DNA of 62,933 bases, the filler included, from Globobulimina sp. (Eukaryota): the NCBI GenBank assembly GCA_003354225.1. It is 28 parts of 28 records of this genome, joined end to end, with 100 filler letters (N's around TTAATTAATTAA, not from the genome) between each part and the next. Parts side by side here need not be neighbours in the genome. Positions count along the whole stretch, not along the records: positions 33,782 to 35,932 come from PIVH01008609.1; 27 more parts are not named here. One strand, 5' to 3'. Position numbers and translations under genes: made by a program. Every line of letters starts with the position of its first letter. The first letter of the stretch is position 1. The notes beneath the pieces were generated by a model. That model saw nothing but the letters and a program-made list of their open reading frames with translations. It had not been told where the DNA came from and made no database searches. Positions 1 to 62,933 of the stretch are shown here, piece after piece.

Positions 1-394
1 TTTATCCGAAAAAATCGCACTTGCTTCAGAATTGCTTGATTTTTTATAGATTTTTTTTGCTAATTTTTGTGCTTTATTTCCGTGTCGAACATGTAATTTT
101 TTTCCATTTAAACGCATTTCGAAAACAGATGTACTGCCTGATCGTACGCGTTCCAATAATAAAAACCTTTCACGTGCACTCGATGCCATTATATGAGTAA
201 AGAATGTTGTAATATCGGTGTTTAGACTGAAGGTTTTTACTCAATTCAAAACTTGCGTTTTTTTAATTTAATAGCTTTACTTAATTAAATAACTCTTTGA
301 GTTTCCTTTCGTGGAGACTTTTTTTTATTCATTTATTTAAAATAACAATCAACATCACAAGAGATTGCCTTATTTGCATACTAGTAAATATTAA

Positions 395-2153
395 ATGCAA
401 CACAATCACGTCAGCCACCATCGCCACGGCCACAAACCATCATCATCCTCAGTCACCAAACCAACGGAGCGAGAGCCACATCCAACATTAAATGAATTAG
501 AAGCAATCGTCAATTTGCCGCGTAACCAATGGCTCCCCAAATTGCGAAACCTGAAATGGAAAGGCAATGAACGAATAAATATTGAAAAATGGAAGAATAT
601 CTTAGAAAAATTAAAAGAACCGATAAATTCAATAGATACAAACTACAACCACTCCTCATCCGAAATATCATTAATTTACGCAATCTTAAATATTTATGTC
701 ACGTTAATCACGCATTCATCGCGTCACACAATGCACAATTTTGACATTTTATCCATAGATTCATTGCAGAAAATGATAGATTTGGATGACATCAACATAT
801 TGATCATAGTCTTGGATGTATGGAATGTCTTTTGGCATCGCTCCGGCGGTACCATGCAATTCGAACACCAGGACCTCAAGAAAAAGATTGTCGGCCTCTG
901 TCATAATATATTACAAAATGAGTTCACATTACCAATCCCTGAGAACTTGCAACATCTCTCCAAAATGTCCTCATTATCCGCGCCCATCCACAAAAGCTAC
1001 CGCTCGCAATGGACGCAGTTTGCGCAAACTATCAGAATACCAAAGGAGTACTGCTCCCAAACACACACACAAATCATCAGACAATTGAAGTTTAACAATA
1101 ACAACATATTCAATGACGACAATGAGCTAAGAAAAGCCATCAACACTGAATTGGCCTCATTAAAACAGCAAATCTCTTTGTCCTCAGAGTTGAGTTTGAA
1201 TCTATACATTCATCAAAACATTTATTTATTCTATTTATAATATTTCAGAAAGGAATTCGTTCTGAAATGGCGGATGTATTTTGCCGCCCAATGCAACAAT
1301 CTCTCAGCCCGACAGAATTTCATTCGGCTACGAATCAAAGCATTGCTGGTTCTGTCCACATTTGCCCAGCAATACTCATCTGTTTAGTGCTTCATTTCTT
1401 ACATTATGTATCCTTGCACTCCACTCACATATCAACACAACACAAAATAACCTGACACACTGACATCAAACAAACGCATTTCCGCAAACACATATAATGA
1501 CAGATCTTACGAGACTTCCTATCTGATATCGACTTTGCTGAATTGAGCCTAGAATTAACCGAATTGGTGGAACTGACCACCGTCCCGCTCCATTACACTA
1601 CGCCTAATTCGCCATCGCCGCCAAACCACCACCATCATACCCACAGACATCCATCCTCTCCGAGCTCCACCTCTCTCTCTCCCAGATCGCCCATACCATT
1701 CTCGCCCAAATCGGGCAACAACAACAACACCATTCCAAATGATATACGTATCTCTGGACTGTTATGCCTCAAAAACTTTGTATTTGTTACGTAATTTATA
1801 TACATATACACATAAATATATACAATAACAATAACACAAAATAACAGCAAGTGCCCATTCCTTTTGAACAATTGCGAAGTATATGGGATGAAAACAGTTT
1901 TGTCCCCGCCACATTGCGCTCCATTATAAACGATTTGGATCACGAACCAGAGTCACTATCCACTCTCAAGTTTGCCACTCAATTTTTAAATTTCTTGCAT
2001 TCCACCATCACCCGGACACTACCCCAAATGGTTGGCATTCACCAATTCCTCGATTGGAACAGTATGGTGCAACAAGTCCTGACCTTGATCAGTAACCGCA
2101 ATATCAGAGATTGCGCCGTATTGAAAGAATGCGCCACTTTGTTGTACGTAATC
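395..2153 (+). CDS. HUWE1/Tom1-like HECT E3 ligase N-terminal region (DUF908-like), 4 exons, 3'-partial
   Basis: Exons 395-1188, 1249-1381, 1504-1779 and 1848-2153 splice in frame via GT-AG introns. 'LRNLKWKGNERINIEKWKNILEKL' and 'ARQNFIRLRIKALLVL' resemble the HUWE1/Tom1 N-terminus. Confidence 0.55.
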
Positions 2154-2253
2154 NNNNNNNNNNNNNNNNNNNNNNNNNNNNNNNNNNNNNNNNNNNNTTA
2201 ATTAATTAANNNNNNNNNNNNNNNNNNNNNNNNNNNNNNNNNNNNNNNNNNNN
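2154..2253. other. Artificial contig spacer (first of 27): N44-TTAATTAATTAA-N44
   Basis: An identical 100-nt spacer recurs every ~2250 nt (4407, 6660, 8912 ... 60684). The linker has stops in all six frames, and contig lengths fall monotonically from 2153 to 2150. Confidence 0.99.
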
Positions 2254-2856
2254 TTTAATATTTATTTTTTGTATCGATGATGAAAAATTATTTAATTTTG
2301 TATAAATTTCACTTTGAAATAATTTTATTTCATTTTTGTTTAAATTATAATTTTTTTCTATATTTGATAAAGATTTTATTTTTTGTACGTCATTATTTAT
2401 TTCTTTAATAATTTCGATTACACCCTTACAGCCTTTATGATATTTAGTATTTGTTGACCACGGGACAGCCTTACAACATTTATATCTTTGTTGACAACCT
2501 TTTGATGTTTCTTTCGTAGAACGACAACATGAATAATATGATTTGCATGGAGTACTGCCATATTTCTGATTACAACATTTATATCGACATCCATTTGGAT
2601 CATACTCTAATTTTAAACAACATGTCATTAGTAGATCACAATCGTCGGGCGGATAGATCCCATATATTGTACCAAATAAACGCCGTGCATCCACTCTTTC
2701 CCACTCTTTGTGTTTATATATTCTGTTTGTACCGTTGGTTTGACGAAACCATTCCTCTTTGCCATCATGCCTCTTTTCTGGATGATTTTGTCTGTATTTA
2801 CCTGAATGATAATATTCTGTATCCAGGGGATGTAAAAACAAAGCCTTGGTTTCCAT
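2254..2856 (-). CDS. Cys-rich protein with tandem CC-x(n)-GC (Btk-motif-like) repeats then coiled coil, 3'-partial
   Basis: CCLKLEYDPNGC, CCNQKYGSTPC, CCRSTKETSKGC, CCKAVPWSTNTKYHKGC. Confidence 0.5.
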
Positions 2857-3586
2857 TGGCTCAATTGTTCGTAAAATGTTAAAAGTAGATAGAATTTCAG
2901 TCCTTTCAAGTAAAGTTAAACGAACAAATAAGCGTTTTCCTTTATGTACCAGAAGAAATTATTAAAGCCACATCAATTCAATAGCAATATAATGAAATGA
3001 AACAATATGAACCAACATTGTTCACAACATCAAATCATTATCATCCATACACCAAATATCGAATACAACCAATATACACGAACCAACCGACAAATACACA
3101 ACAGTCAAAATCCATATATTTGCAGCATAATATTGATGATAATAAATACGTTCATTTCATCACCAAATGGTATTGATAGAACACATAATAAAACACATGT
3201 AACTATGGATTGCACGGTTATTTTGCTCAAATCTTTCTTATTGAAATTTTTCTTCATACCAAATATTTCCGCGCCATCTATCACTGCATTGAATCAATAC
3301 AAACAGTTGAAAAATATGTGAAAATTATCCATGCTGCAGGTCAGCGTTATGGATTCGACTTGAATTAAATGTGTGCCACCAATGAAAATCCGTACGGTAT
3401 AGATATAAGCTACTGTAGTGTAGGCATGAAAAGTGCTTTTTATGAAAAAATAATTAAAATGTATTTTTTAATGTGAAAAAATGATTTCAAGTCCGTGAAA
3501 ATACTTAAAAATTATTTAAATACATGAGGCAAAAAAGAAACTACACACATCAATGAGTACAAAATGCTACAAATTTATTTATTTAA

Positions 3587-4406
3587 TTACCATGCAATCC
3601 AACTCCGATTTTGCACATCAGCAAGAACCATATTTAATGCTTTTTGATATTCAGCTGCTACAAATTGTGTATCCGCACGAATTAGTTTGTTAATATCATC
3701 ATTTTTGTCCGTTTTCTCACTTTTTTCAATTTTGTCAGCAATTTGAGACATTTTCGATAATTTTTTGTGTCTGGTAACAAATAATCGCAATAATCGCCAT
3801 CTTCCAACAGCTGACTTTCTATCAATATCATTATGTATTAATGCTCGTATCTCAAATATATATTGTTTCATTTCATGATCATTGTCGTTAATATTAATGT
3901 CAAAAACACTATTTTGACGCATACCATTTGTACAGATACTATTTTGACGCATACTATTTTGACGTGTGACACTTCTAAAAATTTGTTTATTTTCTTCTTT
4001 CATCCAATTATTTATTCGATAATGAAAGTTTTCTGTATTTGATTTATTTTTGCAATTTTTTTTCAATGGAATTGTAACTTTCATTTTCGTATATCTTTGA
4101 CATCTCTGCGCAGCTAATTTTATTAATATACGTGACACATTTTTATGATGAGAGACAATGGAAGAAAATATTGCCGTTGATATTGTATAATATGAAGTAT
4201 CTTTGCTACATCGCAAGGTCCATGGCCATACTTCTTGGGTTAGAAATATCGGACATTCACCAATTGATGACCCAGAATGAAATGACATTAATTCAATATC
4301 ATTATCAAATGCTGGAATAGACACAACTTGGCCCGATTTGATCATTGCCCAAAATTTACATTCTTCACCGACGGAGGCAATGAATTCACCATCAAATGCT
4401 GTGGCT
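3587..4406 (-). CDS. Cyclic-nucleotide-binding-domain protein, 5'-partial
   Basis: 'IKSGQV...FHSGSSIGECPIFL...WTLRCSKDTSYYTIS' fits the CNBD beta-roll. Confidence 0.55.
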
Positions 4407-4627
4407 NNNNNNNNNNNNNNNNNNNNNNNNNNNNNNNNNNNNNNNNNNNNTTAATTAATTAANNNNNNNNNNNNNNNNNNNNNNNNNNNNNNNNNNNNNN
4501 NNNNNNAGATTTCTTAAGGTACTGAAAGTTGAAACAGACAGGGTTCTTAAGGGACTGTAAGTTGAAATGGACATGGTTGTTAGCGGACTGCAGGTTGAAA
4601 CGGACAGGGTTAGTTAGGGACTGCAAG

Positions 4628-4986
4628 TAGAGATGGGCCTTGGACACCTTTTTGTTGGCCCAGTCCAAAGTTTGCAGATGTTGAGCCGGCCTGGGCCCGA
4701 TCGACATCCACTTTGGACAGCCCAGCAATTTCAAAAATTGGGCCCGACCCGTTAAGTTAAAAAGCCCAAACAATGGATTTTTGGTCACATAAAGGCGGAA
4801 AAACACCAATCTTCCTATTGTTTATGCTATTAGAGATAATTCGCATGTTTTTAACAAAATATACGCACTTTTTGTTACTTTTTGGCAAAAAAACATGATA
4901 AAACTTCCCGCCCGGTCAGGCCCCAATAGATTTTCACTTTGGACAGCCCAGCCCGTCTCAGGGCCCCAACCCGATGCCCATCTCTA
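4628..4986. mobile_element. Non-autonomous hAT-like element (MITE), 359 bp
   Basis: Perfect 11-bp TIR TAGAGATGGGC (4628-4638) / GCCCATCTCTA (4976-4986) with GC-rich GGCCC/GCCC subterminal motifs. It interrupts a satellite unit after ACTGCAAG. Confidence 0.8.
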
Positions 4987-6261
4987 ACTCACAACTGCAA
5001 GTCGAAAAGAAAGGATTCTTAAGGGACTGCAATTTGAAACAGACAGGTTTCTTAAGGGTCTGCAAGGTGAAACAGACAGGGTTCTTAACAGACTTATAGC
5101 TGAAACGGACAAGGTTCTTTCAGGGACTACTGCAAGTTGAAATGGACAGGTTTCTTAAGATACAGCAAGTTGTAACGGTTAGGGTTCGTTAGGGACCGCA
5201 AGTTGAAACGGGCAGGTTTCTTAAGGGTATACAAGCTGAAACAGGCAGGGTTTATTATGAACTGCAAGTTGAAATGGACAGGTTTCTTTGCTTAAGGGAC
5301 TGCAAGTTGAAACAGACAGGGTTCCTAAGGTACTGCGAGTTGAAATGGACAGATGGATGAACCCTGTCTGTTTCAACTTGCAGTCCCTTAAGACCCTGTC
5401 CATTTTAACTTGCAGTCCCTTAAGAACCCTGTCTGTTTCAACTTGCAGTCCTATAAGAACCCTGCCCATTCCAACTTGCGGTCCCTTAAGAAACCTGTCT
5501 GTTTCAACTTACCGTCCCTTATAACTCTGTCAGTTTCAACTTGCAGTCCTTTAAGAAACCTGTCCATTTCAACTTGCAGTCCCTAACGAACCGTGTCCGT
5601 TTCTACTTGCAGCCTCTTAAGAAGGGACTGCAAGTTGAAATAGACAGGTTTCTTAAGGGACTGAAAGTTAAAAAGGACAGATTTCTTAAGGTACTGAAAG
5701 TTGAAACAGACAGGGTTCTTAAGGGACTGCAAGTTGAAATGGACATGGTTCTTAGCGGACTGCAGGTTGAAACGTACAGGGTTAGTTAGGGACTGCAAGT
5801 TGAAATGGACAGTTTTCTTAAGAGACTGCAAGTAGAAACAGACAGGGTTCTTAAGGGACCTCAAGTTGGAATGGACTGGGTTCTTAAAGGAATGCAAGTT
5901 GAAACGGACAGGGTTCGTTAGGGACCTCAAGTTGAAATGGACAGTTTTCTTAAGAGACTGCAAGTTGAAACAGGCAGGGTTCTTAAGGGACCTCAAGTTG
6001 GAATGGACTGGGTTCTTAAAGGATTGCAAGTTGAAATGGACATGTTTCTTAAGAGACTGCAAGCAGAAACGGGCAGGGTTTATTAGGAACTGCAAGTTGA
6101 AATGGACAGGTTTCTTTTCTTAAGGGACTGCAAGTTGAAACAAACAGGGTTCTTAAGGTACTGTAAGTTGAAATGGACAGATGGATGAACCCTGTCTGTT
6201 TAAACTTGCAGGTCCAAACGAACCCTGCCCATTTCAACTTGCAGTCCCTTAAGAAATCTGC

Positions 6262-6374
6262 ATATGGTCGGGCGGCCCGGCCCGTCTGGCCTGAAAAGTG
6301 CAGCCCAGCCAGGCCCGCCATAAAATAGCCCACGGGCGGCCCGGCCCAGCCAGGCTGGCCCGATCTCATCTCTA
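6262..6374 (-). mobile_element. Truncated hAT-like element end
   Basis: Ends TCTCATCTCTA (rc TAGAGATGAGA) abutting CTTGCAGT, with GGCCCG subterminal repeats. The other end was not found. Confidence 0.6.
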
Positions 6375-6759
6375 CTTGCAGTCCCATAAGAAACATGGTC
6401 ATTTCAACTTGCAGTCCCTTAAGAACCGGTATGTTTCAACTTGTCGTCCTATAAGAAACCTGCACATTCCAACTTGCAGGCCCGAACGAACCCTGCCCAT
6501 TTCAACCTGCAGTCTCTTAAGAAATCTGCTTGTTTCAACCTGCAGTCCCTTAAGAAACCTGTCTGTTTCAGCTTGCAGTCCCTTATAACCCTTTCTGTTT
6601 CAACTTGCAGTCCCTTAAGAAACCTGTCCATTTCAACTTGCAGTCCCTAATGAACCGTGNNNNNNNNNNNNNNNNNNNNNNNNNNNNNNNNNNNNNNNNN
6701 NNNTTAATTAATTAANNNNNNNNNNNNNNNNNNNNNNNNNNNNNNNNNNNNNNNNNNNN

Positions 6760-7911
6760 CTCTGTCAACGAATATGAGATTTGTTTGTAATGTTTATTGT
6801 TTCCGATTTGTTGAACTGTTTGGTTTGGAAGAATTGGATTTAATTCCTTGCGTTTTCTAAAATTATTGTACTGCGCTGAAATACAAATACGTTCATTTAA
6901 GAAGGAAGGCATTAAATCATTTTCTGTCAACGAATATGTGATTTGTTTGTAATGTGAATTCTTTCCAATCTCTCTCGGACCCAATTTCTTGAGTTTCTGT
7001 CTTTGAATGTGTAGTTTCTCAATGTCAGATTCTCGATAATTACAATCTGTTTTAGCACTCTTAGGCAGCAATGGAGTGCAGACATTGTTATCTGTGGCTG
7101 ACAAAGTTTGTATTTCCTCATAAATATGTTTGCGGAATAATGAATCAGTATAATTTATAAAGTCATTGCGGAGGCTTTTCCTGCTATATTTTATCAATTT
7201 TAATCCATTGATTTGTTTCCTTTCTAATTGCTGGCCAAATGAGTGATATTTGCAATGGTTAATTCTGGAGAAATATGCAAATACATTTTGTACACTCCAT
7301 TGCTTCACATGTTTGCTCATCAAATAAATGTATTTGCCTTTTTGATGTTGGATGTTATGTCGAAGAATAAATATAAATACAGTTTGAAGTGTATTGTCCA
7401 TCAAACAATCAATCAAATCCATATCGACTGCAATCAACGAAGCCAAATACAATGAACTTTCTGCAGTTGCAAACTCATAAAAATCTAAGATATGTTGAAA
7501 GGAATAATTTGCAATATCATGGAATGGTGCTTTGTTTCTACGGATTTTAATATAAATCCGATTGTTTGGTATGTCGTCATTCATATTCTTTTTTTTTGAT
7601 TTTGGAGCATGTGAATGTTGAATGAACCACTTTTGTGTCTTCTTTTTGTGTAATTCTCTCCATTGCTTTTTTAATTTTCCAATGCTTAATAAAATTTCAC
7701 TGCGAGTCTTTGCATCGAAGATTTTAACGTCATTTTGCAGGGAAACTCGATCGAGTGCAAACAATTTGGATCCATCAATATTGGCTCTCTTAAATTTCTT
7801 TCTTTTGGGGGCGAAATGTGTAGTTTTAATCCATTTAACCACTTCATCACAAGTCCATTCATACGGGGATTTGTTTAATTGCTTTGAGTGATTGGTTAAA
7901 CAATTAGCCAT
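6760..7911 (-). CDS. Multi-SAM-domain protein, 3'-partial
   Basis: SAM motifs 'EWTCDEVVKWI..NIDGSKLFAL' and 'QWSVQNVFAYF..QINGLKLI'; C-terminal repeat IGxNxHYKQIxYSLTE occurs twice. Confidence 0.75.
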
Positions 7912-9436
7912 CGTTCAGCAGGAATTAAGCGTGACGGAAAAATAATGTTGTAAACAGTAACCATGGCATGCTGCGTCTGACTTTGGTTCACACACTAACT
8001 ACGCTTCGAAACTTGTGCTATTCATAAACTGTGTATATGATTTCAAACAATATATATATGCAGATACTGATCTGAACATAAACAGAAAAACAGATTACCG
8101 GACACGGATTGTCAACGTTCCAAATATGTGGACAGATACCTGAACATAAACAAGTACTCTGTTTACTACTTTGTCGTAATCCGATTATCCGAAAGTGTAT
8201 TTGTGATATAAATTGAAATTAAGACATAGGTTTCGAAAAATAATGTAATGGAATAGAACTCAAAAATTAATCTCAAATCAAATAAATCAAAAGGTGATTG
8301 AATTAAAACTACACAACAATAAAACTGTCTTTTATCCAAATATTGTGAAATAATAATATAGATCGATTAATATCATGTCCCTCTGACAAGACACAAATAA
8401 AAAAAAACAAAAAAAACAATGAGGCTGAAAAAAAAACATTTAAAAAAGGACAGATAATTTTGTAATGATTAAATAGGGCAAATGAAAAAAGAAAAGTGTA
8501 TGATGATAAAAAACAAAGTGCGAACATGTAGTTGTTAAAAACAAAGAGATTAATGAAACAAAGTGTTATTAAATGCTCTGAATACATCTAATCAAAATAT
8601 ATCAATCCCTGAAACATTTTGGATTATATATATGAGAACATATATTTTAATAAAACGTATCCATTTTTACATTATTTAAATGATATTTCAATTATATTTT
8701 AATTCGTTGGATTGTGTTTAGAACATCTAACAATGAGCATCTTTCTCGTCTAAATATGTCAATGTCTTCATCGTTATTTACATGATTATTATGGTTATAA
8801 TTACATTTTAAATGTAAGTTTAAATGCGAATTTATAGTCAAATGATTATGAATATCCGTATCAAATACATCATTATTATCATACGATTGAGCTTGCGATG
8901 CTACATTGAGTNNNNNNNNNNNNNNNNNNNNNNNNNNNNNNNNNNNNNNNNNNNNTTAATTAATTAANNNNNNNNNNNNNNNNNNNNNNNNNNNNNNNNN
9001 NNNNNNNNNNNTGGATGTGATGGCTTATCTGTATTTTGTATGGAATTGTTTTTATTTCTGACTTTTATTGTTATTGGCTGAGCATTCGAGCGTTTGTGTT
9101 TTCTTTTTAAATTTCCATTGAAATTATATGTGTCTGCTCTATGGACCAAAACATGAGTTTTGTTTTGTTTGATATTTTGTTTCGTATTTTCACTATTTTG
9201 CAGAGTGACACTATTTCTGCGTTTGATAAACCTTTCTTTTTCTATTTTTTCACGATTTAATTCCTTTTTTGGGTTATCCAGACCACAAAATGGCCGCTCA
9301 ATGTTGATGAAATGTTGTGGTCGACTCGGTGCTGTGTTTGGTGCGCAATTGGTTAGGGATACAGATATTCCCATGATCCAAAAAAAATGTTTGCTGCAAA
9401 AACACGAAGTGAAGCGGTGGAAAGTATTAAAAATTA

Positions 9437-10246
9437 ATGTATTCTTTATATTTTGTGTGCATTATTGCAATATATAATCTATTAGTATTTATCATTGTAT
9501 TTCTGCAACATCCATTTGTATGCAACAACTTGAATCATTTGCCAGATAAGTCTGTATATGCTGGGCCAACGTATTCAAAACAAGGAGTTACAATGAATAA
9601 ACTCATATTGCTTGAAACATCGGACCTTTGTTTATCTTATCATTCGGTTTTGTTTCCAAACGAAGATCACATTATAAATGACTGGATATATTTTGATGTG
9701 CCAAACGAAATAATAATCATATATTATATAACCTTCGCCTTTAATACAAACAATCAAAATAATATCAATACGTTTATTTTATTCAACGAAACGTCATATT
9801 CTTACAAAGGAGCAAGTTTTGCCCCAATATATGGGACAGTTGATTTTGAAACAAATGAATCTTCATTTGACGCTATACAAAGATTATTAACAACGAAATT
9901 AAATGTATTGAATGAGGCAGTGGAGGCAAACATTTTTGAGAAGATAAACAATGACAAATTAACATATTTTAATGAATTCATTCTTGACGCAAATAGATGT
10001 CGTGGAGATCATAAGGTTTATTTGTTACAACAAAACATTACACTTGAAAATGTATCACAATTTAATGCGTTGCAAACACATCAAATGCTGGATGGATTGC
10101 TGTTTATTGAATGTAATCAATTATACAAATTGTTGTTAGATAATGATGTCCAAAATGATATAATTGTGGTAAAAAATAGCAATGCATTAGTGTGGGCGTG
10201 GTGGACAAAATGTGCACAAAACATCTCCCATGAATGGGAGTTTTAG
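9437..10246 (+). CDS. Degenerate Nudix-fold protein with N-terminal hydrophobic anchor
   Basis: 'SFAPIYGTVDFETNESSFDAIQRLLTTKLN' aligns to a Nudix box; 'DWIYFDVP' and 'DANRCRG' resemble ADP-ribose pyrophosphatase-like flanks. Confidence 0.55.
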   Translation: MYSLYFVCIIAIYNLLVFIIVFLQHPFVCNNLNHLPDKSVYAGPTYSKQGVTMNKLILLETSDLCLSYHSVLFPNEDHIINDWIYFDVPNEIIIIYYITFAFNTNNQNNINTFILFNETSYSYKGASFAPIYGTVDFETNESSFDAIQRLLTTKLNVLNEAVEANIFEKINNDKLTYFNEFILDANRCRGDHKVYLLQQNITLENVSQFNALQTHQMLDGLLFIECNQLYKLLLDNDVQNDIIVVKNSNALVWAWWTKCAQNISHEWEF

Positions 10247-10389
10247 TTGAAATAAAATAATACATAAAAACATGATCTGTGTTTATTTGCTTACCATCTA
10301 TACATGTCGGCTTTTACATGCTACAAAAAACATGTCATCAGCATCACACCACAACATGTCATATCAAAACATTTTCGGGTACCCCATAT

Positions 10390-10717
10390 CACTGCAGTCA
10401 CAACTATTGAGCTAATTTTCATTGTTGTGATCGGATGTCAACTTTTGGAGTTGATCGCTCACCTCAATAGTTGTGTCTGCGGTGATTGTGGTGAGCGATC
10501 AACTGCAAAAGTTGAAATCAGATCACCAAAATTAAAATTACCTCAATAGTTGTCACTGCAGTGGTTTGCCTATCAAAAAAAGCAATATTCAACTACACTG
10601 TGTTTACATAAAAAGCAGTGGCTAAACTGTAAATATACTGTTTGCTATTAGTACTATAATGTTTTGATATGCCTTTCATTGGTGATCGGATTTCAACTTT
10701 TGGAGTTGGTCGATCAC
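10390..10717. repeat. Interleaved inverted-repeat cluster (22-bp motif A, 37-bp motif B)
   Basis: A at 10390-10411, inverted at 10463-10484 and 10542-10563. B at 10427-10463, inverted at 10490-10526, direct at 10682-10717. Confidence 0.85.
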
Positions 10718-10751
10718 AAATAAATTAAGTCAAAACTTTATACAACAAACC

Positions 10752-11163
10752 ATGTCTTCAAAAAATGACTTTGACTCAATGGATGATTTAATCAATTTAA
10801 TCAACAACATATCTCCCCCAAAAGCCAACATACCTAAAACAAATGCAATCGCAACCCATACAAACAATATCATCTCCAATCCAATACACAACACACAGTC
10901 TGATCCCGATGACTATGACACTGACGACGATGATCAGGACGTCAGTTACCTCTTAGATATAATAAATGCCAACAAAACCGACATCACAAAACCACAAACA
11001 CCACCAAAACCAGCCACCAATGGCCTCATCCAACTACCAACACTCCACACAAACACAAACACCACAACTCACACAATAACAAATTCAGACTCAATATCAT
11101 CCATAAATAGTCCAGACGCCAACAATAGTTTCCAACCAAACTCATCCTTGGACGACTTAATAA
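10752..11163 (+). CDS. Low-complexity N/D/T/P-rich hypothetical protein, 3'-partial
   Basis: ATG-initiated ORF open to the contig end; no recognisable domain. Confidence 0.45.
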
Positions 11164-11452
11164 NNNNNNNNNNNNNNNNNNNNNNNNNNNNNNNNNNNNN
11201 NNNNNNNTTAATTAATTAANNNNNNNNNNNNNNNNNNNNNNNNNNNNNNNNNNNNNNNNNNNNTCAGGTTCTGAAACGAAGGGGATCGACGACATGATTT
11301 TGACAAAAACAGTCTTTTTAAAACAAAAGTATAGGGTGAGAGTCTTTGCAAAACATGGTGTCCCTGCTTATGTTTTGATACGGATTTTAGTGGTGATAGA
11401 AATGATTTATTAATTTTTGACTGTGTGTGAAGACTTAACTTAAATTCTAATC

Positions 11453-13415
11453 ATGCAAGCCTCAGAAGAGAAAATCAAAGAAGATATCACCGTATTACCA
11501 ATATCTTTTGGCAATCCATCCAACGAAATCATCCACGGTCAATTACATCTATCCCAAAACAAAGAGGTATTATAAACTCCACAGAAACAAAGCCGATAAG
11601 CCACAAACCTGAAAACAAAAACAAAAAACAAGCACGCGAACAAAACAGTGGCAATGATTGGGATTCCCACCGAGATCGACCTCAAAGAAATATTCGCATT
11701 CCTTCAAAAGTCAAACTCGTCGCTAAAAATGAGTCACATGAAAATACTGAGCCAAGAAAGCTCGCAAAACAACGCCGTCGCTGATCCCTCCGAGTCTTAT
11801 TACTGTGCATTGTGCTCCTTCTCAACCACCACAGTTCAGTCCCAAATACAATCTATAGCTGCACCCAAAACGTAACACATTACAGCATATTCACCCAACA
11901 ATAACAGCACTCGGACATATTCATCAAACACCTCAACGGACAGTATTTCAATGCAGAACTGGCGCCAAACAAATGCTGCCTATACTACCTCGTAAACAGT
12001 ATCATAATCATCCACAAAGCGGAGGACCAATACAAAGAAATGCATTTCCCGCCGACCCGCATCACCGCAGCACATCTCATCAAACAAAATTCGAATCCAC
12101 TGAGCGCCAACTCATCAAACCACGACGAAGAGGACGCAAATTGTGCCTTTTGCTTCGATTCTGTGCAGCCACCATTCACAGCTTCGAGTTCGCCCAAAAC
12201 CAAAAAAAAGAACATTCACTGCGGCCACAACCCCTTCAAACTGCTGCCGTCGACGTCCGGCTCCTATCTAGAAAATGACGAATCTGCAACCCCTTCATTG
12301 TCCAGCTCGCCGCCGCCAAAAATGCTGGCAATGGCAAGCATAGCGGCGGACGACAAGTGGTACGACAATGACGCGACTGTTTGCTTTGTGCTTTGCGGGC
12401 ACTTCTTTCATGTGATGTGCTTAATGCGCTGTGAGCAGAACTCGTGCCCCATTTGCAGGCATTATCTGTTTCCGGAATCCAGCTCGATTTGCAATTCGTG
12501 CAAGCTGTGCACCAAAGATTTGTGGGTCTGCCTAACCTGCGGCCATTTGGGCTGCGGCCGCTTCAGTAATCAGTGCGCGTTGACCCATTACAAGAACAGC
12601 AGCCATGTCTGGGCCAAGTGTCTGACTACGAGCCATGTCTGGGACTATGCCGACGACGACTACGTGTATCGCATACTGATGGCCGTGGATGGAAAGTTGG
12701 TCAGTTTGCAGACTGCCAATGATGGCATCGATGGGAGCAGCAAGCATTTGCCGCAGGAATTGGATGTAATGAGCAGTGTGAAACAGGAGGAGTTTATCTA
12801 CGAATATAATTTCGAAGCGCAGCATCGGTTGAAGCGGCTGCAGAGTTTCCATAAAAGCAAAGAACATCGCAAGGTCAAGCACGGCCAACGTGAGCTGAAT
12901 AAGTTGGACATGGAAAGGAAGCGCATTGCACAGCAAATCGAAGCGAAGAAGAGAAGTAATATGAAATTGTTGAGCAAGTATACGGAGCGGTACCTGGCGG
13001 AGAAGGAGAAGGAGAAGAAAGAGGAGTTTGTGGATGATCTGGAATATCTACGCCAGCAATTGGAGCAGGAACGACATCGCAACGAGGCGTTGAAGAGAAT
13101 GATTCATAGAGCTTTTGTGGAGCAGAAAACAGGAAAGGAAAAGTTGAAGGAGTACGGGAATAGCCTGGAAAAGGCGTTGGGTGTCACGGAGAGTGCGCTG
13201 AATGGCGAGATCAATGCATTGAAAAACGAGTGGCGAGATTATAGGGCACATATTGACACTTCGCGGAAGATGGAGAAAGCTGCGAGTCGGCAAGAGTTGG
13301 ATGGTGCGAGTATTGAGGTGAAACCTGGGAAAAGCAAAAATAAACAAAAACGGCAATTGAAAAATAGGGCGCATTCGAATAAAAAAACTAAGAAACGCAG
13401 GAAAAGTAGCAAATG
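11453..13415 (+). CDS. BRAP: BRCA1-associated protein BRAP2/IMP/Etp1 E3 ligase (BRAP2, RING-H2, ZnF-UBP, coiled coil)
   Basis: Exons 11453-11566, 11633-11833 and 11908-end splice in frame. Motifs SFGNP..GQLHL, FIKHLNGQYFN, CGHFFH..CPICR, LWVCLTCGHLGCGR, HVWDYADDDYV. Confidence 0.9.
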
Positions 13416-14053
13416 NNNNNNNNNNNNNNNNNNNNNNNNNNNNNNNNNNNNNNNNNNNNTTAATTAATTAANNNNNNNNNNNNNNNNNNNNNNNNNNNNN
13501 NNNNNNNNNNNNNNNATGTGTAATAATTATGGTTTTTTTGTATTGCAATTGTAATTGTTTTTTTTTTTGGATTTGTGGTGTTTATTTAAGTTCATTTTTA
13601 TATAAAATTTTGTTTGTGTTTTTAGTGAAGTTGTTAGAAGTTACTGTAGTCCTAATACCAGCTTGAGACATTCTTTGCTGCAACAAAAATCTATTCATCA
13701 ACATAATTTGGCAAAATATGGTCGACGGTTTAGTCATGTGCCGTATCTTGAGGTCACTCACCATCGAAAAAGAAAAAAATGGCTGTTCATAGTGAGAATG
13801 AGGAGAATATCGCCAATGCTTTCAAATGCCGACAATGCTCGCAAATGCCGCCAATGTCAGAAGAGGAAAAACGACAGATGCAGCAGCAGGCTCAAATGGC
13901 AAGACTAAAAAGTCAAATTTCAGAAAATATTAACCGATGTCACCGCAGCGAATGTTAACTTCTCTCACGAGACAAATCAAATGAAAACAACCATGGCAAT
14001 TTTGCAGGAAAAAATTATTTCAATTGAAAGTGTATCGAAGCGACGTATAATTC

Positions 14054-15557
14054 AAGACTAACTAAGTTCGGAGGTTAAACATTCGAAAGCATGTCACTTT
14101 TTCAGTCACTTCTAGCCGAGGTTGGATTTTTAAACTACGATAGCGGTTTACATACGAAACATCTATGTAACATATGCATATCCTATCTTGGTTTAAAAGC
14201 AATCTCAAAAACAACATAAAATAGTATATATAGTCATTGGACGTCGTTTGTAGCATATTGGAATGGGTAAAAACTGGAATTTAATTTATTACATTTTACT
14301 ATCAGTTATTTTATCCCTCATTGTCCACGCTATTTACCTTTGGTTTATTCGTATTGTCGCATAATTTTTCAATCCATCACGTTCTACATTATTGTGGCAA
14401 ATTATATGACATCAAATTATTAGAAACGAATTTGTCGCCCATTTATACCGCCATTCAAAACACACATATTTTATTTCCAATGCGTCGTTGGATCGCATCA
14501 TATTTATGTAAATAGCGAGGAAGATAACGATATTTGGATTACCTATCCCTTTATGTGCGAATCGCCTTTTTTTATACGCCGCTTTTATTTGAAATGTTGT
14601 ACTTTGTTGGCCAATCAGGCAAATCGTGCCAATTAATCCCATCATGAAGGATAGGATCGGTAATATCAAATATATTATATTTATTTGCCATATTTTATGC
14701 GTATTTATTTCAGATATCTCATAACCAAAAAGATTTAGCACATTTCCATTATGAACAAGCAGAGACGAGGCGATGAGGATATTATTAATAATCAATTGAA
14801 TCTGCGGTGACATATATATATAATGCCAATGGGACATATGGCTATTTTTACGATGGTTTTTGGTGGCATTAATGCTCAGATTGAGCACCATATCGCACCC
14901 TACATTTATCCCGTTTATTATGCTTTGGCTGCACGGCAAATTCAAGAAATTTCTAAAAAACATGGAATTCGATATATTATGAAGTGGTTGTCGATTATCA
15001 TACCTTTCTACATCGATTTGCTCAGAATGTCCGTATTAATTTGTTGATGTTCCATTATCGCCATATCGTGTGTTTGCGGCACCACTTTGCATAAAACCTC
15101 ACCCATTGAGGCATACAACAGTTCATTGTGATGATAGCTTAAGGAAAGCAAATATTTAAAGACGATTTGGGTTCCAATCCCAATCATCACATTTTATTAT
15201 TTTTGTTATTTAATTTCTGTTTTTTGTTTGTGTTTCTGTTGTATATGTTTGTATACTTTGTAATTTTATATAAAAAAAAACATATATATATTCCACAAAT
15301 ATCAAACAAAAAATTATAACATGTAATTTCTGATGCTATATTATCACTATTATGGATTCCCTATGCTTTTTATGGGTGTTTACGAGTATAATAATTTTAT
15401 GCAAGAGGTGATTTTGTAATGAATTTTTGGATATGTATATCTTGCTAGATGTTCCAAAGGGACGCGAATCACTTTTTAGAACGCTTGCAGCTAAAGCCAT
15501 TCGGTAGTAAACAAAGAGGCTTTTTCGAATGTTTAACCTCCGAACTTAGTTAGTCTT
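14054..15557. mobile_element. 1.5-kb element bounded by a perfect 35-bp inverted repeat
   Basis: AAGACTAACTAAGTTCGGAGGTTAAACATTCGAAA at 14054-14088, exact reverse complement at 15523-15557. No transposase and no clear TSD. Confidence 0.65.
14321..15047 (+). pseudogene. Fragmented front-end fatty-acid desaturase C-terminus
   Basis: 'LFVLSHNF', a frameshifted 'IESAVTY', and 'FGGINAQIEHHIAP...QEISKKHGIRY' (QIEHH third His box). In-frame TGA at 14808. Confidence 0.65.
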
Positions 15558-15803
15558 TCTCTAATTAAGGTTTTTGAAATTTATATAAACATTCGAGCAA
15601 AGCAAACTATCTTCGGCAAGCAAATTTTGTGCAGGAAATTAGCTTAACATTACAGCACAATTATAATNNNNNNNNNNNNNNNNNNNNNNNNNNNNNNNNN
15701 NNNNNNNNNNNTTAATTAATTAANNNNNNNNNNNNNNNNNNNNNNNNNNNNNNNNNNNNNNNNNNNNTTTTAATACCTACTTGTTAACTGCTGAGTTGAT
15801 ATA

Positions 15804-16479
15804 ATGTTTTGGTTAATATTTTTATTTTATGTGGGTTATAGTCGACCATTAGTAACACAATGTAATGTCATCCCGGCTGGTTCAAATATGACAAATGCAA
15901 ATGGTGACAATCATATTTTTATTCAACCAATGGTTACAGGTATACGTATACGAAACTATACATATATAATATATGATATACAGTATATATATAATTTATA
16001 TATAAAAATAAATCGATAACCAAGATAAATGTGAGGTGCATACCAATGAAGAAGGAGATGGCACATTTCATACAGATTCGCACCAATTTTCGTGTAATGG
16101 TGCAACTGCTGCAATGTTAACATATGGCCATAATGTTGCCGATTGTTCCGGACCACTCCAAACCCACAAAATCACATTAAATGGTAGCTGTTTCACAATG
16201 GGATGTTTAGGTTATAATAATTATTTGTATGATACTGCAGATTGTACAGGTCCACTCCAACAAAATTTCACAAATGAATATATATATTGGTCACCGGATG
16301 TATGTCAATATAATGCCACGCAAACCTGTGTCAATGGGCAACCACAGACATCATTTTATAATAATTCGGCATGTAGCGGCACGGCACAAGGCGTCAGTAT
16401 TGCGGGGCAATGTGTTCGTCATGGTAATAAACGTTCTGTTTATCTTAATGCCACCGACAATCCATGTGCTTCATGGTAA
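15804..16479 (+). CDS. Secreted Cys-rich protein (probably 2 exons)
   Basis: Signal-like MFWLIFLFYVGYS; AT-rich intron at ~15940-16035; repeats Y.xADCxGP and YNNSACSG. Confidence 0.6.
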
Positions 16480-16765
16480 ATAATAATTGTTTCCTATTAA
16501 TTTTTTATTATAAATATTAGTTAAATTATAAATAATTCTCGTCTAGAGATTTTAAATTCTCGTCTTCACCATCTCCCAACAAAACGACTTGCGAATTTGC
16601 GGATTTTAAAAACGTTCAAACACGCGGCTTTCAAAAGGTATACAAAAATAATTCTCGTCTCAGATTTCGTACCCAAAAACATTTTACGGACCACAGCACA
16701 TTAAAATCATTTATGAAAATGTCAGTGAAACAAGCCAGCGAGAAGATACATGTACAAAAAAATAC

Positions 16766-17824
16766 ATGTTCCTTCAAACTACTAAGACTAAAATGAAAAT
16801 ACTGCTAATGGGTCCCTGTGCAGCTGGAAAAACATCCATTAAAAGTGTACTTTTTGATCACGTATCTCCAAGAAACTGCGCAAGTTTAGCACCAACAATA
16901 AAAATCGCTGCTTCATCTGTGCACTTATTTGGCGGTAATTTAACACTCAACATCTGGGATTGTGGTGGATGTGATACATTTCTAAAAAGTTATTTTAGGG
17001 ACGCATCGCAAATTGTTTTTAGTAATGTTGCTTTATTAGTTTATGTATTCGATATTCGTAAATTAAATAAACACAATTATGCAAATTTTAGTAATACACT
17101 GGCATGTTCAACTAAATATTCACCTGATGCAGAAATCCATTGTTTATCGCATAAAATGGACACAATTGATATTAACGATGGGTATAAAATATTAAGTACC
17201 CATCACATTGCATTAAATAGTATAACAAAGACATATGGAGCAACGTTAACGTTTAAACATTTTTTTACGTCACTATGGGATGAAAGTTTACATTTTTGGG
17301 CTTCACAGATGCTGCATCCATTTATCTTTAATCCATTGACAGAACGGATATTCAGTGACAAATTGTATACACTGTGCGACAAATCTCTTGTCCATGAAAT
17401 TGCGCTGTTTGAATCTAGTATTTATGCGTCATTCATACATGTAATTTTAGATAAGTTTTGTCATTGTAAATGTATTTTAGATGGATTAAGAATGCACAAA
17501 ATTTCAACAATCATTAAACGATTTGATGCGAAATGCAAAGTTGTTGGAAGATTCAGTTCAATCAACATATCAAATGGGAAATTTAGTATTTATGTTGAGA
17601 GATTTACAGAGCACGTTTATGTATTGTTTGTTATTTCAGATGGATTGATTGAAAGTGAAGCTGTGAGAATAAATTTAAATCAAAGCATAAAACAATTGAA
17701 GGAATTGCTACATATTTGCGTTACAGGAATTGTTACAAAAACAATGCTGTACAGCATTGTCAATCATTGGATGAGAACGCTTGTTTGTTATATTCAGACG
17801 CTGGGAGAAACTGAGTTGGACTAA
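16766..17824 (+). CDS. GTR1: RagA/Gtr1-like GTPase, divergent paralog
   Basis: KILLMGPCAAGKTSIKSVLF, LNIWDCGG, HKMD, FTSLWDESL and a roadblock C-terminus 'HKISTIIKRF'. Confidence 0.85.
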   Translation: MFLQTTKTKMKILLMGPCAAGKTSIKSVLFDHVSPRNCASLAPTIKIAASSVHLFGGNLTLNIWDCGGCDTFLKSYFRDASQIVFSNVALLVYVFDIRKLNKHNYANFSNTLACSTKYSPDAEIHCLSHKMDTIDINDGYKILSTHHIALNSITKTYGATLTFKHFFTSLWDESLHFWASQMLHPFIFNPLTERIFSDKLYTLCDKSLVHEIALFESSIYASFIHVILDKFCHCKCILDGLRMHKISTIIKRFDAKCKVVGRFSSINISNGKFSIYVERFTEHVYVLFVISDGLIESEAVRINLNQSIKQLKELLHICVTGIVTKTMLYSIVNHWMRTLVCYIQTLGETELD

Positions 17825-17919
17825 TTCAGGTTATCTACGTATTACGAAATTCTGCCTTAGTGTGTTTCTAATTATACATTGGATTGCTTGTGCCTGGTTT
17901 CTTTTGTGGTATTTGTTGA
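17781..17919 (+). pseudogene. Fragment of CNG/KCNH-type channel S4-S5 region
   Basis: 'FRRWEKLSWTNSGYLRITKFCLSVFLIIHWIACAWF' carries the HWxAC S5 motif and overlaps the Rag ORF end in another frame. Confidence 0.55.
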
Positions 17920-18019
17920 NNNNNNNNNNNNNNNNNNNNNNNNNNNNNNNNNNNNNNNNNNNNTTAATTAATTAANNNNNNNNNNNNNNNNNNNNNNNNN
18001 NNNNNNNNNNNNNNNNNNN

Positions 18020-18978
18020 GCACCCAGTACGATCCACACCATCATAAGTGTCGCGAGGATACGTTGGATGCCGACGACTCATTAAATATCCCCGAGTTTG
18101 AGCCGGATGAGGAGCATTCGCATAGTTCATCGGGCGGTGCCTCCATCTTTAGCAACCATACCACGCACACTCACCACAGCCATCATAGTTACAAAGCGTT
18201 TGTGGAATTAAATCACCTATCGGATGACGAGGAGGTCGCAAATCAAAGTTGAATTTATCTGTTTTTTGTGTTGTTAGCGTGCGCGTAACGTGCTTTTTGC
18301 AATTAAGGTGGTATGTCGTTAGCGGAGAGTCATTTGCATATTAATGTGGGTATTAAACCAAAGGATTCCGCAGCCACCACAGCCACAGCCAAGGCAAAGG
18401 ATGCTGATTATGCAGCGGTTGCAGTCGCGGATGATGATGATTTGAATGTTGATCATACGTCGTCAACACACGAAGAGCCGCAGAATTTGGAGGGTATTAC
18501 AAAGAAATTGGAAGAGTTCTCGATTGTCGATCCATCGCGTAATATCGAAGAGTGTCTAAGTCAAATGAATCTCGATGATGACTATACGTTGGTGTATCAT
18601 TTTGAGGGACCGTTGTTTTTCGGAAATTGTCGTAATTTGTTGGATTATTTTACGCCAGAAATGGACCCGGATGTGATAGAAATACATTTGCGCGATTCGT
18701 ATATTTATGATTTTTCAGCAATGAATGCGTTGAATGCGATTGGTGAAGAATATAAAACCTTGGGTAAAAAAGTGCATTTAAAGCATATTAATATGAAATC
18801 GCACAGATTAATAACCAAAGCACACTCTTTGGTGAAATATTTTACCTACGAACATGAGGACATATCTGCTAATACTTCGCGATCGAATGACGATGCCTCG
18901 AAACTAAAAACAAAGTCTTTGATTCAACTTACGACTCCGAAACAATTCAGATTCGGAAAGAGTAAACGTTTTGTTTGA
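18020..18978 (+). CDS. SulP/SLC26 anion transporter C-terminus with STAS domain, 5'-partial
   Basis: 'YHFEGPLFFG...DPDVIEIHLRDSYIYDFSAMNALNAI...GKKVHLKHIN'; in-frame intron 18248-18307. Confidence 0.8.
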
Positions 18979-19145
18979 ACACTGTTTAATTTTATATTTA
19001 TTATCAGCTCATCCCATTAATTCTACACACTGTGGTTGTTAAGTGCGGGCTGTTTAGTTTTATGCTATATAATTTATACATTATTGTTACTTTTTTTTCC
19101 TTTTTGTTGGTTTAATTTGTTTAATTTCTTACTAATATGATGACT

Positions 19146-19243
19146 GATCACTTGAAACAAAGTGTCGGGATCGACGATTTGTACACATGTTTATGTTGCC
19201 AAATGTCAAATCGTCGATCCCCTACACTTTGTTTGAAGTGATC
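19146..19243. repeat. ~98-bp imperfect palindrome (MITE-like)
   Basis: GATCACTTGAAACAAAGTGTCGGGATCGACGATTTG pairs with CAAATCGTCGATCCCCTACACTTTGTTTGAAGTGATC. Confidence 0.85.
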
Positions 19244-19659
19244 TTGTCTCCTAATATTTTAATAAAATTACATTAAAAGAGTTATTGCTCTTCGATCTCA
19301 TTATACTTTTGAACGTGCGCTGTGTCTATCATCTGATTGATTTCTTAGTGTTTTGAAGAAGAAGCTATAATTTTGACCACTGCAGTCTACAGTAGAGCTT
19401 TTACTAACGCACTATTTCCTGTGTGCACAACGTGGGTTTGAAATAACTTAGGTTTTTCCCAAAAAGAAAATAATTGTCTGCAACTGAACGTTACAATCGA
19501 CCATTTCACAGGAAGCAAAAAGTCAATTGATGAATGTCGGGGTGAATGTAGGTGTGAATGAATATAATGTGCATAGCGTTCCAATCAACAACAGATCATT
19601 CCAATGGACTTTAGCACCGTCTTTCCAATCAACGCCAGATTTATATAAACAAACTAGAG

Positions 19660-20152
19660 ATGAAGCACGTAATAGTATATCGCGTCTGTCATCAATTTAT
19701 CGCAGATAAATCAAGTAATTCAAGAAACAGTTTACCGGCATTAACTCAATCGACTTCGTCTTCATCTACATCCGGCGATGCCTCAATGTATAAAACATGT
19801 ATAGCCGATAAAGTAAAGATAACTGCAATAAATAAGAAAACACAAGAAAAGTTAGTCGAAGCAAAAGGCATTGTAATGTATATTGGATATCCATATATTG
19901 GTCGCGGTATACGATATGGCATCAATTTAGAAAAAGCAATTGGTGAAAATGAAAACTGGTAAATTAGACAAAAAGTCGCACATTAAAAAATATAAAAAAC
20001 GTATTAAAAAAAGGACTTTTTTTAAAGCAAAAACAGATCATGGAATATTTGTAAAAAAAGATGAAATTATTTATATTGACAGATTCTCTGCAAATACGAG
20101 GTTTGCAATCAATGATGATGTCGAGGTATGTACTATGCCGCTAATTAGCTAA
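19660..20152 (+). pseudogene. CAP-Gly domain gene with frameshift
   Basis: 'GIVMYIGYPYIGRGIRYGINLEKAIGEN' continues in another frame as 'FFKAKTDHGIFVKK'; the shift is at ~19951-19956. Confidence 0.65.
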
Positions 20153-20271
20153 TTACATAATATGTAATAAANNNNNNNNNNNNNNNNNNNNNNNNNNNNN
20201 NNNNNNNNNNNNNNNTTAATTAATTAANNNNNNNNNNNNNNNNNNNNNNNNNNNNNNNNNNNNNNNNNNNN

Positions 20272-20986
20272 CTGCAAAAAAATCGCCAAAGCCCAAATCC
20301 GGAGCATGCGTCGTAACATTGGCAGCATTTGCTACATTATTCTGCGACTCCGGCGCCATAAATGTCATTTCATCCATACTTAATAAGTCCTGTATTGGTG
20401 CCTGGCTTGGAACGTTACTAATATTTGGTGACTGTGTCAGTGCTCGTTGTGGTTGCGTTTGTGCTGGTTTTTGTGGCTTAGATTTGGGAGAAGGTATTTT
20501 CTGAGACTTGCACTTTGGTGAAACTCGCGAGGAATCTTCGCGCGACACAGAGGAACTATATCTTCTTTTGTGTTTTTTCGATTTTTTCGATTTTTTCTCA
20601 GTTAAACGGTACCATTTCTTCTCGACATATTTCTGTTTAATGAACTTTTTTAACTGAGATTTGGATGTTTCTGGGTCAGGTTTTAATATTTTCGGTAATT
20701 TTGCTTCATAAATGCTGTTCACTTGAATGTTGCCGCCGTGTTTTTTAAATTTTTCTAAGGTGTTGTAATTCCAATCATCGATGGTGGCCGATTGAACGAA
20801 GGAGATATGAGTGCCGAGGCCGCGATGGATGCCGGAACATGTGATACAAATAAATACGCCAATTTTTTGGGAGGTCCAGGTTGGAACTTTTCTACCACAA
20901 TCTGCACATTTTCGGTTGCCTTCTTGACGCAGCATTTCACGCAACTCCTCTTTGCATTTTCGAATTTCGCGTTGTTTAGTTGACAT
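20272..20986 (-). CDS. ArfGAP (SMAP-like), 3'-partial
   Basis: CADC-x16[20 protein letters not shown], [14 protein letters not shown]. Confidence 0.92.
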
Positions 20987-21120
20987 ATGATTGGATGCGT
21001 ATACTTAGTGTATGGTGAAAGAAGACCAACGTGTAAAAATGATCGATACGACGCACAGATGGTGATTGTACTCAGGTTTTTGAGTAAATTATTTAATATA
21101 TTGTATCTTTAAAAGTAACT

Positions 21121-22423
21121 ATGTCTGAATCTGTTGTCAGTTTAATCAACCAATTGCTGGAAACATTTAATAATTTGTCCATAAAGAAGCAGACAAAGAA
21201 GAAAGCAAAACATCATAAACTAGTAAAAATACTGATCAATGGTTACATACATGCTGTTGCAAAATATGAGCCATCACAAATAAAACACCTCAAAGTATTG
21301 TCTGAAATACTATTGAATGCGACAATACATATTGACAAACAATTAAACGTGACCAATAAAGGAGGGATCCTTTGCATAAAGAGTGCAAATAAAGTAATTA
21401 TTACTGATACTGGTGTCATCAATGCAAATGGTGTTGGTAGGTATGTGGATTCTGAATTTTTCAGCCGAGATGGCGGCATAATTGAACTGAGTGCACACAC
21501 CATAATAAATAACGGACAAATAAGCTGTGATGGAAGATGGGGCGGTTCCGGCGGAATCATTAAAATCCGTTGTCATACATTTATAAACAAAGGTGTTATT
21601 AAAGCAAAAGCCGGAATTGCATGGCGTTTTGGAGATGATCCCGGAATATATGGCACAATACAGATTCAATGCGCAGAGTACAAAAATGAGTCAACTATTT
21701 ATCCCTTACCAGACATCATAAATATGGCATACAATAAAAATGATAATGTTGGTAATAAACTGCATATATTTTCAGATATTTGGAGCGAAGATGAAAAAGA
21801 TGATTTCATCGTTGACCAAACTAATTTTTATCATATTTTCTATAACGAACACAACCCACTTTTAGGAATACATCAATATGAAATTACCGGCAGTTTGATG
21901 CTTAATTCTGATGTACAAATATCGCAATGGGACAAAGAGAAACGAAGTCATGGTGGAATATTGCAAATATACGTCCCGCAGACATTGACTATAGCAAAAC
22001 ACGCAGAGATCAATGCGGGTTATTCTGGATATTTTGGTGTGTATGGAATGAGTGTCGGAGAAAAGATTGGTGAGTTCCATGGTGGGGCTGGATATGGAAC
22101 AGAAGGGGAAGGCAACTCAGATGGAATTGGTGGAGGTGGAACTTATGGGGATAAGCAACTCACAAAATTATATTTGGGATCGGGAAGTAGTTACAATGAC
22201 TATCGAGGAGGCGGTATAATTGAGCTGATTGCTGCCACAGTGATCAATAATGGCTGTTTGATGTGTAACGGTGAGTATGGCTGTTCTGGCGGGAGTATTA
22301 AAATAAGATGTAAGCTATTTAGAAATAGGGGTATCATTTATGCCAAGAGTAGAGGTGGCAGCAAGAAAAGAAATATCGGCTCGGGTGGGTCAGGCAGGAT
22401 AGCCATATTCTGTGAAGAGTTTG
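21121..22423 (+). CDS. Gly-rich repeat protein (GGIIEL..NNG.I.C.G..GGSGG.IKI modules x2), 3'-partial
   Basis: Two homologous beta-repeat modules; N-terminal 'ILINGYIH' leader motif. Confidence 0.7.
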
Positions 22424-23011
22424 NNNNNNNNNNNNNNNNNNNNNNNNNNNNNNNNNNNNNNNNNNNNTTAATTAATTAANNNNNNNNNNNNNNNNNNNNN
22501 NNNNNNNNNNNNNNNNNNNNNNNTATTGCCCAATACGTGACTCACAGAGCTCACAAGATAGCTCTGCCAAATGTTATGATCGAAGAATATTCTTCAAAAG
22601 TTGGTAAAATTATATCAGAATTAAGGGATTTATGGCAATCCATTTTGATGAGTAATTGCGTAAATAATTATAATATAAACGCAAACACTGAGTATGTGAC
22701 AAAACAATGGTTTATAGAGAATTTCCAACAATATATGGAGCAAATTAATTAATTTTCTGATATGTAACTTTATTTGTGATATGTGTACGTGTTGTATTGT
22801 GATCTTATTTTAAACTCTGTAGCTTTAGAAATCATCTCGAATCACCTGTTAATTTATTGTTTGATTTCATTTAATTTTTCCATTTATTTTTCCGTTGATT
22901 TTCTTCTGAAATTGTATACATTGTCCTTGCACTAGCACTGCATGTAAATCTCCGCAGGATTTCTAAAGTAGCTTGCATTCGTATAATTTTATGAAAAATA
23001 TATATGTTTTT

Positions 23012-24244
23012 TTAGGTACTTCCATAATAAGTCTCCTTATCCATTTCATAATAATTTGGCTGTTTTGTTTTGTTGGATCTTTTTTTCTTGAATATCCAAA
23101 TAAGAATAATAATTATTAGAATAATCAGAATAATGCCACCAAAGAACCAAACCAGTAACACAGCTTCAATGCTTTCTTCCTCTTTTAAATCATCAACATA
23201 TTGTTTCAAATAATGTGCCAACTGTGACTGGTCATTGTTATTTCCGATCCAATGCACATTTCTTAGCACATTTTGCAATGTTAAATTTGTTTCCATATTA
23301 TCAATGAATCCCTTTTCAAAATAGAAAAATTCAAATGTGGCATTATACATTGTTTTAGTGGCAAAGTTCTCAAATAAATGAATAGCATCATTTGAATCAA
23401 TATCAATATACCATTCATCCCAATCATTGTAACCATTTCTTTTCATGTTATTCCATAAATATTGCCGTGCATAACATGTTTCTGACAACGCCTTTAATCC
23501 AATTCGTTGTTGATGTGCATTGCTTACATTTGCTGACATTATAAATTGATACATTTTATTGACGAATGCTTCATTTTTATATAAATATCCAACAGATTCC
23601 AATATGCTCTCTCTTATCTCATCATTATTATTAATAAAAACCTCAATCATTTGTTGATAAATATTTTCATCATTCTGCATAGCACAAAAATAAAATGAGG
23701 CTTCAAAAACCTGTTGGACAATATTTGAATTTATCGATGAAATGTTCCTAATTTCAATTGCATTTTGTAACAAATTATAGCCATTTTCAATTACATTTTC
23801 ATTTTCAAAGCGAATGGATAACTCAATGATTCTCCATCGGATATTATTAATTGCATTTTGATCCTCATTATTTCCATTATTCCACACACCATTTTCACCG
23901 CCAATGGCATGCAACATTGCACTCAAAATATCCCGTCCAAATTCGTGAAAATTGTTCCTTAAATCAACTGTGGTCTCATTATCTTTATCGATAATATAAT
24001 ATTCGCATAATACGTTTTCCATAAAAAGCAATCCGTCATATAAGCGATCCCAAAAATAAAATATTGAATTTATTGAAATTATATCTGGTTTTATTATATA
24101 TGCAATCATTTCTAAATAAGTCACCGGCGATACATATCCGGATTGCATTAACTGCAAAGCATCGAATAATAAGGAATAGGACTCCCAGACAGATAATTTA
24201 TTGATTGACTGATACAACCATTTAAATGCTGCCTTACATTGCAA
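23012..24244 (-). CDS. M1 aminopeptidase ERAP1-like C-terminal domain with C-terminal TM anchor (catalytic domain absent)
   Basis: 'SLLFDALQLMQSGYVSPVTYLEMIAY', 'LQNVLRNVHWIGNN' and TM 'VLLVWFFGGIILIILIIIILIWIF'. Confidence 0.7.
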   Translation of the reverse strand: MQCKAAFKWLYQSINKLSVWESYSLLFDALQLMQSGYVSPVTYLEMIAYIIKPDIISINSIFYFWDRLYDGLLFMENVLCEYYIIDKDNETTVDLRNNFHEFGRDILSAMLHAIGGENGVWNNGNNEDQNAINNIRWRIIELSIRFENENVIENGYNLLQNAIEIRNISSINSNIVQQVFEASFYFCAMQNDENIYQQMIEVFINNNDEIRESILESVGYLYKNEAFVNKMYQFIMSANVSNAHQQRIGLKALSETCYARQYLWNNMKRNGYNDWDEWYIDIDSNDAIHLFENFATKTMYNATFEFFYFEKGFIDNMETNLTLQNVLRNVHWIGNNNDQSQLAHYLKQYVDDLKEEESIEAVLLVWFFGGIILIILIIIILIWIFKKKRSNKTKQPNYYEMDKETYYGST

Positions 24245-24283
24245 TACATTGGGTTAAAGTAATAAAATTCATCGCCATTTACT

Positions 24284-24631
24284 TTGTTTCGTGATATTTC
24301 AAAACTCATTCAAACTTTAAAAGAAACGCTTGAAACCACGTTAGTCGGCTTAAAGGATATTATCGCAAACGCAGTACAGGAGAAACTCAATACCGAAGCA
24401 AAAGCATCCGGTGACATAAAAACGCTGAAAACGCTTCTTAGGGATCTAGAACCACTACTAAAAAAACGAAAACCAAAACCAAGTAAAGAGATTATTGAGA
24501 AGATCAATCAGTTTTCTTGGTCAGAGGAGCATGTTGGTTTACTTAAGGATTTGAGTAAACAAATCGCAAAATCCAAGTTTAATGACGCTGGAAAAACAAT
24601 AGAAGAATTGTTCAAGCAATTGTCATCCTAA
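24284..24631 (+). CDS. Hypothetical helical protein fragment
   Basis: 115-codon K/E/L-rich ORF without an ATG start. Confidence 0.3.
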   Translation: MFRDISKLIQTLKETLETTLVGLKDIIANAVQEKLNTEAKASGDIKTLKTLLRDLEPLLKKRKPKPSKEIIEKINQFSWSEEHVGLLKDLSKQIAKSKFNDAGKTIEELFKQLSS

Positions 24632-25044
24632 GTTTGTTAAGCTGATGAACCATCGAAATGTATGCAATGAACTTGNNNNNNNNNNNNNNNNNNNNNNNNN
24701 NNNNNNNNNNNNNNNNNNNTTAATTAATTAANNNNNNNNNNNNNNNNNNNNNNNNNNNNNNNNNNNNNNNNNNNNCAAAAAAAGAGATTTTGCAGTTTTA
24801 CAGTGAAAACCTTGTTTATGTGGGGTTATTACTTGAGTGAAGCTTTAGTGCGACATGTCGTTCATGCTATGATCTCCAGACAGTATAAGTACTGTCATAT
24901 GTTGGGAACATACCATGATCACAGAAAATGGTGGTATTATGGTAAGAGAAAATGGCCATTTATTGTGATCGATTTTCGTTTGTGATTACTGTTCTGTGTG
25001 TTTTGTGTGTGCTAATATTTTCGTGTGTGTTACAATCAAAAAAA

Positions 25045-25931
25045 GACATATTTAACATTTATTACCATTTTCGATACCATCTACCCTTTTTTTTGTTGAA
25101 TTTGTAAAAATGTAAATATCTTGATTTCTCAAAAAGCTTCAAAACCGTAAAAAGTCCAATTTCTCTAAAACTTTAAAAACGCCATTCCTTCCAAACTATC
25201 CAAACAAGAAATTTCCATCAATTTGTATTTTGCCGAGTTTGCTGATTTTGCGTATTTGCTGATTTGCTGATTTTTAATACACAATGTTAACAAAACAACA
25301 TATTTTAGGCAATCATTCAATCCCCAATATCAAAGTGCAAACGCTTACATCCAATATGTCGGCGGTGTGTTAGAATTCACTGCACATATTAATCAATCAG
25401 TTATAAAATAAGCTATCCATTAGCCGGTGGCTTTTGTTTTTTATGGGCGCAATGATTTGATATTTATCAATAGCACAGCGTCTGGACATATAAATCGTGG
25501 ATTTAAATGCATCAATTTTGGTGGGACTACTGCTGCACCAACTATTGCACCAATAACATCACCAACAGATAGTCCTGTTACATCACCGACTGTTTCTGTG
25601 AATACACCGTCATCATCGCCTTCACATTCTGCACCAAGTAATTCACCGTCATATATTCCAACACAGGGTCCGTCAGCAACTGTACACTTACTATCATGAT
25701 ATTTCAGCGAATTCAATATTTCAGCGAATTCGAAAAATGCATAATTTGACTTTTAGATGAATTTGCTTTTTGAGCATAAAGTGACATTTAGAGAATTGAC
25801 AGTTTTTAAAGTTTTAGAGAAATTGGACTTTTTACTGTTTTGAAGCTTTTTGAGAAATCAAGATATGCAACAAAAAAAAGGGTAGATGCTATCGAAAATG
25901 GTAATATCGAAAATGGTAATACAAACATGTC
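25045..25931. mobile_element. Foldback/MULE-like element with ~120-bp terminal inverted repeats and a mucin-like insert
   Basis: 25060-25180 is the reverse complement of 25802-25921 apart from one indel block and a few mismatches. Inner TT(T/C)GCTGA motifs are inverted, and the interior encodes 'TAAPTIAPITSPTDSPVTSPT'. Confidence 0.7.
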
Positions 25932-25940
25932 ACAAAATTA

Positions 25941-26858
25941 TCATTTTAAAACACCAATGTATTCAACTACCACAGTTACCGCCGCATTCGTGTTCTTTAC
26001 GTTTTCATTATCTGTATTCCATGAGGTCTGTATAATTGTCATTGTTTTGGAATCATGTCTTCCCATTTCAATAAAATAGGTACTGTCCAATTCATCAATT
26101 TTCATCAAAAAAGTAAACGAATGTTGTTGTGGTGCGTTTCCGTGCGTATTGCCAGTTTTATTTGAACAGCCAACAACTTCTCCTTTGTCGCTTTTCACCC
26201 AAAAATGATTCCAGACATCATTTGCATTGTTACCAGCACGATGATTGATTGTTACTTTATACATTCCATTATATTTAAATCTCAGTCCGCCATTATTCAG
26301 ATCAATATTTTTATTATAAACAGCAGACTCTAAATCTAACTGTGTGAACTGACAATTATTATTTGCGGTAAATGCAGTAAATCGCAGAAATTGTCCAAAG
26401 GCAGTTCTACTAAAAATATGTTGCTTATGTTCCAAGTCAGATATTCTTTCTTTTAATTGAACATTTTCAGATTGTAAATCCATAACATGCTCCTCTAAAA
26501 TGTCCACTTTATCTCTTGCTTTTTGTTTCAATTCCAATGCTATTTTAATTGGGAAAAAGTCATCGGTTTTGATAACATTAATGTTTGCTGAATCCTCTGC
26601 TGTGTTTATCGAAAATTTTAATTGTTTATGTCCGTTTTTGGCCGTTTCAATAAATGCTTGAACATTATTCAAATCGCGTGATCGATCTGTGCCAAATCCT
26701 GCATTTTTTAATGCATTTTGATCAAATGAGGCATAGTACATTTTCTTGGTATTCTTGTCATGCAATGTTACCTCCAATCTATTATTAACAACTGATGTAC
26801 GCAATACATATTTTGGTTTGGAGCTTACTTTGCTATCTTTTTTCTCGTCTTCTGACAT
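25941..26858 (-). CDS. Head domain + coiled coil + C1q/TNF-like C-terminal beta-sandwich protein
   Basis: Intact 305-aa ORF; coiled coil 'DKVDILEEHVMDLQSENVQLKERISDLE'; 'GGLRFKYNGMYKVTIN' is C1q-like. Confidence 0.6.
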   Translation of the reverse strand: MSEDEKKDSKVSSKPKYVLRTSVVNNRLEVTLHDKNTKKMYYASFDQNALKNAGFGTDRSRDLNNVQAFIETAKNGHKQLKFSINTAEDSANINVIKTDDFFPIKIALELKQKARDKVDILEEHVMDLQSENVQLKERISDLEHKQHIFSRTAFGQFLRFTAFTANNNCQFTQLDLESAVYNKNIDLNNGGLRFKYNGMYKVTINHRAGNNANDVWNHFWVKSDKGEVVGCSNKTGNTHGNAPQQHSFTFLMKIDELDSTYFIEMGRHDSKTMTIIQTSWNTDNENVKNTNAAVTVVVEYIGVLK

Positions 26859-27027
26859 GATTCTAAATTAAACGCAAAAACCCCGCTCCTATTCTCAGAA
26901 GTGGGGTCTTTGCTAAAAATATACATTNNNNNNNNNNNNNNNNNNNNNNNNNNNNNNNNNNNNNNNNNNNNTTAATTAATTAANNNNNNNNNNNNNNNNN
27001 NNNNNNNNNNNNNNNNNNNNNNNNNNN

Positions 27028-27935
27028 TCATTTTATTATTTTATTTCAAACGTACGCGGCAATAATAATATTAATATTGCAAGGGAACGTAACGTACCTA
27101 ATAATTTCTTAAGATATGCGGCTTTATGCTGCGGGAACATGGCAGTTAACATTAATACCAATTCTTCCGTATCAAATGTATGATCATCGTCATTGTCACG
27201 AGTGGAGTCTGGTGGTTTGGTGCTTGAGAGGGTCGGAATGCGATGAATGAATTCGCATTGCTCCTCTTTTAGACAGGTATCGTTGAGCCAGAATTGGCAA
27301 ATTGCAGATGGCACTTCTCGGTCGTGATTATATCTGCATTTATCCGGATTCTCTTCGAATTGGCAGACGTTGGATAAGTGGTAGACGCAGATGGATTTAT
27401 CAAATTGGCCCGCAAATTGTGGCGATTTGATGATAGATAATATGGCTTGTTTGATGTTGCAAGCATTGCTTTTGAACATTGCTTCGAGTTTATCCGCGGA
27501 GATGGAAGGGAACAAAGCAATTAATTGTTGGAGTGTTGCTTTGCGCTGCCTTGAGATCAGTTGCTTTTGTCTTTCTTTTATTAGTTGCTGCTGTTGCATT
27601 AGTTTCTGGTTTTGTTGTTGTATCATTGGATTGTTTGGGAAATATTTGCTGTATGCATATGGATTTAGATTGGGGTCGTACAGCGCGTTGACATTGGCAT
27701 TGGCATTGTGGTATGGATGGTATATGGTTTGTGGTGGATATGGCTGATGCGGATATTGGTTATCATTATTGCTTTGATTGGGTAATTTAGGCGGTATCGC
27801 TTGCGTAGTGTTGTTGTTGTTATTTATGTTATTTGTGGGAGTACGTTGTTTCGAATTCTTTTCCATTGATGAATCTGTTTTTGGTTTAGATGCAAATGAT
27901 GGAACGAATTCTTGTGCATTCACATTTAAACTCAT
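27028..27935 (-). CDS. PAM2-CUE-CCCH zinc finger RNA-binding protein
   Basis: PAM2 'SLNVNAQEFVP'; CUE 'LIALFPSIS'; two CCCH fingers (CVYHLSNVC..C..H, CQFWLNDTC..C..H); start of a second CUE 'LTAMFP'. Confidence 0.8.
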
Positions 27936-28117
27936 AATGAAAAGAAAAGCGGTGCTTAATAATTGTGGCCCGGCTTAGACAGAAGCTATTATTTGATGAC
28001 CGTTTGTTGAGTGCAAGGAGAGAGGTTACACTGTCAAAAACTTTAGAAAAAAAAGCGTACGGAGTGCAAGGCTACGAATATCAATCTTAAAACGAGTGGC
28101 TAAAATTGCCTAAAAAA

Positions 28118-28681
28118 TCATGATTTTGCAAAATTGAAAGGTATGGTCATTTTCGCGACAATTTGTTCCTCGCCAATGCATTTTGTCAGTTGCGGTAAGG
28201 TGAGATATTCTTTTTTATTGTCAAGTTGTCCCTGTCCAGACTGAATTAATTGGCTCACAATTTGCGACAATTTTTGTGTTGGATATTGTTTGCCGACCAT
28301 TATTGTCATAACATAATATAAGTCCGACTCAGATATTTTACCATCGTTATCAACATCAAATATTTCGAATGCAAATCGCAGTTTTAATTGTTTTGGTGCT
28401 TTTGCTGAAAATATCCATAGTGTTCGCACAAAATCACGAAAATTAATTTGATTCGTCGAGCTTGCATCAAATAATTCGATTACGCGATTACACAATGGAT
28501 TTAATGACAATTCAGGGATTAATTGCATCTCGTTTTGAGTTAAAAATCCGGAGTGCGATCTGTCTAAATGATGGAATCTTTTGTATAATTTCTTAATTTC
28601 AGCTGGACTGAATTCTGAAATCGCGGGATCGCGAAGTTCCTCAATATCCTCTGGTGTCAAAGAAGAAGTTGCACCACCCAT
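28118..28681 (-). CDS. Calcineurin B/CHP-like EF-hand protein
   Basis: MGGATS myristoylation motif; 'EIKKLYKRFHHLDRSHSG', 'IPELSLNPL', 'KLRFAFEIFDVDNDGKIS'. Confidence 0.9.
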   Translation of the reverse strand: MGGATSSLTPEDIEELRDPAISEFSPAEIKKLYKRFHHLDRSHSGFLTQNEMQLIPELSLNPLCNRVIELFDASSTNQINFRDFVRTLWIFSAKAPKQLKLRFAFEIFDVDNDGKISESDLYYVMTIMVGKQYPTQKLSQIVSQLIQSGQGQLDNKKEYLTLPQLTKCIGEEQIVAKMTIPFNFAKS

Positions 28682-28729
28682 TATACAAAAACTGTTTTCT
28701 AAATCTAAGTTTTTGAACTAAACTTATTC

Positions 28730-29179
28730 ATGTCAGAGAATATGCCTTTTCAGAGAGTAAATCATATCAATATAACGATCAAAGCAACAGTATTTGGTTA
28801 TATCCGTCAATGTGAATTAGATTTGCCTCAACTCCCTGAATCTATTCAATTCACTATTTTATTATTTTATTATCAAAATTTTGAATCATCCATATTATCT
28901 GAACAAGAATGTGATAATTTATTTCAATTATTTAATGATGCAAAAAAATTTGCAGAATTGCATATAAATCCTTCATATCAACTCTTGTATTCATCAAATA
29001 TTGATGGAAGAGAAGAGCATATATTCAAAAATAAATGTCATAATCAAAAACATTTGCTATGTTTACTAGAAACAGAAGCTAACGATGTATTTGGTGGATA
29101 TACCTCGGTTGGGTGGACTGGTAAAAAAGATGCTGATCAGTATGATGATAAAGCATTTATTTTTCTTATAAGGTCAAGC
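28730..29179 (+). CDS. TLDc domain protein, 3'-partial
   Basis: 'LLYSSNIDG...FKNKCHN...VFGGYTSVGW...DDKAFIF'; N-terminal 'TVFGYIRQ' leader. Confidence 0.85.
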
Positions 29180-29405
29180 NNNNNNNNNNNNNNNNNNNNN
29201 NNNNNNNNNNNNNNNNNNNNNNNTTAATTAATTAANNNNNNNNNNNNNNNNNNNNNNNNNNNNNNNNNNNNNNNNNNNNGGAAGAGTTATTGTGTTTTAG
29301 ATTTATTAAAACTTACTCGACCCTCTACATTTTTAAATATCATAAATGGAATTTCCACATTTTTAAACTTACTCAAAAGTTTTTTTTTTGAAATCCAAGT
29401 AGATA

Positions 29406-31265
29406 ATGAGTGATAATGTTCCAGAGTTGAGTGATAATGAAGACGATGATAAGACAGAAGAAGGATATACAGGCGGAATAGCATATTTCTACGACCAATC
29501 TTTACCACCAACTTTTATAGAATCTATATTTGGCGAACCATATCATATCAATGATAAATATGCATCACACCAAATAACATGGCGATTAGTCTTCACCTTA
29601 ATGTCTGAATCCATTGTAACAGGCAGCATATTATGGTTTGAGATAGCTTACCGATATTATTTTATCTCTTTGTGGAGTGTCGGACCATCACAATTCACAC
29701 AAATATTATGTATCATTCAAATTCCATTCACAATCCGTATACTATATGGTTTATTAATTGATAGTGTCCCATTCTTCGGTTACCGGCGTAAATCCTATTT
29801 ATTTGTATTCGGCATCGCAGCAATAATATCTTCATTCGGTTTAATTTATTACAATGAGTCCTTTATACTGCAAATACTTTGTTTGTGTATCCGTTCCTTT
29901 GCCATTGCATTTTGCGACGTGATCATCGGAGCCATCACAGTGGAACGCTCCGAATACAAATCACATTCTGTGGCCATACGCTTGCAGTCATTGAATTACT
30001 TCTCAATGTATGTCGTATCCTGTATAGGTCTCCTATTTGCAGCCAAATTCGAAGAGTCGCAAGAAACCAACCAACTCGTCAACGTATACTGGATGCACTT
30101 TGCCATTTCATTTCTAATCATCATTGGCTCGCTGCTCTTAACTGAAAGAAAGGAAAAACACAACGTTAACAAAGATACAAACGTTAGTGTCGAAAATGAG
30201 AATGGAAATCAAATTAGAGACAAAGTCAAGTACGGCATGCTAAGTAATGTAGATATCGACGAAGATGTAACTGAGGAACAGCAATCACAAACAATTAATG
30301 TGAATACTAACAATTACCAACCAAAAGAATCCTACTCTGTGCAACAAATCTTATCCCTGACATTTGAAACATTTTGCAGGAAAATTGTGTTTTATCCGCT
30401 ATTATTTACCTTTTTAATCGCAGCACAACCGCGCACCAATCAGACCATCGATTATTATTTGATGTATGCTTTAAAATTCAATGCCAATGAAATTGGCTAT
30501 TTGCAAATTATATCCACCGCAGCATTTCTATTATCTGTGATCATCATTACCATTCACAGCAAATCGCAGAAGTTCTCGTTACGTTCGCTATTTTTTGTGT
30601 GGACGTTTATCGCGGCCGTGATCCCATATTGTTCGTTGGTTTTGATATTTGGAGTGAATGAAAGCATATTTCATATTGGCGACTTTGCGTTTGCTGCGAT
30701 AAGCACAATGTTGATACGCATCACTGTGGACATGTTATTGTTGGCCACTGCAGTGTTGTACGCAAGGATATGTCCCCCGGGAATCGAAGCTGTTTTTTTT
30801 ACGTTATTGACCTCGGTTGCTACCTTCGGTGAAGTTTCATCATATTTGCTCACCTCTTGCTTGATAAATATATTTGATATCCAATGTGCTAAAGTTGAGT
30901 ATAAAAGATTTTATGGTTTGACCGTTCATGATCCGCATATACATTCTGCCAATGATTTAGAATGCGATTTCCATAACTTATGGATATTTGTCATTGCAGT
31001 TAATTTGACTTCGCTAATACCGTTAATGTGGATATTCTGGATCCCAAACGAAAAGGAAATGAGATGTATTGCGATCACATTAAGCCAGGCTGCGAGCAGC
31101 AAATTGAAACATAACAAAAAGCGGCGTGTTGATACAAATGATATGATATTATTCTATTTTGTTTGTGTTGATTATTTGTTTCCTTTTTTTAATTGTGTTT
31201 GTTGTTGTTGTCGGAGAAAAATAAAATGTAACAATAATAAGAGCAGCAATCAATATATTTTATAA
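29406..31265 (+). CDS. Folate-biopterin transporter (BT1 family, MFS)
   Basis: 'LYGLLIDSVPFFGYRRKSYL', 'AFCDVIIGAITVER', 'ARICPPGIEAVFFTLLTS'; multiple TM segments. Confidence 0.9.
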   Translation: MSDNVPELSDNEDDDKTEEGYTGGIAYFYDQSLPPTFIESIFGEPYHINDKYASHQITWRLVFTLMSESIVTGSILWFEIAYRYYFISLWSVGPSQFTQILCIIQIPFTIRILYGLLIDSVPFFGYRRKSYLFVFGIAAIISSFGLIYYNESFILQILCLCIRSFAIAFCDVIIGAITVERSEYKSHSVAIRLQSLNYFSMYVVSCIGLLFAAKFEESQETNQLVNVYWMHFAISFLIIIGSLLLTERKEKHNVNKDTNVSVENENGNQIRDKVKYGMLSNVDIDEDVTEEQQSQTINVNTNNYQPKESYSVQQILSLTFETFCRKIVFYPLLFTFLIAAQPRTNQTIDYYLMYALKFNANEIGYLQIISTAAFLLSVIIITIHSKSQKFSLRSLFFVWTFIAAVIPYCSLVLIFGVNESIFHIGDFAFAAISTMLIRITVDMLLLATAVLYARICPPGIEAVFFTLLTSVATFGEVSSYLLTSCLINIFDIQCAKVEYKRFYGLTVHDPHIHSANDLECDFHNLWIFVIAVNLTSLIPLMWIFWIPNEKEMRCIAITLSQAASSKLKHNKKRRVDTNDMILFYFVCVDYLFPFFNCVCCCCRRKIKCNNNKSSNQYIL

Positions 31266-31617
31266 ATTATTATAGTGTTTGCTCTGCTTCTTTTTTTTTG
31301 TGTTTTCTATGTGTGTTTTTTTTCTTACTTTTTTTTTTATTAGTTTCTATCCATTTTTTTTTACTTTTATTTACTCTTTTTACTCTAAACAAAAAAATAA
31401 AAACAATTAAGTGTTAGTTTCCAGATCAAANNNNNNNNNNNNNNNNNNNNNNNNNNNNNNNNNNNNNNNNNNNNTTAATTAATTAANNNNNNNNNNNNNN
31501 NNNNNNNNNNNNNNNNNNNNNNNNNNNNNNTTGCTTGATAAATTTCTGTTCTTTTCAATGAGTTTAAATTAATGTGTGTATATAATATCGTCAAATATAA
31601 AAACAGAGACCAAACAG

Positions 31618-31910
31618 CATGTCAACCTTAACTTTATAAAATCTGCAATTCATGAAACTGATTGAAACTGTTGATTGAGCTGTCTATATTGCTCAAAACA
31701 ACAAAATATATTCTTCAATGCACATAACAAACAAAATAGAAACTTCAGATCAACTTTTTCAAAAAGTGAAAATTTGACAATTTCTAACTTTGTCAACTCG
31801 AAGAATTGAAGTCTTTCCTTTTAGAACCTATCTGATTGGCACAATACACACACAATACAACAACACAAAAGTCAAGCAAAATGACGAAAGAGTCAGTGTG
31901 GTCATCCCTA
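31618..31910 (-). mobile_element. hAT-like element end, copy 1 of a dispersed repeat
   Basis: Colinear 293-bp match to 51788-52080; terminus rc TAGGGATGACCACAC resembles the Ac/Ds TIR TAGGGATG. Confidence 0.8.
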
Positions 31911-31929
31911 GTTTCATGTTTGTTCCAAA

Positions 31930-33051
31930 ATGAAGGGATGGGCAATGGATGACAGCGCGTCAGATGACGATGATATCACAATGCTAATGATGCCGCCAGT
32001 CTGGGGATATTTAGTACGCATCGAGAGCTCCGGCAACCACTGCACACCATTTATTCTAACCAAACCAAACACCACCATCGGACGAAAAAAAAACAACGAC
32101 ATCACCTTAACCGATGCCACCATATCCTCCAATCATGCAGAGATCGAAATAGATTCTGCCAACAAACAAGCATTTATCATCGACCTCGCCTCCACCAATA
32201 AAACACGAGTCGGTCCTTTATTGCCCTCAGCAACACAAAGCAATAAAATCGTCAAAGCCAACCGTCAAATTATCTTAAAATCTGGCGATTATGCCACTTT
32301 TGGTGATGTACATTTTATATTTTATCATAAAGAGGATTATGATGAATATCAATCACAACAACAGATCGAAAAAGTTAAATCAATCTACACACAAAGAATT
32401 GCAAAAGGATTAAATTACATTTCCACTGAAAATAGCGCTGAAGATGGTGATGGTGATATTTTATATATTGAAATGAAAACAAATTGTTCATTATCACCAA
32501 TATTAGCATCGCGAGGGAAGAAAAATGCACTTTGTGGCAAGAAAAGAACAGTGCAACAACGAGATGAAGAAGAAGATCATAACGCACATAATTCCAATAC
32601 TAATTCATTTAAACCACCACCGGCAAAACGTCCGCGTCGCGGTCGAATTGCAAAACGATTGCAACAATCAGATGATGGAAATAACACAAATAAAAAGAAA
32701 AAATCACCGAATCGAAGAAAAAGGACTCATATTATACCATCATGCCCGCCAAACACACAATGTTCCAATAAAAGGACATTAATAAATGTGGATGAAAGCA
32801 GATTTAATTTGAGAGAGTCGTTTGAAAGAAAAGAGCCATTATTTGATGGATATAAGGTGTATTTTTCAAGTGAACATAAACGAAATGTAAAGAAAGCAAT
32901 TGGTGCAATGGCGCAGAGTCGTGGCACTGCATTGATGCATATGTCAAAGAGTTCAGCTAAGAATGAGATTGATGAAAATAGATATACGTATTGTTTAACT
33001 ATACTGTATATATTCATTTTTGTTTCTTTTTTAATATGGATGGACATGTAA
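31930..33051 (+). CDS. FHA-domain protein with possible C-terminal BRCT start
   Basis: FHA 'TTIGRKKNNDITLTDATISSNHAEI..DLASTNKT'; 'PLFDGYKVYF' is BRCT-like. The 3' end is probably intronic. Confidence 0.8.
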   Translation: MKGWAMDDSASDDDDITMLMMPPVWGYLVRIESSGNHCTPFILTKPNTTIGRKKNNDITLTDATISSNHAEIEIDSANKQAFIIDLASTNKTRVGPLLPSATQSNKIVKANRQIILKSGDYATFGDVHFIFYHKEDYDEYQSQQQIEKVKSIYTQRIAKGLNYISTENSAEDGDGDILYIEMKTNCSLSPILASRGKKNALCGKKRTVQQRDEEEDHNAHNSNTNSFKPPPAKRPRRGRIAKRLQQSDDGNNTNKKKKSPNRRKRTHIIPSCPPNTQCSNKRTLINVDESRFNLRESFERKEPLFDGYKVYFSSEHKRNVKKAIGAMAQSRGTALMHMSKSSAKNEIDENRYTYCLTILYIFIFVSFLIWMDM

Positions 33052-33208
33052 CTGTTATGGGAAGTGTTTTGACAGTGAGTGATTTTTCATGATCAGTTTA
33101 TACAAAATCTTTGATCAAAACTTGGCGTATGTTTGGATCACATAAAATAAGTTATACGCGTTCGTTGTACTTGTATAAAGCACATGTGAACAACAAACAT
33201 ATTTATCT

Positions 33209-33361
33209 ATATACAGTATACATATACAATACAATATACAACATAATTATATACAATAAACAGTTTTTACTGGGACATTTAAATTAAAGTTTTCAGACAC
33301 AAGTTGTTTTTGATGTATATTGTATACTGTATATTTTTATTTGTATATGTATACTGTATAT
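33209..33361. repeat. AT-rich inverted repeat (MITE-like)
   Basis: Perfect 21-bp IR ATATACAGTATACATATACAA (33209-33229) / 33341-33361, with further inner TATACA motifs. Confidence 0.65.
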
Positions 33362-33515
33362 TGATGTATAAGTATATTAGAGTTAGTGCATTTAAGTGAA
33401 AAGAAAGTAAAGTCGATAATTCAGTTGATTTTATCCGTCTACAATCAATTGACTATGCTCAACTAAGTGATTTTCGAGACCGTTACATTTCATGTCTCCA
33501 ATGTCTACACTTGTC

Positions 33516-33610
33516 TTTTAGATTGGCGATCCTAAATATGAATCTCATTAATGAATTTCGTATAAAAGTATCTACGACGAATCAAAAATCATATTTAGGA
33601 CAATCTAAAA
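33516..33610. repeat. Imperfect hairpin
   Basis: TTTTAGATTG(gcga)TCCTAAATATGA pairs with TCATATTTAGGACAATCTAAAA. Confidence 0.7.
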
Positions 33611-34129
33611 TCGACTCGTCCCGATTTACTTTTTTCAAGAATCGATATTTTTTAAAACAGTCCAAAAAGCAATGGATATGGNNNNNNNNNNNNNNNNNNN
33701 NNNNNNNNNNNNNNNNNNNNNNNNNTTAATTAATTAANNNNNNNNNNNNNNNNNNNNNNNNNNNNNNNNNNNNNNNNNNNNATACAAATATATTTGTGCT
33801 TAACTCTTCAAACTTTTCAATGTAAATTTAGTGCAAGGATATCGATATATGGATATGGAATAAAGTACGGGTAATAATTAAACAGTGTGCAGCTGCACAA
33901 TAATAAATAAAACGCTACGTTAATTATTATTTGTTCTTTTCGAGCACGCAAAATCGCATCACTAATTACTTTCTATTGTCATCAGCAACAGCACTAGGCT
34001 TTCTCTTTGATTTTTTAGTAATTAATTCTTGAACAGCTCTGTATGTTAAGCACAGCACATATATTTGTGTATGTGTTGGTTAGTTTATATCCATTAAACA
34101 TTTTGCAAAAACTACAGTGGCAATTTTTC

Positions 34130-34350
34130 ATGAGGTGGTATGCACCCACCTGGGCTGTTTAAAAACCACGGGTCAATAAACAGTCGGTCGGACTACTTTA
34201 TAAGCGACGTAGCCTGCTTGGTAGGTATTGGAATCACAAGGATTCGGTGTACAGGTACCCTACAATACGGTAGCTTCACAAAATTCATAAATAGATATGT
34301 GCTTAGGTTGGTGTCAGCGCCATGCTCATCAAAATAACAGTTTTTTTTTT
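34130..34350 (+). ncRNA. Candidate unidentified structured RNA (~200 nt) with downstream T10 tract
   Basis: GC-richer island with long-range stems 34130-34139/34319-34329 and 34142-34155/34301-34314 (G-U pairs), three internal hairpins, and T10 at 34341-34350. Confidence 0.45.
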
Positions 34351-34394
34351 AACAAAAATTGTTTAATTACTTCTAGCATCCTACAAAATCAACC

Positions 34395-35447
34395 ATGAAA
34401 CGCAAAGCAACTGTTCAATCAGAGCCACCCACAAAACGACAAAAAGTATCCACTCCCAAACCATCCCACGGATACAGTTCATTGGAAATGAAGGATTTCT
34501 TACAATTATTCAAACATTTGGAATCCCAAAAAAATCAAAATCAAACACTCGATCGTTGTATTTATGAATCCTATCAAATATTATCAAACAATCTCAACAA
34601 TACAGTTAAAAAACAAAAACAACAAACTCTGCCCACACAGTGCAATGCTAAAAACGCCATTAAAACAAAACAAAAACAGGACACTAAATCAGAAGACCGA
34701 AATCCAGAATCATTCCATACAAAAATGCGAGAAATTGTCAAAAAAAAAACCATTATCCCAAGCAATGTATTTTTCGAACAATTAATTCAGTTAAAAGCCC
34801 AAATCAAAGCCATTCGCTTATTATCGCGTGACATTGGTTTATCGCAAACCATCAGTGATTTAAGTCACGGCGTTGATAATCCACATTCATGGCAGAGACC
34901 ATACATTGATCCAACCCGTACACAGAATCCGTCGGTTTGTAAACAGGGAAAATATGATTTAGAATCCGCTAAAAAGGAGGGCTCTGATGACATTATCATT
35001 GATTCTTCGCCACAAACCATTGAACAGTTAGTATATCAAAATGAATATGATGGCCTTAAGAAGTTAGTGCATCGCCGGAGAATGTTAAAGAATTTTATCA
35101 ATACATGTGATGCTACAAAGTCAGCGAAAAATAATAAGAATGTGCACGTGAAAGGAAAGCATAATTTTGATGTTAGTATGTATAAGAAAGCACGCGATGA
35201 ATTTCAATCATTGGAGTTGTGTGAATTACAAAATAAAGTAAGGAACGAGATATTGCACTGTAGGATGGATAAATATATTTATGATGAGGATAATGGGGAT
35301 AATGAAGCATTGTTAGATCCAGATTTATTTGCAAGGACTGCGCAGATTGGATTGCATTTCGATCCACATATAAATTCTGCGAATCATCCACCGACAATGG
35401 CTACATCCAATGATGTCTTTCCGTTTTATTATCTTGGCGAAAAATGA
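34395..35447 (+). CDS. QLQ-domain protein resembling the SNF2/BRM N-terminus, no ATPase
   Basis: QLQ 'FFEQLIQLKAQIKAIRLLSRDIGL'; pre-HSA-like 'KARDEFQSLELCELQNKVRNEIL'. Confidence 0.65.
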   Translation: MKRKATVQSEPPTKRQKVSTPKPSHGYSSLEMKDFLQLFKHLESQKNQNQTLDRCIYESYQILSNNLNNTVKKQKQQTLPTQCNAKNAIKTKQKQDTKSEDRNPESFHTKMREIVKKKTIIPSNVFFEQLIQLKAQIKAIRLLSRDIGLSQTISDLSHGVDNPHSWQRPYIDPTRTQNPSVCKQGKYDLESAKKEGSDDIIIDSSPQTIEQLVYQNEYDGLKKLVHRRRMLKNFINTCDATKSAKNNKNVHVKGKHNFDVSMYKKARDEFQSLELCELQNKVRNEILHCRMDKYIYDEDNGDNEALLDPDLFARTAQIGLHFDPHINSANHPPTMATSNDVFPFYYLGEK

Positions 35448-36032
35448 CAGCAAATTGTTGTGTTTTTAATATCAATGCATGTGTTAAATGTTTTTGTGCA
35501 GAAACGGTTGTTTTTAATCTATAAATCGGGTTTTGTACAGATGCAGATGTTTTTATTATGCTTCTAAACTTTAATAAGTGTGGTTTGGATATCTTGCTAT
35601 TTATCTGCTTTTCATTCAAATACAAAAGCTTTTTATCTGCTTTTTTTGTATGAGCAAGAATCTATTAAAATACAAAAAGCAAATATCCAAATCACACAAA
35701 AAGTAAAACATTATCGAAGAAAACAAAACGAAAAAAAAATTAAAACACAAAAGAATTAAAAAATATCACAAATTTGATGCTGAAGCAACACACCATTCAT
35801 GATTAAAAAAAGTGTGCTGTGAAAAATATTCTCGTAATCTATATATGAAAACTATAAATCAAACAACGCAAAAAAAAACAAAGAGAGGAGAAATAACAAA
35901 ACAAACTAAATATAAAAACAAGTTTACAAAGCNNNNNNNNNNNNNNNNNNNNNNNNNNNNNNNNNNNNNNNNNNNNTTAATTAATTAANNNNNNNNNNNN
36001 NNNNNNNNNNNNNNNNNNNNNNNNNNNNNNNN

Positions 36033-38183
36033 TCGTTTAATATGTACAAATTATTGGCAAATCGAGCTGTTCCATCAGTCATTGCTTTAACTTTATTCAT
36101 CAAATCATTTAATGTGCTGGCTTCATAATATATTTTTTTACAGCCTGTTTGTTTTAATTTTACAGCCTGTTTTGTCTCATTTTGTAATATTTGCATAAAT
36201 TTTCGAAATCTCAATTTTTGTTTAATTTTAAACCCACATTCTTTGCAAAAATCACTTATTTCAGTTTTTTCTAAATTCCGCAGCATCTCTAAATCCATTT
36301 CATTTTGCTTCAAAACATCATGTAAATCATCATACAATTTATGTGTTTTTAATATTGCAGACAAATCAAGTGCAGTGATTGAGCCATGACCATCATGCTC
36401 AAATGTTGGTGAATGCAATGAATATCCATGAACTGAGCTAAATATATCCATATCACGCAACCATTTGCATGAATCATGGTTATTTATCCATTTATCAAAC
36501 TCATTTGCATAATTCCCATAGTCATTCTCTACATTAACCGTAAAGTCAAAAACACATCGATCACTATTACGCAATAAATATAAAAACGATGGTTTTCTGT
36601 TTGAATTTACAATTACTTGCATATTTTTCTGTAATTTGTGCATCAATTTCTTGAATGAATCACTCATCACTTGATTATCATACCATATCACAACATTGGA
36701 CACAGCATAACATGCTTCAAACAATTTTTTAGTAAACTCGGTAACGCCGTGACTTAATATCCTTCCATATCAAGCAAATACATTTCATTTACTTTACACA
36801 TTTCAATTTCATCCGTCTTGTTTCTTAATCTTTTACTCACGATATTTACCAATGCCTTTGCATGCTTTGTACAAATTTTTAATTCATTTGTTAACAAATT
36901 TATATCGTTTAACTTATAAAATGACTTTCCATCAATATCATTTTTCAATATATAGGTAATTAACTTGTGATAAACGTCGAGGAATTTTGGGTTTAATGAT
37001 TTAAACCACGAAATTATATCATTGGCAGACCACATTTCTATGTCGTCCTCAGGTATTTGATCAATTAATACAAACTCAGGATGTTCACTACTTTTTACCT
37101 CGTCAACATTTATATCCATGTTGTCGCCGTACAATGATATCCATGCACCTTTAGTTTGTGAAGTATTTCCGGAATTTGAAGTTTCAAATATTTCATGCTT
37201 CATTTCCGAGTCTTTGTCTTTATTTTTTAATATCGCATTCAATAAAAATGATTTACCGATTCTTGAGGGGCCCATACATGTTACTATTGGAACACTTGTA
37301 TGATTTATATACATCAAATCTGAATCCCATTGCAATAAATCAGCATCTTCATCAGCAACATTATCGTCTTGTTTATCCTCGTCATTTTCATCGGATTTGC
37401 CATCATTTTCTGTATAAAATATTTTCATTGCGTTTTTATGTATTTTTTGTTGTTGTTTGTTAAAATCATATTTATCATATAGTTGTTGCCAAATATTCTG
37501 CCATAATTTTTTATCTTGTACATCTTTGAAAGTGTTGATAAAATCGTCTCTGATCATACGTTTCTTCGTAAATTTATTTATAGCTTTTTTGAGTTTCTTT
37601 TTTCGCCTTAATTATAATTAATTTTCTAAATAATTAATTATAATTTTGTTATTTAGACATATTCTACATACATTACAATAGGTTTTCCCCTTCCAATCGA
37701 TATTAAAATACCAGTGATAGGATCAATATTTCGTGATAATTGTTGCAAATATTTAACTGTCACGGCATCGTATATCATACCAGATTTTAATATTTGTACA
37801 GGATCTGTCATTATTTTATTTGTTATTGGATCCAAAAACGTCAATGGGATCTGCACAGTGCACACAAAGGAAAACATTTAACATTATGACAATGCAAGTA
37901 ATGCATAATTATGTATTTCACATAACTTTGATGTATGGCGATATAGCACTACGATCATATCGATGTGTGCTTTTTGTCTTTGTTTCATCCATTTCTACAT
38001 ATTCTACAATTATCTTTTCTTGTTTCCCCATTGCCGATATTTGAGTAATTTGACCGACAACCCATGATTTCACACCTTTGAAATGATGCAATCTGTGATG
38101 TAATCTCACCAGTACTTTGTCGCCAATTTTCCATTGTTTTCTTACATTCCTCTCATAAGCTAATTTGATTTTTTGTTGCTGTG
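36033..38183 (-). CDS. Tudor/SH3-like + U-box + GBP/atlastin-like GTPase with two SAM domains (one 2-nt frameshift), partial at both ends
   Basis: In-frame introns 37851-37926 and ~37608-37671. U-box 'IPLTFLDPITNKIMTDPV..SGMIYD..DPITG'; G1 GPSRIGKS, G2 TKGAWI, G3 LLDMEG; two SAM motifs. Confidence 0.75.
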
Positions 38184-38283
38184 NNNNNNNNNNNNNNNNN
38201 NNNNNNNNNNNNNNNNNNNNNNNNNNNTTAATTAATTAANNNNNNNNNNNNNNNNNNNNNNNNNNNNNNNNNNNNNNNNNNNN

Positions 38284-40323
38284 GAATATAATGATATTGA
38301 AATATTTTACATTAAAAAACGATTAAATTGGCGACCAGTCAATATGTGCCTGCTTAATGTGCCATTATCCATTTTAAATAATAATTCATTATCGCGAATT
38401 GTCACTAGTACCATTATTGAAAATATTCATTCGACGTTTATTCTGTATACAATTCAGAATGCGATCAAATTTGATTATGATATGACGCAAATCGATTACG
38501 AGCCGCTATTAACTGCGTTAATTAACCCACAAGAAATCAAAGCAGAACGCCTTAAATTAGCACAAATTGAATTAGTTAAAGACCGAACTGGCCCAACTCC
38601 GATGAATGAGGACTCATATAACAATAAACCAGACTCTTTAAGTGATGACTCAGTAAATAACGAATTAAATATGCAATGCATTAATATCGTTAAATTGATC
38701 AAGAAATATGCAGTGAAGGCAGAGGATGTGCGAATTACGAATATTATCAAAAATAGACGTTGGTGCCGTAACATTTTATATCAAATGAGTAATGAAACTG
38801 GCAGCGAATTAGAAATCCCTCCATGGATTGATCATAATAATTGGAAGAGAATGATAAATTTCGTTGTGGCCGATGACTGTGTTAAAAGTGTGGGGAAACC
38901 ATTCAAATCGGACTTATTATATGATGACCAAAAGGTATTTATTACGCCCATCACAATAAATGGAATAAATCCGAAATTAATTGTCGGTGACGAAGCATTA
39001 AATTATCCAGCGATGAAATTCCCATTTGGCTCAATCCATAAATATATGTTATTATTACGAAGCAATTTATATTATGATTTCATCGCAACTGCCCCGACGT
39101 GCGTATGTGGGAAGAAATTTTCGTCTCATTCCAAATGCCCTGAGCAAGCAAATTATGTCAAAAAGAAAATTAATGCGATCAAACAGCGATGTAAGAAAGG
39201 AAAAATATCACATAAACAAGCGGAGATTGCGATTAGTAAAATCATCTCAGTCAAATGTATCAAATGCGGACATTTTGGTCATTTTATAAATGAATGCAAA
39301 TGTGATGAGCCGTCCTGTATTTGCTGCCATAAATCCCTTCATATTCGGACTTTGAATATTTTAGTTTGCTCGGATTCGTTTAATTTGATTAAATTATTTG
39401 AGAATTTACATAATATTATCACAAATTGGAGAGAAATAAATTTAGATAACATTGATCATTATAAATTGATACATTGTGCAGTTACGAATGAGTTAAAGTT
39501 ATCGGAGTTATACAAAATTATTGACACCAACTCGCACAATCAAATAGTCCTCGATACAAATAACCAAAATGATGAAAATAAACAAGGAAATTATAGTGAT
39601 GCCGCTCGACCCAATAACCGCCAGAATAAACCACAGAATAATAATAATTCTGCACCAATGAGAACCGACATTTTATTACCAATCGATACCTTATCCCCGG
39701 CTGAGGAGAGCCTATTAAATCATGGTTTGGTGGATGAAGATTTTGACGCATCGCCGGAGCAGACAGTGGAGTTTGATGAGGCTAAACACATCGAACTACC
39801 ATCAAATCCAATCATTTCCCACACCAAATCTCCATCAACCAATAAGAATATACCAATCACATCAAATCCGTACATCGATGATGATCTCATTGCAGCCATA
39901 AATAATGAGATATGTACAAATGAAACCAATCAAGAATTTAATAATAATTTCGCACACTTAACTACCAATAATCCGCCAACAACAACTGATAATATCTTGG
40001 TTTCAGCCGCTGAGATGTATTCATTTGATGAAGATATCACTGAAACAAATACCAATGTCAATGTACGAAACCGCCGCAAACCTCAACCACCGCAGAAATT
40101 ACATTCAGTCCAAATCCAACCAAAGATGCCAAAATATGTTAAGAAAAGAAGCAAAAAAGCGGAAACATTTGGAGTAAATATGCAGAGTGACAAAGTACAT
40201 AAAGCAGCCAATCAGAATAATTCCACACATTTGCTCCCGTTTAAAAAAAAAAGACCAAAAAGAAAAAGTAAAATTCAAAAAGAAAGAACCTCAAAAGTAC
40301 CTGTTAAGCGCTCCCAAAAATGA
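38284..40323 (+). mobile_element. Gag/ORF1-like protein with CCHC zinc knuckle (probable retrotransposon ORF1)
   Basis: Intronless 659-aa ORF; CIKCGHFGHFINEC (CX2CX4HX4C) followed by CICCHKSLH; disordered basic tail; ATGA overlap with a downstream open frame. Confidence 0.55.
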
Positions 40324-40533
40324 TTAAAAAGTTCGTTATTTTAAAAGAGAAATTAGCAACCAACCAAGTCACGATTTGTATAATATATAATAATTTACTC
40401 TATTCCCTTTTAATTATCTTATTAATTTTCTTANNNNNNNNNNNNNNNNNNNNNNNNNNNNNNNNNNNNNNNNNNNNTTAATTAATTAANNNNNNNNNNN
40501 NNNNNNNNNNNNNNNNNNNNNNNNNNNNNNNNN

Positions 40534-41377
40534 AACCTTTGAAATCTGGAATATTTTCCCATTCATTTTAATTAACTGTCGACAACCAACGCTTTTATAC
40601 ATTTGATCTTCAAAGTGATATAGAACATTAATGTTAAAAAAATATTTATTTGTATGCTGGTCATTCCATTTGGAAAAATCAAAATTATCCAACTTCATTG
40701 CTTTCCATTTCTTTAATTGCTGGCCATTCAATGATTCATTTTCTTCCTTTAAGCTCTTTCTTGAACGTAAAAACTGCCCATTTATGGCAACGCGGAGTTG
40801 ATTTAAATGTAAAATGTTGGCTAATTGTATGACATCGCGTGCTATGAAGATGTCGTCGTAATCGTATCTTCGCGTTAATCCTAATTGCAAATAATGTGTT
40901 TTTTATGTTATCAGATTGTTTTTAAAAGAGCAAGGATAATATTTATATAATACCGGTGTATAAATATTTAATGACAATCAATAATGCATCGTAGGAGACA
41001 TTGAAACGAATTATATTTGCATTCATATCAATGTTAATGACATCTGTTGGCAATGAATCCGTTCTTTTTTGTGACATGTAATAAAATATTAAATCAAAAA
41101 CAATGCATCGAGCACGGATTATATCCCAATGACAGCAAATAATGCCATCCTTTGAGGCTTTTATATTTGAAAAAGTATCTTCATTTTCATCCAATGAGGT
41201 TAGTGACATGTTTGATTCATCAAATTTAGTCTCATCTTTGCTATCATCAATATCGCTATCATCAACATTCATAAATAGTTGTTCATCACTGACATTTGCT
41301 TTTAGTTTGATATCTGATAATGTCGGATTGTTGATAAAAGCTGCGAAATTGAATTGAATCGGATGTAAATTATTCAT
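40534..41377 (-). CDS. BTB/POZ domain protein, spliced, 3'-partial
   Basis: 'FINNPTLSDIKL..CHWDIIRARCIVF..VSYDALLIVIKYLYTG', then exon 'VIQLANILHLNQL'. Confidence 0.75.
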
Positions 41378-41473
41378 GCTTTCTTTTACCACTTTCAAAC
41401 AACTCGCATGCAAAATGTGGTAGATGTTTGATGAAAAAAGAGAAAACAACCCGGCTAAAACTGTAAGTGTTTG

Positions 41474-42683
41474 ATGGCGAGCAATAATGACAAAGATGCT
41501 ATGAATAACACAGTGACGCAATTACTTTCATTTGGTAACACATTAAAAGATGATGAAAAAATAAATAACAGTGATAACCATATACATGAATTAGCATATA
41601 AAGCAGCCCAAGAATTTCAAAAATTAACTGCTGAAAAGAATGAATTATTTCGAGAAAAGGAGCAATTTAAACAAAAACATGACGATTTGATTGAAAAAAT
41701 GCAGGATTTACAACACGTGCTTACTGATTCGGAAATATATAAAGAACAAAACCAAACATTATTGAGTCAAAATGCAAACTACGAGACAGAAATAAGAATA
41801 TTTGAGCAAGAAAAGAGTATTTTACAAGAAACCATTCAGGATTTAAAACAACACATTGATATAAATACAGAACCCATGCAAATGGAAATTGAAAACTCAA
41901 ACTCGAGTGTCACTCAGCAAAAAACCGTAAAACATGACAATGGCAGTTATGGCACTGACGACGGTCAGCATCGGTTTATGGTCGAGATTTCACGAATGAC
42001 AAAGGAAAAAAATGAGTTTATTGAACAATTGGAAGCATACAAGTTCGCGTTAAATAATAAAAATAAAGCAATGTGTATATTGAATCAAAGATTTGTGGAT
42101 TCTGGAAATGAGGTAAAGCGATTAAGCAATAATTTAACACAGCAACAAAATAAATATATCAAGTTGGAAAAATCTAAAAATGAACAAAAACATATTTATG
42201 ATCGGAATATTAGCCTTCATTCGGACCAAATTGTGGATGAACATAAAGCCAAAGAAATGAAGTTCATGCAAACCATCGAGAATTTAAACAAAAAAATCCA
42301 AGAATTGCAACAGCAAAATGCACAATTACAAAATGATAAAAATAAATCCGAAAAGAAGCGACATCATATGAGGTATTTAATAAATTTATGATTTATAATA
42401 ATAATACAAATATACATAAATTAAAAAAGAATAAGGACTGCAAATGATGTTTTGGGTGCGGCGGATTTATATGATATGGAGCCATTTGATGATGAAGATG
42501 AGGAGGAATTATCTGAGGATGATGATGACAATGATAATGCAGCAGTAATCGAGACATTTCATAATGACATTGATGTTAAAACACCGCACCAATCCATTGA
42601 TCAGCATGGTGATAATAATAAGGATAAAAAAACAGTTTCCAATCAATGTGCATGTTTTGTTTCTTTTTTTAACAGATTCAAAA
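41474..42683 (+). CDS. Coiled-coil protein with acidic tail (2 exons)
   Basis: Long E/K/Q heptad ORF; AT-rich intron at ~42373-42435; acidic second exon. Confidence 0.6.
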
Positions 42684-42783
42684 NNNNNNNNNNNNNNNNN
42701 NNNNNNNNNNNNNNNNNNNNNNNNNNNTTAATTAATTAANNNNNNNNNNNNNNNNNNNNNNNNNNNNNNNNNNNNNNNNNNNN

Positions 42784-42971
42784 ATCACCACCTTTGCTTG
42801 TTTTGAGATTGTAATCGCTTTATGAGCAGTTTTGAATGCGTCTACAATATTTTTATAATAATCGCCATAATAATTATAACAAATTTGATTGATGGATATT
42901 GGAATGATTTTCTGTTTAATTGTTTTTTGAACTTTTCGTATGTAGCCAGAAACAATTAAAACCTCCATCAC
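42784..42971 (-). CDS. 'LIVSGYIR...IIPISINQICYNYY' leader-motif protein, 3'-partial
   Basis: Same leader motif type as the TLDc gene at 28730. Confidence 0.55.
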
Positions 42972-43242
42972 TTCAGGTATTGATATTGAATATGTTTTCT
43001 TGAGTTTATCCGGCTGTCACTTGTTTGGCATTTGTAAGTAAAAATAAATGGCTGCGCTTCTCCGAAAACCGTATAACTCCAAATGTTTTATAATATATCA
43101 TGGTACCATTAATTGATTAGGTGATGATAAATACATATAAATTTAAGTACGAATACAATTTAACATTTTTCAATGAATACTTAAAAAATACTACAAGTAA
43201 AATTCATACAATATATAAAAACAAGTGTTTTTGTGCTCTGTT

Positions 43243-43971
43243 TCATTGTTTTGTAATTTCAGAAAAACCAAGAAGTGTTGTCGTCGATTCTTGTTCTGCG
43301 ATCTGCTTATTTTCATTCGATGAACTTTTCTCAGAATTCGTAGTTTCATTTTCAACGTTTCTCGCATGACCCAATAAAGTAACACCTCCGCTATTTGCTA
43401 TATTATCCGCTTTGTCCGCATCATTTATTTGTTTATTACCAGTCATATCTTGTGATTCATCAATATCTGTATCCTGTGATTGGCCGCCATCTGTAGTTTT
43501 ATCCAATTTATGCTGCTCATAACCCATCAAAGTATGCGCTTTAATTACAAGCGATGTATTTATATTGGTCTCAGGCATAGTTTCCTCTTTGTCTTTGCCG
43601 CCCAATGTTTTGTCCACACTCTCATTCTTATGGTCGTCGTGATGGGCGTCGCCTGCACTCGTTTCTGATGCCTTGTCGTCTGATACTTGCTCTGTTTCTT
43701 GCTTCTGTTCCTGTTTTGATTCATTGTCATTTGCACTGATAACTTGCTCAGATTCTATTGATTCTGCATCAGATTGGTTTGCTTGAATTGCTTCGTACTT
43801 TTCAGCATCTGGCTTTTGTATATTATTGGTCTCAATGCTATCATCCCTGGCGCAGGAACAGCCGACTAAAAATGTATCAAAATGTTGATTTATTTCACGC
43901 AAACATACACAACACGCATTATAAAAAAAAACATACTTCCCATGGACAGAAAGCGGTTTTCCGATTGACAA
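43243..43971 (-). CDS. Acidic low-complexity hypothetical protein (probably a terminal exon)
   Basis: 242-codon ORF, E/D/Q/T/S-rich in its 3' two-thirds. Confidence 0.4.
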   Translation of the reverse strand: MSIGKPLSVHGKYVFFYNACCVCLREINQHFDTFLVGCSCARDDSIETNNIQKPDAEKYEAIQANQSDAESIESEQVISANDNESKQEQKQETEQVSDDKASETSAGDAHHDDHKNESVDKTLGGKDKEETMPETNINTSLVIKAHTLMGYEQHKLDKTTDGGQSQDTDIDESQDMTGNKQINDADKADNIANSGGVTLLGHARNVENETTNSEKSSSNENKQIAEQESTTTLLGFSEITKQ

Positions 43972-45309
43972 GAATTAAATAAAAAACTTAAGCACATTAA
44001 TCTTTTTTCAACGTTCATAGAATTACGCAAACTTTTTTATATTTATCATAGATATCCATCGCATCATAGTTATATTCAGCTGCTGTATTATAGTCATTAT
44101 CTATGACATCTTCAGAACCATCAGTTCCATCATCATCATGATAAGCATCCTCAGCTTCTGCAGAATATGAAATAAATCTAAAAACGTTTCAAATTCGATG
44201 ATGTTATTTTGGCGTAAAGGAGCTAGAAAAAATAAGAGGAGATTATGTAAATGTAAATTAAATGAGACACAAAATAAAAATAATGCAAATAAAACAAGAA
44301 AAAGGTGAATATATTTTAGTGAAGAAAATGGATAAAAATGGATTGCCAAATAAAGATAATGAAATATGTAAATATAAAATTGGTTTAGCGAGCTATGAAT
44401 ATTTATTTATCCGCAATGTTAGTTTTATTAAATGTTAGTTTTAGTGTTAAAATTATTTTATAGCATTTATATGGAATGGATTGGATTGAGAATGCATAAC
44501 ACATTACAATAAAAGCAATATTTCGACAGTATTTAATTTCGACAAATCAATATCAATTAAGTGCGAAATTAAATACATTGCGAAATTAAGTACTATTGTT
44601 AGGACTTTTTGTAGTAGTCTTTGTTGCTGGAAATTGTCTTGGTTAGGACTTTTTGTTAGGACTTTTTGTAGTAATTAAGTACCATTGTCTTGGTCTTTGT
44701 TGCTGGAAATCCATGACAATATGTGGTGGTATATCACTGGCATACGTATCATCCATTACCAATGTACCTGGCTCCAATTGTGGCATCTGTGAATCACCAC
44801 AATCAATGTTTATATCATTATCAAATGTTTTGGTATGAATATGAATGGTTTTTGAGTGCTAATGGTAAAATGTTGAGTGCTTAAATTTACTTAGAAAAAA
44901 AACCAAAATCTTTCTTCTAAATGGATTTACTTTNNNNNNNNNNNNNNNNNNNNNNNNNNNNNNNNNNNNNNNNNNNNTTAATTAATTAANNNNNNNNNNN
45001 NNNNNNNNNNNNNNNNNNNNNNNNNNNNNNNNNGTCGATAAGTTGTATACATGTTATTCAATTATCTGAGAAACGCTTTTCAGATCCAGAAACTGTTTGC
45101 TATAGGTTTGTCTTCTGTTTGTTCTGTGTTGTTATAACTTTGTCTTGGGTTTGCAAATCCAGAACAAAGTCAGAACAAATTTATAATTGAATTTTCGGTA
45201 TACAAGGGGGATTATCTTTTGGAATATATCGTTGAGTCTTCCCCGAACTAAAAATTAAACTTAACTGTTTTTGTCTCAATACTCAGTATAACAAACACAA
45301 ACTGCATCA

Positions 45310-46044
45310 ATGGGCTGTTTAAACAGTGCCAGGTACAAGATTTTGATGGTTGGTCTGGATGGAGCTGGAAAGACATCAATTTTATATCAACTGAGAAGAA
45401 GAAACCCATATAAATATAGCGTCATTCCAACCATTGGGTTTAACGTTGAATCCATAGAATACAGAAGTGCACCATTGACAATATGGGATGTTGGAGGAAA
45501 AGTGCGCAGTGTCTGGGAGTATTATTATCCACATACTGCAGGATTAATATTTGTTGTTGATTGCAATAATAGGCAACGACTCGATAAATATACCGAAAAC
45601 GAATCGGAAAAAGATGAGCATAAAGAAATTGTAAAATATTGGTTATACAAAGTGCTACAAAATGAACCATTTGCAACTAATATAAATATTCCATTGCTAA
45701 TTTTTGCAAATAAATATGATGGAGATAATGCATTGAATGTTGATGAATTAGGAACTTATTTAGGAATTTATAAAAAAATGAATCCCAAAGATTATTACAA
45801 TGCAAACGGATCACTTCCGTATACCATTATCGATATAATATTTAATGAGTATTTACCAGTCATAAAGGAAAATAATTTAAATAGAAGACCAGTATATCTT
45901 TCTGCAAATATATCGTTTAAATATGTTAGACGTCGCAATGTGGAGATAGACAAATTTAATTCGAATCAAGATTATGATGAATATCGGCGGGGAAAATTAT
46001 GGAAAGCAATGGACTGGTTTACTGATTGTTTGTTACGCAATTAA
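45310..46044 (+). CDS. Arf-like GTPase, divergent
   Basis: MG start, ILMVGLDGAGKTSILY, IPTIGFNVE, WDVGG, LIFVVD, FANKYD. Confidence 0.9.
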   Translation: MGCLNSARYKILMVGLDGAGKTSILYQLRRRNPYKYSVIPTIGFNVESIEYRSAPLTIWDVGGKVRSVWEYYYPHTAGLIFVVDCNNRQRLDKYTENESEKDEHKEIVKYWLYKVLQNEPFATNINIPLLIFANKYDGDNALNVDELGTYLGIYKKMNPKDYYNANGSLPYTIIDIIFNEYLPVIKENNLNRRPVYLSANISFKYVRRRNVEIDKFNSNQDYDEYRRGKLWKAMDWFTDCLLRN

Positions 46045-46299
46045 TTGATTTGTAACCATAATAGTACTGCCAGAAACGTCGACACTTAAATCAAATATAC
46101 TGTTCAAAATTCACTTCTCGTAGAATGTAACACCACAAACCAAATTATTATTGTAAATGGAATTCCATCAAAAGGTTTTTATTTTACTTAGAGTGAAGCT
46201 CTTATAGTCTGCGCGGAGAGCATTAGAGGCTACCATCTAGAAATAATTATCTCGGTTCACGTTTGTTGGAAACGTATCTAAAGCAGCATTAAAATAAGC

Positions 46300-47183
46300 A
46301 TGGCAACCGAGCAGGAAGCAATTTTATGTATGGCGTCCTTTATTTTTATAGTAGTTATAATTGCAACAATCATATGTCTTATGTCATTTTATGAATTATG
46401 CGTCAAAGATTCATCTGAATGGATTAATAAAATGTACAGAAATCTGACACTCATTGCAATGGTATCATACACATTATGTAGTATTGGTGATGGTGTCCAA
46501 GTGTTGGTTTTTTATTCAAAGTTATTTGATGTTTCACATGAAACGGAAAAATTGGGAATCATGGTAATAGCAAAAAATGTAGTTTATTTTTTTGGTAATA
46601 GTGTGTTTTACGTATTAATATTATTCAGAGTGTCTGAACCGTTTCAATTAAATAAATTTATTTATTATGTCATAGTATTCCTTATATCCATTGCTGCATT
46701 AGCTTCTATATTTTTCTGCATCTCAGTATATTGTTATTACTATGGCAACTTTATTGGCAATGACCTTGATGATTTAACATGGGCAACAGTATTAACATTA
46801 TCCATTGACGATTTTCTATTAAATTCTGTTTTATTATTCATATTTGTAAAAAAAATGAGAAATTTGGTAAGGAATATCGACCCAACACTATCAAATTCAG
46901 CAGCTCAAACTAATACCAATATGATCACAAATACAACCATCAAACATTGTCTATTATTTAGTATTGCCACTATCATGAATCAAGCATTTGTGTTATCAGA
47001 GACTTTGCTAGAATCCGTACCAACAAACTTGAATATACATCAAAGAAACGGAGTTGTGTATTCTTTTCGTGCACTTGAAAATATAACAAATGTATTAGTA
47101 TTATGGTTAATTCTCCGAGTTAGTTATTCGAAATATATATTCCTTTGCAAATATTGTCATTTATGTGTGGCAAAATGTTGTAT
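46300..47183 (+). CDS. Seven-TM (GPCR-like) membrane protein
   Basis: About seven hydrophobic helices and a Cys-rich tail 'CKYCHLCVAKCC'. Confidence 0.65.
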
Positions 47184-47283
47184 NNNNNNNNNNNNNNNNN
47201 NNNNNNNNNNNNNNNNNNNNNNNNNNNTTAATTAATTAANNNNNNNNNNNNNNNNNNNNNNNNNNNNNNNNNNNNNNNNNNNN

Positions 47284-49433
47284 TAATAGATGCAGTCGGA
47301 TAATTACGTTCGATCAAAGTCACCAGGCTCGGTTTTATGCGTCGACGGGAATTTAATACATCGCAACAAATATTAATGCGTTGGTAAAATAAATCCATTA
47401 ACTTCGCTAAGACCAATTCTTCCGCTTTGCAATAGGTCCGAATTTCCTCTTTTTTCTCTGGTTTGTTTTGCTCATTTTCTGATTGTTTTTGTTTGCGAAT
47501 AAACCTCAATTTGGTGGAACTATCACGATATAATTGATTGACTAAATAGCTTAAAGCGTGTACTAATCCACGTTGTATTTTATCTAATATCATATTGTCA
47601 TCATTCTCTGCTAAATTGTTTATAATTTGGCTTTGTTTTTCATCCTCATTCCATTTAAATGTTGCTTCAAATGATGAATCTGTGTTGATTTTATACTCAA
47701 ATATATATTGAATATGATCAGATATAATCTCAATGATATTATATTTATGTATTAACTCATATTCATTCTCAATAAACACTGGAATTAACACATTCGTTAA
47801 TTGTGGACCAATTACAGATAATAATAAGCCGCCCTCCACGCATAAAAACGTGATTCTTTCAATTATTTTTGCAAATAAATCAGATAATTCTCTTCTGTTT
47901 TCATCAGAAACTTTATCCAAATCCAATCCCTCCAAATAATGCACTTCGTGCAATAAGGTCGCCAACGATATGGTAATTCGCGAAGCATTCAATAAAATAA
48001 TAAAACATTGCGCAGAATGATCGCATTCAAGTAACACCAATAACTTCTGCATCGCTTTAATTCTATTATCACCAACTCGCAATTTTGTAAATTTTTTTTC
48101 TTCATCTTTTTTTTCCTCAATATGACTGCTTTGTACTTTATAAATATCATAATGTTTCCGTTGATATAACGTCAATCGTACACACAAACTGGTCAATAAG
48201 CTCGATATCTTTTCAAATGGCAATTTGTGTACAAATTCAACATCATCCGCTTGAATATAATATTTTTTCGGTTTCTCCCTCATTTTATACAACAACTTCA
48301 ATATATTTAAGGCAGAAACAAACGTATTCTCTGTAAAAAAGGGATAAATAGCCAGTACGTGCAATATATGCAACCAATATAATAATCCGCCTTGTCCTAA
48401 TAACGACACTTCGATCATAGTATCAATCTCAAACCGTACTCTCTGACATGCAATCGCCTGATCCCACGCATCCAATCTATCATCGCTCATTATATCCACT
48501 GCCATCTCCAAATACTTATCATACAAATCACTAACAATCTGCTCCGAATGTTTAAATAATATATCCGTATATGACTCCATGGCCTTCAAATGTTCCGTTT
48601 TCTTGCTCGATAAACTCGAGGACAGCGTAGCTTGAAATGCTGCAATCAATGGATGTCGCGGTGGACATTTTTCATTAATATTATCCCCTTCAAATGATAT
48701 CTCATATTGTTCATTATCATCATCGCCCTCCTCTTTACCCTCTAAATATTCACTTTCGATCATGGGCTGTTTAGCGCACTTCGTACATAAATCAAATCCA
48801 TCCGGATGCTCCGTGGTATCTTTTGCTTTGGGACAATGCCAGACATTGTTTGTTATCGAATTGCCACAAAAATCGCAACTTACATTCGATCCATCATAAC
48901 ATTTCTTATAATCCATGCATTCCAATGCTTGGCCACATTTACAGCGCACCATATTACATTTTATTAACGTATCTGCATGTATTGCTTGCATTGCTTGCAT
49001 GTCTCGCATATCCCTCTCATTATCTTGACGTAGATTATTAGTGATTTGTTGGTTGATGTGGGCATTGATAGTTTGCATGACTGAGTCTAACACAATCAAC
49101 CAATCATCCAATTCATTGGACGTTATGGATTGTATTTTCTGAGAGGCAATTTGTTGCGCAAATACTTGCAATAATCCTTCTTTCAAACTCCGTCCAAAGG
49201 GCAATATCTGATCATCTTTGTTCAAAATCAGCGTATTGTCTTCAATTAATATCGATTTTAAAAGTGTTAATCGGTCATTTGGATTCTTATGAAATATATG
49301 AAGCCCACAAATTAATACTTCACCAGATTCACGACGGATATCTAATATTCTCAGACGATCGGTATTAGCCAATTCGGCATGATTTATCCCATTGAAACAA
49401 TGTCCGAACGAAGAGAACCAATGTCACAAGTGC
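47284..49433 (-). CDS. Fragment of a large helical protein with a ZZ-like zinc finger
   Basis: Frame open across most of the contig; 'CKCG...CDFCG...WHCP...HPDGFDLCTKC'. Confidence 0.7.
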
Positions 49434-50308
49434 NNNNNNNNNNNNNNNNNNNNNNNNNNNNNNNNNNNNNNNNNNNNTTAATTAATTAANNNNNNNNNNN
49501 NNNNNNNNNNNNNNNNNNNNNNNNNNNNNNNNNATTCTTAACGTTTCGGCTGTAAATATATTTAATAAAATATATTTATATTAAGTGTTAAGTATATTTT
49601 TTTTTTTTTTTTTTTTGTTACAAAAATTAACACAAATTTGAAAAAATTGCTTTGATTGTTTTGTAAAGACAATTGATTTAAATTTTGGTTATTTTTAATT
49701 GTTTTCTTACCATTACCATTACCATTGCCGTTACCATTTAATGTTTTTGATTGTTATAAGTTTAGCACCTTACTTTGTTTAATTGTAAACGATGACTTTT
49801 TTTTTTGTTTGTTTTTTTTTCTGTGAAAACCTTTCAAGAGGATGTATAATTTAATTTTATTATTCAACTCCATCTTGCTGAGTCGAGTCGACTCGACTCG
49901 TTGACAGCTCTGGTTGGTTTTGTCTTGCAATGACAACACAGGAGGCTGAGTTGATGCAACGACGTCAAAATCAACGACTAATATAGACAGTCTTCTAATG
50001 AGAAACTGAAAGAGCATCCGGTTTTCAGCGTCATATTTTTATTGGACAACAGTCGAAGCAAACCGTTTCTGGTGAGTGACAAAGGTAAAAATCTGACGCT
50101 GGAAACCGGATGCTCTTTTGTGTGTAGTTTTTTTGAGAGGCAAAACATGGGGTACCCAAAAAATTTTTAATACGCAATGAAACCATCTCTGCTAACATTT
50201 TATTTTTAATATTTTTCCACTCATCGCCGGCCTCACAGATAGATAAGATGTTAAATTGTGAATCCAAAAACTTTTTTGCTTCCATCTACAAAAACACACG
50301 ATATCACC

Positions 50309-51683
<1,375 letters not shown>

Positions 51684-51787
51684 NNNNNNNNNNNNNNNNN
51701 NNNNNNNNNNNNNNNNNNNNNNNNNNNTTAATTAATTAANNNNNNNNNNNNNNNNNNNNNNNNNNNNNNNNNNNNNNNNNNNNATAC

Positions 51788-52080
51788 CATGACAACCTTA
51801 ACTTCATAAAATCTGCTGTCAACGAAACTGATCGAAGCTGTTTGTAGAGCTGTGTATATTACTCAAAACAACAAAATATATTATTTAACTCGCATAACAA
51901 ACAAAATAGAAACTGGTGATCAACTTTTCAAAAAAGCGAAAATTTGTCAATTTCTAACTTTGCCAATTCGAAGAATTGAAGTCTTTCCTTTTAGAATCTA
52001 TCTGATGAATACAATACAGACACAACACAACAACTCAAAAAGCAAGCAAAATGACGAAAGAGTTAGTGTGGTGATCCCTA
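51788..52080 (-). mobile_element. hAT-like element end, copy 2 of a dispersed repeat
   Basis: Colinear match to 31618-31910; similarity stops exactly after ATCCCTA in both copies. Confidence 0.8.
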
Positions 52081-52209
52081 TTTAAGTGATCACAAACGGT
52101 TTGAGATTAGCAAGAATACTAAAATATTTTAGTATTCTTGAGATTAGCGTCAACTTCAGGTTACATCCTTGCGACTTAAAAATGGATAGACAAATCGATC
52201 AAAGAGGAG

Positions 52210-53933
52210 TTGAAACGCCAAATACAAATATATGTAAACATAGAACGCGTTGTAACTGCGTTTGTTAATGGTGATAACAATAAAAATATCAAACTCTTCC
52301 GTAAAAGTTTAACAAATTCAAAAACAAACAGCACATGGACAAAAGCGTGGGATTTTATAAATATAAAATATCATAAAGACGTGAGAAAACATAACGATTT
52401 GCTTTGTACAGCATGTAGAGACTGGACAAGCAGAGAATTTAAGAGAGTACGGAGCGGGAAAAACAGAAAAATAGGAAGGAAAAAAGGAAGTCGCAACAAA
52501 CGCAAAATAAGTGCTATTATTGATACAATTCCATTCAGTCACATCCCAAGCATTCAACCTATAGCTACTCCGTATAATAATTATAATTTCCCTACATTTA
52601 CAATACCAAAACCACTTTATTCCCCACGCAATAATAATATCTCCGACACATCAAATTTTATCAATAATAATAATGTGCACAATAACTATAATATCCCATC
52701 AATTACAATACCAAATATTCAACTTCCAAATGTTGGAGCATCTCCATTTAAAAAACAACGAATTTCGTGTTATAATAATAATATCATTCCATTGCTTTAT
52801 ACTGAAAATACATCACAAAGTACATCAATGAACCAATCCCATTATGTCAATATTTGTCCGCAGCCAACAAACGTTTTTTCATCACATATTAATCAATCAA
52901 TGGGCCCCATTGACTCAGTTTTGATTCAGAACAATGGAGCAATAAATGAACAAAAGGAAAATAATAAGCTCGCGGAGGAAAACACGGCACATAAACATAT
53001 GATAAATTATTTGCAGAAACAACTCAAAGAAACAATGATTGCAAGAAACAAATTGCAAATAATTTCATCCGCGTTGCAGTCACAAATGATTAAAGGGCAC
53101 GAACCGCGGAGACAATTCATAGTTTCTGCAAAATGCAATGATGGCATAGAGAGAACTGACACTGTCAAACAATGGAAAAAGGAGTTACACGATTTGTATG
53201 AAAATAGATTGGTATCAGAGCATAATGAACCAGTCTCGAAATCGGTGCAGAAGAAAATTGAAAAGTATTTGAAGATAAATGTGAATGATACGGCATACAC
53301 CGATCCAATGGTAACAGCTAAATTAAAATTGGATGATATGGCTGAAAGAGTTACCATTAAACTGCCTCATCGCTGTGCTGCATTGGAAGGGCAATATGGA
53401 GTTTGTGCTAAAATGGATATTCCGAAAAAGACAATTTTAGCGCGGTATGTTGGCTTTGAAATGACAAATAAAGAATGGAATAATTGCTTTGATTATTCAA
53501 ATTGCGATGGACTGCACGGACAATATTTATATACATTTAATCTGAATGTCGACTCACAAGATATTGATGATAGAAAAGTGACAATTGATCCCATTGAAGG
53601 TGGCAAGCGGCAGTTATTAGCTTTGTATATAAATGATTGCAGAAAGGATATATTTACCGATGAGTTGACGGAAAATGATCTCCAACATCAAAATTGTAAA
53701 TTTCTGGTGGTCAAAATTAACGGATGGCCGACTGTCTTTGTTCAAACCATAAAGAAAATTAAAAAAAAAGAGGAATTATTGTTAGATTATGGTAAAGATT
53801 TTTGGTATTGCATTAAAGAAAATAATCGATGGAATAAAATCATTGAAAAAGTAAAGAAAGTGTCAGAAGAGAATATTATTCAAAGCAGCGCAATTCATAA
53901 CATTTATAATGGCGTTGAATGTCACGATTTGAC
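52210..53933 (+). CDS. SET-domain protein (C-terminal SET)
   Basis: 'GQYGVCAKMDIPKKTILARYVG', 'LYINDCR', 'EELLLDYGKDFW'. The start codon is uncertain. Confidence 0.85.
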
Positions 53934-55190
53934 NNNNNNNNNNNNNNNNNNNNNNNNNNNNNNNNNNNNNNNNNNNNTTAATTAATTAANNNNNNNNNNN
54001 NNNNNNNNNNNNNNNNNNNNNNNNNNNNNNNNNTGGTGGATCTACATTTGATACGACGACAAGTGTTGATTTTAGCAGTCATAATACTAATAACAATACT
54101 ATGATTATTTTAGATATAACGAAACCGATTGCAAAGAGTGCGTTGGTTTTTCCATATAACAACCCAGAACTGCCAGAAAATAAAATTATTCGAAGCCCCT
54201 CAAATCCATTGCTCGATGCTAACACAATTTATATTTATAATTCTTTAAAGATTCCTACGCCTGTTTTGGAGTTAATTATCTTTTTTTGTTTTGATACTCT
54301 GACAATTGCAATTATATTAATACTGTATGCACTATGCAGGACTACTAACTCTGTTCCTATTATACAATTAACATTTATCAGTTCAAAATACACAAAGTAA
54401 AATGATACAGTGCAAAATGAGAAGAAAAAAATTATTACTTATTGATAGAACATCAGCAGTGAGTAAGGATTTATTTATTGCACAAGGATTTTATGACAAA
54501 AAAAGTGTCACCACTATATCTCAAAGGAGTGTTAAATTCTAAATGTTCTGAAATAATATTTTTTATAATCTAAATGCTGTTCCAATCGTGTACGTTATTG
54601 TATTTTAATTTGTGTGTTTAGATTTTTGTTTTCCTGTTGAGTCTAAAATGTAAATATTATTCCCCTCTTTTTCAATTTTTTTTCTTTTTGTGTGCCAATT
54701 AGATGTGGCTTAATATTTTTGTTTTGTGTTTATCGTTTGACTTATTATTTTTGTTTGAGTTTTTAAAACTTTTCTTGGAAAATGTTGCAACACAAGAAGA
54801 GCATGTCAGTTACAAATTGTTTCATAATACTAATCAACATACTGCTATTATCTAGAATCATACAATCCAATCGCCACAGCCATGAAGACTCAAGAACTGA
54901 ATGTTAAGTGCATCGAAATTAATATTAAATCCAAAATGACGTACACAATAAAAACAAAAATATATATATATTCTGGTAGCTGCAAGTGATCCATTTGCGT
55001 ATTTGAGACCAGTTGATGTGTCAATGACATCTTCTTCTTCTTCTTCTCCATCAACAGGTATTTCCATTGCTTATCGTCTCTTCGATCGATGGCGGAATAA
55101 CGAGTTCACAAATTAACACATAAAATACAAATGCGCTACAAATAAAAATATAATTTTGCAGAGCCAACATCATATCCAACAACCGTCCAA

Positions 55191-56183
55191 ATGTCAGACA
55201 GCATTCCCACATTAATCGATAATATCTTTACTGATGATTTCCTATGCAACCAATCCGAAGGATGGTCAAATTGTGCTTTAGTTAACAATAAATATCATGG
55301 ACCATTGCACTCCTTACATAACAATCAACTTTCACGCAAATTCCAATGTGCAACACCCACAGCCACAGCCACAGCCATCGTAGAGATATCCTTTTCGATT
55401 GCATTTGATTGTAACAATGCGTTTTCTGATGAAATACAATTGTTTATCAACAACAAATTAACTGCACATTTCAATCCATTTCCAATCGATGATATCATAA
55501 CTGATGAATCGTTGTTGTACATCTCTTCAAATTGCAATCAATGGTTTACTCGGCATATTACACATTCATTTATCAACACAGACACTCATCAATCATTTAT
55601 AATAAATCTTATAAGTTTGCTCAAGTCAAACATTGAAAACATTGTCATTTATGATGTTCAAATCGAATGTGTTAATGTTCAAATATCGCCATCGCCAATA
55701 TTTGACCATGAGGATAGGTTTTATATTTCAATCAATGATGAATTAAATTGCGAGAGATACCTGGCGGGAAACGGAATAATTTCAAATATAACCACCATTC
55801 GACATAAATTTATTGTTTTTCGCATCGCAGTGCAAAGTGATAGTGATAGTACGCTGGATATTTACTCGAATTATGGGATTTGGAGCTTTTATTTTTCCGC
55901 AGCAGATAAATGCATACATTTTGGGTCAGAGACTTATCCGTTGCCGTTGCAATTGGTTGATTCTGTGCCATATGAAATATTCTGGATTTCGTGGCTGAAT
56001 GGAAATGTGATGATTGGTATGGGAGATATGGTGAATAACATACATGATGTCATCATTATGTATCATCCAATCAATTCCATTGACGGTCTACAATTCAAAT
56101 ATGTGCAATATAATGGCCTAAATTGGATATTTTATGATTATCCTTTTGAAAATTCCAATTTCTGCAACTTCGATATAATTAAT
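55191..56183 (+). CDS. Hypothetical beta-rich protein with a farnesoic-acid-O-methyltransferase-like domain, partial
   Basis: 'YEIFWISWLNGNVMIGMG' resembles the FWISW..G.I.VG motif. Confidence 0.45.
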
Positions 56184-56283
56184 NNNNNNNNNNNNNNNNN
56201 NNNNNNNNNNNNNNNNNNNNNNNNNNNTTAATTAATTAANNNNNNNNNNNNNNNNNNNNNNNNNNNNNNNNNNNNNNNNNNNN

Positions 56284-57219
56284 GCGCTTGGATCTGTGCT
56301 TGGGCCAAATGTTGGACCCTCTGTAGGGTCATCACTTGGCTGCTTTGTAGGGCTCAGCGTTGCCTGAGTTGGGTCATTCGTTGGATCCAAAGTGTCCCAA
56401 CAAGCACTACCTAAAAAGTCATCCATTGTTCCTGATGCTGTCGCCGAGCCTGAATCACAAGTAATGGTCACACTGCTCATCGAATTGGATGTAATTATAA
56501 CATCATTCGGTATGCCATTCACTGTTTTAAATGTGCCAGAAACCACAGTATCAACATCGATAAAACAAGTTGGCTGCGGTTCATATATACTGTTCTCCGG
56601 ACATTGTACAACATTTCCAGCGTCGCCGGACCATATTCCTGAGCCTGTTATTTCTAATCGATATGCTGTGCGAGCGTCTATATCCACTTGGCGACAGTCC
56701 TCAGAACCGGTACTACCGCGCGCACATTCGATATGGATTAATTCCGTATTGGTGCCTGCGACGATGTCAATTCTTTTGAATAGTTTTTCGTCCACAGTGG
56801 CGGCTGCAGGGTCCGGCAGAAAATACGCAGAGCCGTAGTTTGGTGCTGTGACAGTGACGTCGCGGTAACATTGAGAGCTGGAGGAGTATATATACAATGT
56901 GTTGCTGTTGGAGGCATCAATGGTTGCTTTGTCTAAACAAGTATCGATGGTACAGTGGACAATGCAGGTTCCTGCGTTGAGACAGTCAAAATCTTTGCCG
57001 TTGGACTTGGTGTCATCGCAAGTCATTGTACAAGTGTCGGAGGGTCCCGCTCCGGTACACGATGTTTTTTTATCTGTGAGGAAGGACACGTCGCCGGATC
57101 TGCCTGTGATGATATTGGCATTTGTTGATTGTGTACGTGAGTATAATGGGTAGGTTTAGCATACATTTGGGAACGAACACGGACAGCGCAAGTAGCAGTG
57201 CCTTGGATGAAGACACCAT
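56284..57219 (-). CDS. Secreted Cys-rich surface protein with PT/mucin-like stalk, 3'-partial
   Basis: Signal MVSSSKALLLALSVFVPK, short in-frame intron, Cys-rich region, 'DPTNDPTQATLSPTKQPSDDPTEGPT'. Confidence 0.75.
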
Positions 57220-57265
57220 CGCTTTAGGTTTTATAGACTGAAGTTTTTTATTATGTTAATTATAA

Positions 57266-58433
57266 TTAATCGCAAACTCTGCTCCCATTTGGATAAAATG
57301 CAGTTTGCCAAGAATAGGGAAGATATGAATCATCATTCAACACAATTTTGCCATTCGAATATGCTGTCGCAGCATACCATTCTCTCGCATATAACGTCAC
57401 AAAAAATCCATTTTGCAAAAACAACATTATCCATAAAGAGACATTCCAAACTCCACTCTTTGAGGTTCCCACATTATTAATCTCACTTTGCTCAGTATCC
57501 AATGCATTCGGTTCAAGGTAATATCGCAACGACGTCGAATCCGTAAACGGCACACTATAAAATAATACGCCATAAATAATGCACGAAACCAACAAAACTG
57601 GATAGAAACAACCAGACACTGCAAAAAATACATATTCCTGAATAGCTGCCCATAGCCAAAACGTAAATAAGTCAGCAATGGATTTGGAATATCCAGCTTC
57701 CAGCATCGGTAAAAAGAAATAGTTATATGACCAATTGAAAACCACTAAGTTCCATTTCTTCGAATAGGATGCAAATGACTTCGCATTCCACCAATCTTCA
57801 TAAAAAACGCGGTCACAATAACCAGTTAACTCAGACCATGTATTCAGCCAACAATGGATCACTCCCAAAAAACACATAACCACCAACAACATGCCAGGTA
57901 TCGCCGAACTAAATACCAACGATAGAAACGCTGAAAAGGTAAAAGGTTCATACGGCGTATTGACAAAGGATGGACATATAAACACATAAAAGACCACAAA
58001 TACAAATAATAAGCAGCCGCCCATATTGACCAACTGATGGAAGATGTTCGTCCAATTTATTTTGTAGTCAATATCGCCATTCACATTCTTTTTAACCGTG
58101 GGATACGACCATCGATACACCAATGATGGGCAGAACAAGAAACTCAAAAATGACTGCACGTGTTGGTGATATGGATAATGTGCGATTTCGACCACTATGG
58201 GCACATTGGAATAGCTTTCGCGCTGCGTCGGAATGGGCGAATATGATTTTGGTGTCATCCAACCTGAAACCGTAAGCGCGTTATTATACAATTTAAAAAT
58301 TATAAAAGTACATTACCTGAAACAGAAAATGAGTCATCGACTCCAGGATGTTGCGGGAGTGCCATTGCTTTGATTTGCGAGACTTCCATACATTGATTCC
58401 ATGCGTCAATCCAATCCTGTTCTAAATATTTAT
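57266..58433 (-). CDS. ACAT/SOAT-like MBOAT acyltransferase homolog, 5'-partial
   Basis: 'FLFCPSLVYRWSYP', 'HCWLNTWSELTGYCDRVFYEDWWN', 'KWNLVV', 'GCFYPVL', 'LYAREWYA'. Confidence 0.88.
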
Positions 58434-58533
58434 NNNNNNNNNNNNNNNNNNNNNNNNNNNNNNNNNNNNNNNNNNNNTTAATTAATTAANNNNNNNNNNN
58501 NNNNNNNNNNNNNNNNNNNNNNNNNNNNNNNNN

Positions 58534-59299
58534 TCTCAATTTTAAGTATTCGTGCTTTAGGAGAAACAAATTTTAATCCAGTTTAGTTTTATTTATATAT
58601 TGTTTTTATATGTAAATTTATATTTTTCTGTAGGTCTCTGGAGTGGGTAAAGTATCACAGATTGCATTTAGTTTCATATCACCCGGTAATATCATCGGTA
58701 ATTTATGTGCTGGCGGAATGAGTGAAGCAGCCTCTGCTCAAAGTGGTGATATGTTACAATCCTTTAAAACTGGTTATTTGTTAAATGCGTCACCGAAATT
58801 ACAATTTTATGGAGCATTAATTGGCACAATTTGTAGTGTTGTATTTTCAGTCTTTGCATATTTTGTATTCATTACAGCTTACCCTGATATGCCCAATGCA
58901 ACATTTGAAGTCCCAGCAGCTGAGCTATGGCTCAATATGGCAAAATTGCTGAATGGTGGTGAATTGGCACAAAATGTAAAACCTTTCTGTATTGCAGGTG
59001 CTATTATTGGTGCTGTTTTATCATTATTACATGATATTATATTTACTGGAAAATATAAATATATGAATAGTTATACGCCGAGTGGAGTAGCATTAGCTAT
59101 CGGATTATATATAACACCAAAATATGTGATACCGAGAGTTATTGGAAGTATAATTCAATATGTTTGGTACAGAAAAAACAAAGCAAATTGTGATAAATAT
59201 CTGATTATTGTTGCAAGTGGATTTGTTTTAGGAGAAGGAGTATTCAGTATATTGAATGCCACAATGAAATCACTAAATGTCCCTTGTTGTTTTGTTTAA
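58534..59299 (+). CDS. OPT/YSL oligopeptide transporter C-terminus, 5'-partial
   Basis: 'ALGETNFNP|VSGVGKVSQ' (intron 58581-58633), 'GDMLQSFKTGYLL', 'VASGFVLGEG'. Confidence 0.9.
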
Positions 59300-59674
59300 T
59301 TCTTTGAACGTTGTATGTATTCTGCAGTTATAAATAACACGTTTGTATGTATTCAGAGACCCATATTTTCAGTATACAATACCCAAACCACATTCAGTGA
59401 GTATACAATAGAAAATCAGGTTTATGAACAGTCAGATCTGTCGTCAAGGATAGTTCGATAATGCAGCACGGTTAAACCTAAGTCTCTGGGTATGGATCGC
59501 AAGGAATACAGATTGAAGTTTAATACAGGTTCAATTTTTCTTATATGTAAATGTACAGAGGAGAACAAAACGTTTTTTTTTTGTTGTTTTGTATTGGAAA
59601 ATTGAACTTGCCCTTATTTTGCCTCTTAAATGTTTTATTAAATTAGTGCAAGGATTGTGTTTTGATTTGTCAGT

Positions 59675-60613
59675 TTATCTATTTATAAATCCCCGATGTT
59701 GCATTAACTCAAAGGAATGCTGTTTGATTGCATTTTTCATGATTTGATGAATATCTTTACATCCTTTTTGACAAATTTGTAATAACTTTCCCATTTTGTC
59801 AATATCAATGATACTTTGCATTTGCATCGTAATTATTTTATTCGAGACTGGCATAATTACCAAAGTCAACTGTCCCGAACAATATGCCTCCTGTTCATCC
59901 TCTTGCTTTTCCCTCTCCTTTTCCTCCATATCCGCATCATTCGTATTAAGTTCTTGCTCTTCTTCCAATTCTTTTAATTTTCGTATTTGTTTACTTGGTT
60001 TCGCCACAGATTTCGTCCGAAACGCTTTGCGCGATTTGAATGATTTCATTTTGTAATTTTGTGTGCCAGTTTTTTCAAAATAATTTAAATCCAATAACGG
60101 CATTGTACTGCCATCGATATATCCCGCTGAGCATGACACGCCGTATTCATTTAAAGCAATACCACTGTCAATCAGAGCCAATGTGGTTGCATTTATAGCT
60201 GCGGACATTTCACCGCCATCATTTTGTAATATTTCCAGAATAATCTCAATGGTACACCGCGGGTATAAATGCTTCATAATAATCGAATCAAAGGTCGATT
60301 TAATTGTATTTGATAATAAACGATCGGAGCGGTAATTACGTGATACATCGCGATGTGAGGTTGACGAGAATGAGGAGGTTACACAGCGGACAATGATGGT
60401 GGATTCGTCACGGTTTTGTCGCGAGGCCCTATTTTTTGGATGTTGTGGACCATACACAGAGGCAATTACTGATGTATTGCCAATGCTAAATAGTGCTGAA
60501 CCATTCGCATTCGATATCAATGATAATTTACACGCGATTTTACGGATTTCATATGGTCGACGTCCATCACGTCGGAATCCCATAGTTAAATGATGTGGAA
60601 AAAAATAATCCAT
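59675..60613 (-). CDS. RRP41: Exosome RNase PH subunit Rrp41
   Basis: 'RRDGRRPYEIR', 'GNTSVIASVYGP', 'LYPRCTIEI', 'LQNDGG', 'INATTLALIDSGI', 'LLDLN'. Confidence 0.9.
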   Translation of the reverse strand: MDYFFPHHLTMGFRRDGRRPYEIRKIACKLSLISNANGSALFSIGNTSVIASVYGPQHPKNRASRQNRDESTIIVRCVTSSFSSTSHRDVSRNYRSDRLLSNTIKSTFDSIIMKHLYPRCTIEIILEILQNDGGEMSAAINATTLALIDSGIALNEYGVSCSAGYIDGSTMPLLDLNYFEKTGTQNYKMKSFKSRKAFRTKSVAKPSKQIRKLKELEEEQELNTNDADMEEKEREKQEDEQEAYCSGQLTLVIMPVSNKIITMQMQSIIDIDKMGKLLQICQKGCKDIHQIMKNAIKQHSFELMQHRGFINR

Positions 60614-60783
60614 TTTTCTAAATAATTCTGCTCGTGATATATCTTACAGTGTAACTTCAGATAGAATCAAAAACTTCATTCATNNNNNNNNNNNNNNNNN
60701 NNNNNNNNNNNNNNNNNNNNNNNNNNNTTAATTAATTAANNNNNNNNNNNNNNNNNNNNNNNNNNNNNNNNNNNNNNNNNNNN

Positions 60784-61373
60784 TTTGCTTGACAATGGCC
60801 ATCTGCTACGATATCGTACAAGGCGCCGCCTTTGGTTTCGAGGATGGCGCAGAAGGCGTCGAGCTAACCATAAAAATGCTGAGTGGCGGCGTATTTGTGC
60901 TATTATCCATTGCGACCAATAGAACCACACAATTATATTATACGTTTTATCAACGCATTGGATTAATGTTCAGCATTCCATGGTACTTATTATGGTGCGA
61001 TTTTTTGAGTAATATTTTTGTTTCAATTACAATCACGTTGGTTTCATATTTGTTTTTAATTCAATCGGAAAGTTATACGGATTTGGTGTTGAATGCATTT
61101 GCATTGCAGTTTGTAGCAGAGATTGACGATATGGTGAATACCTTTGACAGCGATGAGGAAGTGGTGTTGCAGGCGGATTTGCGGGCATTTTATAACACGG
61201 ATTGTGCGGTGCCAAGGAAGATTAGTTATACGTGGAGGGAGTTTGTCGGTGTTTTATGGTCACCGTTTGGTATCTTCCTGAGTATTTGGACTGGATTTAA
61301 AGCTGTTTCAAGCGTGTTTATATCGAAGAGACATAAGTTTGCATTGGACAGGAAAAGCCGTGGTGCCCCGTAA
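60784..61373 (+). CDS. Multi-TM hypothetical protein C-terminus, 5'-partial
   Basis: Hydrophobic segments and the motif 'DLVLNAFALQFVAEIDD'. Confidence 0.65.
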
Positions 61374-61418
61374 ACTTTTTTGTTTTTAATTTTTTGTAAT
61401 TGTAAATAATTATGATGT

Positions 61419-62931
61419 CTACAATTTGCTTTTAACAGCAAATGATGCATTATCCAACATAACAATTTCTAAAGAATGAGCTAATTTTTGCGCATTCATC
61501 TTCGTGAAGCATATCGGAGGTTTGATTTTTATGACGCTGTCAAAGGGTCCGTCTGCTGATAATAATAAACAAAATGGTGGTTGAGCCAATTTATTGACAA
61601 TCAATTCAGTTTCACGACTGGCTGGACTTTTAGTTTCTAAATCATTGACCAATTCAACTCCAATAAATAATCCTTTTCCTCTCACATCGCCAATATATAC
61701 ATTTCTACCCTTTTTACAATTAATCCTTCTCTGCAAATTCCGCAGCAAATCAATCAAATGATCCCCAACCATTTGTACATGCTGTAAATAGTTATTTTCT
61801 TTTATAATACGCAACACATTTAATCCTACAATCATACTCACCGGGTTTCCACCAAAAGTATTAAAATATTCTTGATTATAATTGTTTCTTTTAAATCCAA
61901 CCAATATATCTTTCGTAGTCACCACACATGACAATGGAAACCCATTTCCAATGGATTTACCCAAAGTAATTACATCTGGACCGAATTCGTCAAACTCTTT
62001 GTCAACGTATACATATAAAATAATTAACATAAATACACGTACAAAATATGTACATTGTGGTGAGCTGACCTGTATTATGCTGGAAAGCCCAAAAATATGG
62101 AGCTCCTAATCTCCCAAATCCGCATTGAACTTCATCCACAATTATTAGCGGCCTGCTATTTGTTCCATATTTGCTAAGTAACAGTTTTTTAACTTTACAG
62201 AAAAATAGTTTTGGCAGAAAAACTTGTCCGCCACATCCAACCACTGACTCTGCCATAAATGCAGCAACTTTATTTCGTTGGGGATCAATGGAGTCGACTA
62301 ATTTCGATAATTGATGGATATAATAATCACATACAACACTTTCATCAGCGGGATCTCCGCAAAACATCGAATCATTGCAATGTTGACCTCTGTACATATC
62401 GGGGATCGGTAAAAAATGCGTTGTTTTTGGCACAGGTAAAGGTTTGGAGGGTTGGTCTATCAATTTATAACCTGACACATTTATCGTATTTGTAGTGTTG
62501 CCATGATAGGAATGCTGCAATGCTATGATATGTTTTCTTTGCGTATAACTCGTAGAAATACGTAAAGCAAATTCATTTGCCTCGCTACCGCTGTTTGTGA
62601 ACACAGCATAATTTAACGGCGATGGTAATAACGATGTTAATTCTTTTGCATATACTACAATATTTGTGTGTAGATAACGAGTGTTTGTATTTAATAAAGA
62701 CATTTGTTTGGCAGCACATTGTGTGAGAATATCATTGCTATGACCGATGTGCTGAACGTTATTTCTGCAGTCAAGATATTGTTGATTATCAACATCATAT
62801 ACGTATTGGTCTTTTCCCCTCACGATATGGAGCCCATTTTTGATACTCGACGAATATGATAATGATAAACTTGGTGATAGCCGTTTCTTCCGTAAATCTA
62901 CGATTTCCTGATTTGATAACAAAGGCAACAT
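61419..62931 (-). CDS. Class-III PLP aminotransferase (PHYKPL/ETNPPL-like phospho-lyase), 2 exons
   Basis: 'YLDCRNNVQHIGH', 'LNTNTRYLH', 'TNSGSEAN', 'DEVQCGFGRLG', 'PDVITLGKSIGNGFP', 'YFNTFGGNP'; in-frame intron 61997-62069. Confidence 0.92.
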
Positions 62932-62933
62932 GC

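What the first reader, a model, noticed from the sequence alone, without database searches (positions are those of the whole stretch)
34130..34350. Unidentified ~200-nt multi-branched structured RNA candidate ending in a T10 tract
Seen: a GC-richer island in AT-rich intergenic DNA. Its ends pair (ATGAGGTGGT 34130-39 with GCCATGCTCAT 34319-29). A second helix follows with 13 of 14 positions paired, three of them G-U (GCACCCACCTGGGC 34142-55 with GCTTAGGTTGGTGT 34301-14). These close three hairpins: TGTTTA/TAAACA, GGACTAC/GTAGCC, and GTAGG..GAATC/GATTC..CCTAC. A T10 run starts 12 nt after the last paired base. Inference: G-U pairs that work on one strand only suggest selection on RNA structure rather than a DNA inverted repeat, and the T-run could be a Pol III terminator. 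I could not see hallmark motifs of U1/U2/U4/U5/U6, U3, SRP, RNase P/MRP or tRNA.
Basis: partly seen in the sequence, partly recalled or inferred. Interest (0 to 1): 0.7.

Follow-up and report, generated by a model that had tools for sequence, protein, structure and literature searches.

The report
End-paired orphan RNA candidate, unproven
A 200-base stretch in front of a gene of a foraminifer (a shelled amoeba) has ends that pair well and could be a small RNA gene of no known family, but an old inverted-repeat insertion explains it almost as well and nothing shows that it is made into RNA.

Summary
The helices and the T10 run are in the sequence. The end pairing beats all 2000 shuffles, but whole-fold stability is modest (z about -2), and two of the three named hairpins are poorly populated (pair probability 0.00-0.07). 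No Rfam family matches. The assembly holds one copy. The host is a foraminifer. It has U1, U3, U6, SRP and MRP genes elsewhere; RNase P RNA was not found. The candidate lacks the RNase P, telomerase, SL and snRNA hallmarks I tested and matches this genome's own small-RNA promoters poorly. A low-depth contig in a public run shows a second version that keeps the upstream DNA and the first hairpin, with one compensatory pair. No homologue or covariation set was obtained. Best reading: small end-paired RNA gene of unassigned family, about 0.4; decayed foldback element about 0.35. Boldest reading: a minimal RNase P RNA, about 0.06. The scan noted similar elements elsewhere in this genome, but not this sequence.

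The parts
34039..34129 (+). Upstream DNA kept in a second version of the locus; holds an ATATTT at 34061 and a weak TATA-like site at 34081-34093; promoter role unproven
   Evidence: run X4, record 21, depth 2.8; weak promoter scores
34130..34155 (+). 5' arm of the closing helix (24 pairs in the predicted fold, 4 of them G-U; four more T-A pairs possible from 34125)
34156..34182 (+). Hairpin 1: 6-pair stem, internal loop, short apical stem (shaped like a P3 bubble hairpin; likeness recalled, not tested)
   Evidence: pair probability 0.85-0.98; same shape with a longer apex in the second version (read by eye)
34183..34246 (+). Flexible core with several competing small hairpins; GAATC/GATTC 34231-34245 is the best of them
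34247..34279 (+).
   Evidence: pair probability 0.75-0.96
34280..34300 (+). A/T-rich, mostly unpaired linker; begins with a stretch resembling the Sm site of this genome's U1 (one change in the T run)
   Evidence: likeness seen by eye; no exact or one-mismatch hit to a canonical Sm pattern on + here
34301..34329 (+). 3' arm of the closing helix
   Evidence: a 32-base match (3 differences) also lies in another context in run X4, record 19
34341..34350 (+). T10 run: possible Pol III terminator, or pyrimidine tract before the start of the next gene
34140..34337 (+). 65-codon ATG frame across the island, probably not a gene
   Evidence: a one-base loss at 34146 in the second version would shift it
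34395..35447 (+). Neighbouring gene of a foraminiferan protein family, 75-base GT-AG skip at 34605-34679

Best explanation
A stand-alone small non-coding RNA gene on the + strand, about 34130-34345, of no assignable family. Shown: the two ends can form a long bulged helix; a bubble hairpin and a second bulged hairpin branch from it; a T run follows. Inferred: it is transcribed as one short RNA, most simply by Pol III ending in the T run. The closing helix and the oligo-U end protect it, and it works as a protein-binding scaffold built like RNase P/MRP RNA (closing stem, bubble hairpin at the first branch that docks proteins, loose core), without a recognisable catalytic centre. Transcription, polymerase, partners and function are all inferred.
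For: End duplex better than 2000 of 2000 shuffles. Mismatches favour one strand: 4 G-U pairs in the predicted closing helix, and 3 G-U-type against 0 A-C-type transitions in the arm alignment; 1-3% of simulated decayed repeats are as lopsided. No stability as DNA. GC (45.5%) and z (-2.1) lie within the range of this genome's U6, U1, U3 and MRP genes (GC 36-46%, z +0.7 to -5.6, 6 genes). Own U6 and MRP genes also end in T runs. A second version in run X4 keeps 34039-34161 (3 substitutions, 17 gap letters) and then carries a longer apex of hairpin 1 that still pairs, with one A-T to C-G double change (read by eye); the two own MRP copies also differ in the apex of their first hairpin. No many-copy family in the assembly.
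Against: Whole-fold z only about -2, interior -0.95. No match to own promoters: TATA model rank 294 of 119,792; two-block U1/U3 model rank 2271-3259 of 116,864, while held-out U1 promoters outscore every window position; no A or B box. A start set by the TATA-like site would put a T5 run inside the transcript, where own U6 and MRP genes have at most T3. Six other 1-kb bins of the window hold inverted pairs of -26 kcal/mol or better. The second version is one contig at depth 2.8 and one compensatory pair; another low-depth contig (record 19) joins 33833 to 34306 and so lacks most of the element, though its short side is only 27 letters. No homologue in any collection searched.
Confidence: 0.4

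Rival explanations
1. A decayed foldback or MITE-like DNA insertion in the promoter region of the next gene. The arms are old terminal inverted repeats, the interior folds no better than chance, and the T10 belongs to the neighbouring gene's start region.
For: The signal is nearly all in the arms. Inverted pairs are common in the window (six other 1-kb bins) and one shows the same strand gap. Each arm turns up in a separate second context in run X4. Position 34351, right after the T10, ranks 4th of 116,864 in the U1+U3 start model. Earlier unchecked notes describe many such elements in this genome.
Against: No further copy in the assembly by DNA search or by arm patterns with 1 and 3 mismatches (the tool warns that no match does not show rarity). 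No clear target-site duplication seen by eye. The second version also keeps about 90 bases upstream of the 5' arm, which a transposed copy would not. Strand bias p about 0.01-0.03 in simulation.
Confidence: 0.35
2. Ordinary regulatory DNA of the downstream gene: promoter, or a 240-base 5'-UTR intron from GTATG at 34138 to the AG at 34377 with the T10 as its pyrimidine tract, or a small ORF. The pairing would then be incidental.
For: A GTATG donor that fits this genome's U1 5' end lies at 34138; T10 and a TAG follow. A 65-codon frame spans the island. Another T10 lies just before the start of the gene at 29406.
Against: GTATG occurs 104 times in the window. The ORF has no homologue among proteins of 35-114 residues, looks like shuffled protein to the Atlas and would be frameshifted in the second version. 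Chance does not explain an end duplex beyond 2000 shuffles.
Confidence: 0.17
3. The missing nuclear RNase P RNA, shrunk to about 200 bases: P1 34130-50/34306-29, P2 34152-56/34272-76, P3 34157-81, a P4-like pseudoknot 34201-11/34296-305, P5 34212-16/34252-56 and one hairpin in place of the specificity domain.
For: Neither RNase P RNA nor protein-only RNase P was found in the genome while MRP RNA was. The helices occur in the right order, and the base of the 3' arm is preceded by GCTTA as in own MRP. The full pattern arises in 1.4% of 5000 interior shuffles, 6.6% without the AAG condition (pattern drawn after seeing the sequence).
Against: No CR-I or CR-V motif; no bulged U in the P4-like helix, where a universally conserved uridine binds the catalytic metal (PMC10966300, passages). 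No hit to the Rfam RNase P or MRP models at E 10 or to a profile of own MRP. P4-like pairs have probability 0.01-0.04 against the nested helix. Most RNase P RNAs are 250-550 bases (PMC2996960, passages). Both genome blanks are weak: 15 of 1639 candidates scored, the PRORP control rang nowhere, and the assembly is in 48,370 pieces.
Confidence: 0.06
4. Telomerase RNA or spliced-leader RNA.
For: Pol III telomerase RNAs are reported across plants, ciliates and Blastocystis and no rhizarian candidate could be supported (PMC8287931, passages). TACCCTAC at 34256-63 could template a TAGGG repeat. A donor-like site lies near the 5' end.
Against: No CCCTAA template on either strand. Only one three-copy TAGGG run among 4 hits of a telomere-type pattern, against 18 for the reversed control. 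No upstream element. An SL exon from 34130 would be 8 bases and single copy, where SL exons are 16-52 bases and usually many-copy and were not found in Reticulomyxa (PMC6053224, passages).
Confidence: 0.03

Closest known systems
Eukaryotic RNase P / RNase MRP RNA (Rfam RF00009, RF00030)
   Same: Long helix joining the ends, a bubble hairpin at the first branch, GCTTA just before the 3' arm, T run behind; own MRP copies vary in the same hairpin apex.
   Different: About 200 bases; no CR-I, no CR-V match, no bulged U, no upstream element or TATA like own MRP; T run not adjacent to the helix; no model hit.
Pol III (type 3 promoter) telomerase RNAs of plants, ciliates and Blastocystis (PMC8287931, passages)
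   Same: Size range (recalled), end-closing stem, T run, no sequence homology to databases.
   Different: No CCCTAA template, no upstream element, no pseudoknot seen 3' of any template-like stretch.
MITE / foldback non-autonomous DNA elements (name recalled; also used in earlier notes on this genome)
   Same: Imperfect inverted ends around an unrelated interior, between genes.
   Different: One copy in the assembly, no clear target-site duplication, mismatches biased to G-U on one strand, upstream flank shared with the second version.
Pol II snRNA-type genes of this genome (U1, U3)
   Same: ATATTT 69 bases before an A that follows a pyrimidine run (U1 65-68, U3 56-58; 56 in the second version by my count); 18 of 114,846 positions meet this simple rule.
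   Different: A weight-matrix test does not confirm it; no U1, U2, U5, U6 or C/D hallmark on +.

Membership tests
Any Rfam 15 family | Covariance-model score | tested here: not met
   0 at gathering score in the window; one unrelated weak hit on the T run at E 4; 0 at E 10 on 34110-34352
Nuclear RNase P RNA | P1 helix joining the ends | tested here: met
Nuclear RNase P RNA | CR-I motif directly after P3 | tested here: not met
   (consensus patterns recalled; own MRP has the motif)
Nuclear RNase P RNA | P4 pseudoknot of CR-I and CR-V with the conserved bulged U | tested here: not met
   A 10-pair helix is possible but has no bulged U, probability 0.01-0.04, and 17.7% of shuffles give one as long
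Nuclear RNase P RNA | CR-II/CR-III T-loops of the specificity domain | not tested
   Only about 40 bases lie where the domain would be; no motif search run
Nuclear RNase P RNA | Pre-tRNA cleavage and Pop protein binding | not testable with these tools
   needs bench work
Telomerase RNA | Single-stranded template matching the telomere repeat | tested here: inconclusive
   No CCCTAA; the organism's repeat could not be fixed
Telomerase RNA | Type 3 promoter shared with other small-RNA genes | tested here: not met
Type 3 Pol III gene of this genome | TATA box 29-41 bases upstream like U6 and MRP | tested here: not met
   score 4.1 against 16.9-18.7, 46 bases before 34130
Type 3 Pol III gene of this genome | T run at the 3' end | tested here: met
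   T10 at 34341-50, but such runs are common
Type 2 Pol III gene (tRNA, vault, SINE) | Internal A and B boxes | tested here: not met
   none with up to one mismatch; no tRNA
Spliceosomal snRNA, U3, SRP | Hallmark motifs and model score | tested here: not met
   U1, U3, U6, SRP lie elsewhere in the genome; U2, U4, U5, U11, U12 were not searched genome-wide
Spliced-leader RNA | 16-52 base exon, donor, many copies, leader on mRNAs | tested here: not met
   8-base exon from 34130, single copy; leader on mRNAs not testable
MITE / foldback element | Terminal inverted repeats | tested here: met
   24 of 34 aligned columns complementary
MITE / foldback element | Many dispersed copies | tested here: not met
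   1 in the assembly; partial second versions in run X4
MITE / foldback element | Target-site duplication or empty site | tested here: inconclusive
   None clear by eye; record 19 skips 33834-34305, which does not match the helix ends
Protein-coding gene | Conserved open frame | tested here: not met

The most novel reading that the evidence does not exclude
Foraminifers process tRNA with a minimal RNase P RNA of about 200 bases that has lost the specificity domain and rewritten the P4 catalytic motif, and this locus is its gene; this would explain why neither RNase P RNA nor protein-only RNase P was found in the genome. A milder version, a new foraminiferan small-RNA class with a P3-like protein dock, is included in the 0.4 of the best explanation.
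Probability: 0.06. Interest if true: 0.85.

Novelty: new member of a known kind. Interest (0 to 1): 0.33.

Why it matters
My searches listed no paper on foraminiferan small RNAs, and one study could support no telomerase RNA candidate in the rhizarians it tried (PMC8287931). A real orphan RNA gene here would open that inventory. If it proved to be RNase P RNA it would overturn the view that the P4 motif cannot change. If it is a foldback relic it is ordinary. The side result, MRP RNA present but no RNase P of either type found, is a testable gap in its own right.

Tried and rejected
No RNA holder was listed for the stretch. Three runs guessed to be RNA cover only the next gene, from 34389 on; they are contigs of unknown library type, so this is no evidence on expression. 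Homologue hunts that found nothing: metagenome pattern, metagenome and viral scans with the neighbour-protein alignment (55 and 49 pattern matches, none confirmed), viral patterns, phage blastn (one 23-base hit at E 0.07), earlier-findings look-ups by sequence and place. Ten bacterial 20-base matches scored at most 9 bits with the single-sequence model R1 and were taken as chance, as was a 9.7-bit A/T-rich hit in L031. R1 found no second copy in the window; it could not be run on the whole genome, so distant paralogues in the assembly remain unexcluded. A U1-type promoter looked good by a simple rule but failed a weight-matrix test. A U6-type TATA looked good by eye but scored low. H/ACA, U1-like, U17-like and minus-strand C/D readings were considered by eye and dropped: no pocket at the right distance from the ACA at 34337, motifs in the wrong order, or boxes 8 bases apart. 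No covariation analysis was possible with one full sequence. U2, U4, U5, minor snRNAs and TERT were not searched in the genome. Supplements of the cited papers were not read; those of PMC8287931 may list rhizarian candidates.

Full report
Observation. The stretch 34130-34350 lies in one contig of the own genome (G000:C8609), 65 bases before the ATG of a 350-codon gene at 34395. The GC content is 45.5%, in the top 6% of 2732 windows. The pairing of the ends is the strong signal: -31.4 kcal/mol against -11.6 +/- 3.7, with 0 of 2000 shuffles as good, although the ends were chosen after the fact. The whole fold is only modestly stable (z -2.0, 8 of 200 shuffles; z -1.8, 12 of 200), and the interior alone is not (z -0.95). 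Of the three hairpins, the first is well supported; the second (0.05-0.07) and the outer helix of the third (0.00) are not, and a different hairpin at 34247-34279 is.

Host and inventory. The neighbouring protein has 10 relatives at E below 0.001 among 770 candidates, including Bolivina argentea (69%) and Reticulomyxa filosa (31%), so the host is a foraminifer. Own-genome searches found U6 (8 matches), MRP (2), SRP (20 matches, 1 over the cut-off), U3 (6, under the cut-off) and U1 (4 matches, 3 at E below 2e-7). None coincides with the candidate. RNase P RNA gave 0 matches (15 of 1639 candidates scored) and PRORP 0 (its control rang nowhere); both blanks are weak in an assembly of 48,370 contigs. 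The candidate matches no Rfam family and no tRNA.

Copy number and relatives. DNA searches with the island and its upstream flank, and patterns from both arms with 1 and 3 mismatches, return only this locus. Metagenome, viral, phage and prokaryote collections gave no homologue. The only comparative data come from run X4. Record 20 matches 33950-34451 without a difference. Record 21 (depth 2.8) matches 34039-34161 with 3 substitutions and 17 gap letters, then departs inside hairpin 1. Read by eye, its 30 shown letters form a 6-pair apical stem with a longer loop and rejoin the window at the 3' side of the internal loop, with one A-T to C-G double change and one pair that the window version lacks. 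Record 19 (depth 4) carries the 3' arm (32 bases, 3 differences) joined through 34 other letters to a 27-base match at 33807-33833, so it lacks most of the element. Both are single low-depth contigs, X4 may be the source of the assembly, and they pull in opposite directions.

RNA or DNA repeat. In the predicted closing helix 4 of 24 pairs are G-U, and the arm alignment has 3 G-U-type and 0 A-C-type transitions. The arms pair 10.8 kcal/mol better on + than on -, which 1-2% of simulated decayed inverted repeats reach (3% two-sided). As DNA the fold is unremarkable. Against this, six other 1-kb bins of the window hold inverted pairs of -26 or better among 41,648 pairs tested, and 1 of these 6 shows a 9.8 kcal/mol strand gap. 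GC and z fall within the range of 6 real small-RNA genes of this genome, which is wide (z +0.7 to -5.6).

Transcription signals. Own MRP and U3 genes, and 2 of 4 SRP loci examined, share a CCATA-type upstream element; U6 and U1 lack it. The candidate lacks it too. Its TATA-like site at 34081 scores 4.1 against 16.9-18.7 for the six training sites and ranks 294 of 119,792. A simple rule drawn from U1 and U3 (ATATTT upstream, pyrimidine run, A) picks 18 of 114,846 positions, one being exactly 34130, but I framed the rule after seeing the match and a weight matrix ranks the site only 2271-3259 of 116,864. The same matrix ranks 34351, just after the T10, 4th, so the T run may belong to the next gene's start. 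There are no A or B boxes. Expression is untested.

Family tests. RNase P: an ordered set of P1, P2, P3, P4-like and P5 helices can be drawn, and 1.4% of 5000 interior shuffles allow the same (6.6% without the AAG condition). But CR-I and CR-V are absent, the P4-like helix has no bulged U and low probability, and a profile of own MRP does not find the locus. PMC2996960 (passages) gives 250-550 bases and CR-I to CR-V with the P4 pseudoknot as the marks; PMC10966300 (passages) gives the conserved P4 uridine and the P3 bubble that binds Pop6, Pop7 and Pop1; PMC4919922 (passages) calls P4 the most conserved region. So it is not filed as a member. Telomerase RNA: no CCCTAA, and the organism's repeat is unknown (PMC8287931 passages). 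SL RNA: exon too short and single copy (PMC6053224 passages). A 65-codon frame across the island has no relative. Consensus motifs used were mostly recalled.

How it most likely works. I put about 0.4 on a small RNA gene whose ends close into a long stem and whose bubble hairpin docks proteins, made by Pol III and ended at the T run: it would work like the scaffold of RNase P/MRP without being a member. Only the pairing potential is shown. A decayed foldback element in the next gene's promoter gets about 0.35, ordinary regulatory DNA 0.17, a minimal RNase P RNA 0.06, telomerase or SL RNA 0.03.

Novelty. Literature searches (listings only, except the five papers named) listed nothing on foraminiferan small RNAs of this kind; the library lacks most subscription papers. 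Earlier notes of this scan report other end-paired or snRNA-type elements and many foldback repeats in this genome (unchecked), which raised my weight on the repeat reading; none matched this sequence. Verdict: a real feature, an unproven RNA, family unassigned; interest 0.33.

Noticed in passing
own genome G000: MRP RNA is present (2 copies) but neither nuclear RNase P RNA nor PRORP was found; both blanks are weak.
   Followed up: partly
L008, L009, L013, L015, L022-L027 upstream: MRP, SRP and U3 genes share a CCATA-type upstream element about 30 bases before an A/T-rich box; U6 and U1 instead share an AGTGC motif. A usable key for finding further small-RNA genes, telomerase RNA included.
   Followed up: partly
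L029-L031: The three best U1 genes have an A where the recalled canonical 5' end has a U, which would pair with GTATGT donors.
   Followed up: no
   Followed up: no
L010 to L015: SRP matches fall in two groups: one GC-rich full-length hit (L010, possibly foreign DNA) and a many-copy A/T-rich family that keeps the helix-8 motif but scores under the cut-off.
   Followed up: no
window 34395-35447: Foraminiferan protein family with a conserved core; one relative carries PF08880 (QLQ, name recalled), the window protein has no Pfam hit; 75-base in-frame GT-AG skip at 34605-34679 in three runs.
   Followed up: partly
window 5000-6300, 10497-10712, 12545-12856, 33201-33368, 56625-56824: Other inverted-repeat pairs, a dense array at 5.0-6.3 kb.
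   Followed up: no
window 45913-45925: Exact match to the 13-base TATA site of two U6 genes, with no recognisable RNA behind it.
   Followed up: partly
window 33790-33833: Short stretch that recurs in other contigs of run X4 (records 18, 19), followed by an AGTGC motif at 33830.
   Followed up: no
L016, L019: Degenerate TTAGGG/TTTAGGG arrays inside contigs, not at their ends.
   Followed up: no
window 28118-33051: Nearby genes: EF-hand protein (28118-28681, -), BT1-family transporter (29406-31265), FHA-domain protein (31930-33051).
   Followed up: no
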